From the NCBI GenBank assembly GCA_017559855.1, contig JAFYQP010000040.1, positions 1 to 54,328 on the forward strand: a stretch of 54,328 nucleotides of DNA, read 5' to 3'. Made by a program: the position numbers and the translations under genes. Within the stretch, counting starts at the first letter, position 1. The number at the start of each line of letters is the position of its first letter. Below, piece after piece: positions 1-54,328 of this stretch. Under the pieces are notes generated by a model, which worked only from the letters and a program-made list of their open reading frames with translations, did no database searches and was not told the DNA's origin. The DNA is from Clostridia bacterium. Lineage in GTDB: Bacteria; Bacillota; Clostridia; Oscillospirales; JAAYXM01.

Positions 1-25
1 TAGTAAATTTTAGGAGATGAAAACT

Positions 26-1216
26 ATGACTTACAACAAAAAAAGTATCGAAGATATCTCGGTAGCAGGTAAGAAGGTTTTAGTTCGTTGTGACTTTAAC
101 GTTCCCCAGGACGAGAATGGCAAGATCACTTCTGACAAGCGTATCGTTGCTTCTCTCCCCACTATCGAATACTTACTCAAGAATGATGCTGCAGTTATTC
201 TCTGCTCACATCTTGGCCGTCCGAAGGGTGAGTTCAATATGAAGTTCTCCCTTGCACCGGTTGCTGCACGTCTTGCAGAACTTCTCGGTGTTGAAGTTAA
301 GATGGCAAAGGACGTAGTAGGTGAGGATGCTAAGGCTAAGGCTGCGGCTCTTAAAACAGGCGAAGTTTTACTTTTAGAGAACGTTCGCTTCCACAAGGAA
401 GAGGAGAAGAACGATGCAGGTTACGCTAAAGAACTTGCTTCCATGGCAGAGATTTACGTTAACGATGCATTCGGCACTTCTCACCGTGCACATGCTTCTA
501 CCGCAGGTGTTGCAGATTACTTACCCGCAGTTTGCGGTTACCTTATCAAGAAGGAAATCGGCATTATGGGTGAGGCTTTAGAGTCTCCCAAGCGTCCCTT
601 TGTTGCAATCCTCGGCGGCAGCAAGGTTTCCGACAAAATCGGCGTTATCAACAACCTTTTAGAGAAGGTTGATACATTAATCATCGGCGGCGGTATGGCT
701 TACACCTTTGCTAAGGCTCAGGGCGGCAATATCGGCAACTCCCTCTGCGAAGAGGATAAGTTAGACTACGCACTTGAGATGATCGAGAAGGCTAAGGCAA
801 AAGGCGTTAACCTCTTACTCCCCACCGATACCGTTATTGCTGACAAGTTTGCGGCAGATGCTGCAAGTGACGTTGTTCCCACCAATGCAATTCCCGACGG
901 TTGGATGGGCCTTGACATCGGTCCGGAAAGTGTTCGTGCATATGCAGATGCTGTAAAGAACGCAGGTACCGTTATTTGGAATGGTCCTATGGGCGTTTTT
1001 GAGTTTGAGCGTTTTGCTACCGGTACCAAGGCGGTTGCCGCTGCAATCGCAGAGAGCGATTCTATCAGCATCATCGGCGGCGGTGACAGTGCTTCCGCTG
1101 TTAAGAAGTTAGGTTTCGACAAGCAGATGACACACATCTCCACCGGTGGCGGTGCATCTCTTGAATTCCTTGAAGGTCTTGAACTTCCGGGTATCGCTTG
1201 TCTTGAAAGTAAGTAA
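26..1216 (+). CDS. pgk: phosphoglycerate kinase
   Basis: ORF 17..1216 is full-length PGK-like ([12 protein letters not shown] near the N-terminus, GGGDSA near the C-terminus). AGGAG at 12-16 favours the ATG at 26 over the ATG at 17. It is the first gene of the pgk-tpiA-gpmI-eno cluster. Confidence 0.95.
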
Positions 1217-1258
1217 GTTTTAAATTTTTTAGTTATATACAAAGGAGAGCCACTTAGC

Positions 1259-2029
1259 ATGAACAGAAAATACCGTAGAACAATAATCGCAGGCAATTGG
1301 AAAATGAACAAAACCCCCGCAGAGGCAAAGGCACTTATTGAAGAGCTTAAGACTAAAGTTGGTAAGCAGAAATGGTGCGATGTTGTTCTTTGTGTCCCGT
1401 TTGTAGACATCCCTGCAGCAATCCGTGCAACCCGCGATGCAAAAATTTCCATCGCTGCACAGAATATGCATTTTGAAAAATCCGGTGCATTTACCGGTGA
1501 AGTTTCCGCAGATATGTTAAAGGAACTCGGCGTTAAGTACGTAGTTATCGGCCACAGTGAGCGTCGTGAGTACTTCGGCGAGACCGACAAGACCGTCAAC
1601 TTAAAGGTTAAGGCAGCACTTGAAAACGGTCTCCGTCCCATCGTTTGCGTTGGTGAGAGTTTAGACCAGCGTGAATCTGATATCACTGCAGAGCATATCA
1701 CAATGCAGGTTAAACTTGCACTTGCAGATATCACCGCAGACCAACTCCGCAAGATCGTATTTGCGTATGAGCCGATTTGGGCTATCGGTACCGGCAAGAC
1801 CGCAACCGCAGAACAGGCAAGTGAGGTTTGTGGCCTCATCCGTGCGGTAATCCGTGCAAAATACGGTGCAAGAGTTGCTCGTTCCGTTACCATTCAGTAC
1901 GGCGGTTCCATGAACCCGAAGAATGCAGCAGAACTTCTCGCACAACTTGATATCGACGGTGGTCTCATCGGCGGTGCATCCTTAAAGGCTGACGATTTTG
2001 CAGCAATCATCAACGCTGCTAATCAGTAA
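1259..2029 (+). CDS. tpiA: triosephosphate isomerase
   Basis: 256 aa with the TIM motifs AGNWKMN, IGHSERR and YEPIWAIGTG. An AAAGGAGAG RBS lies upstream. Confidence 0.95.
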   Translation: MNRKYRRTIIAGNWKMNKTPAEAKALIEELKTKVGKQKWCDVVLCVPFVDIPAAIRATRDAKISIAAQNMHFEKSGAFTGEVSADMLKELGVKYVVIGHSERREYFGETDKTVNLKVKAALENGLRPIVCVGESLDQRESDITAEHITMQVKLALADITADQLRKIVFAYEPIWAIGTGKTATAEQASEVCGLIRAVIRAKYGARVARSVTIQYGGSMNPKNAAELLAQLDIDGGLIGGASLKADDFAAIINAANQ

Positions 2030-2056
2030 AATTTAATTTTTCGGAGAGATTTATTT

Positions 2057-3571
2057 ATGAAAACTCCAATTACTTTAATCATTATGGATGGTTTCGGAAT
2101 TGCCCCCGATACAAAGGGTAACGCTATCCGTGCGGCGGCAACTCCGAATCTTGACAAGATAATGAAGGAAAACGCAATGTGCCGTCTTGCCGCTTCCGGT
2201 CTTGACGTTGGTCTTCCCGACGGACAGATGGGCAACAGCGAGGTTGGTCACACCAACATCGGTGCAGGCAGAGTTGTTTTCCAGGAACTTCCCCGCATCA
2301 CAAAGTCCATTGCCGATGGTGACTTCTTTGAAAACGAGGCACTTCTCGGTGCGGTTGAAAACTGCAAGAAAAATGACAGTGCAATCCACTTTATGGGCCT
2401 TATGTCCGACGGTGGCGTACACAGTCATAACGGTCATCTTTGGGGACTTTTAGAACTTGCAAAGAGACAGGGCCTTAAAAAGGTTTTCGTCCACTGCTTT
2501 ATGGACGGCCGTGACGTTTCTCCCACAAGTGGTGCTGATTTCGTTGCAGAAGCGGTTGCAAAATGCAAGGAACTCGGTGTAGGTGAGGTTGCTACCGTTG
2601 TAGGTCGTTACTATGCTATGGACCGTGACAATCGTTGGGATCGTGTAGAACGTGCTTATAATGCATTAACCCGCGGCGAGGGCAAGAAGGTTTCCGATCC
2701 GGTTGCCGCAATCCGTGAATCTTATGCAAACAACGTAACCGATGAGTTTATTGAGCCGATTATTTCCGCAGACGGAACAATTTCGGCAAATGATTCGGTT
2801 GTATTCTTTAACTTCCGCCCGGACAGAGCAAGAGAAATTACAAGATGTTTTGTAGATGACAATTTCGACGGCTTTGTACGTGCAGACGGCAGATTCCCCC
2901 TTTACTATGTATGCTTTACTCAGTATGATGCGTCAATGCCCAACGTTAACGTTGCATTTAAGCCGCAGTCACTTAAGAATACATTTGGTGAGTATATCAG
3001 CCGTTTAGGTTATAAGCAACTTCGAATTGCGGAGACCGAAAAGTACGCTCACGTTACCTTCTTCTTCAACGGCGGCGTTGAAACAATGTATGAGGGTGAG
3101 GATCGTGTGCTTATCGACTCTCCCAAGGTTGCAACTTATGACTTAAAGCCTGAAATGAGTGCTATTGAAGTTTGCGACAAGGTTGTGGAACTCATTTCCG
3201 GTCAGACCTATGACGTTGTTATCTTAAACTTTGCAAACTGCGATATGGTCGGCCACACCGGTATTTTCAATGCGGCAAAAACCGCTGTTGAAACCGTTGA
3301 CGAATGCGTCGGCAGAGTTGTTGAGGCAACACGTGAAATCGGCGGTATATCCCTTATCACCGCAGACCACGGTAACGCTGACTGTATGCTTGAGGAGGAC
3401 GGCGTTTCCCCGTTCACCGCACATACAACAAATCAGGTACCCTTTATTATTGTCGGTGCAAAGGTATCTCTCCGTAACGGACGCCTTGCAGATATCGCAC
3501 CCACAATGCTCGATCTTATGGGCACAAACAAGCCCGAAGAAATGGACGGCGAGTCCCTTATTATCGGATAG
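2057..3571 (+). CDS. gpmI: 2,3-bisphosphoglycerate-independent phosphoglycerate mutase
   Basis: 504 aa with iPGM hallmarks (LIIMDGFG, GNSEVGHTNIGAGR, ITADHGNA). It sits between tpiA and eno. Confidence 0.93.
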   Translation: MKTPITLIIMDGFGIAPDTKGNAIRAAATPNLDKIMKENAMCRLAASGLDVGLPDGQMGNSEVGHTNIGAGRVVFQELPRITKSIADGDFFENEALLGAVENCKKNDSAIHFMGLMSDGGVHSHNGHLWGLLELAKRQGLKKVFVHCFMDGRDVSPTSGADFVAEAVAKCKELGVGEVATVVGRYYAMDRDNRWDRVERAYNALTRGEGKKVSDPVAAIRESYANNVTDEFIEPIISADGTISANDSVVFFNFRPDRAREITRCFVDDNFDGFVRADGRFPLYYVCFTQYDASMPNVNVAFKPQSLKNTFGEYISRLGYKQLRIAETEKYAHVTFFFNGGVETMYEGEDRVLIDSPKVATYDLKPEMSAIEVCDKVVELISGQTYDVVILNFANCDMVGHTGIFNAAKTAVETVDECVGRVVEATREIGGISLITADHGNADCMLEEDGVSPFTAHTTNQVPFIIVGAKVSLRNGRLADIAPTMLDLMGTNKPEEMDGESLIIG

Positions 3572-4930
<1,359 letters not shown>

Positions 4931-4945
4931 GTTAAAACTTTAGAT

Positions 4946-4983
4946 AAAAAATCCCGTACGGTGTAAACCATACGGGATTTTTA
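4946..4983. terminator. bidirectional intrinsic terminator between eno and the convergent ATPase gene
   Basis: Hairpin ATCCCGTA(4951-4958)/TACGGGAT(4971-4978), with an A-run upstream and a T-run downstream. Confidence 0.8.
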
Positions 4984-4984
4984 T

Positions 4985-7633
4985 TTATTTGCGGGATATC
5001 AGTTTGCCGATAAAACGAACGATTTCGCCGAGAATTATAATTGATGCACCGCAGAGAAGAATTTTGCCCCACATTACGAGGGAAAGGGGAGCGGTTCCGA
5101 AAATGCTTCCGCCAAATTGTGTTATTACAAATTGGAGGACGAAAGTTGCGGTAAATACCGCAAACATAAGTTTATTGCGGAACAAGTTTTTGAAAATACT
5201 GTCATTTTCAAGTTCACGGCTATTAAACGCATTGAATAATTGGAACACGACAAAAAGTGAGAAGATAATACTTGTTTTCTCACCGTCGGTAGTTCCACCG
5301 AGAAAGTTTGTAAAGTGTTGGAGCAGAATAACCACGGCAACGTAAATGCCGTTTACAACAATTCGTGTAAGCATCTTACTTGAAACGATTGCTTGATTTC
5401 TCGGTGTGGGTGCACGTTTCATCAGGTCGCGTCGCATAGGCTCAAGACCTAAGGTAAGGGCGGGTGGTCCGTCCATAATAAGATTAATCCACAAGAGTTG
5501 AAGTGCGGAGAATGGGGATGCAAAACCTGCAATTATGGAGCCAAGCACAACAATTACCGATGATACGTTGACGGTAAGTTGGAACTGAATGAATCGCATA
5601 AAGTTATCGAAAATACCACGCCCCCATTCGGTTGCACGGACGATGGTTGTGAATGAGTCGTCAATCAAGACAACGTCACTTGCCTCTTTCGAAACCTCGG
5701 TGCCGGTAATGCCCATTGCAATACCAATATCCGCATTTTTAAGTGCGGGAGCATCGTTAATGCCGTCGCCTGTAACCGCTACAACGTTACCGAGTTCCTT
5801 AAGGGTATTTACAACTCGCATTTTAACAACAGGAGTAGAACGTGCGATTACTGCGATGTGAGGAATCGCTTCCTTGAGTTCATCATCGTTCATTTCTTCA
5901 ATGGTGTTCGCCTCAACGGCAATGTGGTCATCATCTAAAATGCCCAACTGATTTGCGATTGCAGTTGCGGTAACTATATTGTCACCGGTAAGCATTTTAA
6001 GGGAAATTCCGGCACCTCGTGCCTTTACTACCGCGTCGTAAACGTCTGAACGGAGGGGATCGGTAATGGCGACGAATCCATCAAATACCATATGGCTCTC
6101 GATTATTTCACGCTCGCTGTCAAAATCTGGGCAGGTGGTGAATTCCTTGTGTGCAAAGCCGATTACACGATGGGCCTTGCTTTGGTAGCGGCGGATCGCA
6201 TCTTCGTAACGTGCCTGATCATCATCACTTAAGTCACAATATGTGAGTATTTTTTCCGGAGCACCTTTAGTGTATGCAACGTAGAAGTCGTCCGCTTTAA
6301 TAACGGTGGTCATCTTCTTCTTTTCGGACGAGAAGGGATAGACGTGAACTATAGATGTCTCACTTCGCATTGTGCGATAGTCAAGCCCTGCCTTGCTAAG
6401 TGCTACAAGAAGTGCACATTCGGTAGGATTTCCGATAAAGTCCTTTCGGTTATCGTAAAATTCAACGTTTGCGGTACTGTTAATTGCAAAGTTGCGAGAC
6501 AGTGCATCTTTTGTTAACTCCTCAGGCTTTTTAGCACCGAGATAGTTGAAAAACTCAACAACGGTCATGCGATTTTCTGTAAGAGTACCGGTTTTATCGG
6601 AACAAATCACGTTGATACAACCGATGGTTTCACTTGCAACTAATTTTTTAACCAAAGCATTTCGCTTTGACATTTTTATGACGTTTAGAGCAAGGGAAAC
6701 CGCAACGATTGTGGGAAGTCCCTCCGGTACACAGGCAACAATCAATACAATGCTGGTGATGAATGCTTCGCTTATATTCTCGAAGTTGAGCCCGTTTTTC
6801 ATGCTGAAAGTCACAAGTTGGAGGATAAATGCGGCAATTGCCACGAAAATTCCCAAGATTGCAATAATCTTACCCAACTTTGCAAGTTTTTCCTGAAGCG
6901 GGGTGGAGGTGGAATCAACAGATGTAAGTTCACGTGCGATTTTACCAAATTCCGTCTTGTCGCCAACCGCGGTTACTACCATCACACCGCTACCACCGGT
7001 GACAAAAGTGCCGGAATAGAGCATATTTACACGGTCTGCAACGGGAGTTTTTTCATTATTTAAAACTACCTCTGCATCTTTTTTTACCGGCACAGACTCA
7101 CCGGTAAGTGATGATTCGTCAACTCTTAGGGCGGTTGACTCAATAAGTCTGCCGTCGGCGGAGAGTTTATCTCCTGTTTCCACGTAAACAATGTCGCCTA
7201 CAACTAATTCGCTTTGAGGAATAAGTTGAATTTTGCCGTTTCTGAGGACTTTCACCTGAATGTCTTGCTTCATTCGATTAAGTGCTTCAAAGGCTTTGGC
7301 ACTTCGGCTTTCCATAATTACGGAAATCATAACCGACAAGGCGATAGCAACGAAGATGCCCACACATTCAACAACGTCAAAATGTCCACCGTTTGCTGCA
7401 CGGACGGCATTTACCACAATTGCTATAATTCCTGCGAAAATAAGAAGAAGAATCATCGGCTCCTTGCAAGACTCGACTATTCTTGCAAGAAAAGATGGTG
7501 GCTTTTCACGGGTAAATTCGTTAATGCCATGTTTTTCCGCACTCTCCTTGATTTGAGTGTCGGTTAAACCTGATGACAGATCACAACCCAAATCAGAGAG
7601 AACCTCATTTGGATTTTTAAGATAAGGTTGCAT
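4985..7633 (-). CDS. P-type (PMCA/SERCA-like, type IIA) cation-transporting ATPase, possibly a Mn2+/Ca2+ exporter
   Basis: Carries CSDKTGTLTENRM (phosphorylation site), MLTGDN and GDGINDAPAL motifs plus a C-terminal TM bundle. GGAGG followed by 8 nt favours the ATG at 7633 (MQPYLKNPNE) over the TTG at 7648. Confidence 0.9.
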   Translation of the reverse strand: MQPYLKNPNEVLSDLGCDLSSGLTDTQIKESAEKHGINEFTREKPPSFLARIVESCKEPMILLLIFAGIIAIVVNAVRAANGGHFDVVECVGIFVAIALSVMISVIMESRSAKAFEALNRMKQDIQVKVLRNGKIQLIPQSELVVGDIVYVETGDKLSADGRLIESTALRVDESSLTGESVPVKKDAEVVLNNEKTPVADRVNMLYSGTFVTGGSGVMVVTAVGDKTEFGKIARELTSVDSTSTPLQEKLAKLGKIIAILGIFVAIAAFILQLVTFSMKNGLNFENISEAFITSIVLIVACVPEGLPTIVAVSLALNVIKMSKRNALVKKLVASETIGCINVICSDKTGTLTENRMTVVEFFNYLGAKKPEELTKDALSRNFAINSTANVEFYDNRKDFIGNPTECALLVALSKAGLDYRTMRSETSIVHVYPFSSEKKKMTTVIKADDFYVAYTKGAPEKILTYCDLSDDDQARYEDAIRRYQSKAHRVIGFAHKEFTTCPDFDSEREIIESHMVFDGFVAITDPLRSDVYDAVVKARGAGISLKMLTGDNIVTATAIANQLGILDDDHIAVEANTIEEMNDDELKEAIPHIAVIARSTPVVKMRVVNTLKELGNVVAVTGDGINDAPALKNADIGIAMGITGTEVSKEASDVVLIDDSFTTIVRATEWGRGIFDNFMRFIQFQLTVNVSSVIVVLGSIIAGFASPFSALQLLWINLIMDGPPALTLGLEPMRRDLMKRAPTPRNQAIVSSKMLTRIVVNGIYVAVVILLQHFTNFLGGTTDGEKTSIIFSLFVVFQLFNAFNSRELENDSIFKNLFRNKLMFAVFTATFVLQFVITQFGGSIFGTAPLSLVMWGKILLCGASIIILGEIVRFIGKLISRK

Positions 7634-7648
7634 TTCATATACCTCCAA

Positions 7649-7787
7649 TAAAAAAGACTCATGTATAGCATCACCTGCTATACATGAGTCTCGTTATTTA
7701 AGACAAGCCAGGATGCGATCAAAATTGCCGCAAGCATGATTGTTGACTTGACACGTACAAAGTACGCCAACTACTCCCCCATGAGGA
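7649..7787 (-). ncRNA. candidate yybP-ykoY (Mn2+) riboswitch with a terminator expression platform
   Basis: The minus-strand leader reads CATGGGGGAGTAG...(~80 nt)...ACGAGACTCATG. It contains the GGGGAGUAG hallmark. The 3' GAGAC plus P1 strand (CTCATG pairs with CATGGG) doubles as the 5' arm of the terminator AGACTCATGTATAGC/GCTATACATGAGTCT (7655-7691), which is followed by a U-run. This matches the Mn-dependent anti-termination (ON) design, and the element lies upstream of a P-type ATPase as in known examples. Confidence 0.65.
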
Positions 7788-7891
7788 AATATTTACTTTA
7801 TTTAAATGTAGCATAAAAGTTTTTAAAAAGCAAGAGAAAAATTTGATTTTATTGCTAATTTATTGTAAAATAAAATAATGGGGGTGAGTTT

Positions 7892-8680
7892 GTGAAACTT
7901 GGTTTGATTCAGATGCCGACAGGCCCTGATGCCCTTTCGAAAATTCGTGAATATATAGAGAAGGTTTCTTCTGCGGATATTGTCATTCTGCCGGAGATTT
8001 TCAATGCCCCGTATAGCAATGAGGGATTTCGGCAATATGCGGAACCCGCAGGTGGCAAGACCTATAATTTTTTAAGTGCTGTTGCAAAAGAGTTCGGCGT
8101 GTATCTTGTAGGTGGCTCAATCCCTGAACGTGATGGCGAGAAGATTTACAACACGGCATTTGTGTTTTCACCTGAGGGAAAAGAGGTTGCACGACACAGA
8201 AAGGCACACCTTTTTGATATAGACGTTATAGGTGGCCAAAAATTTCGTGAGTCGGACACACTAACACCGGGCGATGAAGTTACGGTATTTGATACGCCTT
8301 TTGGTAAAGTGGGACTGTGTATATGTTTTGATATAAGGTTTGCGGAATTTTCCCTTGCTATGGCGAAAAAAGGTGCCGATATTATTATCGTACCCGCAGC
8401 ATTCAATATGACAACAGGCCCACTGCATTGGGAACTTTTGTTCCGTGCACGTGCGGTGGATAATCAGGTTTTTACCGTAGGTGTCGCACCTGCGAGAGAT
8501 GAAAGTGCAGATTATATATCCTACGGAAATTCCATAGTTGTATCCCCCATGGGACAGATAATTGAGCGTTTTGATGAAAAGGCTCAGGCTAAAATAGTTG
8601 AAATTGAGCTTAGTCAGGTGGAGAGTGTGCGTACACAGATACCAACACTTTCTGCCAGACGGGAAGCCCTTTATAAATAA
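7892..8680 (+). CDS. carbon-nitrogen hydrolase family protein (nitrilase/omega-amidase-like)
   Basis: 262 aa with the E-K-C triad contexts LPEIF, HRKAHLF and VGLCICFD. GTG start after GGGGGTGAG. Confidence 0.85.
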   Translation: MKLGLIQMPTGPDALSKIREYIEKVSSADIVILPEIFNAPYSNEGFRQYAEPAGGKTYNFLSAVAKEFGVYLVGGSIPERDGEKIYNTAFVFSPEGKEVARHRKAHLFDIDVIGGQKFRESDTLTPGDEVTVFDTPFGKVGLCICFDIRFAEFSLAMAKKGADIIIVPAAFNMTTGPLHWELLFRARAVDNQVFTVGVAPARDESADYISYGNSIVVSPMGQIIERFDEKAQAKIVEIELSQVESVRTQIPTLSARREALYK

Positions 8681-8693
8681 GGAGGATAAAAAT

Positions 8694-9950
8694 ATGAACA
8701 AGGTATTAAAAACGGGTAAGATTTTAATCCCGAAAGACGCGGATTTATCTAAATGGAGTGTTGTTGCGTGTGACCAATACACATCCCAACCGGAATATTG
8801 GGATGCCGTTTCCGAATACGTAGGCGATGCACCCTCTACTCTACACATTACCCTTCCTGAGATTTATCTTGAAGGTGATGATGTGGCACAACGTATTGAG
8901 AGCATCAATGCAAATATGCAGAAGTACATTGATACTAATCTTTTCAAGGAAATTGCGGGTAAGTATATTTACGTAGAACGCACTCAGCGTGACGGTGTTG
9001 TGCGTCACGGTCTTATGGGCGTTGTTGACCTTGAAGAATATGATTACCGCAAAGGTTCACAGACTGCAATCCGTGCAACCGAGGGTACCGTGCTTGAGCG
9101 TATCCCGCCTCGCGTGCGTGTGCGTGAGAATGCAAGTCTTGAACTCCCGCACATTATGCTTCTCATTGATGACAGAGATTTAACGGTTATCGAGCCGCTT
9201 TTCACTGAAAAGGAAAATTTTGAAATCGCATATGATTTTACATTAATGCAGGATTCCGGTTCAATCCGCGGCTATATTGTGGATGATAAGGCACAGGCAC
9301 GTATTGACGCAGCCATTGCGGCTCTTGCAGATAAAGACACTTTCTGCAAGAAGTACAGCGTAGGTGATGATAAGGGTGTACTTCTTTTTGCGGTGGGTGA
9401 CGGCAACCATTCACTTGCTACTGCAAAAGAATGTTATGAGCGTATCAAAGCAAAAATTGGTGACGAGGCAAAAGATCATCCCGCACGTTACGCACTTGTT
9501 GAGGTTACCAACGTTCACGATAAGGCACTTGAGTTTGAGCCTATTCATCGTGTTGTTTTTGACGTTGATCCTGAAAAGATGATGGCTGACCTTGCTAAGT
9601 TCTATGAACTTGGAGACGAGGGACAGGGCTTTGTTGCGGTAATTGGTGACGAGAAGCGTGAGATTTTCGTTAAGAATGCACCCACAAATCTTGCGGTAGG
9701 AACACTCCAGAAATTCATTGACGAATATCTTGAAAAGAATGGCGGCCGTGTAGACTATATCCACGGTGACGACGTTGTTGAGGAATTATCGAAAGTGCCC
9801 ACAAACATTGGCTTCTTACTCCCGCCAATGGAAAAAGAGGAACTTTTCCCCACCGTTATCTTAGACGGTGCACTTCCCAGAAAGACATTCTCAATGGGGC
9901 ACGCATATGACAAGCGTTTTTATTTAGAGGCAAGAAAAATTTCACGTTAG
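8694..9950 (+). CDS. DUF1015 family protein
   Basis: ORF 8598..9950. AGGAGG at 8680-8685 favours the ATG at 8694 (MNKVLKTGKILIP...VVACDQYTSQPEYW, a typical DUF1015 N-terminus). Confidence 0.75.
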   Translation: MNKVLKTGKILIPKDADLSKWSVVACDQYTSQPEYWDAVSEYVGDAPSTLHITLPEIYLEGDDVAQRIESINANMQKYIDTNLFKEIAGKYIYVERTQRDGVVRHGLMGVVDLEEYDYRKGSQTAIRATEGTVLERIPPRVRVRENASLELPHIMLLIDDRDLTVIEPLFTEKENFEIAYDFTLMQDSGSIRGYIVDDKAQARIDAAIAALADKDTFCKKYSVGDDKGVLLFAVGDGNHSLATAKECYERIKAKIGDEAKDHPARYALVEVTNVHDKALEFEPIHRVVFDVDPEKMMADLAKFYELGDEGQGFVAVIGDEKREIFVKNAPTNLAVGTLQKFIDEYLEKNGGRVDYIHGDDVVEELSKVPTNIGFLLPPMEKEELFPTVILDGALPRKTFSMGHAYDKRFYLEARKISR

Positions 9951-9958
9951 GTGATAGT

Positions 9959-11569
9959 ATGACAACATTATTTTACAACGGTAAAATTTACTCGATGGAC
10001 GAAAATTGCGGCGTTTTTTCCGCAATGGTTGTTTGTGGCGGTAAAATTGTGGACATTGGCGACGATGGTCTTATTGAGAAATATCCGGATGCGGATTTGC
10101 ACAACCTGGATGGCAAGGCGATAATTCCGGGACTCATTGATACCCATGCACATATTTTTATGGCGGCGGACAGTGAAGGGGACGGAGAACTTTTTATCCC
10201 CACGTCGGTGGCTGAACTTTTAGATGATCTTAGGGAAAAGGTCAAAACCACCCCTAAGGGCGAGTGGATCTCCTATAAAAACACATATCCGCTTCGCCTT
10301 GATGAACTGAGATACCCCACAATGGCGGAACTTGATGCGATTGCACCGAATAATCCGGTTGCGGTGGATGGTTTTTATTCTGCACAATTAAATACCTGTG
10401 CACTAAACACCCTTGATCTTACCGCTCTGCCACTCGGCGGAAGGGTAATGACAGATAAAAACGGTAAAAGAACCGGCGTACTTCTAAATTGTTACGCAAT
10501 TTTGGGTAAATACTACAGTTCACGCAAGATAAAGTCATACAAGGATGCTATTTCCGAGGTAATGGCGGAATATAACAAAAACGGTATTACATCAACGGTT
10601 GAAGCAATGTCCAATATGGCAGGTATTGAAGCGGTTGAAGAACTGCAGAAGGAGAGGCGTCAGACCGTCAGAGTTCGTTATACAATGATGGTGCCGCCAA
10701 AAGAGAAGCACGAAGAATTCAAAAAGGTGATAAAGGGCGTACGACACGCAAACCCTGACTTTGCACGTATTTCATTCATTAAAAACACCATTGACGGTGG
10801 AATACTTACCGGCACGTCTTTAATGGACGGTGAATATCAAGGACTTTCTGAGATTTTCGGTCTTGTTGGAATTGAGGATTCATGGCGTGGAAATCTGGTT
10901 ACGGATATTCCCGTTTTGTGCGACTCTATAAAACTCGCACAAGAATTGGGGCTTCAATATGGTGCACATTGCGTTGGTACGCAGGCCGGTCGCAAATTAC
11001 TTGCGGCATATAAACAGGCAGGAAATACCGAGGGGCAGCGTCACACACTGCTTCACGCGGATTTTATGGCAGGGGATATGATTGAGGCGGCAAAGGATAT
11101 GGATATAACAATCCTTTTCCAACCCGCCTGGCATTATATGGACGCACCCCATCTTGGTAAGATACTAAACCATCGTGAGTGTAAGTATTTTATGCCTTAT
11201 GCTGATATGTTAAACTCCGGTGTTCATATGGCGGCGGGTAGTGACCATATGGTAAAGTACGACTCAATGAAATCGGTGAACCCGTACCATCCCTTTGTGG
11301 CCCTTTATAATATGGTTACCTGTATTGCCCGTGACGGGAAGGCATATGGCGAGGGCCAAAAAATCACCAGACAAGATGCGCTTCTTACCTACACAAGGTA
11401 TGCGGCGTGGTCACTTTTCGATGAGGATTTGGTCGGCTCTTTAAAACGCGGAAAACGGGCGGATTTTCTTATTTTAGATCGTGACTACTTCACGTGTGAT
11501 GAAAATGAAATTCCGAATATTAAACCGCTTAGAACCTACGTTGACGGCGTATGCGTGTATAGTAAATAA
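9959..11569 (+). CDS. metal-dependent amidohydrolase (amidohydrolase-3 type)
   Basis: 536 aa with PGLIDTHAHIF (HxH metal site) and a C-terminal ADFLILD motif typical of this family. Confidence 0.8.
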   Translation: MTTLFYNGKIYSMDENCGVFSAMVVCGGKIVDIGDDGLIEKYPDADLHNLDGKAIIPGLIDTHAHIFMAADSEGDGELFIPTSVAELLDDLREKVKTTPKGEWISYKNTYPLRLDELRYPTMAELDAIAPNNPVAVDGFYSAQLNTCALNTLDLTALPLGGRVMTDKNGKRTGVLLNCYAILGKYYSSRKIKSYKDAISEVMAEYNKNGITSTVEAMSNMAGIEAVEELQKERRQTVRVRYTMMVPPKEKHEEFKKVIKGVRHANPDFARISFIKNTIDGGILTGTSLMDGEYQGLSEIFGLVGIEDSWRGNLVTDIPVLCDSIKLAQELGLQYGAHCVGTQAGRKLLAAYKQAGNTEGQRHTLLHADFMAGDMIEAAKDMDITILFQPAWHYMDAPHLGKILNHRECKYFMPYADMLNSGVHMAAGSDHMVKYDSMKSVNPYHPFVALYNMVTCIARDGKAYGEGQKITRQDALLTYTRYAAWSLFDEDLVGSLKRGKRADFLILDRDYFTCDENEIPNIKPLRTYVDGVCVYSK

Positions 11570-11572
11570 GAA

Positions 11573-11615
11573 AACTCCTCGATTAAAAAGGCCAACAGCC
11601 TTTGGTCGAGGAGTT
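11573..11615. terminator. long hairpin / bidirectional terminator
   Basis: AACTCCTCGA(11573-11582)/TCGAGGAGTT(11606-11615) with an inner AAGGC/GCCTT stem. It lies between convergent genes. Confidence 0.6.
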
Positions 11616-11619
11616 AATT

Positions 11620-12438
11620 TTATAATTTCCATGTCTTTGCAAATTTGTTTGCAAGTTTTAGTTCTTTTCTTCTTACCATTTCGTCATAAACAAGTTTGTA
11701 AAAATCCGCTTCTGTCAAACCGAATTTATTAATCTTGTTGTCTTTAAGATAATTTAAATACGAGGAACTTAAGTTTTCTTCATCTATCAGTTTTTCTCTA
11801 ATATATTTTGCTACTTTACTTGTATGGGAATTTATATCTAAGAAAAAGTCAACTGTCTCGTCGTCAATTCCAAATTGCTCTAATGATGTTCTGTTGCGTT
11901 TACAAATAACCTCACAAAATGCTTTGTATGATCCTTGAATCCGCACACTTTGAAAATCTGTTTTTGCTGTGCAATCTACGTGATTAAATTTTAGTATAAG
12001 CACTTTTTCCGCTAATTTATATTTTTCTATATACGCCTGCATGAACAATCGCCACAAATCATCTAGTAGTAAGCCCCATTGTATCAGTATAATTGTTTTA
12101 CTTTTTGCTTTCGATAATTTTTGAAAGGCGAGTATATCCGAGACAATACCTGCACTATTATACATTCCTCCATAGTCCACAAATGAATTTGCGTTTATCC
12201 TGTTTATTATAGAACTTCTCGAATTAAAAGATGGTGATACTTTCCCATAAATCATTCTGTCCCAAATTGGAATACACACAGAGTCTTTAGACATATTGTT
12301 AATAATATCGCCATATAGAGTGTCGCCTTCCGCAACAAAGCATATATTATCATATCTCCTGCAACATTCGTCAATTACTTCATTTATCGGAAATTCATAT
12401 AACTGAGTTCCTCTTGATTTTACAGGCGAATTACCCAT
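11620..12438 (-). CDS. hypothetical protein (orphan, AT-rich)
   Basis: ORF 11620..12453. GGAGG followed by 8 nt favours the ATG at 12438 (MGNSPVKSRG...). I recognise no motif. The codon composition is visibly more AT-rich than the neighbouring genes. Confidence 0.6.
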   Translation of the reverse strand: MGNSPVKSRGTQLYEFPINEVIDECCRRYDNICFVAEGDTLYGDIINNMSKDSVCIPIWDRMIYGKVSPSFNSRSSIINRINANSFVDYGGMYNSAGIVSDILAFQKLSKAKSKTIILIQWGLLLDDLWRLFMQAYIEKYKLAEKVLILKFNHVDCTAKTDFQSVRIQGSYKAFCEVICKRNRTSLEQFGIDDETVDFFLDINSHTSKVAKYIREKLIDEENLSSSYLNYLKDNKINKFGLTEADFYKLVYDEMVRRKELKLANKFAKTWKL

Positions 12439-12590
12439 ACCGCATACCTCCACAATGTAAAACTATATAAGTATTCGCAGAGAAACAAGAAATCCCTTTT
12501 TTAGAAAATTTAATATTGTTAGGTTTTCGGTGATAGCAATAAAAAAAGACTGTTGGGAAATATCCCAACAGTCTTTTGGTTTTGTGCTTA

Positions 12591-13463
12591 TTAACCCTTA
12601 ACGGAGCCGATCATAACGCCCTTAACGAAGTATTTCTGTAAGAACGGATAAACTGCAATGATCGGAACGATGGATACAAGAATTGTACCGTACTTGATTG
12701 CGTCCTCAGCAAACTGAGTACCCTTAGCGGATTCACCCATTGTACCCTGACTTTCAGTAATACTCTGCATAACGATCTGACGGAGAATAATCTGAAGCGG
12801 ATACTTGCTGCTATCCTGTAAGTAGAGGAGCGGAGCCTGGAATGAGTTCCACTGTGAAACTGCAACGAAAAGACCGATAGTTGCAAGTACAGCGGTTGAG
12901 GTGGGAAGTACAAGGTACCATAAAACACCGATATCGGTAAGACCGTCAAGACGACCGGACTCTTCGATTTCAGCAGGATATGCTGCGAAGAAGGAACGCA
13001 TGATGATCATATTGTATGCGGTGAATGCAGTCGGTAAAACGATAGCCCAGATGGTGTTGTACATACCAAGCCAGTTAATAGCAAGGAAGCCCGGAATCAT
13101 ACCGCCGCTGAAGAACATAGTAATAAGTACTAAGATGTTAAGCTGCTTGCCGAAAGGACAACGCTTCTTGCTTAACGCATATGCACCGGTTGTAAGAACA
13201 AAAAGTGCGATTGCAACACCGACAACGGTGTAGACAATAGTGTTGAAATAAGCATTGTAGATACTCGGATCGGCAAGGATCTTAGCATAAACGTCAAAGT
13301 TCACTCCCTTAGGAATGAAGGAAATCTTACCGGACATAACTGCGGTTGTTTCAGAGATTGAAACAGCAACCATGTGGAAGAGCGGGAAAATCATAACGAA
13401 TACGATAAACCATAAGAAGATACCGCGAAGGAGCCAACCAATTGTAAATTTCTTTCCTACCAT
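12591..13463 (-). CDS. carbohydrate ABC transporter permease (CUT1, LplC/MalG-like)
   Basis: 290 aa with multiple TM segments and an EAA-like loop (AEIEESGRLDGLTDIGVLWYLVLP). Confidence 0.88.
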   Translation of the reverse strand: MVGKKFTIGWLLRGIFLWFIVFVMIFPLFHMVAVSISETTAVMSGKISFIPKGVNFDVYAKILADPSIYNAYFNTIVYTVVGVAIALFVLTTGAYALSKKRCPFGKQLNILVLITMFFSGGMIPGFLAINWLGMYNTIWAIVLPTAFTAYNMIIMRSFFAAYPAEIEESGRLDGLTDIGVLWYLVLPTSTAVLATIGLFVAVSQWNSFQAPLLYLQDSSKYPLQIILRQIVMQSITESQGTMGESAKGTQFAEDAIKYGTILVSIVPIIAVYPFLQKYFVKGVMIGSVKG

Positions 13464-13478
13464 TTTACGTATCCTCCT

Positions 13479-14447
13479 TTACCACAAGCTGGTATCGCTT
13501 ACTTTGTTTGCAACATAGTTGGAAACAACAAGCATAGCCAAACTGATTAATGAGTTGAAAAGACCAACCGCAGAACCGTAGCTGTATCCGCCTGTGGACA
13601 TCATACCTTTTTTGTAAACGTAGGTAGAGATGATTTCAGAGGTTTCAAGTGTGGTCGGTTTCTGGAAGAGGAACGCTCTTTCAAAACCAACGCTAAACAA
13701 GGTACCCATACGGAGAAGAAGCATGGTAATCATGGTCGGAGCAATTGACGGTAAGGTGATGCTCCATACGCAACGCATCTTACCTGCACCGTCAACATAT
13801 GCAGCCTCATATAACTGAGGATCAACGTTTGTAAGTGCAGCGAGGTATACGATAGCACCCCAACCGGTCTGCTGCCATAATTCGGAAACTATGTAGATAG
13901 TTCTGAAACAATTCTGGTCCAACAACCAGTCGGTCTTTGCAATACCGATGGAGTTGAAGAAGTGGGTGATAAGACCGCTGGTCGGATCAAGGAACATTGA
14001 GAAGAGACCAACAACAACAACCGTTGAATAGAAGTGGGGCATGTAGCTGACGGTCTGAACAAGTTTCTTGAAACGCATGCCCTGAACCTCGTTGAGGATG
14101 AGGGAGAAGATGATCGGAAGCGGGAAACCAAAAATCAATGAATAGAAAGAGATAATGGTTGTGTTTCTGATCAAACGCCAGAAGTACTTGTACTCGAAGA
14201 AGTTAATAAAGTGTTTAAAGCCTACGAAATTACTACCAGCGATACCCTTGAACGGCTTGTAATCCATAAAGGAAATAACGAGACCGTACATCGGGAGATA
14301 GTAGAAAAGCGCAAGACAGATAACTGTCGGGATTACAAGTAACAATAAGTACTTGCCATCGATGAGCTTTTTCATAAACTTGTTTTGCTTGTGCAACTCC
14401 GGGAGAGCCTCGACCGGTGCAACAGCATTAGGAACAGTTTTGCTCAA
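13479..14447 (-). CDS. carbohydrate ABC transporter permease (LplB/MalF-like)
   Basis: The ORF extends to 14489. AGAGGAG followed by 8 nt favours the TTG at 14447. EAA loop: YEAAYVDGAGKMRCVWSITLP. Confidence 0.85.
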   Translation of the reverse strand: MSKTVPNAVAPVEALPELHKQNKFMKKLIDGKYLLLLVIPTVICLALFYYLPMYGLVISFMDYKPFKGIAGSNFVGFKHFINFFEYKYFWRLIRNTTIISFYSLIFGFPLPIIFSLILNEVQGMRFKKLVQTVSYMPHFYSTVVVVGLFSMFLDPTSGLITHFFNSIGIAKTDWLLDQNCFRTIYIVSELWQQTGWGAIVYLAALTNVDPQLYEAAYVDGAGKMRCVWSITLPSIAPTMITMLLLRMGTLFSVGFERAFLFQKPTTLETSEIISTYVYKKGMMSTGGYSYGSAVGLFNSLISLAMLVVSNYVANKVSDTSLW

Positions 14448-14874
14448 AGCATTCACTCCTCTGTAAATATTTGTTGCTGATGGACCCAATCAAAGTTCAC
14501 CCTACTCTGAAATGAGTCAATCAAAATTTTAAATTAAGCAAGTTTCACTAAACTTCCTATTTACATACAAAAAGCATGTGACTACTTGCACATTAAATTA
14601 TACAAGAAATTTGGGAAAATTGTATGACGAATTATTTTGATGATAACAATAAATTGCGTTATACGGAAAAGTGAGTATAACCTAAAAAAATGAGTATACA
14701 TAAAAAGATGTGGCGATTCTTGGGTGTGAAAAGTGTCGAAAAATAGAAAAAAAGCACAAAAACAACTGCAAATTTTGCAGAAAAGTGAAGTAATGATTTC
14801 TTAACATTTTGCGGGAAGTGGCAAGAAGAAGCACTTGTGCATAGTGCACAAGTGCTTCTTTGTTTTGTGGCTTT

Positions 14875-16410
14875 TTACAAATCGGATACATCGTTAAAAT
14901 GCTTCTTACGATACTCACCCGGCGTGTATCCGGTGTATTTTTTGAAAAGGCGGATGAAAGTATTGATGTTTTGAAGACCGACAGCCTCTGCAACGTCTTT
15001 GTTTTTGTTCTGGGGATTGGCTATAAGTGCGACTGCTTTTTTGATGCGGAAACTGTTTAGGTAATCGGTTAGGTTTACATTCATCTTCTCTTTAAAATAC
15101 GAGGAAATATAGGCACTTGTGAGTGCTAGTTTATCGGCAAAAAGATTTAGATAGATGTCCTCGGCATAGTGATTTTCCACGTAGTCTAAAATGAAATTAA
15201 TAATGTAATCTTCTTCTCTTTTGTTTAATACGATATAGTCCATTACGCGGATGAGAAGATCAGCACAGATCTGCTGATATCGGTCTACTGTTACCGCGCG
15301 GTCTAATTGAATGTACACACGGTTTAAATTGAGCGAGGCAGGTGTTGAGTGGAACAGGCGGTTTAAAAGTTTGACCGCACAGTTTACAATTTCGGTGCAA
15401 AGAAGATAAAGGTCGAAACCGCTTACCTCTTTCTTTGTGTTGTAATCCAGGATTTCATTGAGATTTCTCAAGCAATCGTCACGGGCACCGTTTTGCATAA
15501 GTGAGGATAATTTTTCCATCTGTTCAATAGTGAAATAAAACTGTCCTGCACCGGGTGTTACTTTATCTTCGATTAAAACCTGGTTTTCCATAACGGGTTT
15601 TGCGTAACGTGCGAGACGGGAAAGTCGGTCAAATTGAGCCTTTAGTGCGGTGGAATCATCGTGCAGGTTGGATACAACAACCGTGAAAAAGACATATTCC
15701 GACTCGTTTTCAAGTTTCTTCACCGCAGAGTTTACCATTTCTACCACCGCATCCTGAGAGGATGTTTCGGCGTTTATGATAGAAACGATTTGGTCATTTT
15801 CTACTTGGAACGTTGAAGATTCAAAGCCGTCATGGGTAAAGTACAGTTCAATCAATTGCTTCAAGAAAAAGGTCGATTTACTCGGTTCTTCCTGAATCGT
15901 CTCAAAGAAGGTGTCCTTGTAATGTATACGGAAGTAGACCATCATAAAAGGCGGGGAATCATTTAGTTGTGCTTCCACATCGTCGAGGCTTACATATATG
16001 TCACGCATACGTGACTGCAAGAAGATACCTTTTAAGAGAGAGTCTTTCTCGCTTATTGTGGTCGAATACATTTCGTTTTGTTCGATAACTTTACTGCTTT
16101 TATCGTTTATGTAGGTGAAAAGCGTGGTGCCGTCGGGGATTTCGCTGTCATTAGGGAATTGCTCTGCCAAAGCGGAGACGGAATTTGCTAGTTTTTTGCT
16201 TTTGGTGTATGCAACATATACGGACGCGGCAAGAGACAGCAATACGCAAAAAACAGTAGCGACAGGTGCTATAGTCGGGGCAATGAAATGGAGTGAAACC
16301 GAAACAATGCCCGTAATGATAAAAAACGCAATTATCATTAAATATGAAGAAAGAATTTTGCCGAAAAACTGTTTTTTTAATGATGATATGTTATTTTGTG
16401 GATTTTTCAT
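14875..16410 (-). CDS. membrane-anchored AraC-family transcriptional regulator
   Basis: 511 aa with two N-terminal TM segments and a C-terminal AraC HTH (SAYISSYFKEKMNVNLTDYLNSFRIKKA...FIRLFKKYTGYTPGEYRKK). A terminator hairpin lies downstream at 14824-14860. Confidence 0.85.
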   Translation of the reverse strand: MKNPQNNISSLKKQFFGKILSSYLMIIAFFIITGIVSVSLHFIAPTIAPVATVFCVLLSLAASVYVAYTKSKKLANSVSALAEQFPNDSEIPDGTTLFTYINDKSSKVIEQNEMYSTTISEKDSLLKGIFLQSRMRDIYVSLDDVEAQLNDSPPFMMVYFRIHYKDTFFETIQEEPSKSTFFLKQLIELYFTHDGFESSTFQVENDQIVSIINAETSSQDAVVEMVNSAVKKLENESEYVFFTVVVSNLHDDSTALKAQFDRLSRLARYAKPVMENQVLIEDKVTPGAGQFYFTIEQMEKLSSLMQNGARDDCLRNLNEILDYNTKKEVSGFDLYLLCTEIVNCAVKLLNRLFHSTPASLNLNRVYIQLDRAVTVDRYQQICADLLIRVMDYIVLNKREEDYIINFILDYVENHYAEDIYLNLFADKLALTSAYISSYFKEKMNVNLTDYLNSFRIKKAVALIANPQNKNKDVAEAVGLQNINTFIRLFKKYTGYTPGEYRKKHFNDVSDL

Positions 16411-16619
16411 AGTTAAGTTCCCACCTATATTTAAAAATAGATATCCAAAATTTTAACTGTAAAATTATTATACACGCAAAAAGGTAAAAAATAAAGGGGT
16501 AAATTTAAAAAATATAGGTAGTTTTTAAAAATTTAGTGAATTCGTAAAACGTGTCAATTTTTAAATTTGCAATTTTTCCCATTGTGATTTATAATGTTTT
16601 TCAAAGGAGGGTGATTGAT

Positions 16620-17441
16620 GTGACAAGTCCGCTTTTATATGTATGCGATTTGGACGATACATTGCTCGGCAGAGATAAGAGAATATCAAAGGTGAATTTA
16701 GACGCGGTTTTAAAAATACAGCGGTCCGGCGTTCCCTTTACAATAGCAACGGGCAGATCTCACCTGCAAATAAGAGAATATGTATCTCAACTTGAAATTA
16801 AAATACCGGTAATTACCTGCAACGGAGGAGTTATCAGCACCCCTAAGGACGAAAAAATTCTAAATGTTTCGTATATATGTCCGGAAATAGCGAAGAAGAT
16901 AACCGCATTTTGCGAAGAGAATAAAATGGATTATCTCATGTATACGGCACGGAATATTTGCTATACACGAGAAAGTGTGCGAATTACCGGATATTTTAAA
17001 TATAACGAAAACCTCACAAATCCGGAATTTTTGGTACCTCTTAAATGTATGGACGACGTTACCGACGAGGACTATAATGAGGCGATAAAAATTCTGGTAC
17101 TTGGCGATTACGAAATGCTTGATTATATAAAACAAGAGTTCAACAAAGAGGGAAAACTTACCATTGTGAGTTCCGGTAAAGGCCTGGTTGATATTATGGC
17201 AGAGTCAACCGGCAAGGGCGATGCGGTGAAGAACCTTGCACAGATTCTGGGTGTACCTCTTGAACGTGTAGTTGTTTTTGGTGACAGTCCCAACGATTTG
17301 AGTATGTTTGAAGTGGCGGGCACATCAATAGCGGTTGGAAATGCAGTTGATGAGATAAAGTCCGCTGCCACATATACAACTTTGCCGAATTACGAAGACG
17401 GCGTGGCAGAGGCACTTGGGAAATTATTCGGCAAGGTCTAA
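16620..17441 (+). CDS. Cof-type HAD-IIB family hydrolase (sugar phosphatase-like)
   Basis: ORF 16551..17441. AGGAGG(16605-16610) followed by 9 nt favours the GTG at 16620. Has the YVCDLDDTLL motif I and the GDSPNDLSMF motif. Confidence 0.85.
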   Translation: MTSPLLYVCDLDDTLLGRDKRISKVNLDAVLKIQRSGVPFTIATGRSHLQIREYVSQLEIKIPVITCNGGVISTPKDEKILNVSYICPEIAKKITAFCEENKMDYLMYTARNICYTRESVRITGYFKYNENLTNPEFLVPLKCMDDVTDEDYNEAIKILVLGDYEMLDYIKQEFNKEGKLTIVSSGKGLVDIMAESTGKGDAVKNLAQILGVPLERVVVFGDSPNDLSMFEVAGTSIAVGNAVDEIKSAATYTTLPNYEDGVAEALGKLFGKV

Positions 17442-18242
17442 AATTTTGCCGATGTCGTAATTGTGCTCACGATTAAAACGTTTTAAATCAAACAAATCCT
17501 CACCGATAACATTCATTCGGGCGTAAGTGCCGAGAGTGGAAGTAAAACCTGCTTCCTTAATAAGTTTGAGGAGGGTATCGTCACGCATACCGAATGGGTA
17601 TGTAAAACAAGTGGGGACTCTGAGACCGTTTTCCGCAAAAAGTTTTTGAGAAACGGACAAATCATTTGAAATTAAGGCGATGTATGCATCGTCTTCCTCC
17701 GTACTGCTTTTGAGTGCACCTTTGCGATGGGAACTGAAATTATGTAGATTGTAGGAGTGGTTCTGGAATTCAACCAAACCACTCTTTTCCATTTCACGCA
17801 TTTCCTCCCACGAAAGGTACACGTGGCCGCCTTTATATTCTTCGGGATATGCACCAACCGTGGAGGATACAAATTTAATTTTGTATTTAAGAGCGAGTGG
17901 ATAGGCGAAGGTGTAGTCACTATGATTGCCGTCATCAAAAGTCAACATTATCGGTTTTTCGGGAAGTGGGGACTTGCCGTTTTTGTGATTTTCCAAGTCG
18001 GAAATGGTAATCGGCGTAAAGCCTCTTTTTAATATAAGTTTTATGTCATTTTCAAACTCCGCAGGGGATATGCAATATTTGCCCCAGGATTTTGAGTTTT
18101 CGGATATTTTGTGATACATTAAAATAGGCAGGTTGACATCGTTTTCCGTATTGATTACAGGTGAAATTTCACTTGTGTCAAAACATATAATCAGGCATAA
18201 GGTAAATGCGAGAGAAAAAACGAGTTTCCATATGTTTTTCAT
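17424..18242 (-). CDS. polysaccharide deacetylase family protein
   Basis: N-terminal TM/signal segment, then LPILMYHKI...MLTFDDGNHSDY (NodB-type). The ATG at 18242 follows GGGGGTG. The 3' end overlaps the convergent HAD gene by 18 nt. Confidence 0.85.
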   Translation of the reverse strand: MKNIWKLVFSLAFTLCLIICFDTSEISPVINTENDVNLPILMYHKISENSKSWGKYCISPAEFENDIKLILKRGFTPITISDLENHKNGKSPLPEKPIMLTFDDGNHSDYTFAYPLALKYKIKFVSSTVGAYPEEYKGGHVYLSWEEMREMEKSGLVEFQNHSYNLHNFSSHRKGALKSSTEEDDAYIALISNDLSVSQKLFAENGLRVPTCFTYPFGMRDDTLLKLIKEAGFTSTLGTYARMNVIGEDLFDLKRFNREHNYDIGKILDLAE

Positions 18243-18408
18243 ATAATACACCCCCGTAAATAAGTGTATTCCAAAGCGATTGGAAAAATGAGGGTATAAA
18301 TTAACGAAAACTTAATAAAAATATCTTTTTTTGTAATATTTTGCGTGTATAATTAAAAGTGCAAAAAGACAGAAAAGTTTTTTCTTATTTTCCCTTACTC
18401 CTATTAAA

Positions 18409-18446
18409 AACAGAGGACAAGTCGCAAGGCTTGTCCTCTGTTTTTT
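18409..18446 (+). terminator. intrinsic terminator located between divergent genes
   Basis: 12-bp stem ACAGAGGACAAG(18409-18420)/CTTGTCCTCTGT(18430-18441) followed by TTTTTT. No upstream CDS on either strand needs it. Confidence 0.7.
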
Positions 18447-18450
18447 GCTT

Positions 18451-18479
18451 TTGACATGGTATAGTCGCGGTGCTATAAT
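18451..18479 (+). promoter_or_regulatory. consensus sigma-A promoter for the GH18-like SLH gene
   Basis: TTGACA(18451-18456), a 17-nt spacer ending in TGC, then TATAAT(18474-18479). This is a perfect -35/-10 pair with an extended -10 TG. Confidence 0.75.
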
Positions 18480-18521
18480 ATAGAGGCAAATATCTTTCGC
18501 ATAAAGAAAGGAATGTTACAT

Positions 18522-20732
18522 ATGCGTAGTAAAATATTTAGAATAGTCAGCGGAATCATGGTATTGTTTCTTGTCCTTCCGCTCTTACCAACGGCGAAGG
18601 CTCAGAACAACTGGAATATGGAGTATTTTTATAAGACATATTCCGATCCGCATTTTAATTTAAATAACGAGCCAAATCGTGTTATGACAATTGAAGAATT
18701 TATTGCAATAACACATGCATATTCCTATTACGGCTCAGGCTCCGCATCTGTAACCGTCCGAGATAAAAACGGCAGGACACCGTCTGCGTGGTGTGCTAAA
18801 TATGTTCAGGCAGAGGCGGATAAAAAAGTTTTTGACACAGAGAAAATATCTTGGAGTGATCCGGTAACGATCGCCTTCGCGGCACAGTTTATGGCACGTT
18901 CAAAGGGCAAATATTCGTATGACTCCAACAATATCTACAACTTTAGCGGTACAGCAGGCATGGCGGCAGATGATGTTTTATATCTTAGCGTTGCGGTTGA
19001 CCACGGCTTGATTGAATATAAATCCAGAATGAACGTCTCTTCGCATATTATGCGAAAGGATGCACGTAAATATGAAATTCCGAAAACGGTAAGCATAAAG
19101 CCGATAATTAAAGGTGCTAAAAACTCAATGCGAGACTGCAACGTGTATTTTATTGATTGTTATTGGGACCTTGACGCGGCAAACAATCAACTTTCAAAAC
19201 TTAAGAAAAACAGTGCACATATCACTTCGGTAACCTTCCAAAGCGGTTACTTAAACGGAACTAACGTCACATCGGGTAATACTTATCTCGGTTGCGATAT
19301 TGAGCATACTGAGGCACTGGAATATAACAACAAATACACAACAGACCCTCAGGTGGAAGCAATAAAGTACTGTAAGGACAATAAAATTACAGCACTTTTG
19401 GGAATAAGCAATATATATAACAACAGTTTTACCGGAAATGCGTTGGAAACTATCCTTTCAAGCAAGACCAATATGCAGAACGCTTCCCGTGAAATCCTCG
19501 CAGCGGTAAGGAAATACAACCTTGATGGTGTTAATCTCGGTATAGAGGTAACCAATCCTGCACTTTCACACTTAAGAGGTGCGTATTCGACCTTCGTAAA
19601 GCAGGTTGGAGACCTTTTGCATGCACAAGGTTACGTGCTTACCGTAAGTGTAGGTGCATATTTTACCGACAAGCAGGAACGGGCATCCATCTACGACTAT
19701 ACCGAAATCGGCAGGGTAGCAGATAAGGTGCACGTTATCCTTTATGATGATTTTAACGACACGGGTTTCACTACACGTAATACACATGGCCCCATGAGCA
19801 ATCTTACCCGTATCGGTCGCTGTATCCGTTATGCATCGGCAAAGATGGCAAGTAGTAAAATTCTTTTAGGTGTCGGTGCATACGCAATCGATTTTAACCT
19901 CACTTGGTGGAAGGCGGAGGACATAGATTACGGCACGGCCACATCTCTTATGAGAAAATACGGTGCAACTACAGTATATGACAACACAAATGGTGCGGCT
20001 GGAGCATATTTTGAATATACCGACGGTGCTTCTTGCAAACATAGGGTTTATCTTGAAACCGCGTCAACCATTGCACAGAGAACGGAGGTTGTAAATAACT
20101 ATAATCTTGGTGGTTATAGTGTGTTTAATCTGCAGGACGACAATGGAACAATGTTCTCCGCAATAACGGCGGCATCTGCATTTAAGCCGGAAGTTATTTC
20201 CGCAATGCGTAGCGGTATTTCACCGCTTAACCTACGTGGCGATTATTCACGTGCTATACAACGCTATGAATTTTGTGAAATGATCGTGGACTTCATCGAA
20301 GGCAAAAACGGAAAGACCATTGATCAGTTCTTAAAGAGCAAGGGTGTCAAAATTGACAAGTCTGTATTCAACGACGTTTATGACGCCGACTATGTGTATC
20401 AGGTAAACGCACTCGGCATCGTAGGTGGTTACGGTGACGGAAAGTTTAAACCCTATAACAGTATCACACGCCAGGAAGCGGCAACGATGCTTATGCGACT
20501 TGCAAAGGTTATGGGAATGGAAAAACCAAATTCCGTAGCAATAACATTTGTCGAGAGTGCGTCACTTCAGTCGTGGGCGAAAGAGGGTATAGACTTTATC
20601 TCCGCTTGTGTTGATAAAAAAACAGGTAAAAACGTTATGGGCGGTACCGGAAACAATAAATTCTCACCGCTCGGTACATATACAAGAGAACAGACGTATA
20701 TGTCAATGGTAAGATTATTTAACGCATTTTAA
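18522..20732 (+). CDS. secreted GH18-like (chitinase/YdhD-like fold) protein with SLH-type wall-binding repeats
   Basis: The ATG at 18522 gives the signal peptide MRSKIFRIVSGIMVLFLVLPLLPTAKA. The central region is GH18-like (YNLDGVNLGIEV, GGYSVFNLQDD). The C-terminus carries an SLH-like repeat (GIVGGYGDGKFKPYNSITRQEAATMLMRL). Confidence 0.7.
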   Translation: MRSKIFRIVSGIMVLFLVLPLLPTAKAQNNWNMEYFYKTYSDPHFNLNNEPNRVMTIEEFIAITHAYSYYGSGSASVTVRDKNGRTPSAWCAKYVQAEADKKVFDTEKISWSDPVTIAFAAQFMARSKGKYSYDSNNIYNFSGTAGMAADDVLYLSVAVDHGLIEYKSRMNVSSHIMRKDARKYEIPKTVSIKPIIKGAKNSMRDCNVYFIDCYWDLDAANNQLSKLKKNSAHITSVTFQSGYLNGTNVTSGNTYLGCDIEHTEALEYNNKYTTDPQVEAIKYCKDNKITALLGISNIYNNSFTGNALETILSSKTNMQNASREILAAVRKYNLDGVNLGIEVTNPALSHLRGAYSTFVKQVGDLLHAQGYVLTVSVGAYFTDKQERASIYDYTEIGRVADKVHVILYDDFNDTGFTTRNTHGPMSNLTRIGRCIRYASAKMASSKILLGVGAYAIDFNLTWWKAEDIDYGTATSLMRKYGATTVYDNTNGAAGAYFEYTDGASCKHRVYLETASTIAQRTEVVNNYNLGGYSVFNLQDDNGTMFSAITAASAFKPEVISAMRSGISPLNLRGDYSRAIQRYEFCEMIVDFIEGKNGKTIDQFLKSKGVKIDKSVFNDVYDADYVYQVNALGIVGGYGDGKFKPYNSITRQEAATMLMRLAKVMGMEKPNSVAITFVESASLQSWAKEGIDFISACVDKKTGKNVMGGTGNNKFSPLGTYTREQTYMSMVRLFNAF

Positions 20733-20739
20733 TAAAAAA

Positions 20740-20772
20740 GTCCCACCGCCTTATCGGCGGTGGGACTTTTTT
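20740..20772. terminator. bidirectional intrinsic terminator
   Basis: GTCCCACCGCC(20740-20750)/GGCGGTGGGAC(20756-20766), flanked by an A-run and a T-run. Confidence 0.85.
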
Positions 20773-21346
20773 ATATAAGGGGTTTTATAAGATGAATTAA
20801 AAGACCTGCAACACCGGAAAGGGAGATTATGAGAATTGGACTCGGCTTAAAAACGCGAAGGGCGAGGAATGCGAGTGCAAAAATCCCAAGTGCGATAAAG
20901 TCAAGGCTTGTGCCGATTCCCAATGCGGTGAACAGTATGCCCACACCTGCGGTTGCGATAAGGGATACCACCGCAGGACGGAGTCCGAACAGAATGTTCT
21001 GCATTGCATTTAAGTTTTTGTACTTAAAATAGAGTTTTGCGAGAATAAGTACGATGATGCAGGACGGTGCAACACAACCTGCGGTTGCCACGATTGCACC
21101 GAGTAGTCCTGCGACTTGCGTTCCCACGAAGGTCGATGCATTAAGGGCAATAGGGCCGGGTGTCATCTGAGAAATGGTTAGAAGGTCGGTGAATTGACTC
21201 ATCGTAAGCCAACCTTTTCCGGTAACCACCGCATCTTGTATAAGGGGAAGTGCCGCATACCCGCCGCCGAAACTGAAAAGACCTATGCGGAAAAAGGCGA
21301 GGAAAAGATCAAGATAAATCATTTGGCATGCCCTCTCTTTCCCCAA
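20771..21346 (-). CDS. chromate transporter family protein (ChrA half-size, C-terminal partner)
   Basis: 191 aa, hydrophobic, with the FSFGGGYAALPLIQ motif of the CHR family. Confidence 0.85.
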   Translation of the reverse strand: MGKERACQMIYLDLFLAFFRIGLFSFGGGYAALPLIQDAVVTGKGWLTMSQFTDLLTISQMTPGPIALNASTFVGTQVAGLLGAIVATAGCVAPSCIIVLILAKLYFKYKNLNAMQNILFGLRPAVVSLIATAGVGILFTALGIGTSLDFIALGIFALAFLALRVFKPSPILIISLSGVAGLLIHLIKPLI

Positions 21347-21888
21347 TATCCGTAGGCAAGACCGAAAAGCCCTGCACCGAGAATGACAAATATAACATTT
21401 ACGTTAAAGAAGTATGCAATGACGAAAGATAGAAGCATAATTGCAATGGAATATGGGTTTTTCTTCTTGAAAATGCCAAGTGCCATAGTTAAAACAACGT
21501 CGCAAATTACCGCCGCAACACCAGCCTGCATACCGTAAAGGACCGCAGCAACGTACTCGTTGGTACTGAATGCAGCATATGCCATTGCAAGGATGGAGAT
21601 AATGATAAGAGGAGGCAAAACCGTTCCCAGAATACTTGCAAGAGCACCCCATACACCGCCTATACGGTATCCGATAATAATGGATGCGTTTACCGCAATG
21701 GGGCCGGGGGCGGATTGGGCAATTGCTACCAGATCAAGCATTTCCTCTTCTTCTACCCATTTTAACTTTTCCACAAAGCGTTTTTGCATAAGAGGTACTA
21801 TTACATACCCGCCGCCGAAGGTGAAGGCACTTAACGTAAAGGTAGACCAAAAGAGTTTTAAGTATGTTTTAAGTGATAGTTGTTTCAT
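21319..21888 (-). CDS. chromate transporter family protein (ChrA half-size, N-terminal partner)
   Basis: 189 aa with the FTFGGGYVIVPLMQ motif. It overlaps the downstream half-size gene by 28 nt, the usual paired arrangement. Confidence 0.85.
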   Translation of the reverse strand: MKQLSLKTYLKLFWSTFTLSAFTFGGGYVIVPLMQKRFVEKLKWVEEEEMLDLVAIAQSAPGPIAVNASIIIGYRIGGVWGALASILGTVLPPLIIISILAMAYAAFSTNEYVAAVLYGMQAGVAAVICDVVLTMALGIFKKKNPYSIAIMLLSFVIAYFFNVNVIFVILGAGLFGLAYGYWGKRGHAK

Positions 21889-21905
21889 AGTAAATCACCT
21901 GCCAA

Positions 21906-22625
21906 TTAAATAACAAAACCGCCGTTTACACCGATGATCTGTCCCGTGATGAAGGACGCCTTATCCGATGCTAAAAAGAGGGCTGCATTTGCGATATCCT
22001 CAGGCGTACCGAGACGGGAAAGCGGGGTTTCTTCAATAAGTGCGGAGATATCAGCCTCGTTGTAGCAGTTTAGCATATCGGTTTTTATAACGCCGGGTGA
22101 GATTGCATTGACACGAATACCTGACGGAGCAACCTCTTTTGCAAGTGCCTTTGTAAAGCCGATAAGACCTGCTTTTGCGGTGGAATAAGCCACCTCGCAG
22201 GAGGCACCGACCTGTCCCCACATGGAGGAAATGTTTATGATACATCCGGCTTTTTTTGAAATCATATTCGGAAGCACCCGACGGGCGGTGTAGAATGAAC
22301 CGCTTAAATTAACGCCGAGCATCATTCTCCACGCATCGTCGCTTACGTCTGTAATAAGTGTATCTTCTGCAATTCCTGCGTTATTTATCAGTATATCAAT
22401 ATTTCCTAATTTCGACTCGATCTCATCTATCATTTGATTTACCTGATTTGAGTCTGAAATGTCGGCACATACGGCAATACCGCCGCAGAGATTTGCTATA
22501 TTTTCCGCAGAATCACGGTTTTTATTGTAGTGTACCGCAACACGATAGCCTTCTTTTGCAAAAAGTGTTGCACAGGCGGCACCGATTCCTCGTGAAGCAC
22601 CTGTAATAAGAACAACGGGAGCCAT
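21906..22625 (-). CDS. SDR family oxidoreductase (FabG-like)
   Basis: 239 aa with TGASRGIG (cofactor site), NNAG, and Y-x3-K (YSTAKAG). Confidence 0.88.
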   Translation of the reverse strand: MAPVVLITGASRGIGAACATLFAKEGYRVAVHYNKNRDSAENIANLCGGIAVCADISDSNQVNQMIDEIESKLGNIDILINNAGIAEDTLITDVSDDAWRMMLGVNLSGSFYTARRVLPNMISKKAGCIINISSMWGQVGASCEVAYSTAKAGLIGFTKALAKEVAPSGIRVNAISPGVIKTDMLNCYNEADISALIEETPLSRLGTPEDIANAALFLASDKASFITGQIIGVNGGFVI

Positions 22626-22728
22626 AAAATCACCTTCCGTAACTTATAGTACCAATTGCGGAGTTAAAAATCAAGTGTATAAAAAAGAAACTGCCGTAAA
22701 AACTTAATTTTACAGGCAGGTGTTTTTT

Positions 22729-23172
22729 ATGAAAATGAGTAAAAAAGAATACGGCAAAATGGCAGAGAAAACTGCGGAAAAGTCCCCGCTTTTAAAAGAT
22801 TGCATTAAGGCATTTGTGATAGGAGGGGCGATTTGTGCCGTGGGCGAGGTTTTCTTGGAGATTTATAAGGAACTTGGAAGCACCTTCGATATGGCGGCGG
22901 CTTTTACGTCGGTTACTCTGATTGGCATATCCGCACTTCTTACGGGACTTGGGTTATACGATAAAATTGCAAAACACGCAGGGGCGGGGACGTTGGTACC
23001 CATAACCGGGTTTGCAAATTCCATTGTCGCCTCTGCACTTGAATTTAAAAGTGAAGGGTTTATCTTGGGAATGTGTGCAAAAATGTTTGCAATAGCGGGA
23101 CCTGTAATTGTGTACGGAACAACCGCAAGTTTTGTTTATGGAATTATTTATTGGTTTATGTTGATGTTATAA
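22729..23172 (+). CDS. spoVAC: stage V sporulation protein AC
   Basis: The sequence MKMSKKEYGKMAEKTAEKSPLLKDCIKAFVIGGAICAVGE... is typical of SpoVAC (about 150 aa, 4 TM segments). Confidence 0.88.
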   Translation: MKMSKKEYGKMAEKTAEKSPLLKDCIKAFVIGGAICAVGEVFLEIYKELGSTFDMAAAFTSVTLIGISALLTGLGLYDKIAKHAGAGTLVPITGFANSIVASALEFKSEGFILGMCAKMFAIAGPVIVYGTTASFVYGIIYWFMLML

Positions 23173-23176
23173 GGGG

Positions 23177-23284
23177 CTAGGTTCTGCAAATGTAAAAAGC
23201 GGAATGTTTATGATAATTAAATGCCAGAATGAGTGCCACGGCAATGAGGCTTATGTAGGAGAAAATATTTTTGATTTTAGTCAT
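23177..23284 (-). CDS. possible 35-aa hydrophobic peptide
   Basis: AGAGGTG followed by 6 nt precedes the ATG at 23284 (MTKIKNIFSYISLIAVALILAFNYHKHSAFYICRT). It is below the ORF-track cutoff and has no homology evidence. Confidence 0.3.
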   Translation of the reverse strand: MTKIKNIFSYISLIAVALILAFNYHKHSAFYICRT

Positions 23285-23324
23285 ATAAATCACCTCTTGC
23301 AGATTATAACATAAGGCGGAAAAA

Positions 23325-24146
23325 TTACAAGGCTTTTTTCATGTATTCATTGGGGTTGATACCCATGATTTTCTTGAAAGTCCTGGTTAAAACCAAAGGA
23401 TCATAACCAACTGAATTTGCAACCGATGAAACCGTAGCCTGCGGCAATTTCAAAAGTTCGCAGGCGGCCTTTATTCGAAGTTGTGCAAGATACTCCTGAG
23501 GAGAAAGGCCGGTTTTGGTTTTAAATATGCTGTAGAGATAACTGCGATTAAGTCCGATGTTTTTTGCAATGGTGTCTACACGTAGATCTTTTTCCGCATA
23601 GTGGATGTTCATATAGTGAATAGTGCGTGAGACGTAGTCCTCCTGAGTATTTCTGCTTTCCACGTCAAGGTCGTGGGATTTAACGTAGGCAAGTTCTGCA
23701 AAAAAATCGAAAAGTTTACTTCCGAGCAGAATGTTTTTAAGACGACCATGAGCGTCAGCGGTTTGGAATATTTCACGTATGATTACGGGGATTCGACTCT
23801 CCTTACAACCGCAGATAATAGGATTTTGGGGAGTTATATTAAGTTCCGCCATAAAATCAAAGGCACTTTTCCCGTTAAAATAAAGCCATGAAAAACGCCA
23901 GGCATCGTCCCCGACAACCTCGATTCGACTCTCACCCGTGAATGAAACAATGCAGTCGCCTGCCCTAACATTAAATCGGTTTCCGTTTATTTCAAAATAA
24001 CCGCTACCGCTATGGCAATACTGAATTAAGAGTGAACGTGTAATGACAGGACCGTGTGTGTAATTGCTGAAAACTTTAGCATCTTCACCATATGATTCTA
24101 AGGTAAGGGAAAAGGTTGATATGGGCTCTAATGGATTAAAATCCAT
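23325..24146 (-). CDS. AraC family transcriptional regulator (cupin sensor + HTH)
   Basis: GAGGTGA followed by 4 nt precedes the ATG at 24146 (MDFNPLEP...). C-terminal AraC HTH (NRSYLYSIFKTKTGLSPQEYLAQLRIKAA...). Divergent from the oxidoreductase-MFS pair. Confidence 0.85.
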   Translation of the reverse strand: MDFNPLEPISTFSLTLESYGEDAKVFSNYTHGPVITRSLLIQYCHSGSGYFEINGNRFNVRAGDCIVSFTGESRIEVVGDDAWRFSWLYFNGKSAFDFMAELNITPQNPIICGCKESRIPVIIREIFQTADAHGRLKNILLGSKLFDFFAELAYVKSHDLDVESRNTQEDYVSRTIHYMNIHYAEKDLRVDTIAKNIGLNRSYLYSIFKTKTGLSPQEYLAQLRIKAACELLKLPQATVSSVANSVGYDPLVLTRTFKKIMGINPNEYMKKAL

Positions 24147-24253
24147 TTTATCACCTCGCAAAAATCTAACATTTAGTATGGTGATGCTAACATATAAGTA
24201 TTGTTTTGTCAAGAGGAATGTGTTATTCTCAAACCATAAAGGAGGCGGGAATT

Positions 24254-25315
24254 GTGAAAAAATACAAAGTTGGTATGGTAGGCGTTGGTCGCGGCACCGC
24301 GTATGGCCACATTTTTACACATCATCCGGATACGGAGGTTGTGGCACTTTGTGACTTTAATGAGGAAAGTCTTGAACAAAACGGCAAGGAATTCGGTATT
24401 GACGACAAGCACCTGTTCTTAAATTATGAGGATATGTTAAATGACGATATTGACATAGTTGTTTTGGGTACGCCCATCCCGTTCCACGCAGACCAGACTG
24501 TTAAAGGTTTAGCGGCGGGAAAGCACATCCTCTGCGAGGTTACCGCCTCGGATAATCTGAAAGACTGTCAGCGTATGGTCGATGCGGTGAGATCGGCCAA
24601 AACTAAGTTTATGATGGCTGAAAACGTAAACTATATGGATTTTGCACTTCAGTGGGATAAATACATAAAAGCGGGAAAAATCGGGACCCCGTTCTACGCA
24701 GAGGCAGACTATCTCCACGAAATTCGTGACAAAGTAGACGGTAAATGGCGTGCAAACCGTGCCCCGCTCCACTACTGTTCACACAGTTTAGGCCCGATTC
24801 TTAAATGGATGGACGACCACATCGTTCGTTGTACGGCACTTGGCAATGAGTCACGCTGTTTTGAAAACAAAACTATCGGAAATATTGACCTTCAGGTAGC
24901 CCTTTTTGAAACCGCAAAGGGTGCTACGATTAAGGTTGCACGTTCATCTGTTGCCCGTCGTTATCCCGGAAGCGGATTTTACAGTATTCTCGGTACAAAG
25001 GGTTATTTGGAGAGCAGTCGCGAGGGTTACGAGGGAACCGGACTTCGCTATTTTGAGGGTATTGATCCGGAGAAAACCGCAAGAAAGATTGCCATCCCTA
25101 CATCTAACCTTGACGCTCCGCCTGAGGCAAATGCAGGAGGTCACGGCACAAGCGAGTATTATCTTGTTTATGATTTCTTAAAGTGTATTGAGGAGGATAC
25201 GACTCCGCCTATCGACATTGTCCGTGCGATGGACATGACCGTTCCGGGCCTTATTGCACATGAAGCGGCAATGAAGGGCGGCGTGTGGCTGGACGTTCCG
25301 AGAATTACGGACTAA
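24254..25315 (+). CDS. Gfo/Idh/MocA family oxidoreductase
   Basis: An AAAGGAGG RBS favours the GTG at 24254 (VKKYKVGMVGVGRGTAYG, a Rossmann N-terminus). Confidence 0.85.
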   Translation: MKKYKVGMVGVGRGTAYGHIFTHHPDTEVVALCDFNEESLEQNGKEFGIDDKHLFLNYEDMLNDDIDIVVLGTPIPFHADQTVKGLAAGKHILCEVTASDNLKDCQRMVDAVRSAKTKFMMAENVNYMDFALQWDKYIKAGKIGTPFYAEADYLHEIRDKVDGKWRANRAPLHYCSHSLGPILKWMDDHIVRCTALGNESRCFENKTIGNIDLQVALFETAKGATIKVARSSVARRYPGSGFYSILGTKGYLESSREGYEGTGLRYFEGIDPEKTARKIAIPTSNLDAPPEANAGGHGTSEYYLVYDFLKCIEEDTTPPIDIVRAMDMTVPGLIAHEAAMKGGVWLDVPRITD

Positions 25316-25319
25316 TAGG

Positions 25320-26582
25320 ATGATAAATTCGAGAAAGAGTTCTAAGTTAAATAAGGAAAAGGCAAGTGCGTTGCTATTTATCGCTTGTTGGATTGCATAT
25401 GCGGCTATATGCCTTAGTAAGAATGCGTATTCTGCGTCTATTGCATCCATTGTGCAAGAGGGAATTTTAAACAAACCAAATGCAGGGCTGATAAACGCTG
25501 CGTATTGGGCGGTTTACGGAACTGCACAACTTATAGGTGTCAAACTTATTGACCGAATATCACCTGTGCATTTTATAACGATGGCACTTGCCGGAACTGC
25601 ACTTGTAAATATTGGAATGGCCAATGCAAACTCCTTTGGTGAGATGCTGATTTTATGGAGTATTTGCGGTCTTTTGCAGTTTGCAACTTGGCCTGCAATC
25701 GTAAGGATTATTGTGGAGCACCTTGTTGATGAGCACAAGCAAAGGGCAATGGTGTTTATATCCTTTGCCCAATGTGCAGGACTGCTCATAAATTATTTGA
25801 GTGCCGCTGTGGTATTGCAATTTGCCGGATGGAACGTTATATTCATAACCTCGGTGTTTGTAATTTCAGCAGTTCTTTTGTTCTGGCTTTTTGTAACGAG
25901 AAGAAGTATGAAGTTTCTTTCGAAAACAGAGAAAACAGAAGAATTCGCTCAAAACACAGAAGAAGCAAAGACAAAAGATGTAAAATTGGGAAGGTTAATA
26001 CTCTCAAGCGGATGCTTGTTTCTTTTAATCCCGTCATTCGTGCGCGCCGCAATGGATAACGGTATAAAGACATGGGTACCCACTATGATAACCGAAAGTT
26101 ACGGCGTGTCGGCAAGTTTTTCGAATATTCTGACCATGGTGCTTTTGGTGGTAAACTTAAGCGGAGTTTTTATTTGTTCGTTTTTGTATCCCAAGAGGAT
26201 AAAAAACGTAGTAGTTGCTTTTGCACTGTGCTTTGCGACGGTAATTCCCATGACTGCAACGCTTCTCTTTATTGGGCGGATCCCCCTTGCATTAGTGGTT
26301 GCACTCCTTGCGGGAGTAACCACAATGATGTATGCAGGGTACCAGATGAATTACGTCATAATTCCTGCCAGTTTTTCAAACTACGGAAAATCCGGTAGTG
26401 TGGCCAGCGTACTAAACGCCATTGCGTCCCTTGGTGTTCTGGGTGCAAGTTACGGCTTCGGATTCTTGGCCGAGCATACAGGTTGGACAGGCACTATTAC
26501 CGCGTGGATAATTATGGCTACGATTGCAATGATTTTCTGCCTGATAGGTAGCAGAAAATGGGGGAAATTTGCAAGAAAATAA
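25320..26582 (+). CDS. MFS transporter
   Basis: 420 aa with about 12 predicted TM segments and a central hydrophilic loop. Starts 5 nt after the oxidoreductase gene. Confidence 0.8.
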   Translation: MINSRKSSKLNKEKASALLFIACWIAYAAICLSKNAYSASIASIVQEGILNKPNAGLINAAYWAVYGTAQLIGVKLIDRISPVHFITMALAGTALVNIGMANANSFGEMLILWSICGLLQFATWPAIVRIIVEHLVDEHKQRAMVFISFAQCAGLLINYLSAAVVLQFAGWNVIFITSVFVISAVLLFWLFVTRRSMKFLSKTEKTEEFAQNTEEAKTKDVKLGRLILSSGCLFLLIPSFVRAAMDNGIKTWVPTMITESYGVSASFSNILTMVLLVVNLSGVFICSFLYPKRIKNVVVAFALCFATVIPMTATLLFIGRIPLALVVALLAGVTTMMYAGYQMNYVIIPASFSNYGKSGSVASVLNAIASLGVLGASYGFGFLAEHTGWTGTITAWIIMATIAMIFCLIGSRKWGKFARK

Positions 26583-26597
26583 AAATTAAAGCCTTGG

Positions 26598-27455
26598 CTA
26601 TGCCAAGGCTTTTCCTATTTCTTCATTCATTTTTATCGGGGTTTCAAGAGCGTTTTTTGTGTTCTCAAAGAGAAATTCGGGGATTTGAATGTTCTTCTCC
26701 AAAAGAAGAATTACCGTACTGCCACCGTATAAAAACATCCCCTTTTCATCTCCGCGGGTTATACTGCACTTGCCGTGATGATTTTTGATTTTTCCAACAA
26801 GCATAGCACCAACTTCCATCTGGACAATTTTTCCCAGATGCTCACTTTCCATAACCGTATACTCACGGCAGTTACGTGAAAAAACGGGGAGTGATGCGAG
26901 TGCAATAGGTCTCACGGTGTGAAGTTTTCCGGGGATGAAGATGTTATCACCTTTAACGCCGTTTACCGGATACCCGTAACGGTGATAATGGTTTACGCAA
27001 AGGCGGAATACAAGGCAAGTGCCACCTTTGAAATGTGCTGCAAGTTCACGGTTTTCCAAAAGGTCACACACAGAATATGCACTCTGTTTTATCGGTATTA
27101 TCTCGTCTCCCGTGATGCGGTATGCGGAAAGAAGTCCGTCGCAAGGAGAGATGAGAGAGTTAAGCGATGCGTCAATAGGACGGAGCCCATCTTTTATTTT
27201 GCGGACAAAACAGTCGTTAAAACATCTGAAATTATCCGATTCATAATCATTTAAATCAATGTTATTGTTTTTTACAAAAGGTTTAATTAAAAAACGGGAG
27301 CAAGATGAGTCTAAAAACTTGCCGCAAATAATGGAAAGCGGACGAGAAATAAGAAATTTAAGCAGAATTCGCCCTAAAAAATTGTGATATAAAAAGTTGA
27401 GAAAACCGCCGTCTTTCTCCGGAGGGATACCGTCACGATGTGTAATAATAGCCAT
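26598..27455 (-). CDS. psd: phosphatidylserine decarboxylase proenzyme
   Basis: 285 aa with a C-terminal GGST self-cleavage motif (FLYGGSTVILL). Immediately downstream of pssA. Confidence 0.88.
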   Translation of the reverse strand: MAIITHRDGIPPEKDGGFLNFLYHNFLGRILLKFLISRPLSIICGKFLDSSCSRFLIKPFVKNNNIDLNDYESDNFRCFNDCFVRKIKDGLRPIDASLNSLISPCDGLLSAYRITGDEIIPIKQSAYSVCDLLENRELAAHFKGGTCLVFRLCVNHYHRYGYPVNGVKGDNIFIPGKLHTVRPIALASLPVFSRNCREYTVMESEHLGKIVQMEVGAMLVGKIKNHHGKCSITRGDEKGMFLYGGSTVILLLEKNIQIPEFLFENTKNALETPIKMNEEIGKALA

Positions 27456-27464
27456 AAAAATTAC

Positions 27465-28154
27465 CTACTTACTCAATATGAAAATGCCGACGGCAATGCA
27501 TTCGATAAGGCATATTCCGATGGTGATAAGAATACCTTTAAAACTCATCTTCGGGATACGGAATTTTAAAAGGAAACAAAGTCCGGTAATAAGAAGCACG
27601 GGCATATAGAGGAAAGAAAGGTCTGCGGGGATTAAATACTGCACAAGCATAAGAGTAGGGAAGATAACAGCAGAAGACGTTACAGGAAGACCTGTGTAAA
27701 ACTTTCTGACGCCACCCTCGCTTTTTTGTCTGGTTTCCTCCGCAACGTTAAAGTGTGCAAGACGGATAAGTGCCGCCAAAACATAAAAAAGTGCAATCAA
27801 GGCAAAAGGAATTTTGACATACCAATAGGATAAGTCAGAATCAAACAAGGAAACAGAGCTTGCAAAAGGTGCTACCTTGAGACATGCAATGCCAATACAA
27901 GCGGGAAGAACGCCGAATGCAACAAGGTCGGCAAGAGAATCAATCTGAATACCGAAACGCTTTTCTTCATCGGTTCTGTTCTTCTTTGTTCGTGCAACTA
28001 TTCCGTCAAAAGCATCCAGAAGACCGCTGAAAAGCAGGAAGAAAATGCCGATATAAGGATGCCCGGTGCCGCTTAAGGATAAAACGATACCGCAAAAGGC
28101 GGAGATGAGCGATAAATACGTTAAAACTACTGTGTAATCATAAACGCCAATCAT
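27465..28154 (-). CDS. pssA: CDP-diacylglycerol--serine O-phosphatidyltransferase
   Basis: 229 aa with the CDP-alcohol phosphatidyltransferase motif DGIVAR...G..IDSLADLVAFG. Confidence 0.88.
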   Translation of the reverse strand: MIGVYDYTVVLTYLSLISAFCGIVLSLSGTGHPYIGIFFLLFSGLLDAFDGIVARTKKNRTDEEKRFGIQIDSLADLVAFGVLPACIGIACLKVAPFASSVSLFDSDLSYWYVKIPFALIALFYVLAALIRLAHFNVAEETRQKSEGGVRKFYTGLPVTSSAVIFPTLMLVQYLIPADLSFLYMPVLLITGLCFLLKFRIPKMSFKGILITIGICLIECIAVGIFILSK

Positions 28155-28280
28155 AAAAATACCCCATTTTGCTTTTTTTATAAAGCGTATTCACAACGCA
28201 AATTATTACAATTCCATTTTAAGTATTATAGCACAAATTAAAGTATAAGTAAAGATAAAAAGTAAATGCGGCCGGGCTTA

Positions 28281-28394
28281 GGGAGAAATTGGTTTTGAAC
28301 TTATCTTTTCCGCCAATAGTGCATCAAAAAATCAGGCAATACGTCAGCATTGCCTGATTTTATTCTTTCTCTTGACGAAAAATGCCTCTTTCAA
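28281..28394. repeat. ~115-nt repeat copy A (contains a bidirectional terminator hairpin)
   Basis: Near-identical to 54207..54321. The hairpin is AATCAGGCAAT/ATTGCCTGATT (28329-28359), with A6 upstream and a T-run downstream. Confidence 0.85.
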
Positions 28395-28435
28395 GCGTTT
28401 TATCCCTGTGCCAACCGCCTTATGCCCCTTGTTTT

Positions 28436-29908
28436 TTATTTCGTATATAAGTTGCGTAAAGTGCGGTAAAGTTCGTATTTTTTATCGTAAATCTCTTTGA
28501 GTTCAGGGTTCGGCAGATAGGATTTTCCGTATTGGAAGAAATCTTTCGCCACGTGGAAAACCGATGTGTTCTCACTTGCGGCAAAGCCTAAAATTGCACT
28601 GCCCATAGCACCGGTTTCATCCGCCTTGACGGGAATGATTTCGCAGCCTAAAATATCCGCTTTTATCTGAAGCCAGGGTGCACTCTTTGCACCGCCGCCG
28701 CAGGCAAAAAGTCTGTCGAACCGAATGCCGCCATCATTTAATTTTTCCTGATTATATCGCATTTCAAGGGTGATTCCCTCAAGCACCGCACGATAAATAT
28801 CGGGAAGTCTTGTGTTGGTGGTAAGACCTGCGATAAGACCTGTTGCATTGGCGTCAACCTCAGGAGTGCCGCCCATACCCTGCAGGAACGGGAGGACGAT
28901 AAGAACACTCGGCGTATCGGGACAAGTGTCGTCCATATAAGCGTAGATGCTCTTTCCTGCATCTTTTGCAGCATTTAAAAGAGCGTCCTCAAAACAATCT
29001 CTGAACCAACGGACAACCGAGCCTGCGGAAATATTATACGCATAGGTAACAAAGCCGGCATTTCCTAAATAGGGGACGCAGGCGAAGTGATTTTTTGCAA
29101 ATTCCGCATTTTCAGGAATTTTGTCGAAAAGAGGAGTTACACACTCGCAGGTTCCTGAGGTGTCAACCGCGTCACCGGTATTTAAAACACCTGCACCGAG
29201 AGCATTTACAATCTGGTCGTGACCGCCAACGATGATGGGGGTGTCGGAGGGAAGTCCTAATTCTTCTGCAAGATTCGGAAGGATTTTCCCTACAACCGAG
29301 CCGGTTTCAACCACGTCCGGAAGTTCGGACAAAGAGATGCCGGTCTTTTCAAGAAGTTCATCGGACCAGGTGCGTTTTTCCACGTCAAAGAGCAGACTGC
29401 GACAAGCGAGAGAAACGTCGGTTGCAGTCTCACCTGAAAGTACGTAGGTAATATAGGTCGCTACAAAAAGGAATTTCCATACGGGTTTTTCGGCAATTTC
29501 CTTGGTGTAGAGCATATTGGCGAGGGAAAAAGAGGGATCGGGCAGGATTTTTGCAATTTTAACAAAGGTATCCTTACCGATACCATCTATTATTCGGTCA
29601 AAAGATGTGGTGTCGTGGTTTCCGAAGTAAAGGAGAATATCACCCACCGGAACACCGTCAACGTCTAGTGCCACAAAAGATTCACCGAAGGATGCAACCG
29701 TGATTGCACAGACCTTTTTCGGGTCAATTTTCTTCAAACACTCACCGAGGACAAAAAGAACGCTGTCTCTTAGTATCTGCGGGGGCAGAGTTGTGGTGCC
29801 GGAGGGGAGTGCATACTCCTTATATGCTTTTGCGTGTTGCACACCGTCACGGGTGAATGCAACGCATTTGCAACCGGTACCTCCGATATCTATACCAAGG
29901 CTGTACAT
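28436..29908 (-). CDS. FGGY-family carbohydrate kinase
   Basis: AAGGAGG followed by 7 nt precedes the ATG at 29908 (MYSLGIDIGGTGCK...). Has the FGGY C-terminal motif region (LFACGGGAKSAPWLQIKADI). Confidence 0.88.
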   Translation of the reverse strand: MYSLGIDIGGTGCKCVAFTRDGVQHAKAYKEYALPSGTTTLPPQILRDSVLFVLGECLKKIDPKKVCAITVASFGESFVALDVDGVPVGDILLYFGNHDTTSFDRIIDGIGKDTFVKIAKILPDPSFSLANMLYTKEIAEKPVWKFLFVATYITYVLSGETATDVSLACRSLLFDVEKRTWSDELLEKTGISLSELPDVVETGSVVGKILPNLAEELGLPSDTPIIVGGHDQIVNALGAGVLNTGDAVDTSGTCECVTPLFDKIPENAEFAKNHFACVPYLGNAGFVTYAYNISAGSVVRWFRDCFEDALLNAAKDAGKSIYAYMDDTCPDTPSVLIVLPFLQGMGGTPEVDANATGLIAGLTTNTRLPDIYRAVLEGITLEMRYNQEKLNDGGIRFDRLFACGGGAKSAPWLQIKADILGCEIIPVKADETGAMGSAILGFAASENTSVFHVAKDFFQYGKSYLPNPELKEIYDKKYELYRTLRNLYTK

Positions 29909-29920
29909 ACACAAACCTCC

Positions 29921-30829
29921 TTATTTAAGTTTGGAGTGGTTTCCTGTTGTATGTAAGAAGTCGTGAATTACCCAACGGGTACGCTCGTAAACCTTCTGCT
30001 GTGCGTATGCAATATCACCGGGTTTTTCTTCAATTGCAAATTCATAGGGCTGACGAATTTCGGTACCTACGTTGATTTTTGCAATGCCGTTTGCAATAGC
30101 CTCTAAAATGAAACTCTGCTTAATACCGCTTCCGCCGTGGAGAACGAGGGGCATACCGCCGGTTGCCTTAAATAATGTTGCAATATGCTCGATATCAAGA
30201 CGTGCTTCAGGTTTCTTTAAGTGCTTGGTGGAGGATGCGATAGCACCGTGGAAACTGCCTGCTGCAACACTTAACCAATCGCAACCTGCCTCTTTTGCAA
30301 AGCGGGAAGCCTCTTCGGGAACGGTAAAGCCCTTCTTAGAAGTGAAGAGTTCCTCATAACTTAAACCGATACCGCTTCCCTCATGTCCGGAAACCGCACC
30401 GAGTTCAGCTTCGACCGCTGCACCGAATGAATGTGCAAGTTCGGCGGCTTTTGCGGTGGTTTCAATGTTCTCATCAAGGGATAAACGTGAGCCGTCAACC
30501 ATAACAGACTGATAACCTGCGTCAAGGGCACGTTTTAAAATCTCAATGTAGTCAACTTTGAGTTGATCCTCGTCGATAGCGGGAACGTGGTCTAAGTGCA
30601 GGAGAGTATAGCCCTCTTTGCAGTGCTTGAAGTATTCCTTTGCGACCGCTTCCGGACTCTGTGACTCGAATTTCTCCCACTCAAGACGTGCAACCTGCAC
30701 CATAGCGATGGAATCCTCGTCCTTAATAGCCTGAGTTACAGGCTCCACCATGGGAAGGTAGGGGATGTTGAATGCGGGAATGATTGTGCGTGCATCAAGT
30801 GCAGCCTTTACGATTTTTGCAGAACTCAT
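29921..30829 (-). CDS. class II fructose/tagatose-bisphosphate aldolase family protein
   Basis: 302 aa with LHLDH and PLVLHGGSG motifs of the FBA_II family. Confidence 0.85.
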   Translation of the reverse strand: MSSAKIVKAALDARTIIPAFNIPYLPMVEPVTQAIKDEDSIAMVQVARLEWEKFESQSPEAVAKEYFKHCKEGYTLLHLDHVPAIDEDQLKVDYIEILKRALDAGYQSVMVDGSRLSLDENIETTAKAAELAHSFGAAVEAELGAVSGHEGSGIGLSYEELFTSKKGFTVPEEASRFAKEAGCDWLSVAAGSFHGAIASSTKHLKKPEARLDIEHIATLFKATGGMPLVLHGGSGIKQSFILEAIANGIAKINVGTEIRQPYEFAIEEKPGDIAYAQQKVYERTRWVIHDFLHTTGNHSKLK

Positions 30830-30830
30830 A

Positions 30831-31679
30831 TCAAAAACCTCCTAAATTATATTTCTGTTGTGAGCGACGATATGCGGTCGCTGATTTACCTTGTAACTGT
30901 TGGAATATGCGTGAAAAGTGGCCATAGTCGGAAAAACCAACCGCATAAGCAATGGAACTTACCGACATATCCGTATCCTTGAGCAAACGACAGGCATGGG
31001 CTATACGCTGATTTCTTATGTAGGTTGCAATACTGCATCCTAAATACTCGGATGCAATACTGTAAAGCCGTGTACGCTTAATGTGAAATTCCGCACAAAT
31101 ATCATTTACCGTTATGGTTTTGTCCAGATTTGCCTCGATAAAACTGTCCATGTGACGGATAAACTCACTTCTTGCGGGGGTTACCCATTGGTTAGACAAC
31201 AGATACGAAACAAGGGCTTGCAGAATGGTTGTGGTAGCCTCAAGTTCCGCGGTTGTTTTTACGGGAAGTGCATCAATAGCATCGTGGATACCCGGAAATG
31301 CAGTGTCATTAAATTCACGGTGCAATTTCTCGCGAGTGAGTTTCGCACCCTCCTGCATAAGTACCTGACCGAACATAATGAAGCCCAATATACCGCTTGT
31401 GTCATAGATGGGAACTATCGCCTCTGAAAGGCCTAAGTGACAACGATAATTGATAATTTGCTTTGCCTGAGAGCACAGTTTAAAGTTTGCGTAGTCACAG
31501 TCGGCACAACGTTGATCCAAAGTGGCATCTTTTCCGATAATAGTGCAAAATTCACTCTTGGACTCAGGATATGCAAGTAATATTTGACCTGTTTTGTCAA
31601 ACAGAACGATTCTTATATTCGTAAGTGTGTGAAAATCACGGAATGCTTTGTATAAGTTTGCCGCGTTTATATTAAGCAT
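30831..31679 (-). CDS. PocR-sensor AraC family transcriptional regulator
   Basis: 282 aa. The N-terminus is Cys-rich and PocR-like (CADCDYANFKLCSQAKQIINYRCHLGLSEAIVPI). C-terminal AraC HTH. Confidence 0.8.
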   Translation of the reverse strand: MLNINAANLYKAFRDFHTLTNIRIVLFDKTGQILLAYPESKSEFCTIIGKDATLDQRCADCDYANFKLCSQAKQIINYRCHLGLSEAIVPIYDTSGILGFIMFGQVLMQEGAKLTREKLHREFNDTAFPGIHDAIDALPVKTTAELEATTTILQALVSYLLSNQWVTPARSEFIRHMDSFIEANLDKTITVNDICAEFHIKRTRLYSIASEYLGCSIATYIRNQRIAHACRLLKDTDMSVSSIAYAVGFSDYGHFSRIFQQLQGKSATAYRRSQQKYNLGGF

Positions 31680-31851
31680 TATTCATCACCAATTTAAAGT
31701 TTAGCACGGGGGTTCTTTTTTTTCAATAGATTTTCGCAAAATTTATAACAAATTTATTCATTTACGGACGAATATTACATAAAACAAACGGATATACCTT
31801 TTCATATGGACAAATATACAATATAATATGTATAAAGAAGGGTGGGATAGT

Positions 31852-32877
31852 ATGAAACTTGACACCGTAAAAGGACGCCGTGAGGCCTATAATTATGTGG
31901 GTAATACGTACCAGATAGGCGGCACACGGCATTACCGTCTTGACGACGGACCGGCACACGATACCAAGTGTATAGACGTGCGAACAGGAAGCGGTTTTGA
32001 ATATACCGTGGTGGTTGACCGTGGTCTTGATATTTCCCTTGCCTCTTATAAGGGGTTAAACCTTGTTCACCTTACGGCGGGAATGGAAACAAATCCTGCG
32101 GCGGTTGATCCTTGGGGTGCGGATTGGCTCCGTGCTTTTTCGGCAGGACTTCTCACCACTTGCGGCCCGAACCACTTGGGAAATGCCTGCGTGGATGAGG
32201 GTGAGCATTTAGGTCAGCACGGAAGATGGTCGTCTTTGGCAGGACGGCAGGTTGCCGACCTTACCGATTTTGAAGAGGGTAAAATCGAAATCACCGGCAA
32301 ACTCTACGAGATGATAACATTCGGTCATAAACTTGCGATAAAGAGAAGTATAAAAAGTGAGTTTGGCAAATCCTACGTTGTAATCGAGGATGAAATACGT
32401 AATGAGGGAAGCCGTCCGGCACCGCTTACGATGTTATATCACATAAATTTCGGCTATCCTTTTCTCGATGAAAAGGCAACCGTGCACATTCCTTCAAAAG
32501 AGTGTGTGGGTGCGGATGATTACACCACAGAGAGACTTTGCGAGGTCGGAACCGTAAAATCGCCCAGTGGCGAGAATTTTGAAAAGAACTTTACACACAC
32601 CTTTGATGGCAAAGAGGTTTGTGCATATGTAAAAAACGGAGACCTTGCGGTTTATATTAAGTTCGACTCAAAAGATCTCCCCTATATGACGCAGTGGGTG
32701 CTTGAGGACATAAAGGACCACGTTGTCGCAATTGAACCTGCAAACGTACCGTGTGAATCCCGTAACATCCTGCGTGAAAAAGGAATGCTCCCCGAAATAA
32801 AAGCGGGAGAGGTCAGAAAATTCCGTGTTGAAATCGGTATCTTAGAGGGTGCTGAAATCGATAAATTAAGTAAATAA
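31852..32877 (+). CDS. DUF4432 / aldose-1-epimerase-like (galactose mutarotase fold) protein
   Basis: The ATG at 31852 follows GGGTGGGA. The sequence MKLDTVKGRREAYNYVGNTYQIGGTRHY...YHINFGYPFLDE is typical of DUF4432. Confidence 0.7.
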   Translation: MKLDTVKGRREAYNYVGNTYQIGGTRHYRLDDGPAHDTKCIDVRTGSGFEYTVVVDRGLDISLASYKGLNLVHLTAGMETNPAAVDPWGADWLRAFSAGLLTTCGPNHLGNACVDEGEHLGQHGRWSSLAGRQVADLTDFEEGKIEITGKLYEMITFGHKLAIKRSIKSEFGKSYVVIEDEIRNEGSRPAPLTMLYHINFGYPFLDEKATVHIPSKECVGADDYTTERLCEVGTVKSPSGENFEKNFTHTFDGKEVCAYVKNGDLAVYIKFDSKDLPYMTQWVLEDIKDHVVAIEPANVPCESRNILREKGMLPEIKAGEVRKFRVEIGILEGAEIDKLSK

Positions 32878-32913
32878 CAGGGAAAACCTGTATAAATAAG
32901 GAGGAAATTTAAA

Positions 32914-34293
32914 ATGGTACAGTCAAAGACAGCATTTATAGTATACGGCGTTCACAAGGACGGACTTTGTGATCCGGACGGTAATCTCTTCATTGATTAC
33001 GGCAAAATCGAAAATTCAAAGGCGGCTCTTAAGGCACAGGGTATCGAACTTCATGAGGAAGAACTCATTATCGCTACCAAGAAGGAAGCACGTGACGTTC
33101 TTCTCCCCCTTGCAAAGGATGACAGCATTGATACTCTCGTTTTATTCTCCGGTACATGGGTATGGGCAGCACATATGATTCAGGCTGTTCGTGAGTTTGC
33201 AAAGACCGGTAAGGGTATCGTTATCTGGACACATGACGGCTCTCAGGGCTGGCGTCCGGTTGGCGGTCTTGTACTCAGCGCTGCTCTTAACGAAGTAGGT
33301 ATTAAGCACAAGTTCGTTTACGGCGGTGCAGATGATATGGAAACCGTTAAGCGTGTTGCAAACTACTGTAAGGCTTCCGCTCTTAAAAAGAGTATGGAAA
33401 TGACCACCCTCCGTGCATTCGGCGGTCGTGGTATGGGCCAGACCTGTGGTGTTGCAGATCCTTCACAGTGGATGCGTATGTTCGGTATCGATATCGACAC
33501 CCGTGATACATATGAACTTGTTGAGACCGCAAAGGCTATTCCTCAGGCAGAGGTTGACGCGGTTTGCGATTGGATTGATGCTAACTTCAAGACACCGGTT
33601 GTAAGAGAAGAAGGCAACTTCCGTTCCATCCGTTTATATCTTGCTCTCAAGGCGTTAAAGGAAAAAGAAGGTTTCGACTACTATACCATTCAGTCCTTCC
33701 CCGGTATGGGCGACTACTACGTAGCAACCTGCTTTGCACAGAGTATGATGTTAAACGACGGTGTTCCCACCGCAACTCTCTCCGACTTTAACACCTGTCT
33801 TACTTCCATTATGATTATGGGGCTCAGTAAGGATCCGATCTACTACGGTGATCTTCAGCACGTTGATAAGAAACGCGGCGAAATTAAGATTATCGGTGAC
33901 GGTGCGGTTCCGCCCTGTCTCGCAAATGAAGACGGCGTTTCCCTCGCAGGTCACGGTATCCCCACCGAGGGTGAAGCAGGCGGTATGTCCATTGACCTCG
34001 TATGTAAGAGCGGTAAGGGCGTTCTCGCAAGACTTTCCAGAATCAACGGTGAGTTTAAGATCGTTGTTGCGCGTTGTGAAGTTGTTCAGCCCAAGAAGGA
34101 AGAGTTAGAAGCACGTCGTCACGAGTGCGGTATTCCGTTCTGGCCCCATGCATTCGTTCAGGTTGACGGTGACGTTGGCAAGATGGTTGAGAGTTGGAAT
34201 AACGAGTACGGTTGTCTCGGCTACGGTGAGGATCTCTACGATCAGATCATCGACTTTGGTAACATTATGGGTATTGAAGTTCTTGCGTTCTAA
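32914..34293 (+). CDS. L-fucose/L-arabinose isomerase family protein
   Basis: 459 aa with AAGGAGGAA RBS. The overall pattern (GRGMGQT..., C-terminal NEYGCLGYGEDL) resembles short FucI/AraA-like sugar isomerases. The substrate is unknown. Confidence 0.7.
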   Translation: MVQSKTAFIVYGVHKDGLCDPDGNLFIDYGKIENSKAALKAQGIELHEEELIIATKKEARDVLLPLAKDDSIDTLVLFSGTWVWAAHMIQAVREFAKTGKGIVIWTHDGSQGWRPVGGLVLSAALNEVGIKHKFVYGGADDMETVKRVANYCKASALKKSMEMTTLRAFGGRGMGQTCGVADPSQWMRMFGIDIDTRDTYELVETAKAIPQAEVDAVCDWIDANFKTPVVREEGNFRSIRLYLALKALKEKEGFDYYTIQSFPGMGDYYVATCFAQSMMLNDGVPTATLSDFNTCLTSIMIMGLSKDPIYYGDLQHVDKKRGEIKIIGDGAVPPCLANEDGVSLAGHGIPTEGEAGGMSIDLVCKSGKGVLARLSRINGEFKIVVARCEVVQPKKEELEARRHECGIPFWPHAFVQVDGDVGKMVESWNNEYGCLGYGEDLYDQIIDFGNIMGIEVLAF

Positions 34294-34305
34294 GGAGTCT
34301 TTAAT

Positions 34306-35211
34306 ATGAAAGTTTTTGACGTACATATTCATAGTACCACCGACGCCGCTACCATAAATCCGCAGAAATTACTTGCGGATATGGACAAAGCAGGCGTATG
34401 GGGCGGTGCGGTGTTTACACCGGAGGCTGAAAGTCCTTTGGGTTGCGGCTATTCTTATGAAACCCGTATAGATTGTATGCACAAGTGGACGGACGGTTAC
34501 ACCGACAGAATTTTCCCCATCTTCTATATCCACCCCTACGAGAAAGACGCAATCGCAAAGGCGAAAGATGCGGTTGATCAGGGTGCGATGGGCTTTAAGA
34601 TGAGTTGCGACTGTTTCTACGTTTATGAAGATAAATGTATGGATCTCCTCCGCACCATTGCAGATATGAACAAGCCGGTACTTTTCCATTCCGGTATTCT
34701 CTGGGACGGACATGATTCAAGTAAGTACAATCGTCCCCTTAATTGGGAAAGCCTTATAAACATTCCGGGACTTCGTTTCTCACTTGCACATTGCTCATGG
34801 CCGTGGTGTGATGAGACGATTGCAATGTATGGTAAGTTCTTAAACGCTTACGTAAACAATCCCGGTATGTCCTCCGAGTTGTATCTTGACACAACACCGG
34901 GCACACCGAAAATCTATCGTTTTGACCTTATTAACAAGATTTATAACTGCGGTTATGATACACCCAGAAACGTGCTCTTCGGTACAGACTGTACCGCAAA
35001 CGAGTACAATATCCCTTGGGCTAACTATTGGGTAGAAAATGACGGCAAGATGATGGATCAGATTGGTGCGAAGAAGAAACTGCACGAACTTTATTTTGCA
35101 GAAAACTACAAGCGTTTCTTCGGACTTAAAGAAAAAGATTTCCAACACGTAATGCCGGTGCCGGACAAAGCAGACTCATGGTCTCTTGAAATGGCAAACG
35201 AACTGTTATAA
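34306..35211 (+). CDS. amidohydrolase-2 (TIM-barrel metal-dependent hydrolase) family protein
   Basis: 301 aa with the N-terminal MKVFDVHIHS (HxH) motif. Sits in the sugar cluster. Confidence 0.7.
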   Translation: MKVFDVHIHSTTDAATINPQKLLADMDKAGVWGGAVFTPEAESPLGCGYSYETRIDCMHKWTDGYTDRIFPIFYIHPYEKDAIAKAKDAVDQGAMGFKMSCDCFYVYEDKCMDLLRTIADMNKPVLFHSGILWDGHDSSKYNRPLNWESLINIPGLRFSLAHCSWPWCDETIAMYGKFLNAYVNNPGMSSELYLDTTPGTPKIYRFDLINKIYNCGYDTPRNVLFGTDCTANEYNIPWANYWVENDGKMMDQIGAKKKLHELYFAENYKRFFGLKEKDFQHVMPVPDKADSWSLEMANELL

Positions 35212-35266
35212 AATTCAGACTACAGGCAACGCAAGTTGCCTGTAGTTTATATTGAGGGTTGATACA

Positions 35267-36133
35267 ATGGGATATATCTTATCGCTTATAGCGGGTATCT
35301 TTTGGGGTATCGCAGGAATATTCGTAAAATATTTTAATACGCAGGGGCTCAGTGCTCTTGATAACACGCAGGTAAAAATGATTTTTGGCTTCATATCGGT
35401 TGCTATTTATCTTTTAATATTTAAGAGAGAATATTTAAAGATAAAACTAAAAGATATCTGGGTTTTTGCCTGCAGTGGTATTTTAAGTATTATGCTTATG
35501 TGCATTACTTATTTTAAATCTATGGAATTTTCTGTTTCCATTGCGGCGGTACTTCTTTATACGGCACCTATATTTGTAATTATTTTCAGTGCCGTTTTCT
35601 TCAAGGAGAAAATCACAACAAAAACCGTTGTTGCGATGATTATGGCATTTGTAGGTTGTGCCCTTGTTTGCGGCGTTGTGGGCGGAGATACCTCAATGTC
35701 CCTGCCGGGTATACTTATAGGTGTCGCTTCGGGCATTGCCTATTCGCTATACTCCATTTTCGGACGCCTTGCAATAAACCGAGGGTATGGTGCGTGGACA
35801 ATAACCTTGTATTCATTCCTCTTCTGTATCATAGGAAACGCTTTCCTTTGCGATTGGTCGGTCATTGGACAGGTTATGTCCCAACCGATAAATATCGGCT
35901 GGGGTGCGGCTTTCGGCGTTGCGACCGCACTTATACCGTATGTTTTCTACAGTTTGAGTTTAGAGCGTATAAGCGGCGGTGTTGCATCTATCGTGTGCTC
36001 TATTGAACCGGTTGTGGCAACCATCGTCGGCGTATTTATGTTCAATGAAAATTTTGACTTTTTCACAGCATCGGGAATTATACTTACCCTGGGTGCAGTT
36101 GTATTACTTTCTGTCAAAAAGAAAAGAGCATAA
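35267..36133 (+). CDS. EamA/DMT family transporter
   Basis: ATG at 35267 (MGYILSLIAGIFWG...). Ten TM segments arranged as two EamA repeats. Confidence 0.82.
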   Translation: MGYILSLIAGIFWGIAGIFVKYFNTQGLSALDNTQVKMIFGFISVAIYLLIFKREYLKIKLKDIWVFACSGILSIMLMCITYFKSMEFSVSIAAVLLYTAPIFVIIFSAVFFKEKITTKTVVAMIMAFVGCALVCGVVGGDTSMSLPGILIGVASGIAYSLYSIFGRLAINRGYGAWTITLYSFLFCIIGNAFLCDWSVIGQVMSQPINIGWGAAFGVATALIPYVFYSLSLERISGGVASIVCSIEPVVATIVGVFMFNENFDFFTASGIILTLGAVVLLSVKKKRA

Positions 36134-36145
36134 AATTTTAATAAA

Positions 36146-36179
36146 ATCACATCCTTACAGTAAAGGATGTGATTTTTTT
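36146..36179 (+). terminator. strong intrinsic terminator overlapping the spoVAD start
   Basis: ATCACATCCTT(36146-36156)/AAGGATGTGAT(36163-36173) followed by T7 (36173-36179). Confidence 0.85.
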
Positions 36180-37179
36180 GAATATTCATCTCCAAAACGG
36201 AACAATAAAACTTGAAAACCCACCGTACTTTATAGCCGGCGGTGCGGTTGGCGGTCAAAAGGAGTCAGAGGGGCCTCTTTGCGACTTTCTGGATGAATTC
36301 TCAAGTGACGGGCGTTTTGATCGGGACACGTGGGAAAAGGCAGAGAGTGAAATGCAAAAACACGCACTCTATTTTGCCCTGAACCGTGCGAACCTTGATA
36401 AGGTTGATTTTATTTTTTCAGGCGACCTTTTAAATCAATGTACCGCATCCGCATTTGCACACAGAGAAAGCAACACCTCGTACGTGGGACTGTACGGTGC
36501 CTGTTCAACCTTTGTGGAGGGACTTTGTCTGTCCTCTGTTTTTTTAAGCAGTCAAAGTGCAGAGCATACCGCAATCTCAGCATCATCGCATTTTTGCTCC
36601 GCCGAACGGCAGTACAGATACCCTCTTAATTACGGCGGACAACGTCCACCCACCGCACAATGGACGGTAACGGGTGCGGGTGCGGTAATTATGGGAAGAG
36701 AGCGGGGAATTGCCCGTGCAACACATGTAAATTTCGGCAAAATTGTGGATATGGGCATAAAAGATGCAAATAATATGGGTGCGGCAATGGCACCTGCGGC
36801 ATTTGAGACGATTAACGCAATTTTTAAAGACACCAATACAAAACCCAACGATTACGACTTGATTGTAACGGGGGATTTAGGCTTTTTGGGCAAGAAACTT
36901 CTTTGCGATTTATTTAAAAAGGAAGAGAACATTGAAATTCCCAATATAATTGATTGCGGTGAGGAGATTTTTTCAAAAAGTGCTCAGGATGTACATTCGG
37001 GTGCATCGGGTGCAGGTTGTTCCGCTTGTGTATTCAGTCGATTTATTTTGGAGCAAATAAAGGACGGCAGATGGAAAAAGGTTCTTTTTGCAGGGACGGG
37101 GGCACTTCTGTCACCCCTTTCAACACAGCAAGGAGAGAGTATTCCCTGCATATGTCATGGAATTGTTATCGAGGTGTAA
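36178..37179 (+). CDS. spoVAD: stage V sporulation protein AD
   Basis: Thiolase-like SpoVAD (GGQKESEGPL, GDLLNQ, GACST, AERQYRYPLNYGGQRPPTAQ, GALLSPLSTQQGESIPCICHG). The only upstream in-frame starts are GTG 36169 and TTG 36178. TTG 36178 gives an N-terminal length matching SpoVAD. Confidence 0.88.
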   Translation: MNIHLQNGTIKLENPPYFIAGGAVGGQKESEGPLCDFLDEFSSDGRFDRDTWEKAESEMQKHALYFALNRANLDKVDFIFSGDLLNQCTASAFAHRESNTSYVGLYGACSTFVEGLCLSSVFLSSQSAEHTAISASSHFCSAERQYRYPLNYGGQRPPTAQWTVTGAGAVIMGRERGIARATHVNFGKIVDMGIKDANNMGAAMAPAAFETINAIFKDTNTKPNDYDLIVTGDLGFLGKKLLCDLFKKEENIEIPNIIDCGEEIFSKSAQDVHSGASGAGCSACVFSRFILEQIKDGRWKKVLFAGTGALLSPLSTQQGESIPCICHGIVIEV

Positions 37180-37180
37180 A

Positions 37181-37534
37181 ATGGAGTTTTTAAGAGCGTT
37201 TGCAGTCGGGGGTTTGCTTTGCGTCATTGCACAGATTTTAATTGATAAAACAAAACTTACCCCAGCCAGAATTTTAACCGGTTACGTGGTTGCAGGTGTT
37301 ATCCTTTCTGCCATAGGTCTGTATGGGCCAATCGTTGCGTGGGCAGGTGCGGGTGCAACCGTGCCGCTTACGGGTTTTGGACATCTTCTGGCAGAAGGTA
37401 CGGCGGTAGCGGTTGGTGAACGTGGTTTTGCGGGGATTTTCACCGGTGGATTGTGTGCCGCCGCGGCGGGAATTACCGCCTCTGTGGTTTTTGGATTCCT
37501 CGCTGCACTTTTATTCAGGCCGAAACAAAAATAA
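37181..37534 (+). CDS. spoVAE: stage V sporulation protein AE (SpoVAEB-type)
   Basis: The ATG at 37181, just after the spoVAD stop, gives MEFLRAFAVGGLLCVIAQILID... (117 aa, membrane protein, typical SpoVAEB). Confidence 0.85.
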   Translation: MEFLRAFAVGGLLCVIAQILIDKTKLTPARILTGYVVAGVILSAIGLYGPIVAWAGAGATVPLTGFGHLLAEGTAVAVGERGFAGIFTGGLCAAAAGITASVVFGFLAALLFRPKQK

Positions 37535-37581
37535 TTGAAAAATTGCCTTATCTGTGATAAAATACGGGTGAGGTGAATATA

Positions 37582-37977
37582 ATGGAATTAAAGATAGGAA
37601 TCAAAGGCAAAAAAACTTTGGTAGTTTTAGAAAAAATGCTTGCAAACTCTGTGGGTAGCGGTGCAATACCCGTGTTTTCCACCCCGTGGATGGTGGCACT
37701 TATGGAGGGTGCGGCACAAGAGAGCGTTGCGGATGCAATAGGCGAGGGCAACGTTACCGTGGGAACATCGCTTGAAATATCCCATCTTGCGGCAACTCCG
37801 CTTGGTATGGAGGTATATGCGGAGAGCGAACTTGTGGAAATTGACGGCAGACGCCTTGTGTTCAACGTGGTTGCATATGACGGCGTTGAGAAGATAGGCG
37901 AGGGAAAACATCAGCGTTTTATCGTGGGTGCAGAGCGTTTTGTCGATAAATGTAAAAGTAAAATGGAAAAAATTTAA
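37582..37977 (+). CDS. hotdog-fold thioesterase family protein
   Basis: GAGGTGA followed by 5 nt precedes the ATG at 37582. The ~131-aa pattern (VGSGAIPVFSTPWMVALMEGAA...GTSLEISHLAATPLG) matches small thioesterases. Confidence 0.7.
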   Translation: MELKIGIKGKKTLVVLEKMLANSVGSGAIPVFSTPWMVALMEGAAQESVADAIGEGNVTVGTSLEISHLAATPLGMEVYAESELVEIDGRRLVFNVVAYDGVEKIGEGKHQRFIVGAERFVDKCKSKMEKI

Positions 37978-37986
37978 AAAAATAGA

Positions 37987-38015
37987 TTGACATACGCCTA
38001 CAGTTGTGGTATTCT
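37987..38015 (+). promoter_or_regulatory. sigma-A promoter for the tRNA pair
   Basis: TTGACA(37987-37992), a 17-nt spacer ending in TGG, then TATTCT(38010-38015). This is about 40 nt upstream of tRNA-Leu. Confidence 0.6.
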
Positions 38016-38055
38016 ATTATGGCACTATTGAGGCGTTAAGCCTATGTGCTGTCGT

Positions 38056-38142
38056 GCCGCTGTGGTGGAATAGGCAGACACAAGGGACTTAAAATCCCTC
38101 GGTAGCAATACCGTGCCGGTTCAAGTCCGGCCAGCGGCACCA
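38056..38142 (+). tRNA. tRNA-Leu (anticodon UAA)
   Basis: Acceptor GCCGCTG/CAGCGGC followed by A and an encoded CCA. Anticodon arm AGGGA-CTTAAAA-TCCCT. Long variable arm. T-arm GCCGGTTCAAGTCCGGC. Confidence 0.92.
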
Positions 38143-38147
38143 TATAT

Positions 38148-38224
<77 letters not shown>

Positions 38225-38228
38225 AAAA

Positions 38229-38262
38229 GAACACACACCCAACAGGGTGTGTGTTCTTTTTT
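38229..38262 (+). terminator. intrinsic terminator after the tRNA pair
   Basis: GAACACACACCC/GGGTGTGTGTTC followed by T6. Confidence 0.85.
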
Positions 38263-38448
38263 ATTTCGAAAGTAGAAATGAATTTGTGAACTTCGGGTTA
38301 TGAGCCCGAAGGGCGAATAACTCGAAGGGGACGTTTGCGACCGCCGCCGGTGGCGGATTAAGGGAGCAAAAAGGAGTGGCAGCGGTCGAAATTTTCAAGG
38401 TGATTATGCCCACCGCAGAAAATTTCGGGCACCGCAACAGGGCGTTGT

Positions 38449-38472
38449 GTTCAAATCCTGCCTCCGCAACCA
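38449..38472 (+). repeat. direct repeat of the tRNA-fMet 3' end (att-like scar, copy 2)
   Basis: GTTCAAATCCTGCCTCCGCAACCA is identical to 38201-38224. No cloverleaf lies upstream of it. Confidence 0.85.
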
Positions 38473-38574
38473 GAGAAGAACCGTAATTTTGATACAAAGT
38501 TAAGGTTTTTTGTTTGTTGTCCTATTTATCGGACAGTTGATGTGTTATTATGTATACAAAAGGTGGGGATTTAT

Positions 38575-39183
38575 ATGAAAAAATTATTTTCGATAAAAGA
38601 TGAAGGCTTATTTTGGGTTGAAGTAGAAAACAAAGTTTACAGTGTTTTCGATAGAAAAAGTAACGCTCATAAATTTTTTGATGCAAGCGGAAACATCATA
38701 CCCGATTACAGTCGTCCTAAAATAGAAACTTCGGATAAACAATCTGAAACTGATTGGGATTACGATGAAGATGATGAACTCATCTTTAACCAATATGGAA
38801 TTGCGTGCGGAGATACTTGCCTCGTTGATAGAGACGGCAATGCGATACCTGACACTTCGTTAAATTTAGAAGCCGACTGCGGTGAATATGATAGATATTT
38901 TACCTTTGGAACTACTACCGCAGAACAGGATGAATCCATCAGTAGATGCGGAACAACTGACGACATTGTCCTTGATATTTATGATACCAAAACAAGAAAA
39001 TATGTAGCAAAAGGTATTCCCGAATGTTGCCTTGATGTTTCATTTTATGATGGTGAGCCCGAAGTGATTTTGGCTGCAATTGAATTATTATTAGAGTATG
39101 AAACGGTTGACATACGTAAAACAGGTACAATATTAGCACGAAAAGAAGGCGTGATAACAGTTTTCAATTACTACGAAAATTGA
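38575..39183 (+). CDS. hypothetical protein (acidic, Cys-containing)
   Basis: AGGTGGGGA followed by the ATG at 38575 (MKKLFSIKDEG...). No recognisable motif. Lies between tRNA-end repeats 2 and 3. Confidence 0.6.
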   Translation: MKKLFSIKDEGLFWVEVENKVYSVFDRKSNAHKFFDASGNIIPDYSRPKIETSDKQSETDWDYDEDDELIFNQYGIACGDTCLVDRDGNAIPDTSLNLEADCGEYDRYFTFGTTTAEQDESISRCGTTDDIVLDIYDTKTRKYVAKGIPECCLDVSFYDGEPEVILAAIELLLEYETVDIRKTGTILARKEGVITVFNYYEN

Positions 39184-39427
39184 ACATATACGGGCATTCA
39201 ACTGTAAAAATGCACCCTCTTTTATAAAAGACTTTATACCGATTTTTAGGGGGGTGCAAAAATGCCACCTATGTACCTTTTATGAAAATTACAGTCATTT
39301 GCCAAAAAGGAAACGGTCACATTGTGACCGTTTTTCTTTTTGTCTTGAAATCGGTTGGATTTGAAAGGCGGCTCTTGGCGGGGTGCCGGTGGCACGCCGC
39401 AACCGCCGTGGCTTTTCCGCAGAAAAG

Positions 39428-39485
39428 CAAATCCTGCCTCCGCAACCAAAAAGAACACACACCCAACAGGGTATGTGTTCTTTTT
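39428..39485 (+). repeat. direct repeat of the tRNA-fMet 3' end plus its terminator (att-like scar, copy 3)
   Basis: 58 nt match 38204-38262, with one G-to-A change in the terminator stem (39473) and one fewer T. Confidence 0.85.
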
Positions 39486-39500
39486 ATTCCTTGCACGTAA

Positions 39501-39674
39501 TTAGATTTTTCTGCTTATAACCCATCTGTGAGGGTAGGGTTTTCCGTCTTTCATATTGTTGCGGCGAGGGCAATGACCGGGGAGCGGTCTGCCTTGATCT
39601 GCACGACGCAACTCGGTTTTTCCGCAATATGTACACATATAAACCGTGGATTGAAGTTTTTTAATAGGTGCCAT
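39501..39674 (-). CDS. small zinc-ribbon-like protein (57 aa)
   Basis: AAGGAGG followed by 9 nt precedes the ATG at 39674 (MAPIKKLQSTVYMCTYCGKTELRRADQGRPLPGHCPRR...). The pattern is CxxC...HC. It is the last gene of the minus-strand operon. Confidence 0.6.
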   Translation of the reverse strand: MAPIKKLQSTVYMCTYCGKTELRRADQGRPLPGHCPRRNNMKDGKPYPHRWVISRKI

Positions 39675-39707
39675 TTTTAATTTCCTCCTTAACAAAAGGT
39701 AACTGTA

Positions 39708-40055
39708 TTACTTATATTCTTCGTATTTCGCCATGTAGGTTTCGTACTTTTCCATATCGCCGTTGCGTTTTGCGATTTGTGCCGCTCTATAGGCGGTTTG
39801 TGCCATTTTGTGGCGGGCAGCATCCTCAACCGCATAAGATTTCTCCTCTGCACGATCGATTCGCTCGGAAGCCTCATCGCTGTCCCACATATTTCTTATA
39901 CCGCTGAAACTTGCATCTTTTACCGCACCGAAAAGTTCGGAGCCAAGTTCAATACCTGCAGTATCGGAAACGCCCTTTAAAATGGTAGAGGCAGCACCGG
40001 TGACGGTTAGTGCAGCAGTACCTACAAGTTTTAAACAACCTTTAATGAGTCCCAT
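39708..40055 (-). CDS. hypothetical protein (Gly/Ala-rich hydrophobic N-terminus, charged helical C-terminus)
   Basis: 115 aa. An AGAGGGTG RBS overlaps the stop codon of the upstream mini-ORF. Confidence 0.6.
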   Translation of the reverse strand: MGLIKGCLKLVGTAALTVTGAASTILKGVSDTAGIELGSELFGAVKDASFSGIRNMWDSDEASERIDRAEEKSYAVEDAARHKMAQTAYRAAQIAKRNGDMEKYETYMAKYEEYK

Positions 40056-40067
40056 AACTTACACCCT

Positions 40068-40217
40068 CTAATCTTTTGATTTTAAAATATTCCATATCAG
40101 GGCTAATGCGATTACACATATGTCAATTATGCAACAGATTTTTGCAAGAGTAAAAAAGAACGTCCACGAGGTTATCCAATAAATTATGATAAAGGCGATG
40201 GCACAGATGAAAAGCAT
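40068..40217 (-). CDS. 49-aa predicted membrane peptide
   Basis: Not in the ORF track. GGGGTG followed by the ATG at 40217 gives MLFICAIAFIIIYWITSWTFFFTLAKICCIIDICVIALALIWNILKSKD. Tightly packed between its neighbours. Confidence 0.5.
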   Translation of the reverse strand: MLFICAIAFIIIYWITSWTFFFTLAKICCIIDICVIALALIWNILKSKD

Positions 40218-40232
40218 ATTGTCTACACCCCG

Positions 40233-40460
40233 CTAAAAAATTTTTCTTAAAATTGCAAAGAGCAAAAGCAAAACAATTGCCGCTCCGCAAACCTTTGCAA
40301 GAGTTATCATAATTTCAAAACCGGTAATCCAACGAAGAAGCAGAAATGCAATTGAGGCAACGATGGACGTAAGAACAAGTTTTGAAACAACTCCACCGTC
40401 CTCTGCAATGCAAGATACCGCACCAATGATAATGGCAATGACAATTACTACATAAATCAT
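40233..40460 (-). CDS. 75-aa two-TM membrane protein
   Basis: MIYVVIVIAIIIGAVSCIAEDGG...LLLLFAILRKIF, with an AAGGGGG RBS. Confidence 0.6.
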   Translation of the reverse strand: MIYVVIVIAIIIGAVSCIAEDGGVVSKLVLTSIVASIAFLLLRWITGFEIMITLAKVCGAAIVLLLLFAILRKIF

Positions 40461-40482
40461 AGGAAAAGAACCCCCTTAATTT

Positions 40483-40743
40483 TTATTTTTCTGTATTTTC
40501 TTTTATTATCCTTCTTATTGTTTTCTCTGAATAGTTATACTTTATGGCGAGAGATTTGATATTTGTACCGTCATATTCTGCTATAATATTTTTTCGTGTG
40601 CATACGGGATTGAAGAACCTTACGGGAAAACAAATCTGCTGTCCTTTGAATAACTTATACATATCCATAGCGATATCCATACCCAAGTTGTCCGCTATTT
40701 CCTTGTATACCGCATTTAAAAGTTCTGATCCGTTTTTTGCCAT
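40483..40743 (-). CDS. Mor-like (phage Mu Mor / CD3324-type) HTH regulator
   Basis: GAGGTG RBS with ATG at 40743 or 40749. The sequence ...LYKLFKGQQICFPVRFF...EYDGTNIKSLAIKYNYSEKTIRRIIKE fits the Mor transcription activator family. The longer ORF up to 40962 has no RBS. Confidence 0.65.
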   Translation of the reverse strand: MAKNGSELLNAVYKEIADNLGMDIAMDMYKLFKGQQICFPVRFFNPVCTRKNIIAEYDGTNIKSLAIKYNYSEKTIRRIIKENTEK

Positions 40744-40865
40744 ACGCATCACCTCATTGTCAAATTCTAGCAGATTGTGCCGCTTAAGTATAATCTTAAT
40801 GTCCTTGCGTTTGTCCTGTGGGAAAATATCTTTTACAACAATATAGTAAAAAAAGGGAGGGACAA

Positions 40866-42206
40866 ATGTATGTCCTTTTGAAAAAGTTTTCGGATGTGGA
40901 AATGTTAAAAATTTTGTGGTATAATGTAGAAAACACAGAGGAGGTGAACACGGTGGCGGCATATAGTGAACTTATAAAGAATTTCGAGAAAATACGAAAT
41001 TATATGCGTGAGTTTTACATCTACGGCTTTAAAAGCAGGGATGAATACGACAGAAAAAGTGCGAGGTCATATGATGACGAAAAAAGACGAATGGAGAGTT
41101 GGCTTGGCGACTATATGAATTTCGTCCGCACACCTGACGGCAAAAACGTGTTCATTTCCATTGATAGCCGTGTTTCAAAACACAACCCGTTCTACCGTGC
41201 ACTTAAGGCAAAGAGTTTTACCGACAGGGACATAACTCTGCACTTTATTTTATTTGACATTTTAAGTTCCTCTGATATTTCGCTTACCTTGCCGGAAATA
41301 ATTGCCGGAACGGAGAAATACTTGTCACGATTTGAATGTCAGATGGAATTTGACGAGTCTACGGTAAGGAAAAAACTTAAAGAGTACGCATCACTAGGCA
41401 TAATTATTTTGGAAAAAGACGGGAAAAAAGCACGGTATCGCAGAGCAGAAGAGGTTGAGTTGCCGGACATTACCGATTTATTAAATTTCTATTCCGAGGT
41501 TCTACCTTGTGGTGTAATCGGCTCTTTCCTTCTCGATAAGCAGGAGGAGAGTGAAAGCAATTTCACCTTCAAACACCACTATATGACCTCTGCGATAGAT
41601 AGTAACGTCTTATGTGCACTTTTTCTTGCAATGCGGGAAAAGAGGATTATCACGGCATACAATTTAAGTCGCCATGCGGAAGAGGCGACTAAGGTGCGGC
41701 TCATTCCTTTGCGTATTCTCATTAGCGTCCAGAACGGACGCCAACATCTTCTTGCATATCAACCTGAGTACAATACGATTAAAACATTCCGTGTCGACTA
41801 CTTATCCGAGGTAACTCTTGAAGAGGTATCACCGAGATTTGATGAACTGAGACAAGAGCTCCACGATATGGAGCCGATGATGTGGGGCGTTACCGCAAAG
41901 AAAAAACTTCACGGGGAACATAATATTCAAAACGTGGAATTTACCATTAAGATAGGTGACGATGAGGAATATATCATACGTCGTTTAGAGCGGGAAAAGA
42001 GAGTGGGGCAGGTTATCAAAGTAGATGACAATACCTACCGTTTCGTTGCCAAAGTGTATGATACAAGCGAAATGATACCATGGATACGCACCTTTATCTG
42101 CAGAATTACCAACCTTGAGTTCTCCAACAAAAATTTTGAAAATCAATTTAAAAGTGACGTTGAAGAAATGTATCGTATATACGGAATTGAGGAGGTGGAG
42201 GTATGA
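40866..42206 (+). CDS. WYL-domain transcriptional regulator (long paralog)
   Basis: N-terminal wHTH-type region (YSELIKNFEKIRNYMREFYIYGFKSRDEY). WYL domain (RLIPLRILISVQNGRQHLLAYQPEYNTIKTFRVDYLSEV). Start is the ATG at 40866 (GGAGG followed by 5 nt) or the GTG at 40953 (GAGGAGG followed by 9 nt). Confidence 0.8.
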   Translation: MYVLLKKFSDVEMLKILWYNVENTEEVNTVAAYSELIKNFEKIRNYMREFYIYGFKSRDEYDRKSARSYDDEKRRMESWLGDYMNFVRTPDGKNVFISIDSRVSKHNPFYRALKAKSFTDRDITLHFILFDILSSSDISLTLPEIIAGTEKYLSRFECQMEFDESTVRKKLKEYASLGIIILEKDGKKARYRRAEEVELPDITDLLNFYSEVLPCGVIGSFLLDKQEESESNFTFKHHYMTSAIDSNVLCALFLAMREKRIITAYNLSRHAEEATKVRLIPLRILISVQNGRQHLLAYQPEYNTIKTFRVDYLSEVTLEEVSPRFDELRQELHDMEPMMWGVTAKKKLHGEHNIQNVEFTIKIGDDEEYIIRRLEREKRVGQVIKVDDNTYRFVAKVYDTSEMIPWIRTFICRITNLEFSNKNFENQFKSDVEEMYRIYGIEEVEV

Positions 42207-43108
42207 TTTTTAACGAAATATACTCCGCCTATTACAACGCGGTTGCAAAGATAATAGCAAAGGTGCTGGAGGGCAAGTGTGATGACCGTGAACTTGGGAA
42301 AATCGTCGCACGGTATGCCTTTGGGGAGAGCGTGATAACTCTTTTGCCATCTCTTAAAAGTGAAAAGTGGAAACTTATCACAAAAGATATGAAAACACCC
42401 ATAAAGAAAAAACCCACTATGCCCCTTACCGATATTCAGAAAATGTGGCTCAAGGCGGTGCTGGAGGATCCTCGCATAAAACTTTTTGATGTTCAAATTC
42501 CCGCCCTTTCCGATGTGGAGCCGCTTTTTACTCCGGAGGATTACAGAGTGTACGATAAATATTCAGACGGCGATCCGGTTGAGGATGAAGAATATATAAA
42601 ACATTTCCGTACAATTCTGTGTGCGATTAAGAACGGGCGTAACGTGAAAATCGAAATGACAAGTCGAAAAGGCAAGGAGATATACGTAAGATGTAAGCCG
42701 ATTTGTATTGAATACTCGGAAAAAGATGATAAATTCCGTGTAATTACAACCGGCTGCCCCTTCGTAAAAACCATAAACGTCGCACGTATCACAAAGTGTA
42801 ATTTATATAGCGGTGATGACGTTAGAGAAGTCGAGACGGTCGATGAAAGTTATGAAACGTTAACTTTAAAGGTGCGAGATGAACGCAACGCACTTGAGAG
42901 ATGTATGCTTCATTTTGCCCATTTCGAGAAGCGGGCGGAGCGTGTGGGAGAGGATTATCTTGTACATATTAAATTTAATAAAGATGATGAACCGGAAATG
43001 GTAATTCGTGTTCTCTCCTTTGGACCGATGGTGGAAGCGGTTGCGCCGCAAGACTTTCGCGAAAAAATAATAGATAAATTAAAAAAACAAAAAATCTGCG
43101 GACTTTGA
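42203..43108 (+). CDS. WYL-domain protein (short paralog)
   Basis: ATGA overlap with the upstream WYL gene. WYL core (VKIEMTSRKGKEIYVRCKPICIEYSEKDDKFRVI...INVARITKC). C-terminal extension LSFGPMVEAVAPQDFREKI. Confidence 0.8.
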   Translation: MIFNEIYSAYYNAVAKIIAKVLEGKCDDRELGKIVARYAFGESVITLLPSLKSEKWKLITKDMKTPIKKKPTMPLTDIQKMWLKAVLEDPRIKLFDVQIPALSDVEPLFTPEDYRVYDKYSDGDPVEDEEYIKHFRTILCAIKNGRNVKIEMTSRKGKEIYVRCKPICIEYSEKDDKFRVITTGCPFVKTINVARITKCNLYSGDDVREVETVDESYETLTLKVRDERNALERCMLHFAHFEKRAERVGEDYLVHIKFNKDDEPEMVIRVLSFGPMVEAVAPQDFREKIIDKLKKQKICGL

Positions 43109-43127
43109 TAGTTCGCAGATTTTTTTC
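43095..43127 (+). terminator. intrinsic terminator after the WYL pair
   Basis: TCTGCGGA(43095-43102)/TTCGCAGA(43112-43119) followed by T8. It overlaps the stop codon. Confidence 0.8.
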
Positions 43128-43165
43128 CGTGAAAAAGGAAAAATGAGGTAGTAAAATAGCATCAT

Positions 43166-43790
43166 AAGGCACAGACAGCAAAAACATTTTGCACAAGTAT
43201 TCAGAACTACTTAAAAATGTGCCTTGTAAAAGGTGCGTACAGCAAACCAATCATACGTTTGAGGGGCGTACACGATGACGGGAGGTGTCTCCCGCATTGC
43301 ACCTTGACAATTTAATAAAAGCATTTTTTAAAGGTGCCCGCAGCAAACCACAAATGAAATTATTATGGAGAAATGGCACCTTGTTAAGCCCCCGTCCGAC
43401 ACCTGGACGGAAATTTAAGGCACATACAGCAAAAATACATAGCATCCGACTTCTAATCGGTTGAGCTGTTGGGGAGCCTTTCCCCTCCTATTGTTAATGT
43501 GCCTTGCACAGACTCTTGCCATAGGCTTTAAGGGCTTAAGGCCTCGGGGCAAGAGTTTCTGATGTATACAAACACCGTTTTTCTCATAGATAACGGTGAG
43601 TAAAGACGTCAACCGCAAAAACGATTCTCAACTGCTTCGGTCCTTATGGGACAATCGGAGCAAGACCAAACTGCGGGGGAAATTTTCTCGTGTTTGGGAA
43701 ATATGGCGTCTTGTAAAATAAAAAGGCACGAACAGCAACATTAAGTTTTGATTGGAAGAAACAGGGCACTGAAAATGCCCACGTGCCTTG
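43166..43790 (+). ncRNA. candidate structured RNA(s): five tandem Y-RNA-like stem-loop modules plus extra hairpins
   Basis: The closing helices are AAGGCACA/TGTGCCTT (43166-73/43218-25), AAGGTGC/GCACCTT (43230-36/43299-305), AAGGTGCC/GGCACCTT (43331-38/43375-82), AAGGCACAT/ATGTGCCTT (43417-25/43497-505) and AAGGCACG/CGTGCCTT (43723-30/43782-89). They covary. Each 5' arm is followed by a conserved CAGCAA. No ORF in the region has an RBS. Confidence 0.6.
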
Positions 43791-43835
43791 AATTTTGTTT
43801 ATTAATAATTTTTTATATGTAAAGGAGTGAGTTTC

Positions 43836-45302
43836 ATGTTACAATATTTGAAACAGGAAGCAAACAAAACATTAACTGAAAACGGCGCACAAACCAACAT
43901 CAGCACATTGTCTGACTGTCTTGATTTGTTTGCCACCATTGGTGCTCTTCGACACGCAAACGATGATGAAATCCGTACCCGCTTTATCCGTGCATACGCA
44001 GAGGATAAGGATATTGCCATGAAACTTTTGTTTTATGCACGTGATGTCCGAGGCGGTTTGGGTGAACGTCACGTGTTCCGCACAATCCTTAAGTGGCTTG
44101 CGGAAAACCATCCCGAATCCGTGCGTAAAAACCTTCCTTTTATTGCAGAGTATGGTCGCTTTGACGATCTTATGGTATTGTTCGGTACTCCCGTTGAGCG
44201 TGAGATGCTTGAACTTATCGACTCTCAACTTGAGAAAGACTTTGACGCAATGGCAGAGGGCAAGGAGATATCTCTTCTTGCAAAATGGCTTCCCTCCGTG
44301 AACGCCACCAACCGTGCAACCGTAGCGAGAGCGAAGAAGGTTCGCGATTTCCTCGGCATGAACGACCGAGAGTACCGCAAACTTTTATCCCGTCTTCGTG
44401 CACATATCCGCATAATCGAGAATAATCTTCGTGAGCGTGACTACACCTTCGATTACGAAAAACAGCCCTCCAAGGCGATGTTTAAGTATCGCAAGGCATT
44501 TGCACGTAATGACGGCGATCGTTATGCCGAGTTTTTAGAGCGTGTAAATCACGGTGAGGCAAAACTCAACACAGGTACTCTTATGCCCTATGAGATCATC
44601 ACCCCGTTTTTCAAACGGTATGTAGATGAGAAGGAGGAAAATGCCATCAATACCACTTGGTATGCCCAAGAGGATTTTGGCACAAACGAGAATGCTCTTG
44701 TAGTCGTGGACGGCTCCGGTTCCATGCACGCAGGTAATGAACCGCTTCCCATAATCGTTGCATTGTCCCTTGGCATTTACGTTGCTGAGCGAAACACAGG
44801 TTTATTCAAAAACCACTTCATTACTTTCTCCAGAACACCGCAACTTGTTGAAATCAAGGGCGATACAATTCTTGAAAAGTTACGATATTGCATTACTTTC
44901 AATGAGGTTGCCAATACTAATGTTGAGAAGGTTTTTAAATTGATTCTTGACACCGCAGTAAAGAATAATCTTCCGCAGGAAGAACTTCCTGCAAGAATAT
45001 ACATCATTTCCGATATGGAATTTGATTGTTGTACGGAAGATGCAGATACTACCAATTTCGAGTGTGCCAAGAAATTGTTTGAAGAAGCGGGTTATCGCCT
45101 TCCCGAAGTTGTTTTCTGGAACGTGAATAGCCGCAATCGTCAGCAACCGGTTACCCGTAATGAGCAGGGTGTTTACCTTGTGTCCGGTTGCACACCAAGA
45201 TTGTTTGCAATGATTGCAAACAACCGTGTTGATGAAATAACACCGTATAAGTTTATGCTTGACACATTGGGTGCTGAGCGATATAAAAATATAGTAGCAT
45301 AG
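43836..45302 (+). CDS. DUF2828-family protein (Ro60/TROVE-like N-region + vWA/MIDAS C-domain)
   Basis: AAAGGAG followed by 8 nt precedes the ATG at 43836. Has LTENGAQT...LDLFATIGALR and ARDVRGGLGERHVFR (as I recall for DUF2828). MIDAS-like VVVDGSGSM...ISDMEF. The family call is from memory, not from a search. Confidence 0.65.
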   Translation: MLQYLKQEANKTLTENGAQTNISTLSDCLDLFATIGALRHANDDEIRTRFIRAYAEDKDIAMKLLFYARDVRGGLGERHVFRTILKWLAENHPESVRKNLPFIAEYGRFDDLMVLFGTPVEREMLELIDSQLEKDFDAMAEGKEISLLAKWLPSVNATNRATVARAKKVRDFLGMNDREYRKLLSRLRAHIRIIENNLRERDYTFDYEKQPSKAMFKYRKAFARNDGDRYAEFLERVNHGEAKLNTGTLMPYEIITPFFKRYVDEKEENAINTTWYAQEDFGTNENALVVVDGSGSMHAGNEPLPIIVALSLGIYVAERNTGLFKNHFITFSRTPQLVEIKGDTILEKLRYCITFNEVANTNVEKVFKLILDTAVKNNLPQEELPARIYIISDMEFDCCTEDADTTNFECAKKLFEEAGYRLPEVVFWNVNSRNRQQPVTRNEQGVYLVSGCTPRLFAMIANNRVDEITPYKFMLDTLGAERYKNIVA

Positions 45303-45343
45303 AGAGGGGTTCTACCTCTTTGTGTATGAAAGGAATGATATCT

Positions 45344-46552
45344 ATGATGGAAATTAAGGGTAAGTACAATACCGCCATTTGTTATACTCAAGAGGTTGAA
45401 CCAAACGCATACACCCAGATAGAGTCTGTCTGTAACGAAGAGGCTTTTTCAAAGTCCAAGATACGCATTATGCCGGACGTTCACGCAGGTAAGGGCTGCA
45501 CCATAGGTACCACGATGACCATTGTTGATAAGGTGGTGCCCAATATGGTTGGTGTGGACATCGGTTGCGGTATGTATACGGTTAACTTGGGCAAGGTGGA
45601 TATTGACCTTGAAGCCTTTGATGCCGCAGCACATACCATACCCTGCGGCCGAGATGTGTGGCCGGGCCGTGTTGCACGATTTGATCTGACCGCCCTCCGA
45701 TGTTACCGTGAATTAAAGGATACCCGACGTTTAGTGCGTAGTTTGGGTACCTTAGGTGGCGGTAACCACTTTATTGAAATTGACGTGGACGAAGAGGGTA
45801 ATAAGTATCTTGTAATACACTCCGGCAGCCGAAATTTAGGTACTCAGGTTGCAAATTATTATCAGCAACTAGCCGTGGAGTTGAATCGAGGCAAGGAGGA
45901 ATATTTCCGCAAATGTGATGAAGTAATCCGTACATACAAGGAGCAGGGCAAGCGATCAGAGATTGAGAAAACGCTCAAGCAGTTAAAGCGAGAGTGGAAG
46001 GCAAAAGAGCCGACCATGCCATATGAATTATGCTATTTATACGGCGAATTTATGGAGGATTATCTGCACGATATCAATATTTGTCAGCAATTTGCCAAGT
46101 TAAACCGTGAGACAATGGCGAACATACTGCTCACAAAGACAGGCTTTACCGCACAGGACACTTTCCAAACAATTCATAACTATATTGACGTGGATGAGAT
46201 GATTTTGCGTAAGGGCTCCGTATCCGCAAAAGCGGGTGAGAAGTTGCTTATCCCGATTAATATGCGTGACGGTAGTTTGGTTTGTATCGGTAAGGGCAAT
46301 CCGGAGTGGAATTTCTCCGCACCGCACGGTGCAGGCCGACTGATGTCACGTTCCACCGCACAAGAGCAACTCACAATGGAGGAGTATAAAAAGCAGATGG
46401 AGGGTATCTACACCACCTGCGTAAATACCGCAACATTGGACGAGTCACCTATGGCGTATAAGAATATGGAAGATATCGTTGCCAATATTCAGCCTACCGC
46501 GGAAATTATCGCCCATATCAAGCCTATTTACAATTTCAAAGCGTCAGAGTAG
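45344..46552 (+). CDS. rtcB: RtcB family RNA 3'-phosphate/2',3'-cyclic-phosphate ligase
   Basis: IRIMPDVHAGKGCTIGT, GVDIGCGM, GGGNHFIEI and PHGAGR motifs (metal and GMP-His sites). ATG at 45344 or 45347. Confidence 0.88.
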   Translation: MMEIKGKYNTAICYTQEVEPNAYTQIESVCNEEAFSKSKIRIMPDVHAGKGCTIGTTMTIVDKVVPNMVGVDIGCGMYTVNLGKVDIDLEAFDAAAHTIPCGRDVWPGRVARFDLTALRCYRELKDTRRLVRSLGTLGGGNHFIEIDVDEEGNKYLVIHSGSRNLGTQVANYYQQLAVELNRGKEEYFRKCDEVIRTYKEQGKRSEIEKTLKQLKREWKAKEPTMPYELCYLYGEFMEDYLHDINICQQFAKLNRETMANILLTKTGFTAQDTFQTIHNYIDVDEMILRKGSVSAKAGEKLLIPINMRDGSLVCIGKGNPEWNFSAPHGAGRLMSRSTAQEQLTMEEYKKQMEGIYTTCVNTATLDESPMAYKNMEDIVANIQPTAEIIAHIKPIYNFKASE

Positions 46553-46582
46553 ATTTTGACGAAAAAAGTAGACAAAAAATAT

Positions 46583-46644
46583 CCCCCGATGTATAATAAA
46601 CAAGAAATACGCAAGGTTTATTATACATACGGGGGTATTTTTTT
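46583..46644 (+). terminator. long imperfect hairpin + T-run between rtcB and the YbjN-like gene (terminator and RBS sequestration)
   Basis: CCCCCGATGTATAATAAAC(46583-46601)/GTTTATTATACATACGGGGG(46616-46635) followed by a T-run that reaches the ATG at 46645. The only RBS-like GGGGG sits in the 3' arm. Confidence 0.6.
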
Positions 46645-47055
46645 ATGTCAGATTTCATAAAACTTTTTACAGATAAACTAGAAGAACAGGAGATTTGGTA
46701 TACCGCCATTGATAAAAATATTATAAAGGTTAATATGAGTGGTGAGAACAAGAAAGACTTTCCCGTATATGTTGTGTTTGACAGCGAGGGACTTCCCATT
46801 GTTCAATTTAAATGTTGGGACATTGTGAGTTTCACGGGCAAAGAGGCATTGGGAATAGTAATGTGTAACAGTATGAACAAACTATACAGATGGGTAAGGT
46901 TCTACTTAGACGATACCGCAAGCGTAATTGTTGACACGGATACATACGTTGAGGAGAACACCTGCGGTGAGGCTTGTCTTAATCTGTTGCAAAAAATGGC
47001 AAGTATTATTGATGACGCCTATCCTGCACTTGCCTGTGCCGTATTGAAGAAATAA
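46645..47055 (+). CDS. YbjN-like (putative sensory transduction regulator / chaperone-fold) protein
   Basis: 136 aa. The overall pattern (…YTAIDKNIIKVNMSGENKKDFPVYVVFDSEG…VRFYLDDTASVIVDTD) resembles the YbjN family. Moderate confidence, from memory. Confidence 0.55.
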   Translation: MSDFIKLFTDKLEEQEIWYTAIDKNIIKVNMSGENKKDFPVYVVFDSEGLPIVQFKCWDIVSFTGKEALGIVMCNSMNKLYRWVRFYLDDTASVIVDTDTYVEENTCGEACLNLLQKMASIIDDAYPALACAVLKK

Positions 47056-47085
47056 AAAAACCCCCCAAGTTGAACTTGGGGGGTT
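47054..47085. terminator. bidirectional terminator (stronger for gdhA on the minus strand)
   Basis: CCCCCCAAGT(47061-70)/ACTTGGGGGG(47074-83), preceded by A7 on the plus strand, which is a U-run on the minus strand. Confidence 0.8.
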
Positions 47086-47094
47086 ATGTATAAT

Positions 47095-48441
47095 TTAGAA
47101 TACGCCTTCTGCGAGCATTGCCTCTGCAACTTTCTTAAAGCCTGCGATGTTAGCACCTGCGATAAGGTCGTAGCCGAGACCAACTTCTTCAGCTGCCTTT
47201 GCGGAGTTATCGTGGATATTCTTCATAATGAGGTGGAGTTTTTCGTCAACCTCTGCCGGCTCCCAACTGTAACGCATGGAGTTCTGAGCCATTTCAAGAG
47301 CACTTGTAGCAACGCCGCCTGCGTTAACCGCCTTGGACGGAGCAACGATCTTAACGTTCTTCTTAAGATACTCGATAGCCTCGTTGGTAGTGGGCATGTT
47401 AGCAACTTCGATGTAGTATTCAACACCGTTTGCAACGATCTGTTCTGCTTCCTTCATGCCGATTTCGTTCTGGTATGCACAGGGCATGCAGATATCAACC
47501 TTCTCGCCCCAAACCTTAGCACCGGGAACGAACTTGCAGCCAAACTTGTCAGCGTAGTCCTGAGCACGGTCACGACCGGAAGAACGCATCTCAAGGAGGA
47601 ATGCGATTTTCTCTTCGGTAACGACACCGTCCGGATCATAGCAGTAGCCATCAGGACCGGAAATGGTAACAACCTTACCGCCGAGTTCTGCAACCTTCTC
47701 GCAAACACCCCAAGCAACGTTACCGAAACCGGAAACTGCAACGGTCTTACCCTTGATGGTATCGCCGTAGTGCTTAAGAACTTCTTCAAGGTAGTAAACA
47801 GCACCGTAACCGGTAGCCTCAGGACGGAAGTAAGAACCGCCGTAGGAGAGACCTTTACCGGTAATTACGCCGTTCTGCCAGGTAGCCTTGATTCTCTTGT
47901 ACTGACCGTAGAGGAAACCAACCTCACGTGCACCAACGCCAACGTCACCTGCGGGAACGTCAACGTCCGGGCCGATATGACGGTAAAGTTCGGTCATAAA
48001 TGCCTGACAGAAACGCATGATTTCATTGTCACTCTTACCACGGGGGTCAAAGTCAGAACCACCCTTACCGCCGCCGATGGGAAGACCGGTAAGTGCATTT
48101 TTAAATGTCTGCTCGAAAGCAAGGAACTTCATTGTGTCGAGGGTAACCGAGGGATGGAAACGAAGACCACCCTTGTACGGGCCGATAGCACCGTTGAACT
48201 GAACACGGAAACCACGGTTAGTATGGAAGTTGCCTTCATCATCCTGCCAGGTAACACGGAAGGAGATCTGGCGATCAGGTTCGCAAAGTCTCTCAAGAAG
48301 ACCTGCTTTTTCATATTCGGGATGCTGAGCAACGATAGGCTCAATACTTGCGAAAACCTCTTCTACAGTTTGAATGAAGAGATCTTCACCTTTGTTACGT
48401 GCCTTAACTTCGTCAAGGACTCTTTGCATATAAGGTGTCAT
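47095..48441 (-). CDS. gdhA: NADP-specific glutamate dehydrogenase
   Basis: 448 aa with RVTWQDDEGNFHTNRGFRVQFNGAIGPYKGGLRFHPSV and the GGGKGGSDFDP catalytic Lys region. Confidence 0.95.
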   Translation of the reverse strand: MTPYMQRVLDEVKARNKGEDLFIQTVEEVFASIEPIVAQHPEYEKAGLLERLCEPDRQISFRVTWQDDEGNFHTNRGFRVQFNGAIGPYKGGLRFHPSVTLDTMKFLAFEQTFKNALTGLPIGGGKGGSDFDPRGKSDNEIMRFCQAFMTELYRHIGPDVDVPAGDVGVGAREVGFLYGQYKRIKATWQNGVITGKGLSYGGSYFRPEATGYGAVYYLEEVLKHYGDTIKGKTVAVSGFGNVAWGVCEKVAELGGKVVTISGPDGYCYDPDGVVTEEKIAFLLEMRSSGRDRAQDYADKFGCKFVPGAKVWGEKVDICMPCAYQNEIGMKEAEQIVANGVEYYIEVANMPTTNEAIEYLKKNVKIVAPSKAVNAGGVATSALEMAQNSMRYSWEPAEVDEKLHLIMKNIHDNSAKAAEEVGLGYDLIAGANIAGFKKVAEAMLAEGVF

Positions 48442-48723
48442 TTTTCATTTCCTCCTATATATAAAGAAATAATTGGGTTTAGTGCTATGTCTTCATTATA
48501 GCACTAAAAAAAATAAAGTCAAACAAAAAGATAAAATAAGTAGAAAAAGCGAAAGTTTGCATAAAATTCAAAAATATTTTATAGTAAATATATGATGCCA
48601 TGATATAATTTAAGCACATAAAAGGAAAATTCACAATTAATTTACACTTTGTTAACCCGTTTTTTTCTTTTTTATGGTTTAATATAATGGTGAAATGCAA
48701 AAATTTGACAAGGAGTATCAAAT

Positions 48724-50385
48724 ATGAAGAAGAATAGCAAACTGAAAAAATGGTTGTTTATTGCAATCCCCATAGTTGTTGTGACCGCCATTGTTATTTC
48801 CCTTATTCCGGGGAAAAGGGGCAAAACGATGATGGATATACAGTACACCACCGAAAAGGCGGAGCGACGCACGATTATCAGCAGTTTAAGTGGAAGCGGA
48901 GCACTGCAACCGGCAAACTCCTACACGGTAACAACCCTTGTGGAGGGTGAGGTGCTAAGTGCGGATTTTGAGGAAGGAGATATTGTAGAAAAAGACAGTA
49001 TTCTCTATGTTATTGACAGTTCCGATACCGCTAACAATATTGAACGGTCACAGATTTCTTTAAGACAAGCACAGAAAAGTTACAATGACAGCATGGAGAA
49101 AAAATATATAAAGGCACCGATTAACGGCAAGGTGTTCAGCCTTGATGTTGAGGTGGGTGACGAGGTGCGTCAGGGGCAGACCGTGGCAACCATTCGTGAC
49201 AGTGATACAATGGACCTTACCGTACCGTTTCCTGCAGATGATGCGAAGAACATATTGGCAGGGGACAGTGCAACGGTAACTCTTGATAATTCATTCGAAA
49301 CCCTCTACGGTACGGTTAAGAGCGTATCCGGCAGCGACATCGTAGGCATGGGCAATACCATTACAAGAAACGTTAAAATTTCGGTTAAAAATCCGGGCGG
49401 TCTCGGCCTTGAACAGGCAGCAACCGCAAGCGTAAACGGTGTAAACTGTTCGGCACCCGGTAAATTTGAATACAAAGCAGAGAGCACCGTAACAGCGGAG
49501 GTTAGCGGCACGGTTGTCTCCATTCAGGCAAATGAAGGCAGTTTGGTGTCAAAAGATCAAGTGCTTATTACGCTCGGCGGCAGCGACCTTGAAAATTCCT
49601 TGCAGAATGCAAGAGATAATTTAAGAAATGCCGAACTTTCAATGGAAAATACGCAAAATCAACTTGATAACTACACTATTAAATCCCCGATTGAGGGAAC
49701 CATAGTAGATAAAGAATACAAGACGGGTGACACAATCGAGGGTGGAAAAACCCTTTGTACCATATATGATTTAAGTTACCTTGAAATGGATATGAGCATC
49801 GACGAGCTTGATATAAGCAAGGTTTCCGTGGGGCAGAGTGTGCAGATAACCGCAGATGCGGTGGAGGGCAAGGTCTATACGGGAACGATTACCAAGGTGT
49901 CCGTGGTAAGCGAGGCTACCAATATGGGTGCCACTTCATATCCGGTAACCGTACGGATTGACGAGACCGAAGGACTTCGTCCGGGAATGAACGTCGATGC
50001 GGAAATCGTCCTTGCCGAGGCACGTGACGTGATTACCGTTCCAAGCGGTGCGGTAAATCGAGGTAACGTAGTACTTGTTACCGAGAATTCACCGAGTGCA
50101 AAAAACAAAACGGAACTTAAAGCACCGGAGGGCTACGTTTACGTAGAGGTAGAAACCGGCGTAAGCGATGACAATTATATCGAAATCAAATCCGGTATTA
50201 CTGAAAAGGACACGATAGCATACGTTGCGGCAAATACCGGCAGCGGACTCCCCTTCCCCATAGGCGGAATGGGCGGCGGTATGTCGCCGGGCGGAATGGG
50301 TAGCGGTATGCAATCGGGTGGAAACCGTCCTTCCGGCGTAAGCGGTGGCAGACAATACGGCGGAGCGGGAGGTTTCGGCCGATGA
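48724..50385 (+). CDS. HlyD/MacA-like efflux adaptor (membrane fusion protein) with Gly/Met-rich tail
   Basis: N-terminal TM anchor, then lipoyl/beta-barrel-like repeats (…VEGEVLSADFEEGDIVEKDSILYVID…). The C-terminus is GGMGGGMSPGGMGSGMQSGGNRPSGVSGGRQYGGAGGFGR. Confidence 0.8.
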   Translation: MKKNSKLKKWLFIAIPIVVVTAIVISLIPGKRGKTMMDIQYTTEKAERRTIISSLSGSGALQPANSYTVTTLVEGEVLSADFEEGDIVEKDSILYVIDSSDTANNIERSQISLRQAQKSYNDSMEKKYIKAPINGKVFSLDVEVGDEVRQGQTVATIRDSDTMDLTVPFPADDAKNILAGDSATVTLDNSFETLYGTVKSVSGSDIVGMGNTITRNVKISVKNPGGLGLEQAATASVNGVNCSAPGKFEYKAESTVTAEVSGTVVSIQANEGSLVSKDQVLITLGGSDLENSLQNARDNLRNAELSMENTQNQLDNYTIKSPIEGTIVDKEYKTGDTIEGGKTLCTIYDLSYLEMDMSIDELDISKVSVGQSVQITADAVEGKVYTGTITKVSVVSEATNMGATSYPVTVRIDETEGLRPGMNVDAEIVLAEARDVITVPSGAVNRGNVVLVTENSPSAKNKTELKAPEGYVYVEVETGVSDDNYIEIKSGITEKDTIAYVAANTGSGLPFPIGGMGGGMSPGGMGSGMQSGGNRPSGVSGGRQYGGAGGFGR

Positions 50386-51119
50386 GTACGCTTATAGAAT
50401 TCCGTGACGTCTGTAAGTACTACCAAATGGGCGATGAAACCGTTCGTGCCGCAGACCATATTTCAATGAAAATTGAAAAGGGTGAGTTCGTGGCTATCGT
50501 AGGTCAGTCCGGTTCGGGTAAATCGACCTGCATGAATATTATCGGCTGTCTTGACGTGCCGACGTCGGGCACCTACCTGCTTGACGGACGTGACGTGGGT
50601 GAGATGAACCGAAACGAACTTGCGGAGATAAGAAACGAACTTTTAGGCTTTATTTTTCAGCAATATAATCTTCTGCCGAAGTTAAGCATCCTTGAAAACG
50701 TAGAAGTTCCCCTGATGTATGCGGGAATATCAAGAAAAGAGCGTCGGGAGAGGGCGACGGAGGCACTTGAAGCGGTAGGTCTTGCAGATAAACTTAAAAA
50801 TAAACCAAGCCAACTCTCAGGCGGTCAGCAACAGCGAGTGTCCATTGCGAGAGCACTTGTGGGACACCCTGCGGTAATTCTTGCCGACGAGCCGACGGGT
50901 GCACTTGACTCTCGTACCGGTCGTGAGGTCATCGCAATTTTGCAAAAATTGCACAAGCAGGGACACACCATTGTTCTCATTACCCATGACGACTCAATCG
51001 CTGTGCAGACAGAGCGGATTATCCGCCTGGAGGACGGACACGTGGTGTACGACGGAGATGCGAAAGCACCTGAGGCAACGGTGCGACACACATCACAGAG
51101 CGAGGAGGGCGGAATATGA
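50382..51119 (+). CDS. ABC transporter ATP-binding protein (MacB/LolD type)
   Basis: Walker A GQSGSGKST, signature LSGGQQQRVSIARAL, Walker B ILADEPTGALD. ATGA overlap with the adaptor gene. Confidence 0.93.
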   Translation: MSTLIEFRDVCKYYQMGDETVRAADHISMKIEKGEFVAIVGQSGSGKSTCMNIIGCLDVPTSGTYLLDGRDVGEMNRNELAEIRNELLGFIFQQYNLLPKLSILENVEVPLMYAGISRKERRERATEALEAVGLADKLKNKPSQLSGGQQQRVSIARALVGHPAVILADEPTGALDSRTGREVIAILQKLHKQGHTIVLITHDDSIAVQTERIIRLEDGHVVYDGDAKAPEATVRHTSQSEEGGI

Positions 51120-52309
51120 ATTTTTTTGAAACTTTCCGCCTGGCTCTTCAAAATATCTGGGCGAGTAAGATGCGTACATTCCTCACAATGTTGGGCATTG
51201 TAATTGGAATTACTGCGGTAATTGTAATTGTGGGGCTTGGCAACGGTATGCAAAAATATATGGAGGACAGTTTTGCATCAATGGGAACAAACAGTCTTAC
51301 CGTATCAATAAGAGGAAGAGGAACGTCAAGAAGTGTTTCTGTGGATGATATGTACGAAATGGTGGAGCAGAACAAAACCGTTTTGGATAAAATTTCTCCC
51401 ACGGTAACAATGCAAAGCCAGATTAAAGTAGGTACGGAGACCTTAAGTTCCACTGCAACGGGTGTAAGCGAGGATTATTTTAAAATCAAGGACTACGAAA
51501 TTGCAGAGGGTAGAGGAATACAATATATTGACGTGGCAGAGCGTAAAAAAATCTGCGTTGTAGGTCAGTATATAAACCAAACCTATTATGCAGGTCGGGC
51601 GGTAGGTGATACCATAAAAATCGGTGCGGACAAACTTACCATCGTGGGCGTTATGGCACAAGAGGCAGACGAAATGGAGGAAGGCGGCACCGACGACAGT
51701 ATTTTTCTCCCTTACTCAACCGCTGCACGACTGTCGGGTATGGGCACAATAAGCACTTTTACAATAACCATATACAATGAGGAGCAGGCGAGTATCGCCA
51801 AGAAAGTTGTGGAAGATACATTATACAAAACCTTCCGAAACTCGGATTCCTATACGGTAATCAGTATGGTGGAGATACTTGATATAATGAACAGTATGAT
51901 AGACGTTATGATTACCATTCTTGCAATTATTGCAGGAATTTCCCTGCTTGTAGGCGGTATAGGAATTATGAACATTATGCTTGTGTCGGTTACCGAGAGA
52001 ACAAGGGAAATCGGTATCCGCAAGGCACTTGGTGCAAAAGAGGGCGTGATTCTGCGTCAGTTCGTAATCGAAGCGGGAACCACAGCGGCGATAGGCGGCA
52101 TTATCGGTATCCTTTTGGGCTATTTCCTCTCAAGAGTTGCAACGGTAATCGTAACCGCACTTTTAGAAACCGAACTTACGGTAGTGCCAAGTGCGGGTTC
52201 GGTACTTCTTGCCTTTGGCGTTTCTGCGGCGGTAGGTGTGATTTTCGGATACTTACCCGCACGAAAAGCGGCACTCTTAAACCCGATTGATGCACTAAGA
52301 TATGATTAA
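51116..52309 (+). CDS. ABC transporter permease (FtsX/MacB type)
   Basis: 397 aa with an N-terminal TM segment, a MacB periplasmic-domain-like region and the C-terminal FtsX motif (ERTREIGIRKALGA). Confidence 0.9.
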   Translation: MNFFETFRLALQNIWASKMRTFLTMLGIVIGITAVIVIVGLGNGMQKYMEDSFASMGTNSLTVSIRGRGTSRSVSVDDMYEMVEQNKTVLDKISPTVTMQSQIKVGTETLSSTATGVSEDYFKIKDYEIAEGRGIQYIDVAERKKICVVGQYINQTYYAGRAVGDTIKIGADKLTIVGVMAQEADEMEEGGTDDSIFLPYSTAARLSGMGTISTFTITIYNEEQASIAKKVVEDTLYKTFRNSDSYTVISMVEILDIMNSMIDVMITILAIIAGISLLVGGIGIMNIMLVSVTERTREIGIRKALGAKEGVILRQFVIEAGTTAAIGGIIGILLGYFLSRVATVIVTALLETELTVVPSAGSVLLAFGVSAAVGVIFGYLPARKAALLNPIDALRYD

Positions 52310-52319
52310 GGAGAATTAT

Positions 52320-54173
52320 ATGAAAAGAATAATATGTTTGCTTCTGACTGTATCAATGTTGTTTTCTTTTACTGCTTTTGCAAATGACGGGGTAAGTGAA
52401 GAGAATATTGTGCAGACGATAAAGGCACTCGGCATTATGCGTGGTGACCAATATGGCAATATGGACTTAGACCGCGATATTGCAAGAGCCGAGTTTGTAA
52501 AAATGATGGTTGCCGCATCAAAGTATAAAGATACCATAAGCGAGGAGGGCAGTGGTTTTTCTCTGTTCTCCGACGTTAAAAACAACCATTGGGCATCCGA
52601 GTACATTCGTGTTGCGGTTAATGAAAAATGGGTAGTCGGCTACACCGACGGAAGTTTTAAACCGAGCAAAACCATAACCTTGGAGGAGGCATGTACCGCA
52701 CTTTTAAGGCTTCTGGGCTACAGTTCGGAGAGTCTGGCAGGTTCTTTCCCCTATGCACAATTGAACAAGGCGGATGCTATAGGACTTCGTGATATGGTAA
52801 ATGCAAAAAAGGGGCAGGAACTTACACGTCGTGATTGTATGTATTTATTCTACAATCTGCTCACCGCGGAAAATTCAGGCGGTCAGGTTTATGCAACAAC
52901 TCTCGGCTATACCGTAACCAATAACAAGGTTGACTATATGAGCGTAATTACCGAGGGAATAAGCGGGCCTTACGTTGCAAACGGTGTGCCGAATCTTCCC
53001 TTTGATACAACCTATGCAACGGTGTATAGAGACGGAAAAGCATCCTCGGTTTCCGCAATATCCCGCTATGACGTATACTATTACAATACGGATATGAAAA
53101 CCGTGTGGGCGTATACCGATCGTGTATCCGGTGTAATTTCCGCCCTTTCACCCAATGCGACAAACCCCACCGGTGTTACCGTAGGCGGTAAGGAGTACAA
53201 AATTGAAACGCCTGAGGCACAGTATAAACTCTCTGCCCTCAGCGGAGCAAAAATCGGCGACGTTACAACCCTCCTCCTCGGAATGAATGGAACGGTTGTA
53301 AGCGTAATCGACTCAAAAGAAACCAACACGGTATATTACGGTGTTGTGCAGAAATGCGTACAGGAACTGGATGATAACAACGGAGCCGCAATAAAGACCA
53401 AACTTACAGTCGCTTGTACAAACGGAAACGTACAGACATTTACGCTTGACCGAGAAGTTGAGTTCACGGTGGGCAAGTTGGTAAGCGTTTCGGTTTCAAA
53501 CGGCAGCATAAAGGTAAACTCCGTTGGAGATAAATCTTTAAGCGGAGTGGTAAGTTCCGGCGGAACAAGACTCGGCACTTATGCTTTTGCGGATAACGTT
53601 TGCATAATTGACGTGTCAAAAGAGGGCGATTTTGTAAAAATAGAGCCTGAACGTATTGCGGGTATTACCTTCACGTCATCTGCGGTGCGTTACTATGTGC
53701 TGAATACAAAAGGCGAGATAAGCCACCTTATCTTAAATGATATTACAGGTGATACCTGGACGTACGGTTATATGACCGATGTGAACAATACGGAGAGTAT
53801 GAGCGGAAATGTATCCACCACCTACACCTATTTGGTAAAGGGAGTGCCTAATTCCCTCAGAAACAGTGCAATTAAGTTCTCGGCAACTACCGGTGGTGTT
53901 GCAATAAGATACGATACCGACGGCTCGGTAAAAAATATGAAAAACACATCATATGTAAAACTTATAGACCTTACCGCAAATGAAGCACGCTCAGACAATA
54001 AAACGTTTAAAATAAGCGATGATGTTCAGGTTTATTTAAAACAAGATGATGAGTATTATCTTACGGACCTTACCTCGATAAACGCAGAGGAATATGACTT
54101 AATGGGACATTATGATAATATAAACGCAATAGCGGGCGGCAGAATCCGCATCATCATCGCAACCGCAAAATAA
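52320..54173 (+). CDS. SLH-domain cell-wall-anchored protein, function unknown
   Basis: AAGGAG followed by the ATG at 52320 gives the signal peptide MKRIICLLLTVSMLFSFTAFA. Three N-terminal SLH-like repeats follow (…FSDVKNNHWASEYIRVAVNEKWVVGYTDGSFKP…). The large C-terminal region has no recognised motif. Confidence 0.75.
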   Translation: MKRIICLLLTVSMLFSFTAFANDGVSEENIVQTIKALGIMRGDQYGNMDLDRDIARAEFVKMMVAASKYKDTISEEGSGFSLFSDVKNNHWASEYIRVAVNEKWVVGYTDGSFKPSKTITLEEACTALLRLLGYSSESLAGSFPYAQLNKADAIGLRDMVNAKKGQELTRRDCMYLFYNLLTAENSGGQVYATTLGYTVTNNKVDYMSVITEGISGPYVANGVPNLPFDTTYATVYRDGKASSVSAISRYDVYYYNTDMKTVWAYTDRVSGVISALSPNATNPTGVTVGGKEYKIETPEAQYKLSALSGAKIGDVTTLLLGMNGTVVSVIDSKETNTVYYGVVQKCVQELDDNNGAAIKTKLTVACTNGNVQTFTLDREVEFTVGKLVSVSVSNGSIKVNSVGDKSLSGVVSSGGTRLGTYAFADNVCIIDVSKEGDFVKIEPERIAGITFTSSAVRYYVLNTKGEISHLILNDITGDTWTYGYMTDVNNTESMSGNVSTTYTYLVKGVPNSLRNSAIKFSATTGGVAIRYDTDGSVKNMKNTSYVKLIDLTANEARSDNKTFKISDDVQVYLKQDDEYYLTDLTSINAEEYDLMGHYDNINAIAGGRIRIIIATAK

Positions 54174-54206
54174 ATAAAAGCCATCTGCTAAAGGCGGTTA
54201 GTCATA

Positions 54207-54321
54207 GGGAGAAGACGGTTTTGAACTAATCTTTTCCGCCAATACTGCATCAAAAAATCAGGTAATACGTCAGTATTACCTGATTTTTATTCTTTCTCTT
54301 GACGAAAAATCTCAATTTCAA
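54207..54321. repeat. ~115-nt repeat copy B
   Basis: Matches 28281..28394 with a handful of substitutions. The hairpin here is AATCAGGTAAT/ATTACCTGATT, so the C-to-T change in one arm is compensated by a G-to-A change in the other arm relative to copy A. Confidence 0.85.
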
Positions 54322-54328
54322 AACTGCA

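What the first reader, a model, noticed from the sequence alone, without database searches (positions are those of the whole stretch)
43128..43826. Five tandem, covarying stem-loop modules fill the 0.7-kb non-coding gap upstream of a Ro60-like gene and rtcB: candidate Y-RNA-like RNA family
What the sequence shows: five units share one architecture. Each has a closing helix AAGGYRC(N)/(N)GYRCCTT followed by G. Each has an invariant CAGCAA 2-4 nt after the 5' arm, and a variable interior of 35-70 nt. The units are U1 43166-43226, U2 43230-43306, U3 43331-43383, U4 43417-43506 and U5 43723-43790.

The helices covary between units: CAC/GTG in U1, U4 and U5 against TGC/GCA in U2 and U3. The 8th pair is A:T, G.T, C:G, A:T and G:C in U1-U5 respectively. 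This argues for RNA pairing within each unit rather than a DNA operator or pairing between neighbouring units.

The interiors and the U4-U5 spacer contain further clean hairpins: CGGGAG-GTGT-CTCCCG at 43279-43294, CCGTCC/GGACGG at 43392-43410, ACTCTTGCC/GGCAAGAGT at 43512-43556, CACCGTT/AACGGTG at 43573-43598, and AAGACG/CGTCTT at 43603-43712.

The WYL operon ends at a terminator (43095-43127). A plausible promoter, GTGAAA-17 nt-TAAAAT (43129-43157), would start transcription right at U1. There is no canonical terminator before the DUF2828 start, so the RNA could be a processed leader of the DUF2828-rtcB transcript.

Established knowledge: bacterial Y RNAs (YrlA/YrlB) are modular. Their closing stem binds the Ro60 orthologue Rsr. 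They can occur in multiple tandem copies, and they are encoded next to rsr and rtcBA (for example the Salmonella rsr-yrlBA-rtcBA operon).

Inference: these modules are Y-RNA analogues that pair with the DUF2828 protein. I do not recognise the closing-helix sequence as a known Ro-binding helix, and the partner is not a canonical TROVE protein, so this may be an undescribed RNA class.
Basis: partly seen in the sequence, partly recalled or inferred. Interest (0 to 1): 0.9.

Follow-up and report, generated by a model that had tools for sequence, protein, structure and literature searches.

The report
Y-RNA-like array beside Ro-like gene
The 0.7-kb gap holds six copies of a conserved, strand-specific RNA module that travels with a Ro60-like protein gene (DUF2828) in gut bacteria and many cultured phages, and it looks like an undescribed cousin of the bacterial Y RNAs linked to tRNA repair.

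Summary
The gap holds six modules, not five. Each has a 7-9 bp closing helix, the box (A)CAGCAA exactly 3 nt after the helix, a variable interior and an unpaired 3' G.

The same module lies upstream of the DUF2828 homologue, on the gene's strand, in 79 of 80 bacterial loci (about 385 copies). It is also present in most phage DUF2828 loci, including 7 of 8 cultured phages checked (hosts: Listeria, Bacillus, Staphylococcus, Enterococcus, Campylobacter, Mycobacterium, Escherichia). The helix covaries at every pair, and neighbouring modules avoid identical arms.

In relatives many interiors are tRNA-like, with D, anticodon and T arms in natural order. Window modules U4 and U5 keep anticodon-arm mimics.

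The predicted DUF2828 fold matches only Ro60/TROVE structures at the top of the PDB search. Pfam finds no TROVE domain.

A conserved promoter/operator sits 53-55 nt upstream of the first module. In bacteria the cassette is WYL-WYL-array-DUF2828-RtcB. Phages keep RNA and DUF2828 inside tRNA clusters, mostly without WYL or RtcB.

Rfam's YrlA and Y_RNA models do not match, and no paper describing this RNA was found.

Verdict: a new variant of the Ro60/Y-RNA kind. Binding and expression are untested.

The parts
40818..42206 (+). WYL-domain protein gene, first of a tandem pair. The start codon is uncertain: the homologue in L281 is 417 aa.
   Evidence: Pfam WYL E=1.7e-7, weak WCX. Homologues adjoin the array in 58 of 80 loci.
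42203..43108 (+). Second WYL-family gene of the pair (WCX C-terminal domain).
   Evidence: Pfam WCX E=6.4e-5, just under the cut-off. Homologues in 61 of 80 loci, always next to the first WYL gene and sometimes divergent from the array.
43089..43125 (+). Hairpin plus T-run after the WYL2 stop codon. Its 3' half belongs to the conserved promoter/operator element.
   Evidence: Inverted repeat I2, 16-nt arms, 94% complementary. The element is conserved also where the WYL genes are divergent.
43113..43157 (+). Conserved promoter/operator: TCGCAGA-T7-CC, -35 GTGAAA (43129-43134), -10 TAAAAT (43152-43157). The predicted start is 1-2 nt before the first module.
   Evidence: Promoter scan. TCGCAR-N-T5-9 lies within 200 nt upstream of the first module in 57 of 81 loci, and 51-58 nt upstream (mostly 54-55) in 49 of them. 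Nearly identical in L281. Present in 1 of 80 phage loci.
43166..43226 (+).
   Evidence: Covariance model R1 42.6 bits.
43230..43306 (+). Module 2 (U2): AAGGUGCG/UUGCACCUU helix. The interior includes the CGGGAG-GUGU-CUCCCG hairpin.
   Evidence: R1 21.1 bits; the hit is shortened because its flank overlaps module 1.
43331..43383 (+). Module 3 (U3): AAGGUGCC/GGCACCUU helix, box GCAGCAA. It is the shortest module, 53 nt.
   Evidence: R1 38.0 bits.
43392..43410 (+). Inter-module hairpin CCGUCC-GACACCU-GGACGG, unassigned.
   Evidence: Fold -11.3 kcal/mol, z = -3.7. Conserved in L281.
43417..43506 (+). Module 4 (U4): 9-bp helix. The interior has an anticodon-arm mimic, CCGA-CUUCUAA-UCGG (UCU), plus a GGGGA/UCCCC hairpin.
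   Evidence: R1 43.7 bits. In L281 the loop reads CUUUUAA.
43507..43602 (+). Spacer with two stable hairpins (about 43509-43558 and 43573-43598), unassigned.
   Evidence: Fold -38.2 kcal/mol, z = -6.2. Conserved only in the close relative L281.
43603..43713 (+).
   Evidence: Relaxed scan. R1 28.3 bits. The fold keeps the closing helix, z = -4.1. In L281 the helix and box are nearly unchanged (one substitution at helix position 9) and the interior is unalignable.
43723..43790 (+). The interior holds GGGCA-CUGAAAA-UGCCC, identical in form to a tRNA-Phe(GAA) anticodon arm. It ends 45 nt before the start codon.
   Evidence: R1 49.3 bits. In L281 the arms are UGC/GCA, a double compensatory change.
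43836..45302 (+). DUF2828+DUF7788 protein, 488 aa: predicted Ro60-like alpha-helical N-terminal region plus vWA domain with a DGSGS MIDAS motif. RBS AAGGAG at 43822-43827.
   Evidence: Pfam. AF2 model pLDDT 74. Foldseek top 13 PDB hits are all Ro60/TROVE, E 5e-9 to 2e-5. D292-G-S-G-S296 is invariant.
45320..46552 (+). RtcB RNA ligase gene.
   Evidence: Pfam RtcB E=3.6e-59. NCBIfam RtcB-family models, below their cut-offs. A homologue is found within the fetched locus in 58 of 80 loci, usually next to the DUF2828 gene.

Best explanation
The gap encodes a polycistronic array of six small structured RNAs of one family. They are the RNA partners of the DUF2828 protein, a divergent Ro60-like protein, in the way Y RNAs partner Ro60.

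Each module has two parts.
1. A protein-binding platform: a 7-9 bp helix formed by the module's own 5' and 3' ends, a single-stranded (A)CAGCAA box in the internal loop just inside the 5' arm, an A-rich opposite strand, and an unpaired G after the 3' arm.
2. A variable cargo domain. Across the family this is often a tRNA body or an anticodon-arm mimic whose acceptor end is replaced by the platform.

Transcription starts 1-2 nt before module 1 from a conserved promoter/operator, presumably controlled by the adjacent tandem WYL regulators. It runs on into DUF2828-rtcB. The modules are then cut apart; in relatives and phages they are interleaved with real tRNAs, so tRNA-processing enzymes would release them.

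The resulting RNPs act in the response to tRNA/RNA damage alongside the RtcB ligase. Most likely they present tRNA-like or anticodon-arm surfaces to tRNA-directed nucleases or repair enzymes, as decoy or scaffold. Because the last module sits in the DUF2828 leader, they may also give the protein feedback control of its own mRNA.

Shown: family conservation, strand specificity, covariation, tRNA mimicry, Ro60-like predicted fold, gene linkage, conserved promoter.
Inferred: transcription, processing, protein binding, biological role.
For: Family and linkage
- 5 exact matches in the window against 0.02 expected. Six modules, + strand only, by covariance model.
- About 385 modules in 79 of 80 bacterial DUF2828 loci, 384 of 387 upstream of the gene on its strand.
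- In the IMG/VR phage DUF2828 loci the regex scan finds modules in 64 of all 80. The model, not trained on phage sequence, was run on 40 of them and gives 88 hits at E<=0.01 in 36, all on the gene's strand.
- In cultured phages of seven host genera, 23 of 26 + strand ACAGCAA boxes lie in complete modules and none on the - strand.
- In phage loci ACAGCAA occurs 451 times on the + strand against 34 on the - strand.

RNA-level selection
- Of 557 CAGCAA boxes on the + strand, 297 have the exact reverse complement of the 7-mer at -10..-4 within 35-200 nt downstream. The - strand gives 2 of 278, and control offsets of 11 nt or more give 3-19 of 557.
- Pair 8, which was not used for selection, forms in 79% of modules.
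- All 8 pairs show double changes; covariation score 0.608 against 0.271 when shuffled (0 of 500) and at most 0.20 when slid.
- Adjacent modules share identical arms 11 times against 26 +/- 3.9 expected (0 of 2000 permutations).
- In the close relative L281 the module-6 arms change CAC/GUG to UGC/GCA, and the module-5 interior is replaced while its helix and box are essentially kept (one substitution). Indels of 1, 2, 4, 7 and 24 nt exclude coding.

tRNA mimicry
- The Rfam tRNA model and ARAGORN hit inside modules of relatives.
- RNAalifold on 27 modules gives closing helix + D + anticodon + T arms, with 14 of 21 pairs compensated.
- Anticodon-arm-like hairpins occur in 109 of 385 modules (7 in shuffles) and T-arm-like hairpins in 72 of 385 (0.8 in shuffles).

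Partner
- The 13 best PDB matches of the DUF2828 model are all Ro60/TROVE structures. The MIDAS motif DGSGS is invariant.
- Phage homologues are annotated 'Ro-like RNA binding protein'.
- Phages keep RNA + DUF2828 while RtcB is found in 2 of 80 loci and WYL in 1 of 80, so the RNA tracks DUF2828.

Transcription
- A conserved element lies within 200 nt upstream of module 1 in 57 of 81 loci, and 51-58 nt upstream (mostly 54-55) in 49 of them. It includes loci with divergent WYL genes.

Parallel with known Y RNAs: a 5'-3' stem flanking an internal loop with a conserved 5'-strand motif, plus a tRNA-like domain (PMC4201824, PMC12135203).
Against: - No transcript, processing or binding data exist for any member.
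- The AF2 model has moderate confidence (pLDDT 74, pTM 0.62, built from 12 sequences). TM-scores to Ro60 are only 0.37-0.47.
- There is no sequence-level link to TROVE.
- The box ACAGCAA is not the known Ro-binding motif (GGUCCGA, or GNCGAA/CGAA).
- Most window modules (1, 2, 3 and 5 in order) have no recognisable tRNA-like feature. Only about a quarter of family members pass the strict anticodon-arm test.
- The last module's fixed position 25-55 nt before the start codon fits a cis-acting leader equally well. A short-helix variant overlaps the start codon in a Vibrio phage.
- The modules counted were chosen for having paired arms. That count therefore overstates pairing; (pair 8) and 77 are the independent tests.
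Confidence: 0.72

Rival explanations
1. The modules are purely cis-acting leader elements of the DUF2828-rtcB mRNA. They would be translational or transcriptional operators bound by DUF2828 or another factor, or an attenuator, and not stable trans-acting RNAs.
For: The array lies between a conserved promoter and the DUF2828 start with no canonical terminator. In most loci the last module ends 25-55 nt before the start codon. In Vibrio phage TCU-VP04 a short-helix variant overlaps the start codon.
Against: There are up to 10 modules per locus with diverse cargo domains, including near-complete tRNA bodies. In phages, modules lie downstream of DUF2828 or kilobases away among tRNA genes. Real tRNAs are interleaved, which implies processing into separate RNAs. 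Autoregulation through the last module is compatible with the main explanation and does not replace it.
Confidence: 0.12
2. The RNAs are substrates or cofactors of RtcB, or of host tRNA enzymes, rather than partners of DUF2828. For example, they could be RNAs cut at both ends of the closing helix and circularised or re-ligated by RtcB. DUF2828 would be linked only through a shared pathway.
For: RtcB is in the same cassette in most bacterial loci and in Listeria phage LP-064. The closing helix brings the 5' and 3' ends together. The interiors are tRNA-like.
Against: RtcB is detected in only 2 of 80 phage DUF2828 loci, yet the modules persist there. The invariant platform co-varies in presence with DUF2828 across Firmicutes, Actinobacteria, Proteobacteria and Campylobacter phages. 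Host RtcB acting in trans cannot be excluded.
Confidence: 0.1
3. The units are decaying tRNA gene copies or pseudogenes with no function of their own.
For: Many relatives' modules score as tRNA with Rfam and ARAGORN. The arrays adjoin real tRNAs. Window modules look eroded: module 6 lacks a 24-nt hairpin that L281 has.
Against: The parts that are not tRNA (closing helix, ACAGCAA box, 3' G) are the most conserved, and they covary across bacteria and distant phages. Acceptor stems are systematically replaced. Neighbouring modules avoid identical arms.
Confidence: 0.03
4. The inverted repeats are DNA-level elements: operators for the WYL regulators, or REP/MITE-like repeats.
For: The repeats lie next to WYL transcription-factor genes. 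They are inverted repeats.
Against: They are strictly strand-specific relative to DUF2828: 88 of 88 model hits and 0 modules on the - strand. Arm sequences differ from copy to copy yet stay complementary, and arm spacing varies by tens to well over 100 nt. WYL was found in only 1 of the 80 phage DUF2828 loci, yet most of those loci carry modules. A separate conserved element upstream is the better operator candidate.
Confidence: 0.02

Closest known systems
YrlA / YrlB of the Salmonella rsr-yrlBA-rtcBA operon and YrlA-like RNAs (Rfam RF02553; Chen et al. 2014, PMC4201824)
   Same: Both are non-coding RNAs encoded beside a Ro60-type protein gene on its strand, within an RtcB RNA-repair operon, and often in several copies. 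Both are modular: a stem formed by the 5' and 3' ends, a conserved single-stranded motif near the 5' end, and a tRNA-like domain. One member of the present family, Mycobacterium phage Crossroads module 2, even carries a YrlA-type T-AS-D core (Rfam YrlA 21.6 bits, E 0.031).
   Different: The conserved motif is ACAGCAA, not GNCGAAN0-1G. The closing helix is well formed on both strands, 7-9 bp. Where present, the tRNA-like domain is in natural D-anticodon-T order, with an exposed anticodon arm and the platform at the acceptor position; YrlA is permuted with the platform at the anticodon position. The arrays lie upstream of the protein gene and reach 10 copies. The partner is DUF2828, with no Pfam TROVE hit. 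The regulator is a WYL pair, not RtcR. The Rfam YrlA model does not match the window and reaches no gathering threshold in 12 relatives.
Deinococcus radiodurans Yrn1 (Y RNA)
   Same: Both strands of the terminal helix are retained. The tRNA-like part is in natural order, with a stem-loop in the anticodon-arm position (PMC4201824).
   Different: Yrn1 binds the canonical Ro60 orthologue Rsr through a metazoan-like helix and tethers PNPase. It has no ACAGCAA box, no tandem arrays and no DUF2828.
Thermus phage phiLo Ro60 with Yrl1/Yrl2 (PMC12135203; PDB 9KOP, 9L5Y)
   Same: It is a phage-encoded Ro60-type protein with Y-like RNAs encoded just upstream. [quoted passage not shown] It is the best structural match of the DUF2828 model (E 4.8e-9).
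   Different: The motif is CGAA and the protein is a recognisable Ro60 homologue. That paper never uses the term 'tRNA-like' for Yrl1/Yrl2.
Metazoan Y RNAs (Rfam Y_RNA RF00019)
   Same: They are small RNAs whose paired ends form the Ro60-binding stem, with a variable internal module.
   Different: They have a conserved bulged helix GGUCCGA/UUGACU, no tRNA mimicry and RNA polymerase III transcription. There is no Rfam match here.
PafBC/DriD-type tandem WYL transcription activators (from the assessor's own knowledge)
   Same: Two adjacent WYL-family genes sit next to a stress-response operon that has a conserved promoter-proximal element at a fixed distance.
   Different: The ligand and binding site are unknown here, and the operon encodes an RNP plus an RNA ligase. 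This comparison concerns the regulators, not the RNA.

Membership tests
Bacterial Y RNA (YrlA/Yrn type) | Encoded close to a Ro60 orthologue and on the same strand | tested here: met
   384 of 387 modules lie upstream of the DUF2828 gene on its strand. 88 of 88 phage hits are on the gene's strand. The protein is Ro60-like by predicted fold only.
Bacterial Y RNA (YrlA/Yrn type) | 5' and 3' ends pair into a stem that flanks an internal loop carrying a conserved 5'-strand motif | tested here: met
   The closing helix covaries at all 8 pairs. The box is invariant, 3 nt inside the 5' arm, and the opposite strand is A-rich.
Bacterial Y RNA (YrlA/Yrn type) | The motif is the Ro-binding sequence GNCGAAN0-1G / CGAA (or GGUCCGA in animals) | tested here: not met
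   The box is (A)CAGCAA in all retained modules. The known motifs are taken from PMC4201824 and PMC12135203.
Bacterial Y RNA (YrlA/Yrn type) | Match to the Rfam YrlA (RF02553) or Y_RNA covariance model at the gathering score | tested here: not met
   No hit in 43050-43900 even at E<=10. No hit at gathering in the window or in 12 related loci. The only hit is a 21.6-bit partial match (gathering score 69) in a mycobacteriophage member.
Bacterial Y RNA (YrlA/Yrn type) | Contains a tRNA-like domain | tested here: inconclusive
   Relatives: clear D/anticodon/T cloverleaf bodies in natural order. Window: only anticodon-arm mimics in modules 4 and 6; the other four have none.
Bacterial Y RNA (YrlA/Yrn type) | Physically bound by the Ro60-type protein | not testable with these tools
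   Needs RIP, EMSA or a structure.
Ro60 / TROVE protein | Pfam TROVE domain or sequence similarity to solved Ro60 structures | tested here: not met
   Pfam at E<=10 gives DUF2828, DUF7788 and weak VWA_2 only. A profile search against PDB sequences finds no Ro60.
Ro60 / TROVE protein | HEAT-repeat ring followed by a vWA domain (fold) | tested here: met
   The Foldseek top 13 PDB hits are all Ro60/TROVE over about 510-590 aligned columns, E 4.8e-9 to 1.6e-5; the next hits are vWA domains. The model has moderate confidence, pLDDT 74.
Ro60 / TROVE protein | MIDAS motif DxSxS in the vWA domain | tested here: met
   D292-G-S-G-S296 is invariant in 12 homologues.
tRNA | Cloverleaf with a 7-bp acceptor stem, detectable by tRNA finders | tested here: not met
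   ARAGORN finds only the tRNAs at 38056-38224 in the window. Rfam tRNA gives no hit in the gap. In relatives the acceptor stem is reduced to about 3 bp, judged by reading the module sequences, and replaced by the platform.
Rtc RNA-repair operon (RtcR-RtcA-RtcB) | RtcB ligase gene in the operon | tested here: met
   Pfam RtcB E=3.6e-59.
Rtc RNA-repair operon (RtcR-RtcA-RtcB) | RtcR (CARF, sigma-54 activator) regulator and RtcA cyclase | tested here: not met
   The neighbouring genes are two WYL-family genes, DUF2828, RtcB and a weak YbjN-like ORF. No RtcR or RtcA is among the nine ORFs scanned.

The most novel reading that the evidence does not exclude
The arrays are programmable sets of tRNA anticodon-arm decoys or sentinels displayed on a Ro-like ring. 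Each module would offer the anticodon arm of a particular tRNA (Phe-GAA, Lys-UUU, Arg-UCU, Tyr-GUA and others) with its acceptor end locked in the DUF2828 platform, so that it cannot enter translation.

Anticodon nucleases of competing phages, toxins or defence systems would cut the decoys. The closing helix and the ring would hold the halves for re-ligation by RtcB. In bacteria the fragments or damage signal would induce the operon through the WYL pair. Phages would carry the same RNPs in their tRNA clusters as counter-defence.

The module repertoire, and changes such as UCU to UUU between close relatives, would then record an arms race over tRNA targets.
Probability: 0.25. Interest if true: 0.92.

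Novelty: new variant of a known kind. Interest (0 to 1): 0.85.

Why it matters
What Ro60 and Y RNAs do in bacterial RNA-repair operons is still open. [quoted passage not shown]

This finding adds a second, apparently much more widespread branch of that system.
- It gives the DUF2828/DUF7788 family a likely function as an RNA-binding Ro-like ring. The family has at least 8000 homologues in the protein search and is present in 710 cultured-phage records.
- It identifies that family's RNA partner.
- It shows the partner keeps an exposed anticodon arm, unlike YrlA.

The family occurs in tractable phages infecting Listeria, Escherichia, Bacillus, Staphylococcus, Campylobacter and Mycobacterium (cluster L). 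Binding, structure and phenotype can therefore be tested directly with standard phage-host genetics.

It would also explain hundreds of unannotated gaps in phage tRNA clusters, and 'pseudo-tRNA' calls there. It would supply a new Rfam family.

Tried and rejected
Searches that found nothing
- Rfam at gathering and at E<=10 over the gap gives only terminator-like noise at 43050-43128 and microRNA-like noise on the spacer hairpin.
- blastn of the gap against cultured phages: no match.
- Profile of DUF2828 against PDB sequences: no Ro60. NCBIfam: nothing for DUF2828 or the WYL proteins.
- blastn-short of the spacer and module interiors against all fetched loci gives only chance-level 15-19 nt matches. 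Interiors are therefore not conserved by sequence outside the close relative.

Papers
- Ten searches found no description of an RNA partner of DUF2828.
- Burroughs & Aravind 2016 (NAR 44:8525) and Sim et al. 2020 (Annu Rev Microbiol) are not held. The supplement of Chen et al. 2014 is not held either.
- I therefore cannot exclude that those texts mention DUF2828-type loci. From memory, the first discusses ROT/TROVE-RtcB-WYL neighbourhoods but not this RNA.

Ideas considered and dropped
- Small self-cleaving ribozyme: no Rfam ribozyme hit, and too few invariant bases.
- Kink-turn: there is no conserved G.A/A.G pair on the 3' strand.
- T-box or riboswitch: the modules mimic tRNA rather than bind it, and their copy number varies.
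- CRISPR-like or REP repeats: rejected on strand specificity and compensatory arms.
- Small ORFs: only mechanical minus-strand ORFs are present, and frameshifting indels separate the window from L281.
- Box pairing with the 3' strand: that strand is A-rich, not UUGCUG.

Caution on 'anticodon' counts
The triplet counts are inflated by UUCG-type loops (UUUCGGG) and by T-loop-like UUCAUAG loops. Only the CU-NNN-AA loops should be read as anticodon-loop mimics.

Partial failure
Vibrio phage TCU-VP04 has four + strand ACAGCAA boxes but no module under the strict 7-bp rule. By eye there is one short-helix variant.
Full report
**1. The observation**

The pattern AAGGYRCNNNCAGCAA occurs five times in the 54-kb window. 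All five are in this gap on the + strand, against 0.02 expected from shuffles. Each unit folds with its closing helix in the minimum-free-energy structure, z = -2.0 to -3.6.

A scan that did not fix the arm sequence found a sixth module at 43603-43713: AAGACGUC-AAC-CGCAA...GGCGUCUUG. Pair 4 is A:U instead of G:C.

A covariance model, R1, was built mainly from 100 modules of other genomes. It finds exactly these six sites in the whole window, all on the + strand, at 21-49 bits. The reverse strand of the same sites scores about 4 bits.

**2. It is a family tied to the DUF2828 gene**

The gene after the gap (43836-45302) is DUF2828+DUF7788, followed by RtcB. Two WYL-family genes precede the gap.

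I fetched 80 genome loci encoding DUF2828 homologues of 59-72% identity. They come from Oscillospiraceae, Acutalibacteraceae, Christensenellales, Lachnospiraceae, Synergistaceae and others.
- The relaxed scan finds about 385 modules in 79 of 80 loci. The exception has no upstream DNA.
- There are 1-10 modules per locus.
- 384 of 387 modules lie upstream of the gene on its strand.
- In most loci the last module ends 25-55 nt before the start codon.

The consensus is A-AARRYRC-NN-ACAGCAA...(A-rich)...GYRYYUU-G-U. Module length is 46-188 nt, median 83, and the median spacer is 12 nt.

**3. Selection acts on RNA structure**

One test uses only the box. Of 557 CAGCAA occurrences on the + strand of the loci, 297 have the exact reverse complement of the 7-mer at -10..-4 within 35-200 nt downstream. 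The - strand gives 2 of 278. Control offsets of 11 nt or more give 3-19 of 557.

The arms come in many versions: AAGGCAC 94, AAGAUGC 52, AAGACGC 50, AAGGCGC 45, AAAGCAC 33, AAGGUGC 28, AAGACAC 28 and others. Pair 8, which was not used to pick modules, forms in 79%.

On an alignment of 106 modules all 8 pairs show changes on both sides. The covariation score is 0.608, against 0.271 when shuffled (0 of 500) and at most 0.20 when the partner is slid. The percentage paired in that count is inflated, because the modules were chosen for paired arms.

Adjacent modules carry identical arms 11 times out of 304. Permuting the order within arrays gives 26 +/- 3.9, and 0 of 2000 permutations reach 11. This is what one expects if neighbours sit on one transcript and must not mispair.

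The close relative L281 (protein 87% identical) has the same six modules in the same order.
- Module 6 has switched arms from CAC/GUG to UGC/GCA.
- Module 5 keeps its helix and box almost unchanged (one substitution at helix position 9) around an unalignable interior.
- Indels of 1, 2, 4, 7 and 24 nt rule out coding.

**4. What is inside the modules**

Listing the modules by length showed that many of about 95 nt are tRNA bodies. The Rfam tRNA model and ARAGORN hit inside them: L011 4889-4960 within module 4873-4968 at 53 bits, L022 at 53 bits, L020 at 50 bits.

RNAalifold on 27 such modules gives closing helix, D arm, anticodon arm and T arm in natural tRNA order. Fourteen of 21 pairs are compensated. 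By my reading of the sequences, the acceptor stem is reduced to about 3 bp. It is replaced by the internal loop with ACAGCAA and the closing helix.

Across all modules, strict anticodon-arm-like hairpins occur in 109 of 385 (7 in shuffled interiors). T-arm-like hairpins occur in 72 of 385 (0.8 in shuffles).

Real tRNA genes sit inside the arrays. For example, tRNA-Phe ends 2 nt before a module in L006.

The window's own modules are reduced versions.
- Module 6 keeps GGGCA-CUGAAAA-UGCCC, a tRNA-Phe(GAA)-type anticodon arm.
- Module 4 keeps CCGA-CUUCUAA-UCGG. In L281 its loop reads CUUUUAA.
- The other four show no tRNA feature.

**5. The protein partner**

Sequence methods see only DUF2828, DUF7788 and a weak VWA_2 match. 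A profile finds no solved relative.

An AlphaFold model (pLDDT 74, pTM 0.62) was searched against the PDB. Its 13 best matches are all Ro60/TROVE structures aligned over their full length: phage phiLo Ro60, Deinococcus Rsr, Xenopus and human Ro60. E-values run from 4.8e-9 to 1.6e-5. Isolated vWA domains follow.

The MIDAS motif DGSGS is invariant. Annotators of mycobacteriophages already call homologues 'Ro-like RNA binding protein'.

**6. Cassette and promoter**

WYL-WYL-[array]-DUF2828-RtcB is the common order. The WYL genes are found in 58 and 61 of the 80 loci, and RtcB in 58 of 80. In 11 loci the WYL pair is divergent and the array stays on the DUF2828 strand. In five loci RtcB precedes DUF2828, with modules before both.

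Upstream of the first module lies a conserved element: TCGCAR-N-T5-9-CCGTGAT, about 17-19 nt, then TAnAAT or TATGAT.
- The element lies within 200 nt upstream of the first module in 57 of 81 loci.
- In 49 of these its start is 51-58 nt upstream of the first module, mostly 54-55 nt; in the window it is 53 nt.
- It is present where the WYL genes are divergent.
- It is present in only 1 of 80 phage loci.

It puts the transcription start 1-2 nt before module 1. It also recasts the 'terminator' as, at least in part, the regulated promoter's upstream element. No canonical terminator precedes the DUF2828 start.

**7. Phages**

DUF2828 homologues of 40-44% identity are common in large IMG/VR contigs.
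- Modules are found by regex in 64 of 80 such loci.
- Model R1, which never saw phage sequence, gives 88 hits at E<=0.01 in 36 of 40 loci. All are on the gene's strand, mostly just upstream or just downstream of the gene.
- In these loci ACAGCAA is 13 times commoner on the gene's strand, 451 against 34.
- 73 of 80 loci have tRNA genes within 4 kb.
- RtcB is found in 2 of 80 and WYL in 1 of 80.

So the RNA tracks DUF2828, not RtcB or WYL.

Among cultured phages 710 records encode a homologue. I fetched eight loci and applied a generic test: any 7-bp arms, a 2-nt spacer, ACAGCAA, and a 3' G. Modules per + strand box were as follows.

| Phage | Modules / boxes |
|---|---|
| Listeria LP-064 | 3 of 3 |
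| Mycobacterium Crossroads | 3 of 4 |
| Escherichia wV8 (Felixounavirus) | 3 of 4 |
| Bacillus Thrax1 | 5 of 5 |
| Staphylococcus S-CoN_Ph1 | 3 of 4 |
| Enterococcus VRE9_3 | 4 of 4 |
| Campylobacter F361 | 2 of 2 |
| Vibrio TCU-VP04 | 0 of 4 |

No module was found on the - strand. Arms differ by lineage (AGGAAUC, UGGACGC, AGACCAA, AUGGUAC), while the box and the 3' G do not.

In wV8 the modules lie between tRNA genes. In Thrax1 three of them lie in the 458-nt unannotated gap before the gene.

Crossroads module 2 encloses a permuted T-AS-D core. That core gives a sub-threshold match to Rfam YrlA: 21.6 bits, E 0.031, model positions 30-81 only. This links the family to YrlA through the cargo, not the platform.

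**8. Mechanism**

Shown:
- a conserved, strand-specific, covarying RNA module with an invariant single-stranded box;
- frequent tRNA mimicry;
- obligate linkage to a protein with a predicted Ro60-like fold;
- a conserved promoter that starts at module 1;
- interleaving with tRNA genes.

Inferred:
- The array is transcribed with DUF2828-rtcB and cut into units, probably by tRNA-processing enzymes where tRNAs flank the modules.
- The closing helix, box and 3' G form the binding platform of DUF2828. The parallel is the 5'-3' stem plus CGAA-type loop motif of known Y RNAs (PMC4201824, PMC12135203).
- The cargo presents tRNA-like surfaces, notably an exposed anticodon arm with a blocked acceptor end, to tRNA-directed nucleases or repair enzymes.
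- The WYL pair induces the operon on a damage signal, by analogy with RtcR sensing tRNA halves (PMC7790460).

The authors of that paper themselves raise the idea that YrlA's tRNA-like domain could be a competitive inhibitor of an anticodon nuclease. Here the anticodon arm is actually present. Feedback on DUF2828 translation through the proximal module is plausible and does not conflict with this account.

**9. Comparison and novelty**

The system works like a Ro60/Y-RNA RNP in an RtcB operon. It fails three membership tests for YrlA/Y RNA.
- The motif is ACAGCAA, not GNCGAA/CGAA.
- There is no Rfam match.
- Where there is tRNA mimicry it is in natural order, not permuted.

The protein also fails the Pfam TROVE test while passing the fold test. 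I therefore file it as a new variant of a known kind.

Ten literature searches found no description of it. Two key non-open papers and one supplement could not be read, so some prior mention cannot be excluded.

**10. Caveats**

- There are no expression or binding data.
- The structure model has moderate confidence.
- Module picking by complementarity makes partly circular; (pair 8), 64, 73, 77 and 99 are independent of it.
- The six window modules were in the training set of R1.
- The function of the non-tRNA-like interiors and of the hairpins at 43392-43410 and 43507-43602 is unknown.

Noticed in passing
window 43113-43157; L001-L080, about 55 nt upstream of the first module: There is a conserved promoter/operator element: TCGCAR-N-T5-9-CCGTGAT, then a -10 box. 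It lies within 200 nt upstream of the first module in 57 of 81 loci, and at 51-58 nt (mostly 54-55) in 49 of them, also where the WYL genes are divergent. It is the likely binding site of the WYL pair, and it is absent from phage loci.
   Followed up: partly
L008 1938, L012 1747, L028 1544, L057 3045, L064 2300: The same TCGCAR-T-run element also occurs just after the DUF2828 stop codon in some loci. This suggests a second regulated promoter for whatever follows there.
   Followed up: no
L006 4771-4846, L011 4796-4871, L014 509-584, L052 4789-4864, L020 4494-4566, L025 4269-4449, L079 1928-2001: Apparently complete tRNA genes (Phe-GAA most often) sit inside the bacterial arrays. They often end 1-2 nt before the next module, which sometimes carries the same anticodon loop.
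   Followed up: partly
L284 5521-5652 (Mycobacterium phage Crossroads): One module with the ACAGCAA platform encloses a permuted T-AS-D tRNA-like core. It gives a sub-threshold match to Rfam YrlA (21.6 bits). The platform and the cargo therefore seem to be exchangeable parts.
   Followed up: partly
L290 about 4930-4990 (Vibrio phage TCU-VP04-AIR2): A short-helix variant (ACGACAU-UU-ACAGCAA...AUGUCAG) has its 3' arm over the DUF2828 start codon at 4971. It could be a translational operator. The other three boxes in this locus are not in recognisable modules, and two lie inside the coding sequence.
   Followed up: no
window 43417-43506 vs L281: The anticodon-like loop of module 4 reads CUUCUAA (UCU) in the window and CUUUUAA (UUU) in the 87%-identical relative. 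The 'anticodon' has changed while the stem is unchanged.
   Followed up: no
window 43507-43602 and 43392-43410: Very stable hairpins lie between modules (z = -6.2 and -3.7). They lack the platform and are conserved only in the close relative. Their role is unknown.
   Followed up: partly
window 40483-40962 (-): A Mor-family transcription activator gene is divergent from the WYL pair. A Mor gene is in the same place in L281 but in none of the 80 more distant loci.
   Followed up: partly
window 38056-38142 and 38148-38224 (+): Two ordinary tRNA genes, Leu-UAA and Met-CAU, lie 5 kb upstream of the array. They are not part of it.
   Followed up: yes
L077 64-424: Three tandem units of about 100 nt have arms GCAAAAU/AUUUUGC and a CAGCGA box. 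They lie 4.5 kb upstream of the DUF2828 gene. They may be a divergent module type or an unrelated repeat.
   Followed up: no
L283 (Listeria phage LP-064) 3382-8054: In this Pecentumvirus (Herelleviridae) Listeria phage, the three modules and DUF2828 lie between a tRNA cluster and an RtcB-like 'tRNA splicing ligase'. A phosphohydrolase gene lies in between and a 'tRNA amidotransferase' gene nearby. Together they look like a compact phage tRNA-maintenance region.
   Followed up: no
fold search against viral structures: DUF2828/DUF7788-type proteins with the same predicted fold occur in giant viruses of eukaryotes: Pithovirus, Marseillevirus, Mimiviridae and Cafeteria roenbergensis virus. Papers also mention the domain in plants. 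Whether those have RNA partners was not examined.
   Followed up: no
window 47086-48501 (+) / 47095-48441 (-): Two long overlapping ORFs lie on opposite strands. In L281 the gene at the same position is on the minus strand and is a Glu/Leu/Phe/Val dehydrogenase. The + strand ORF, which has no Pfam hit, is therefore probably spurious.
   Followed up: partly
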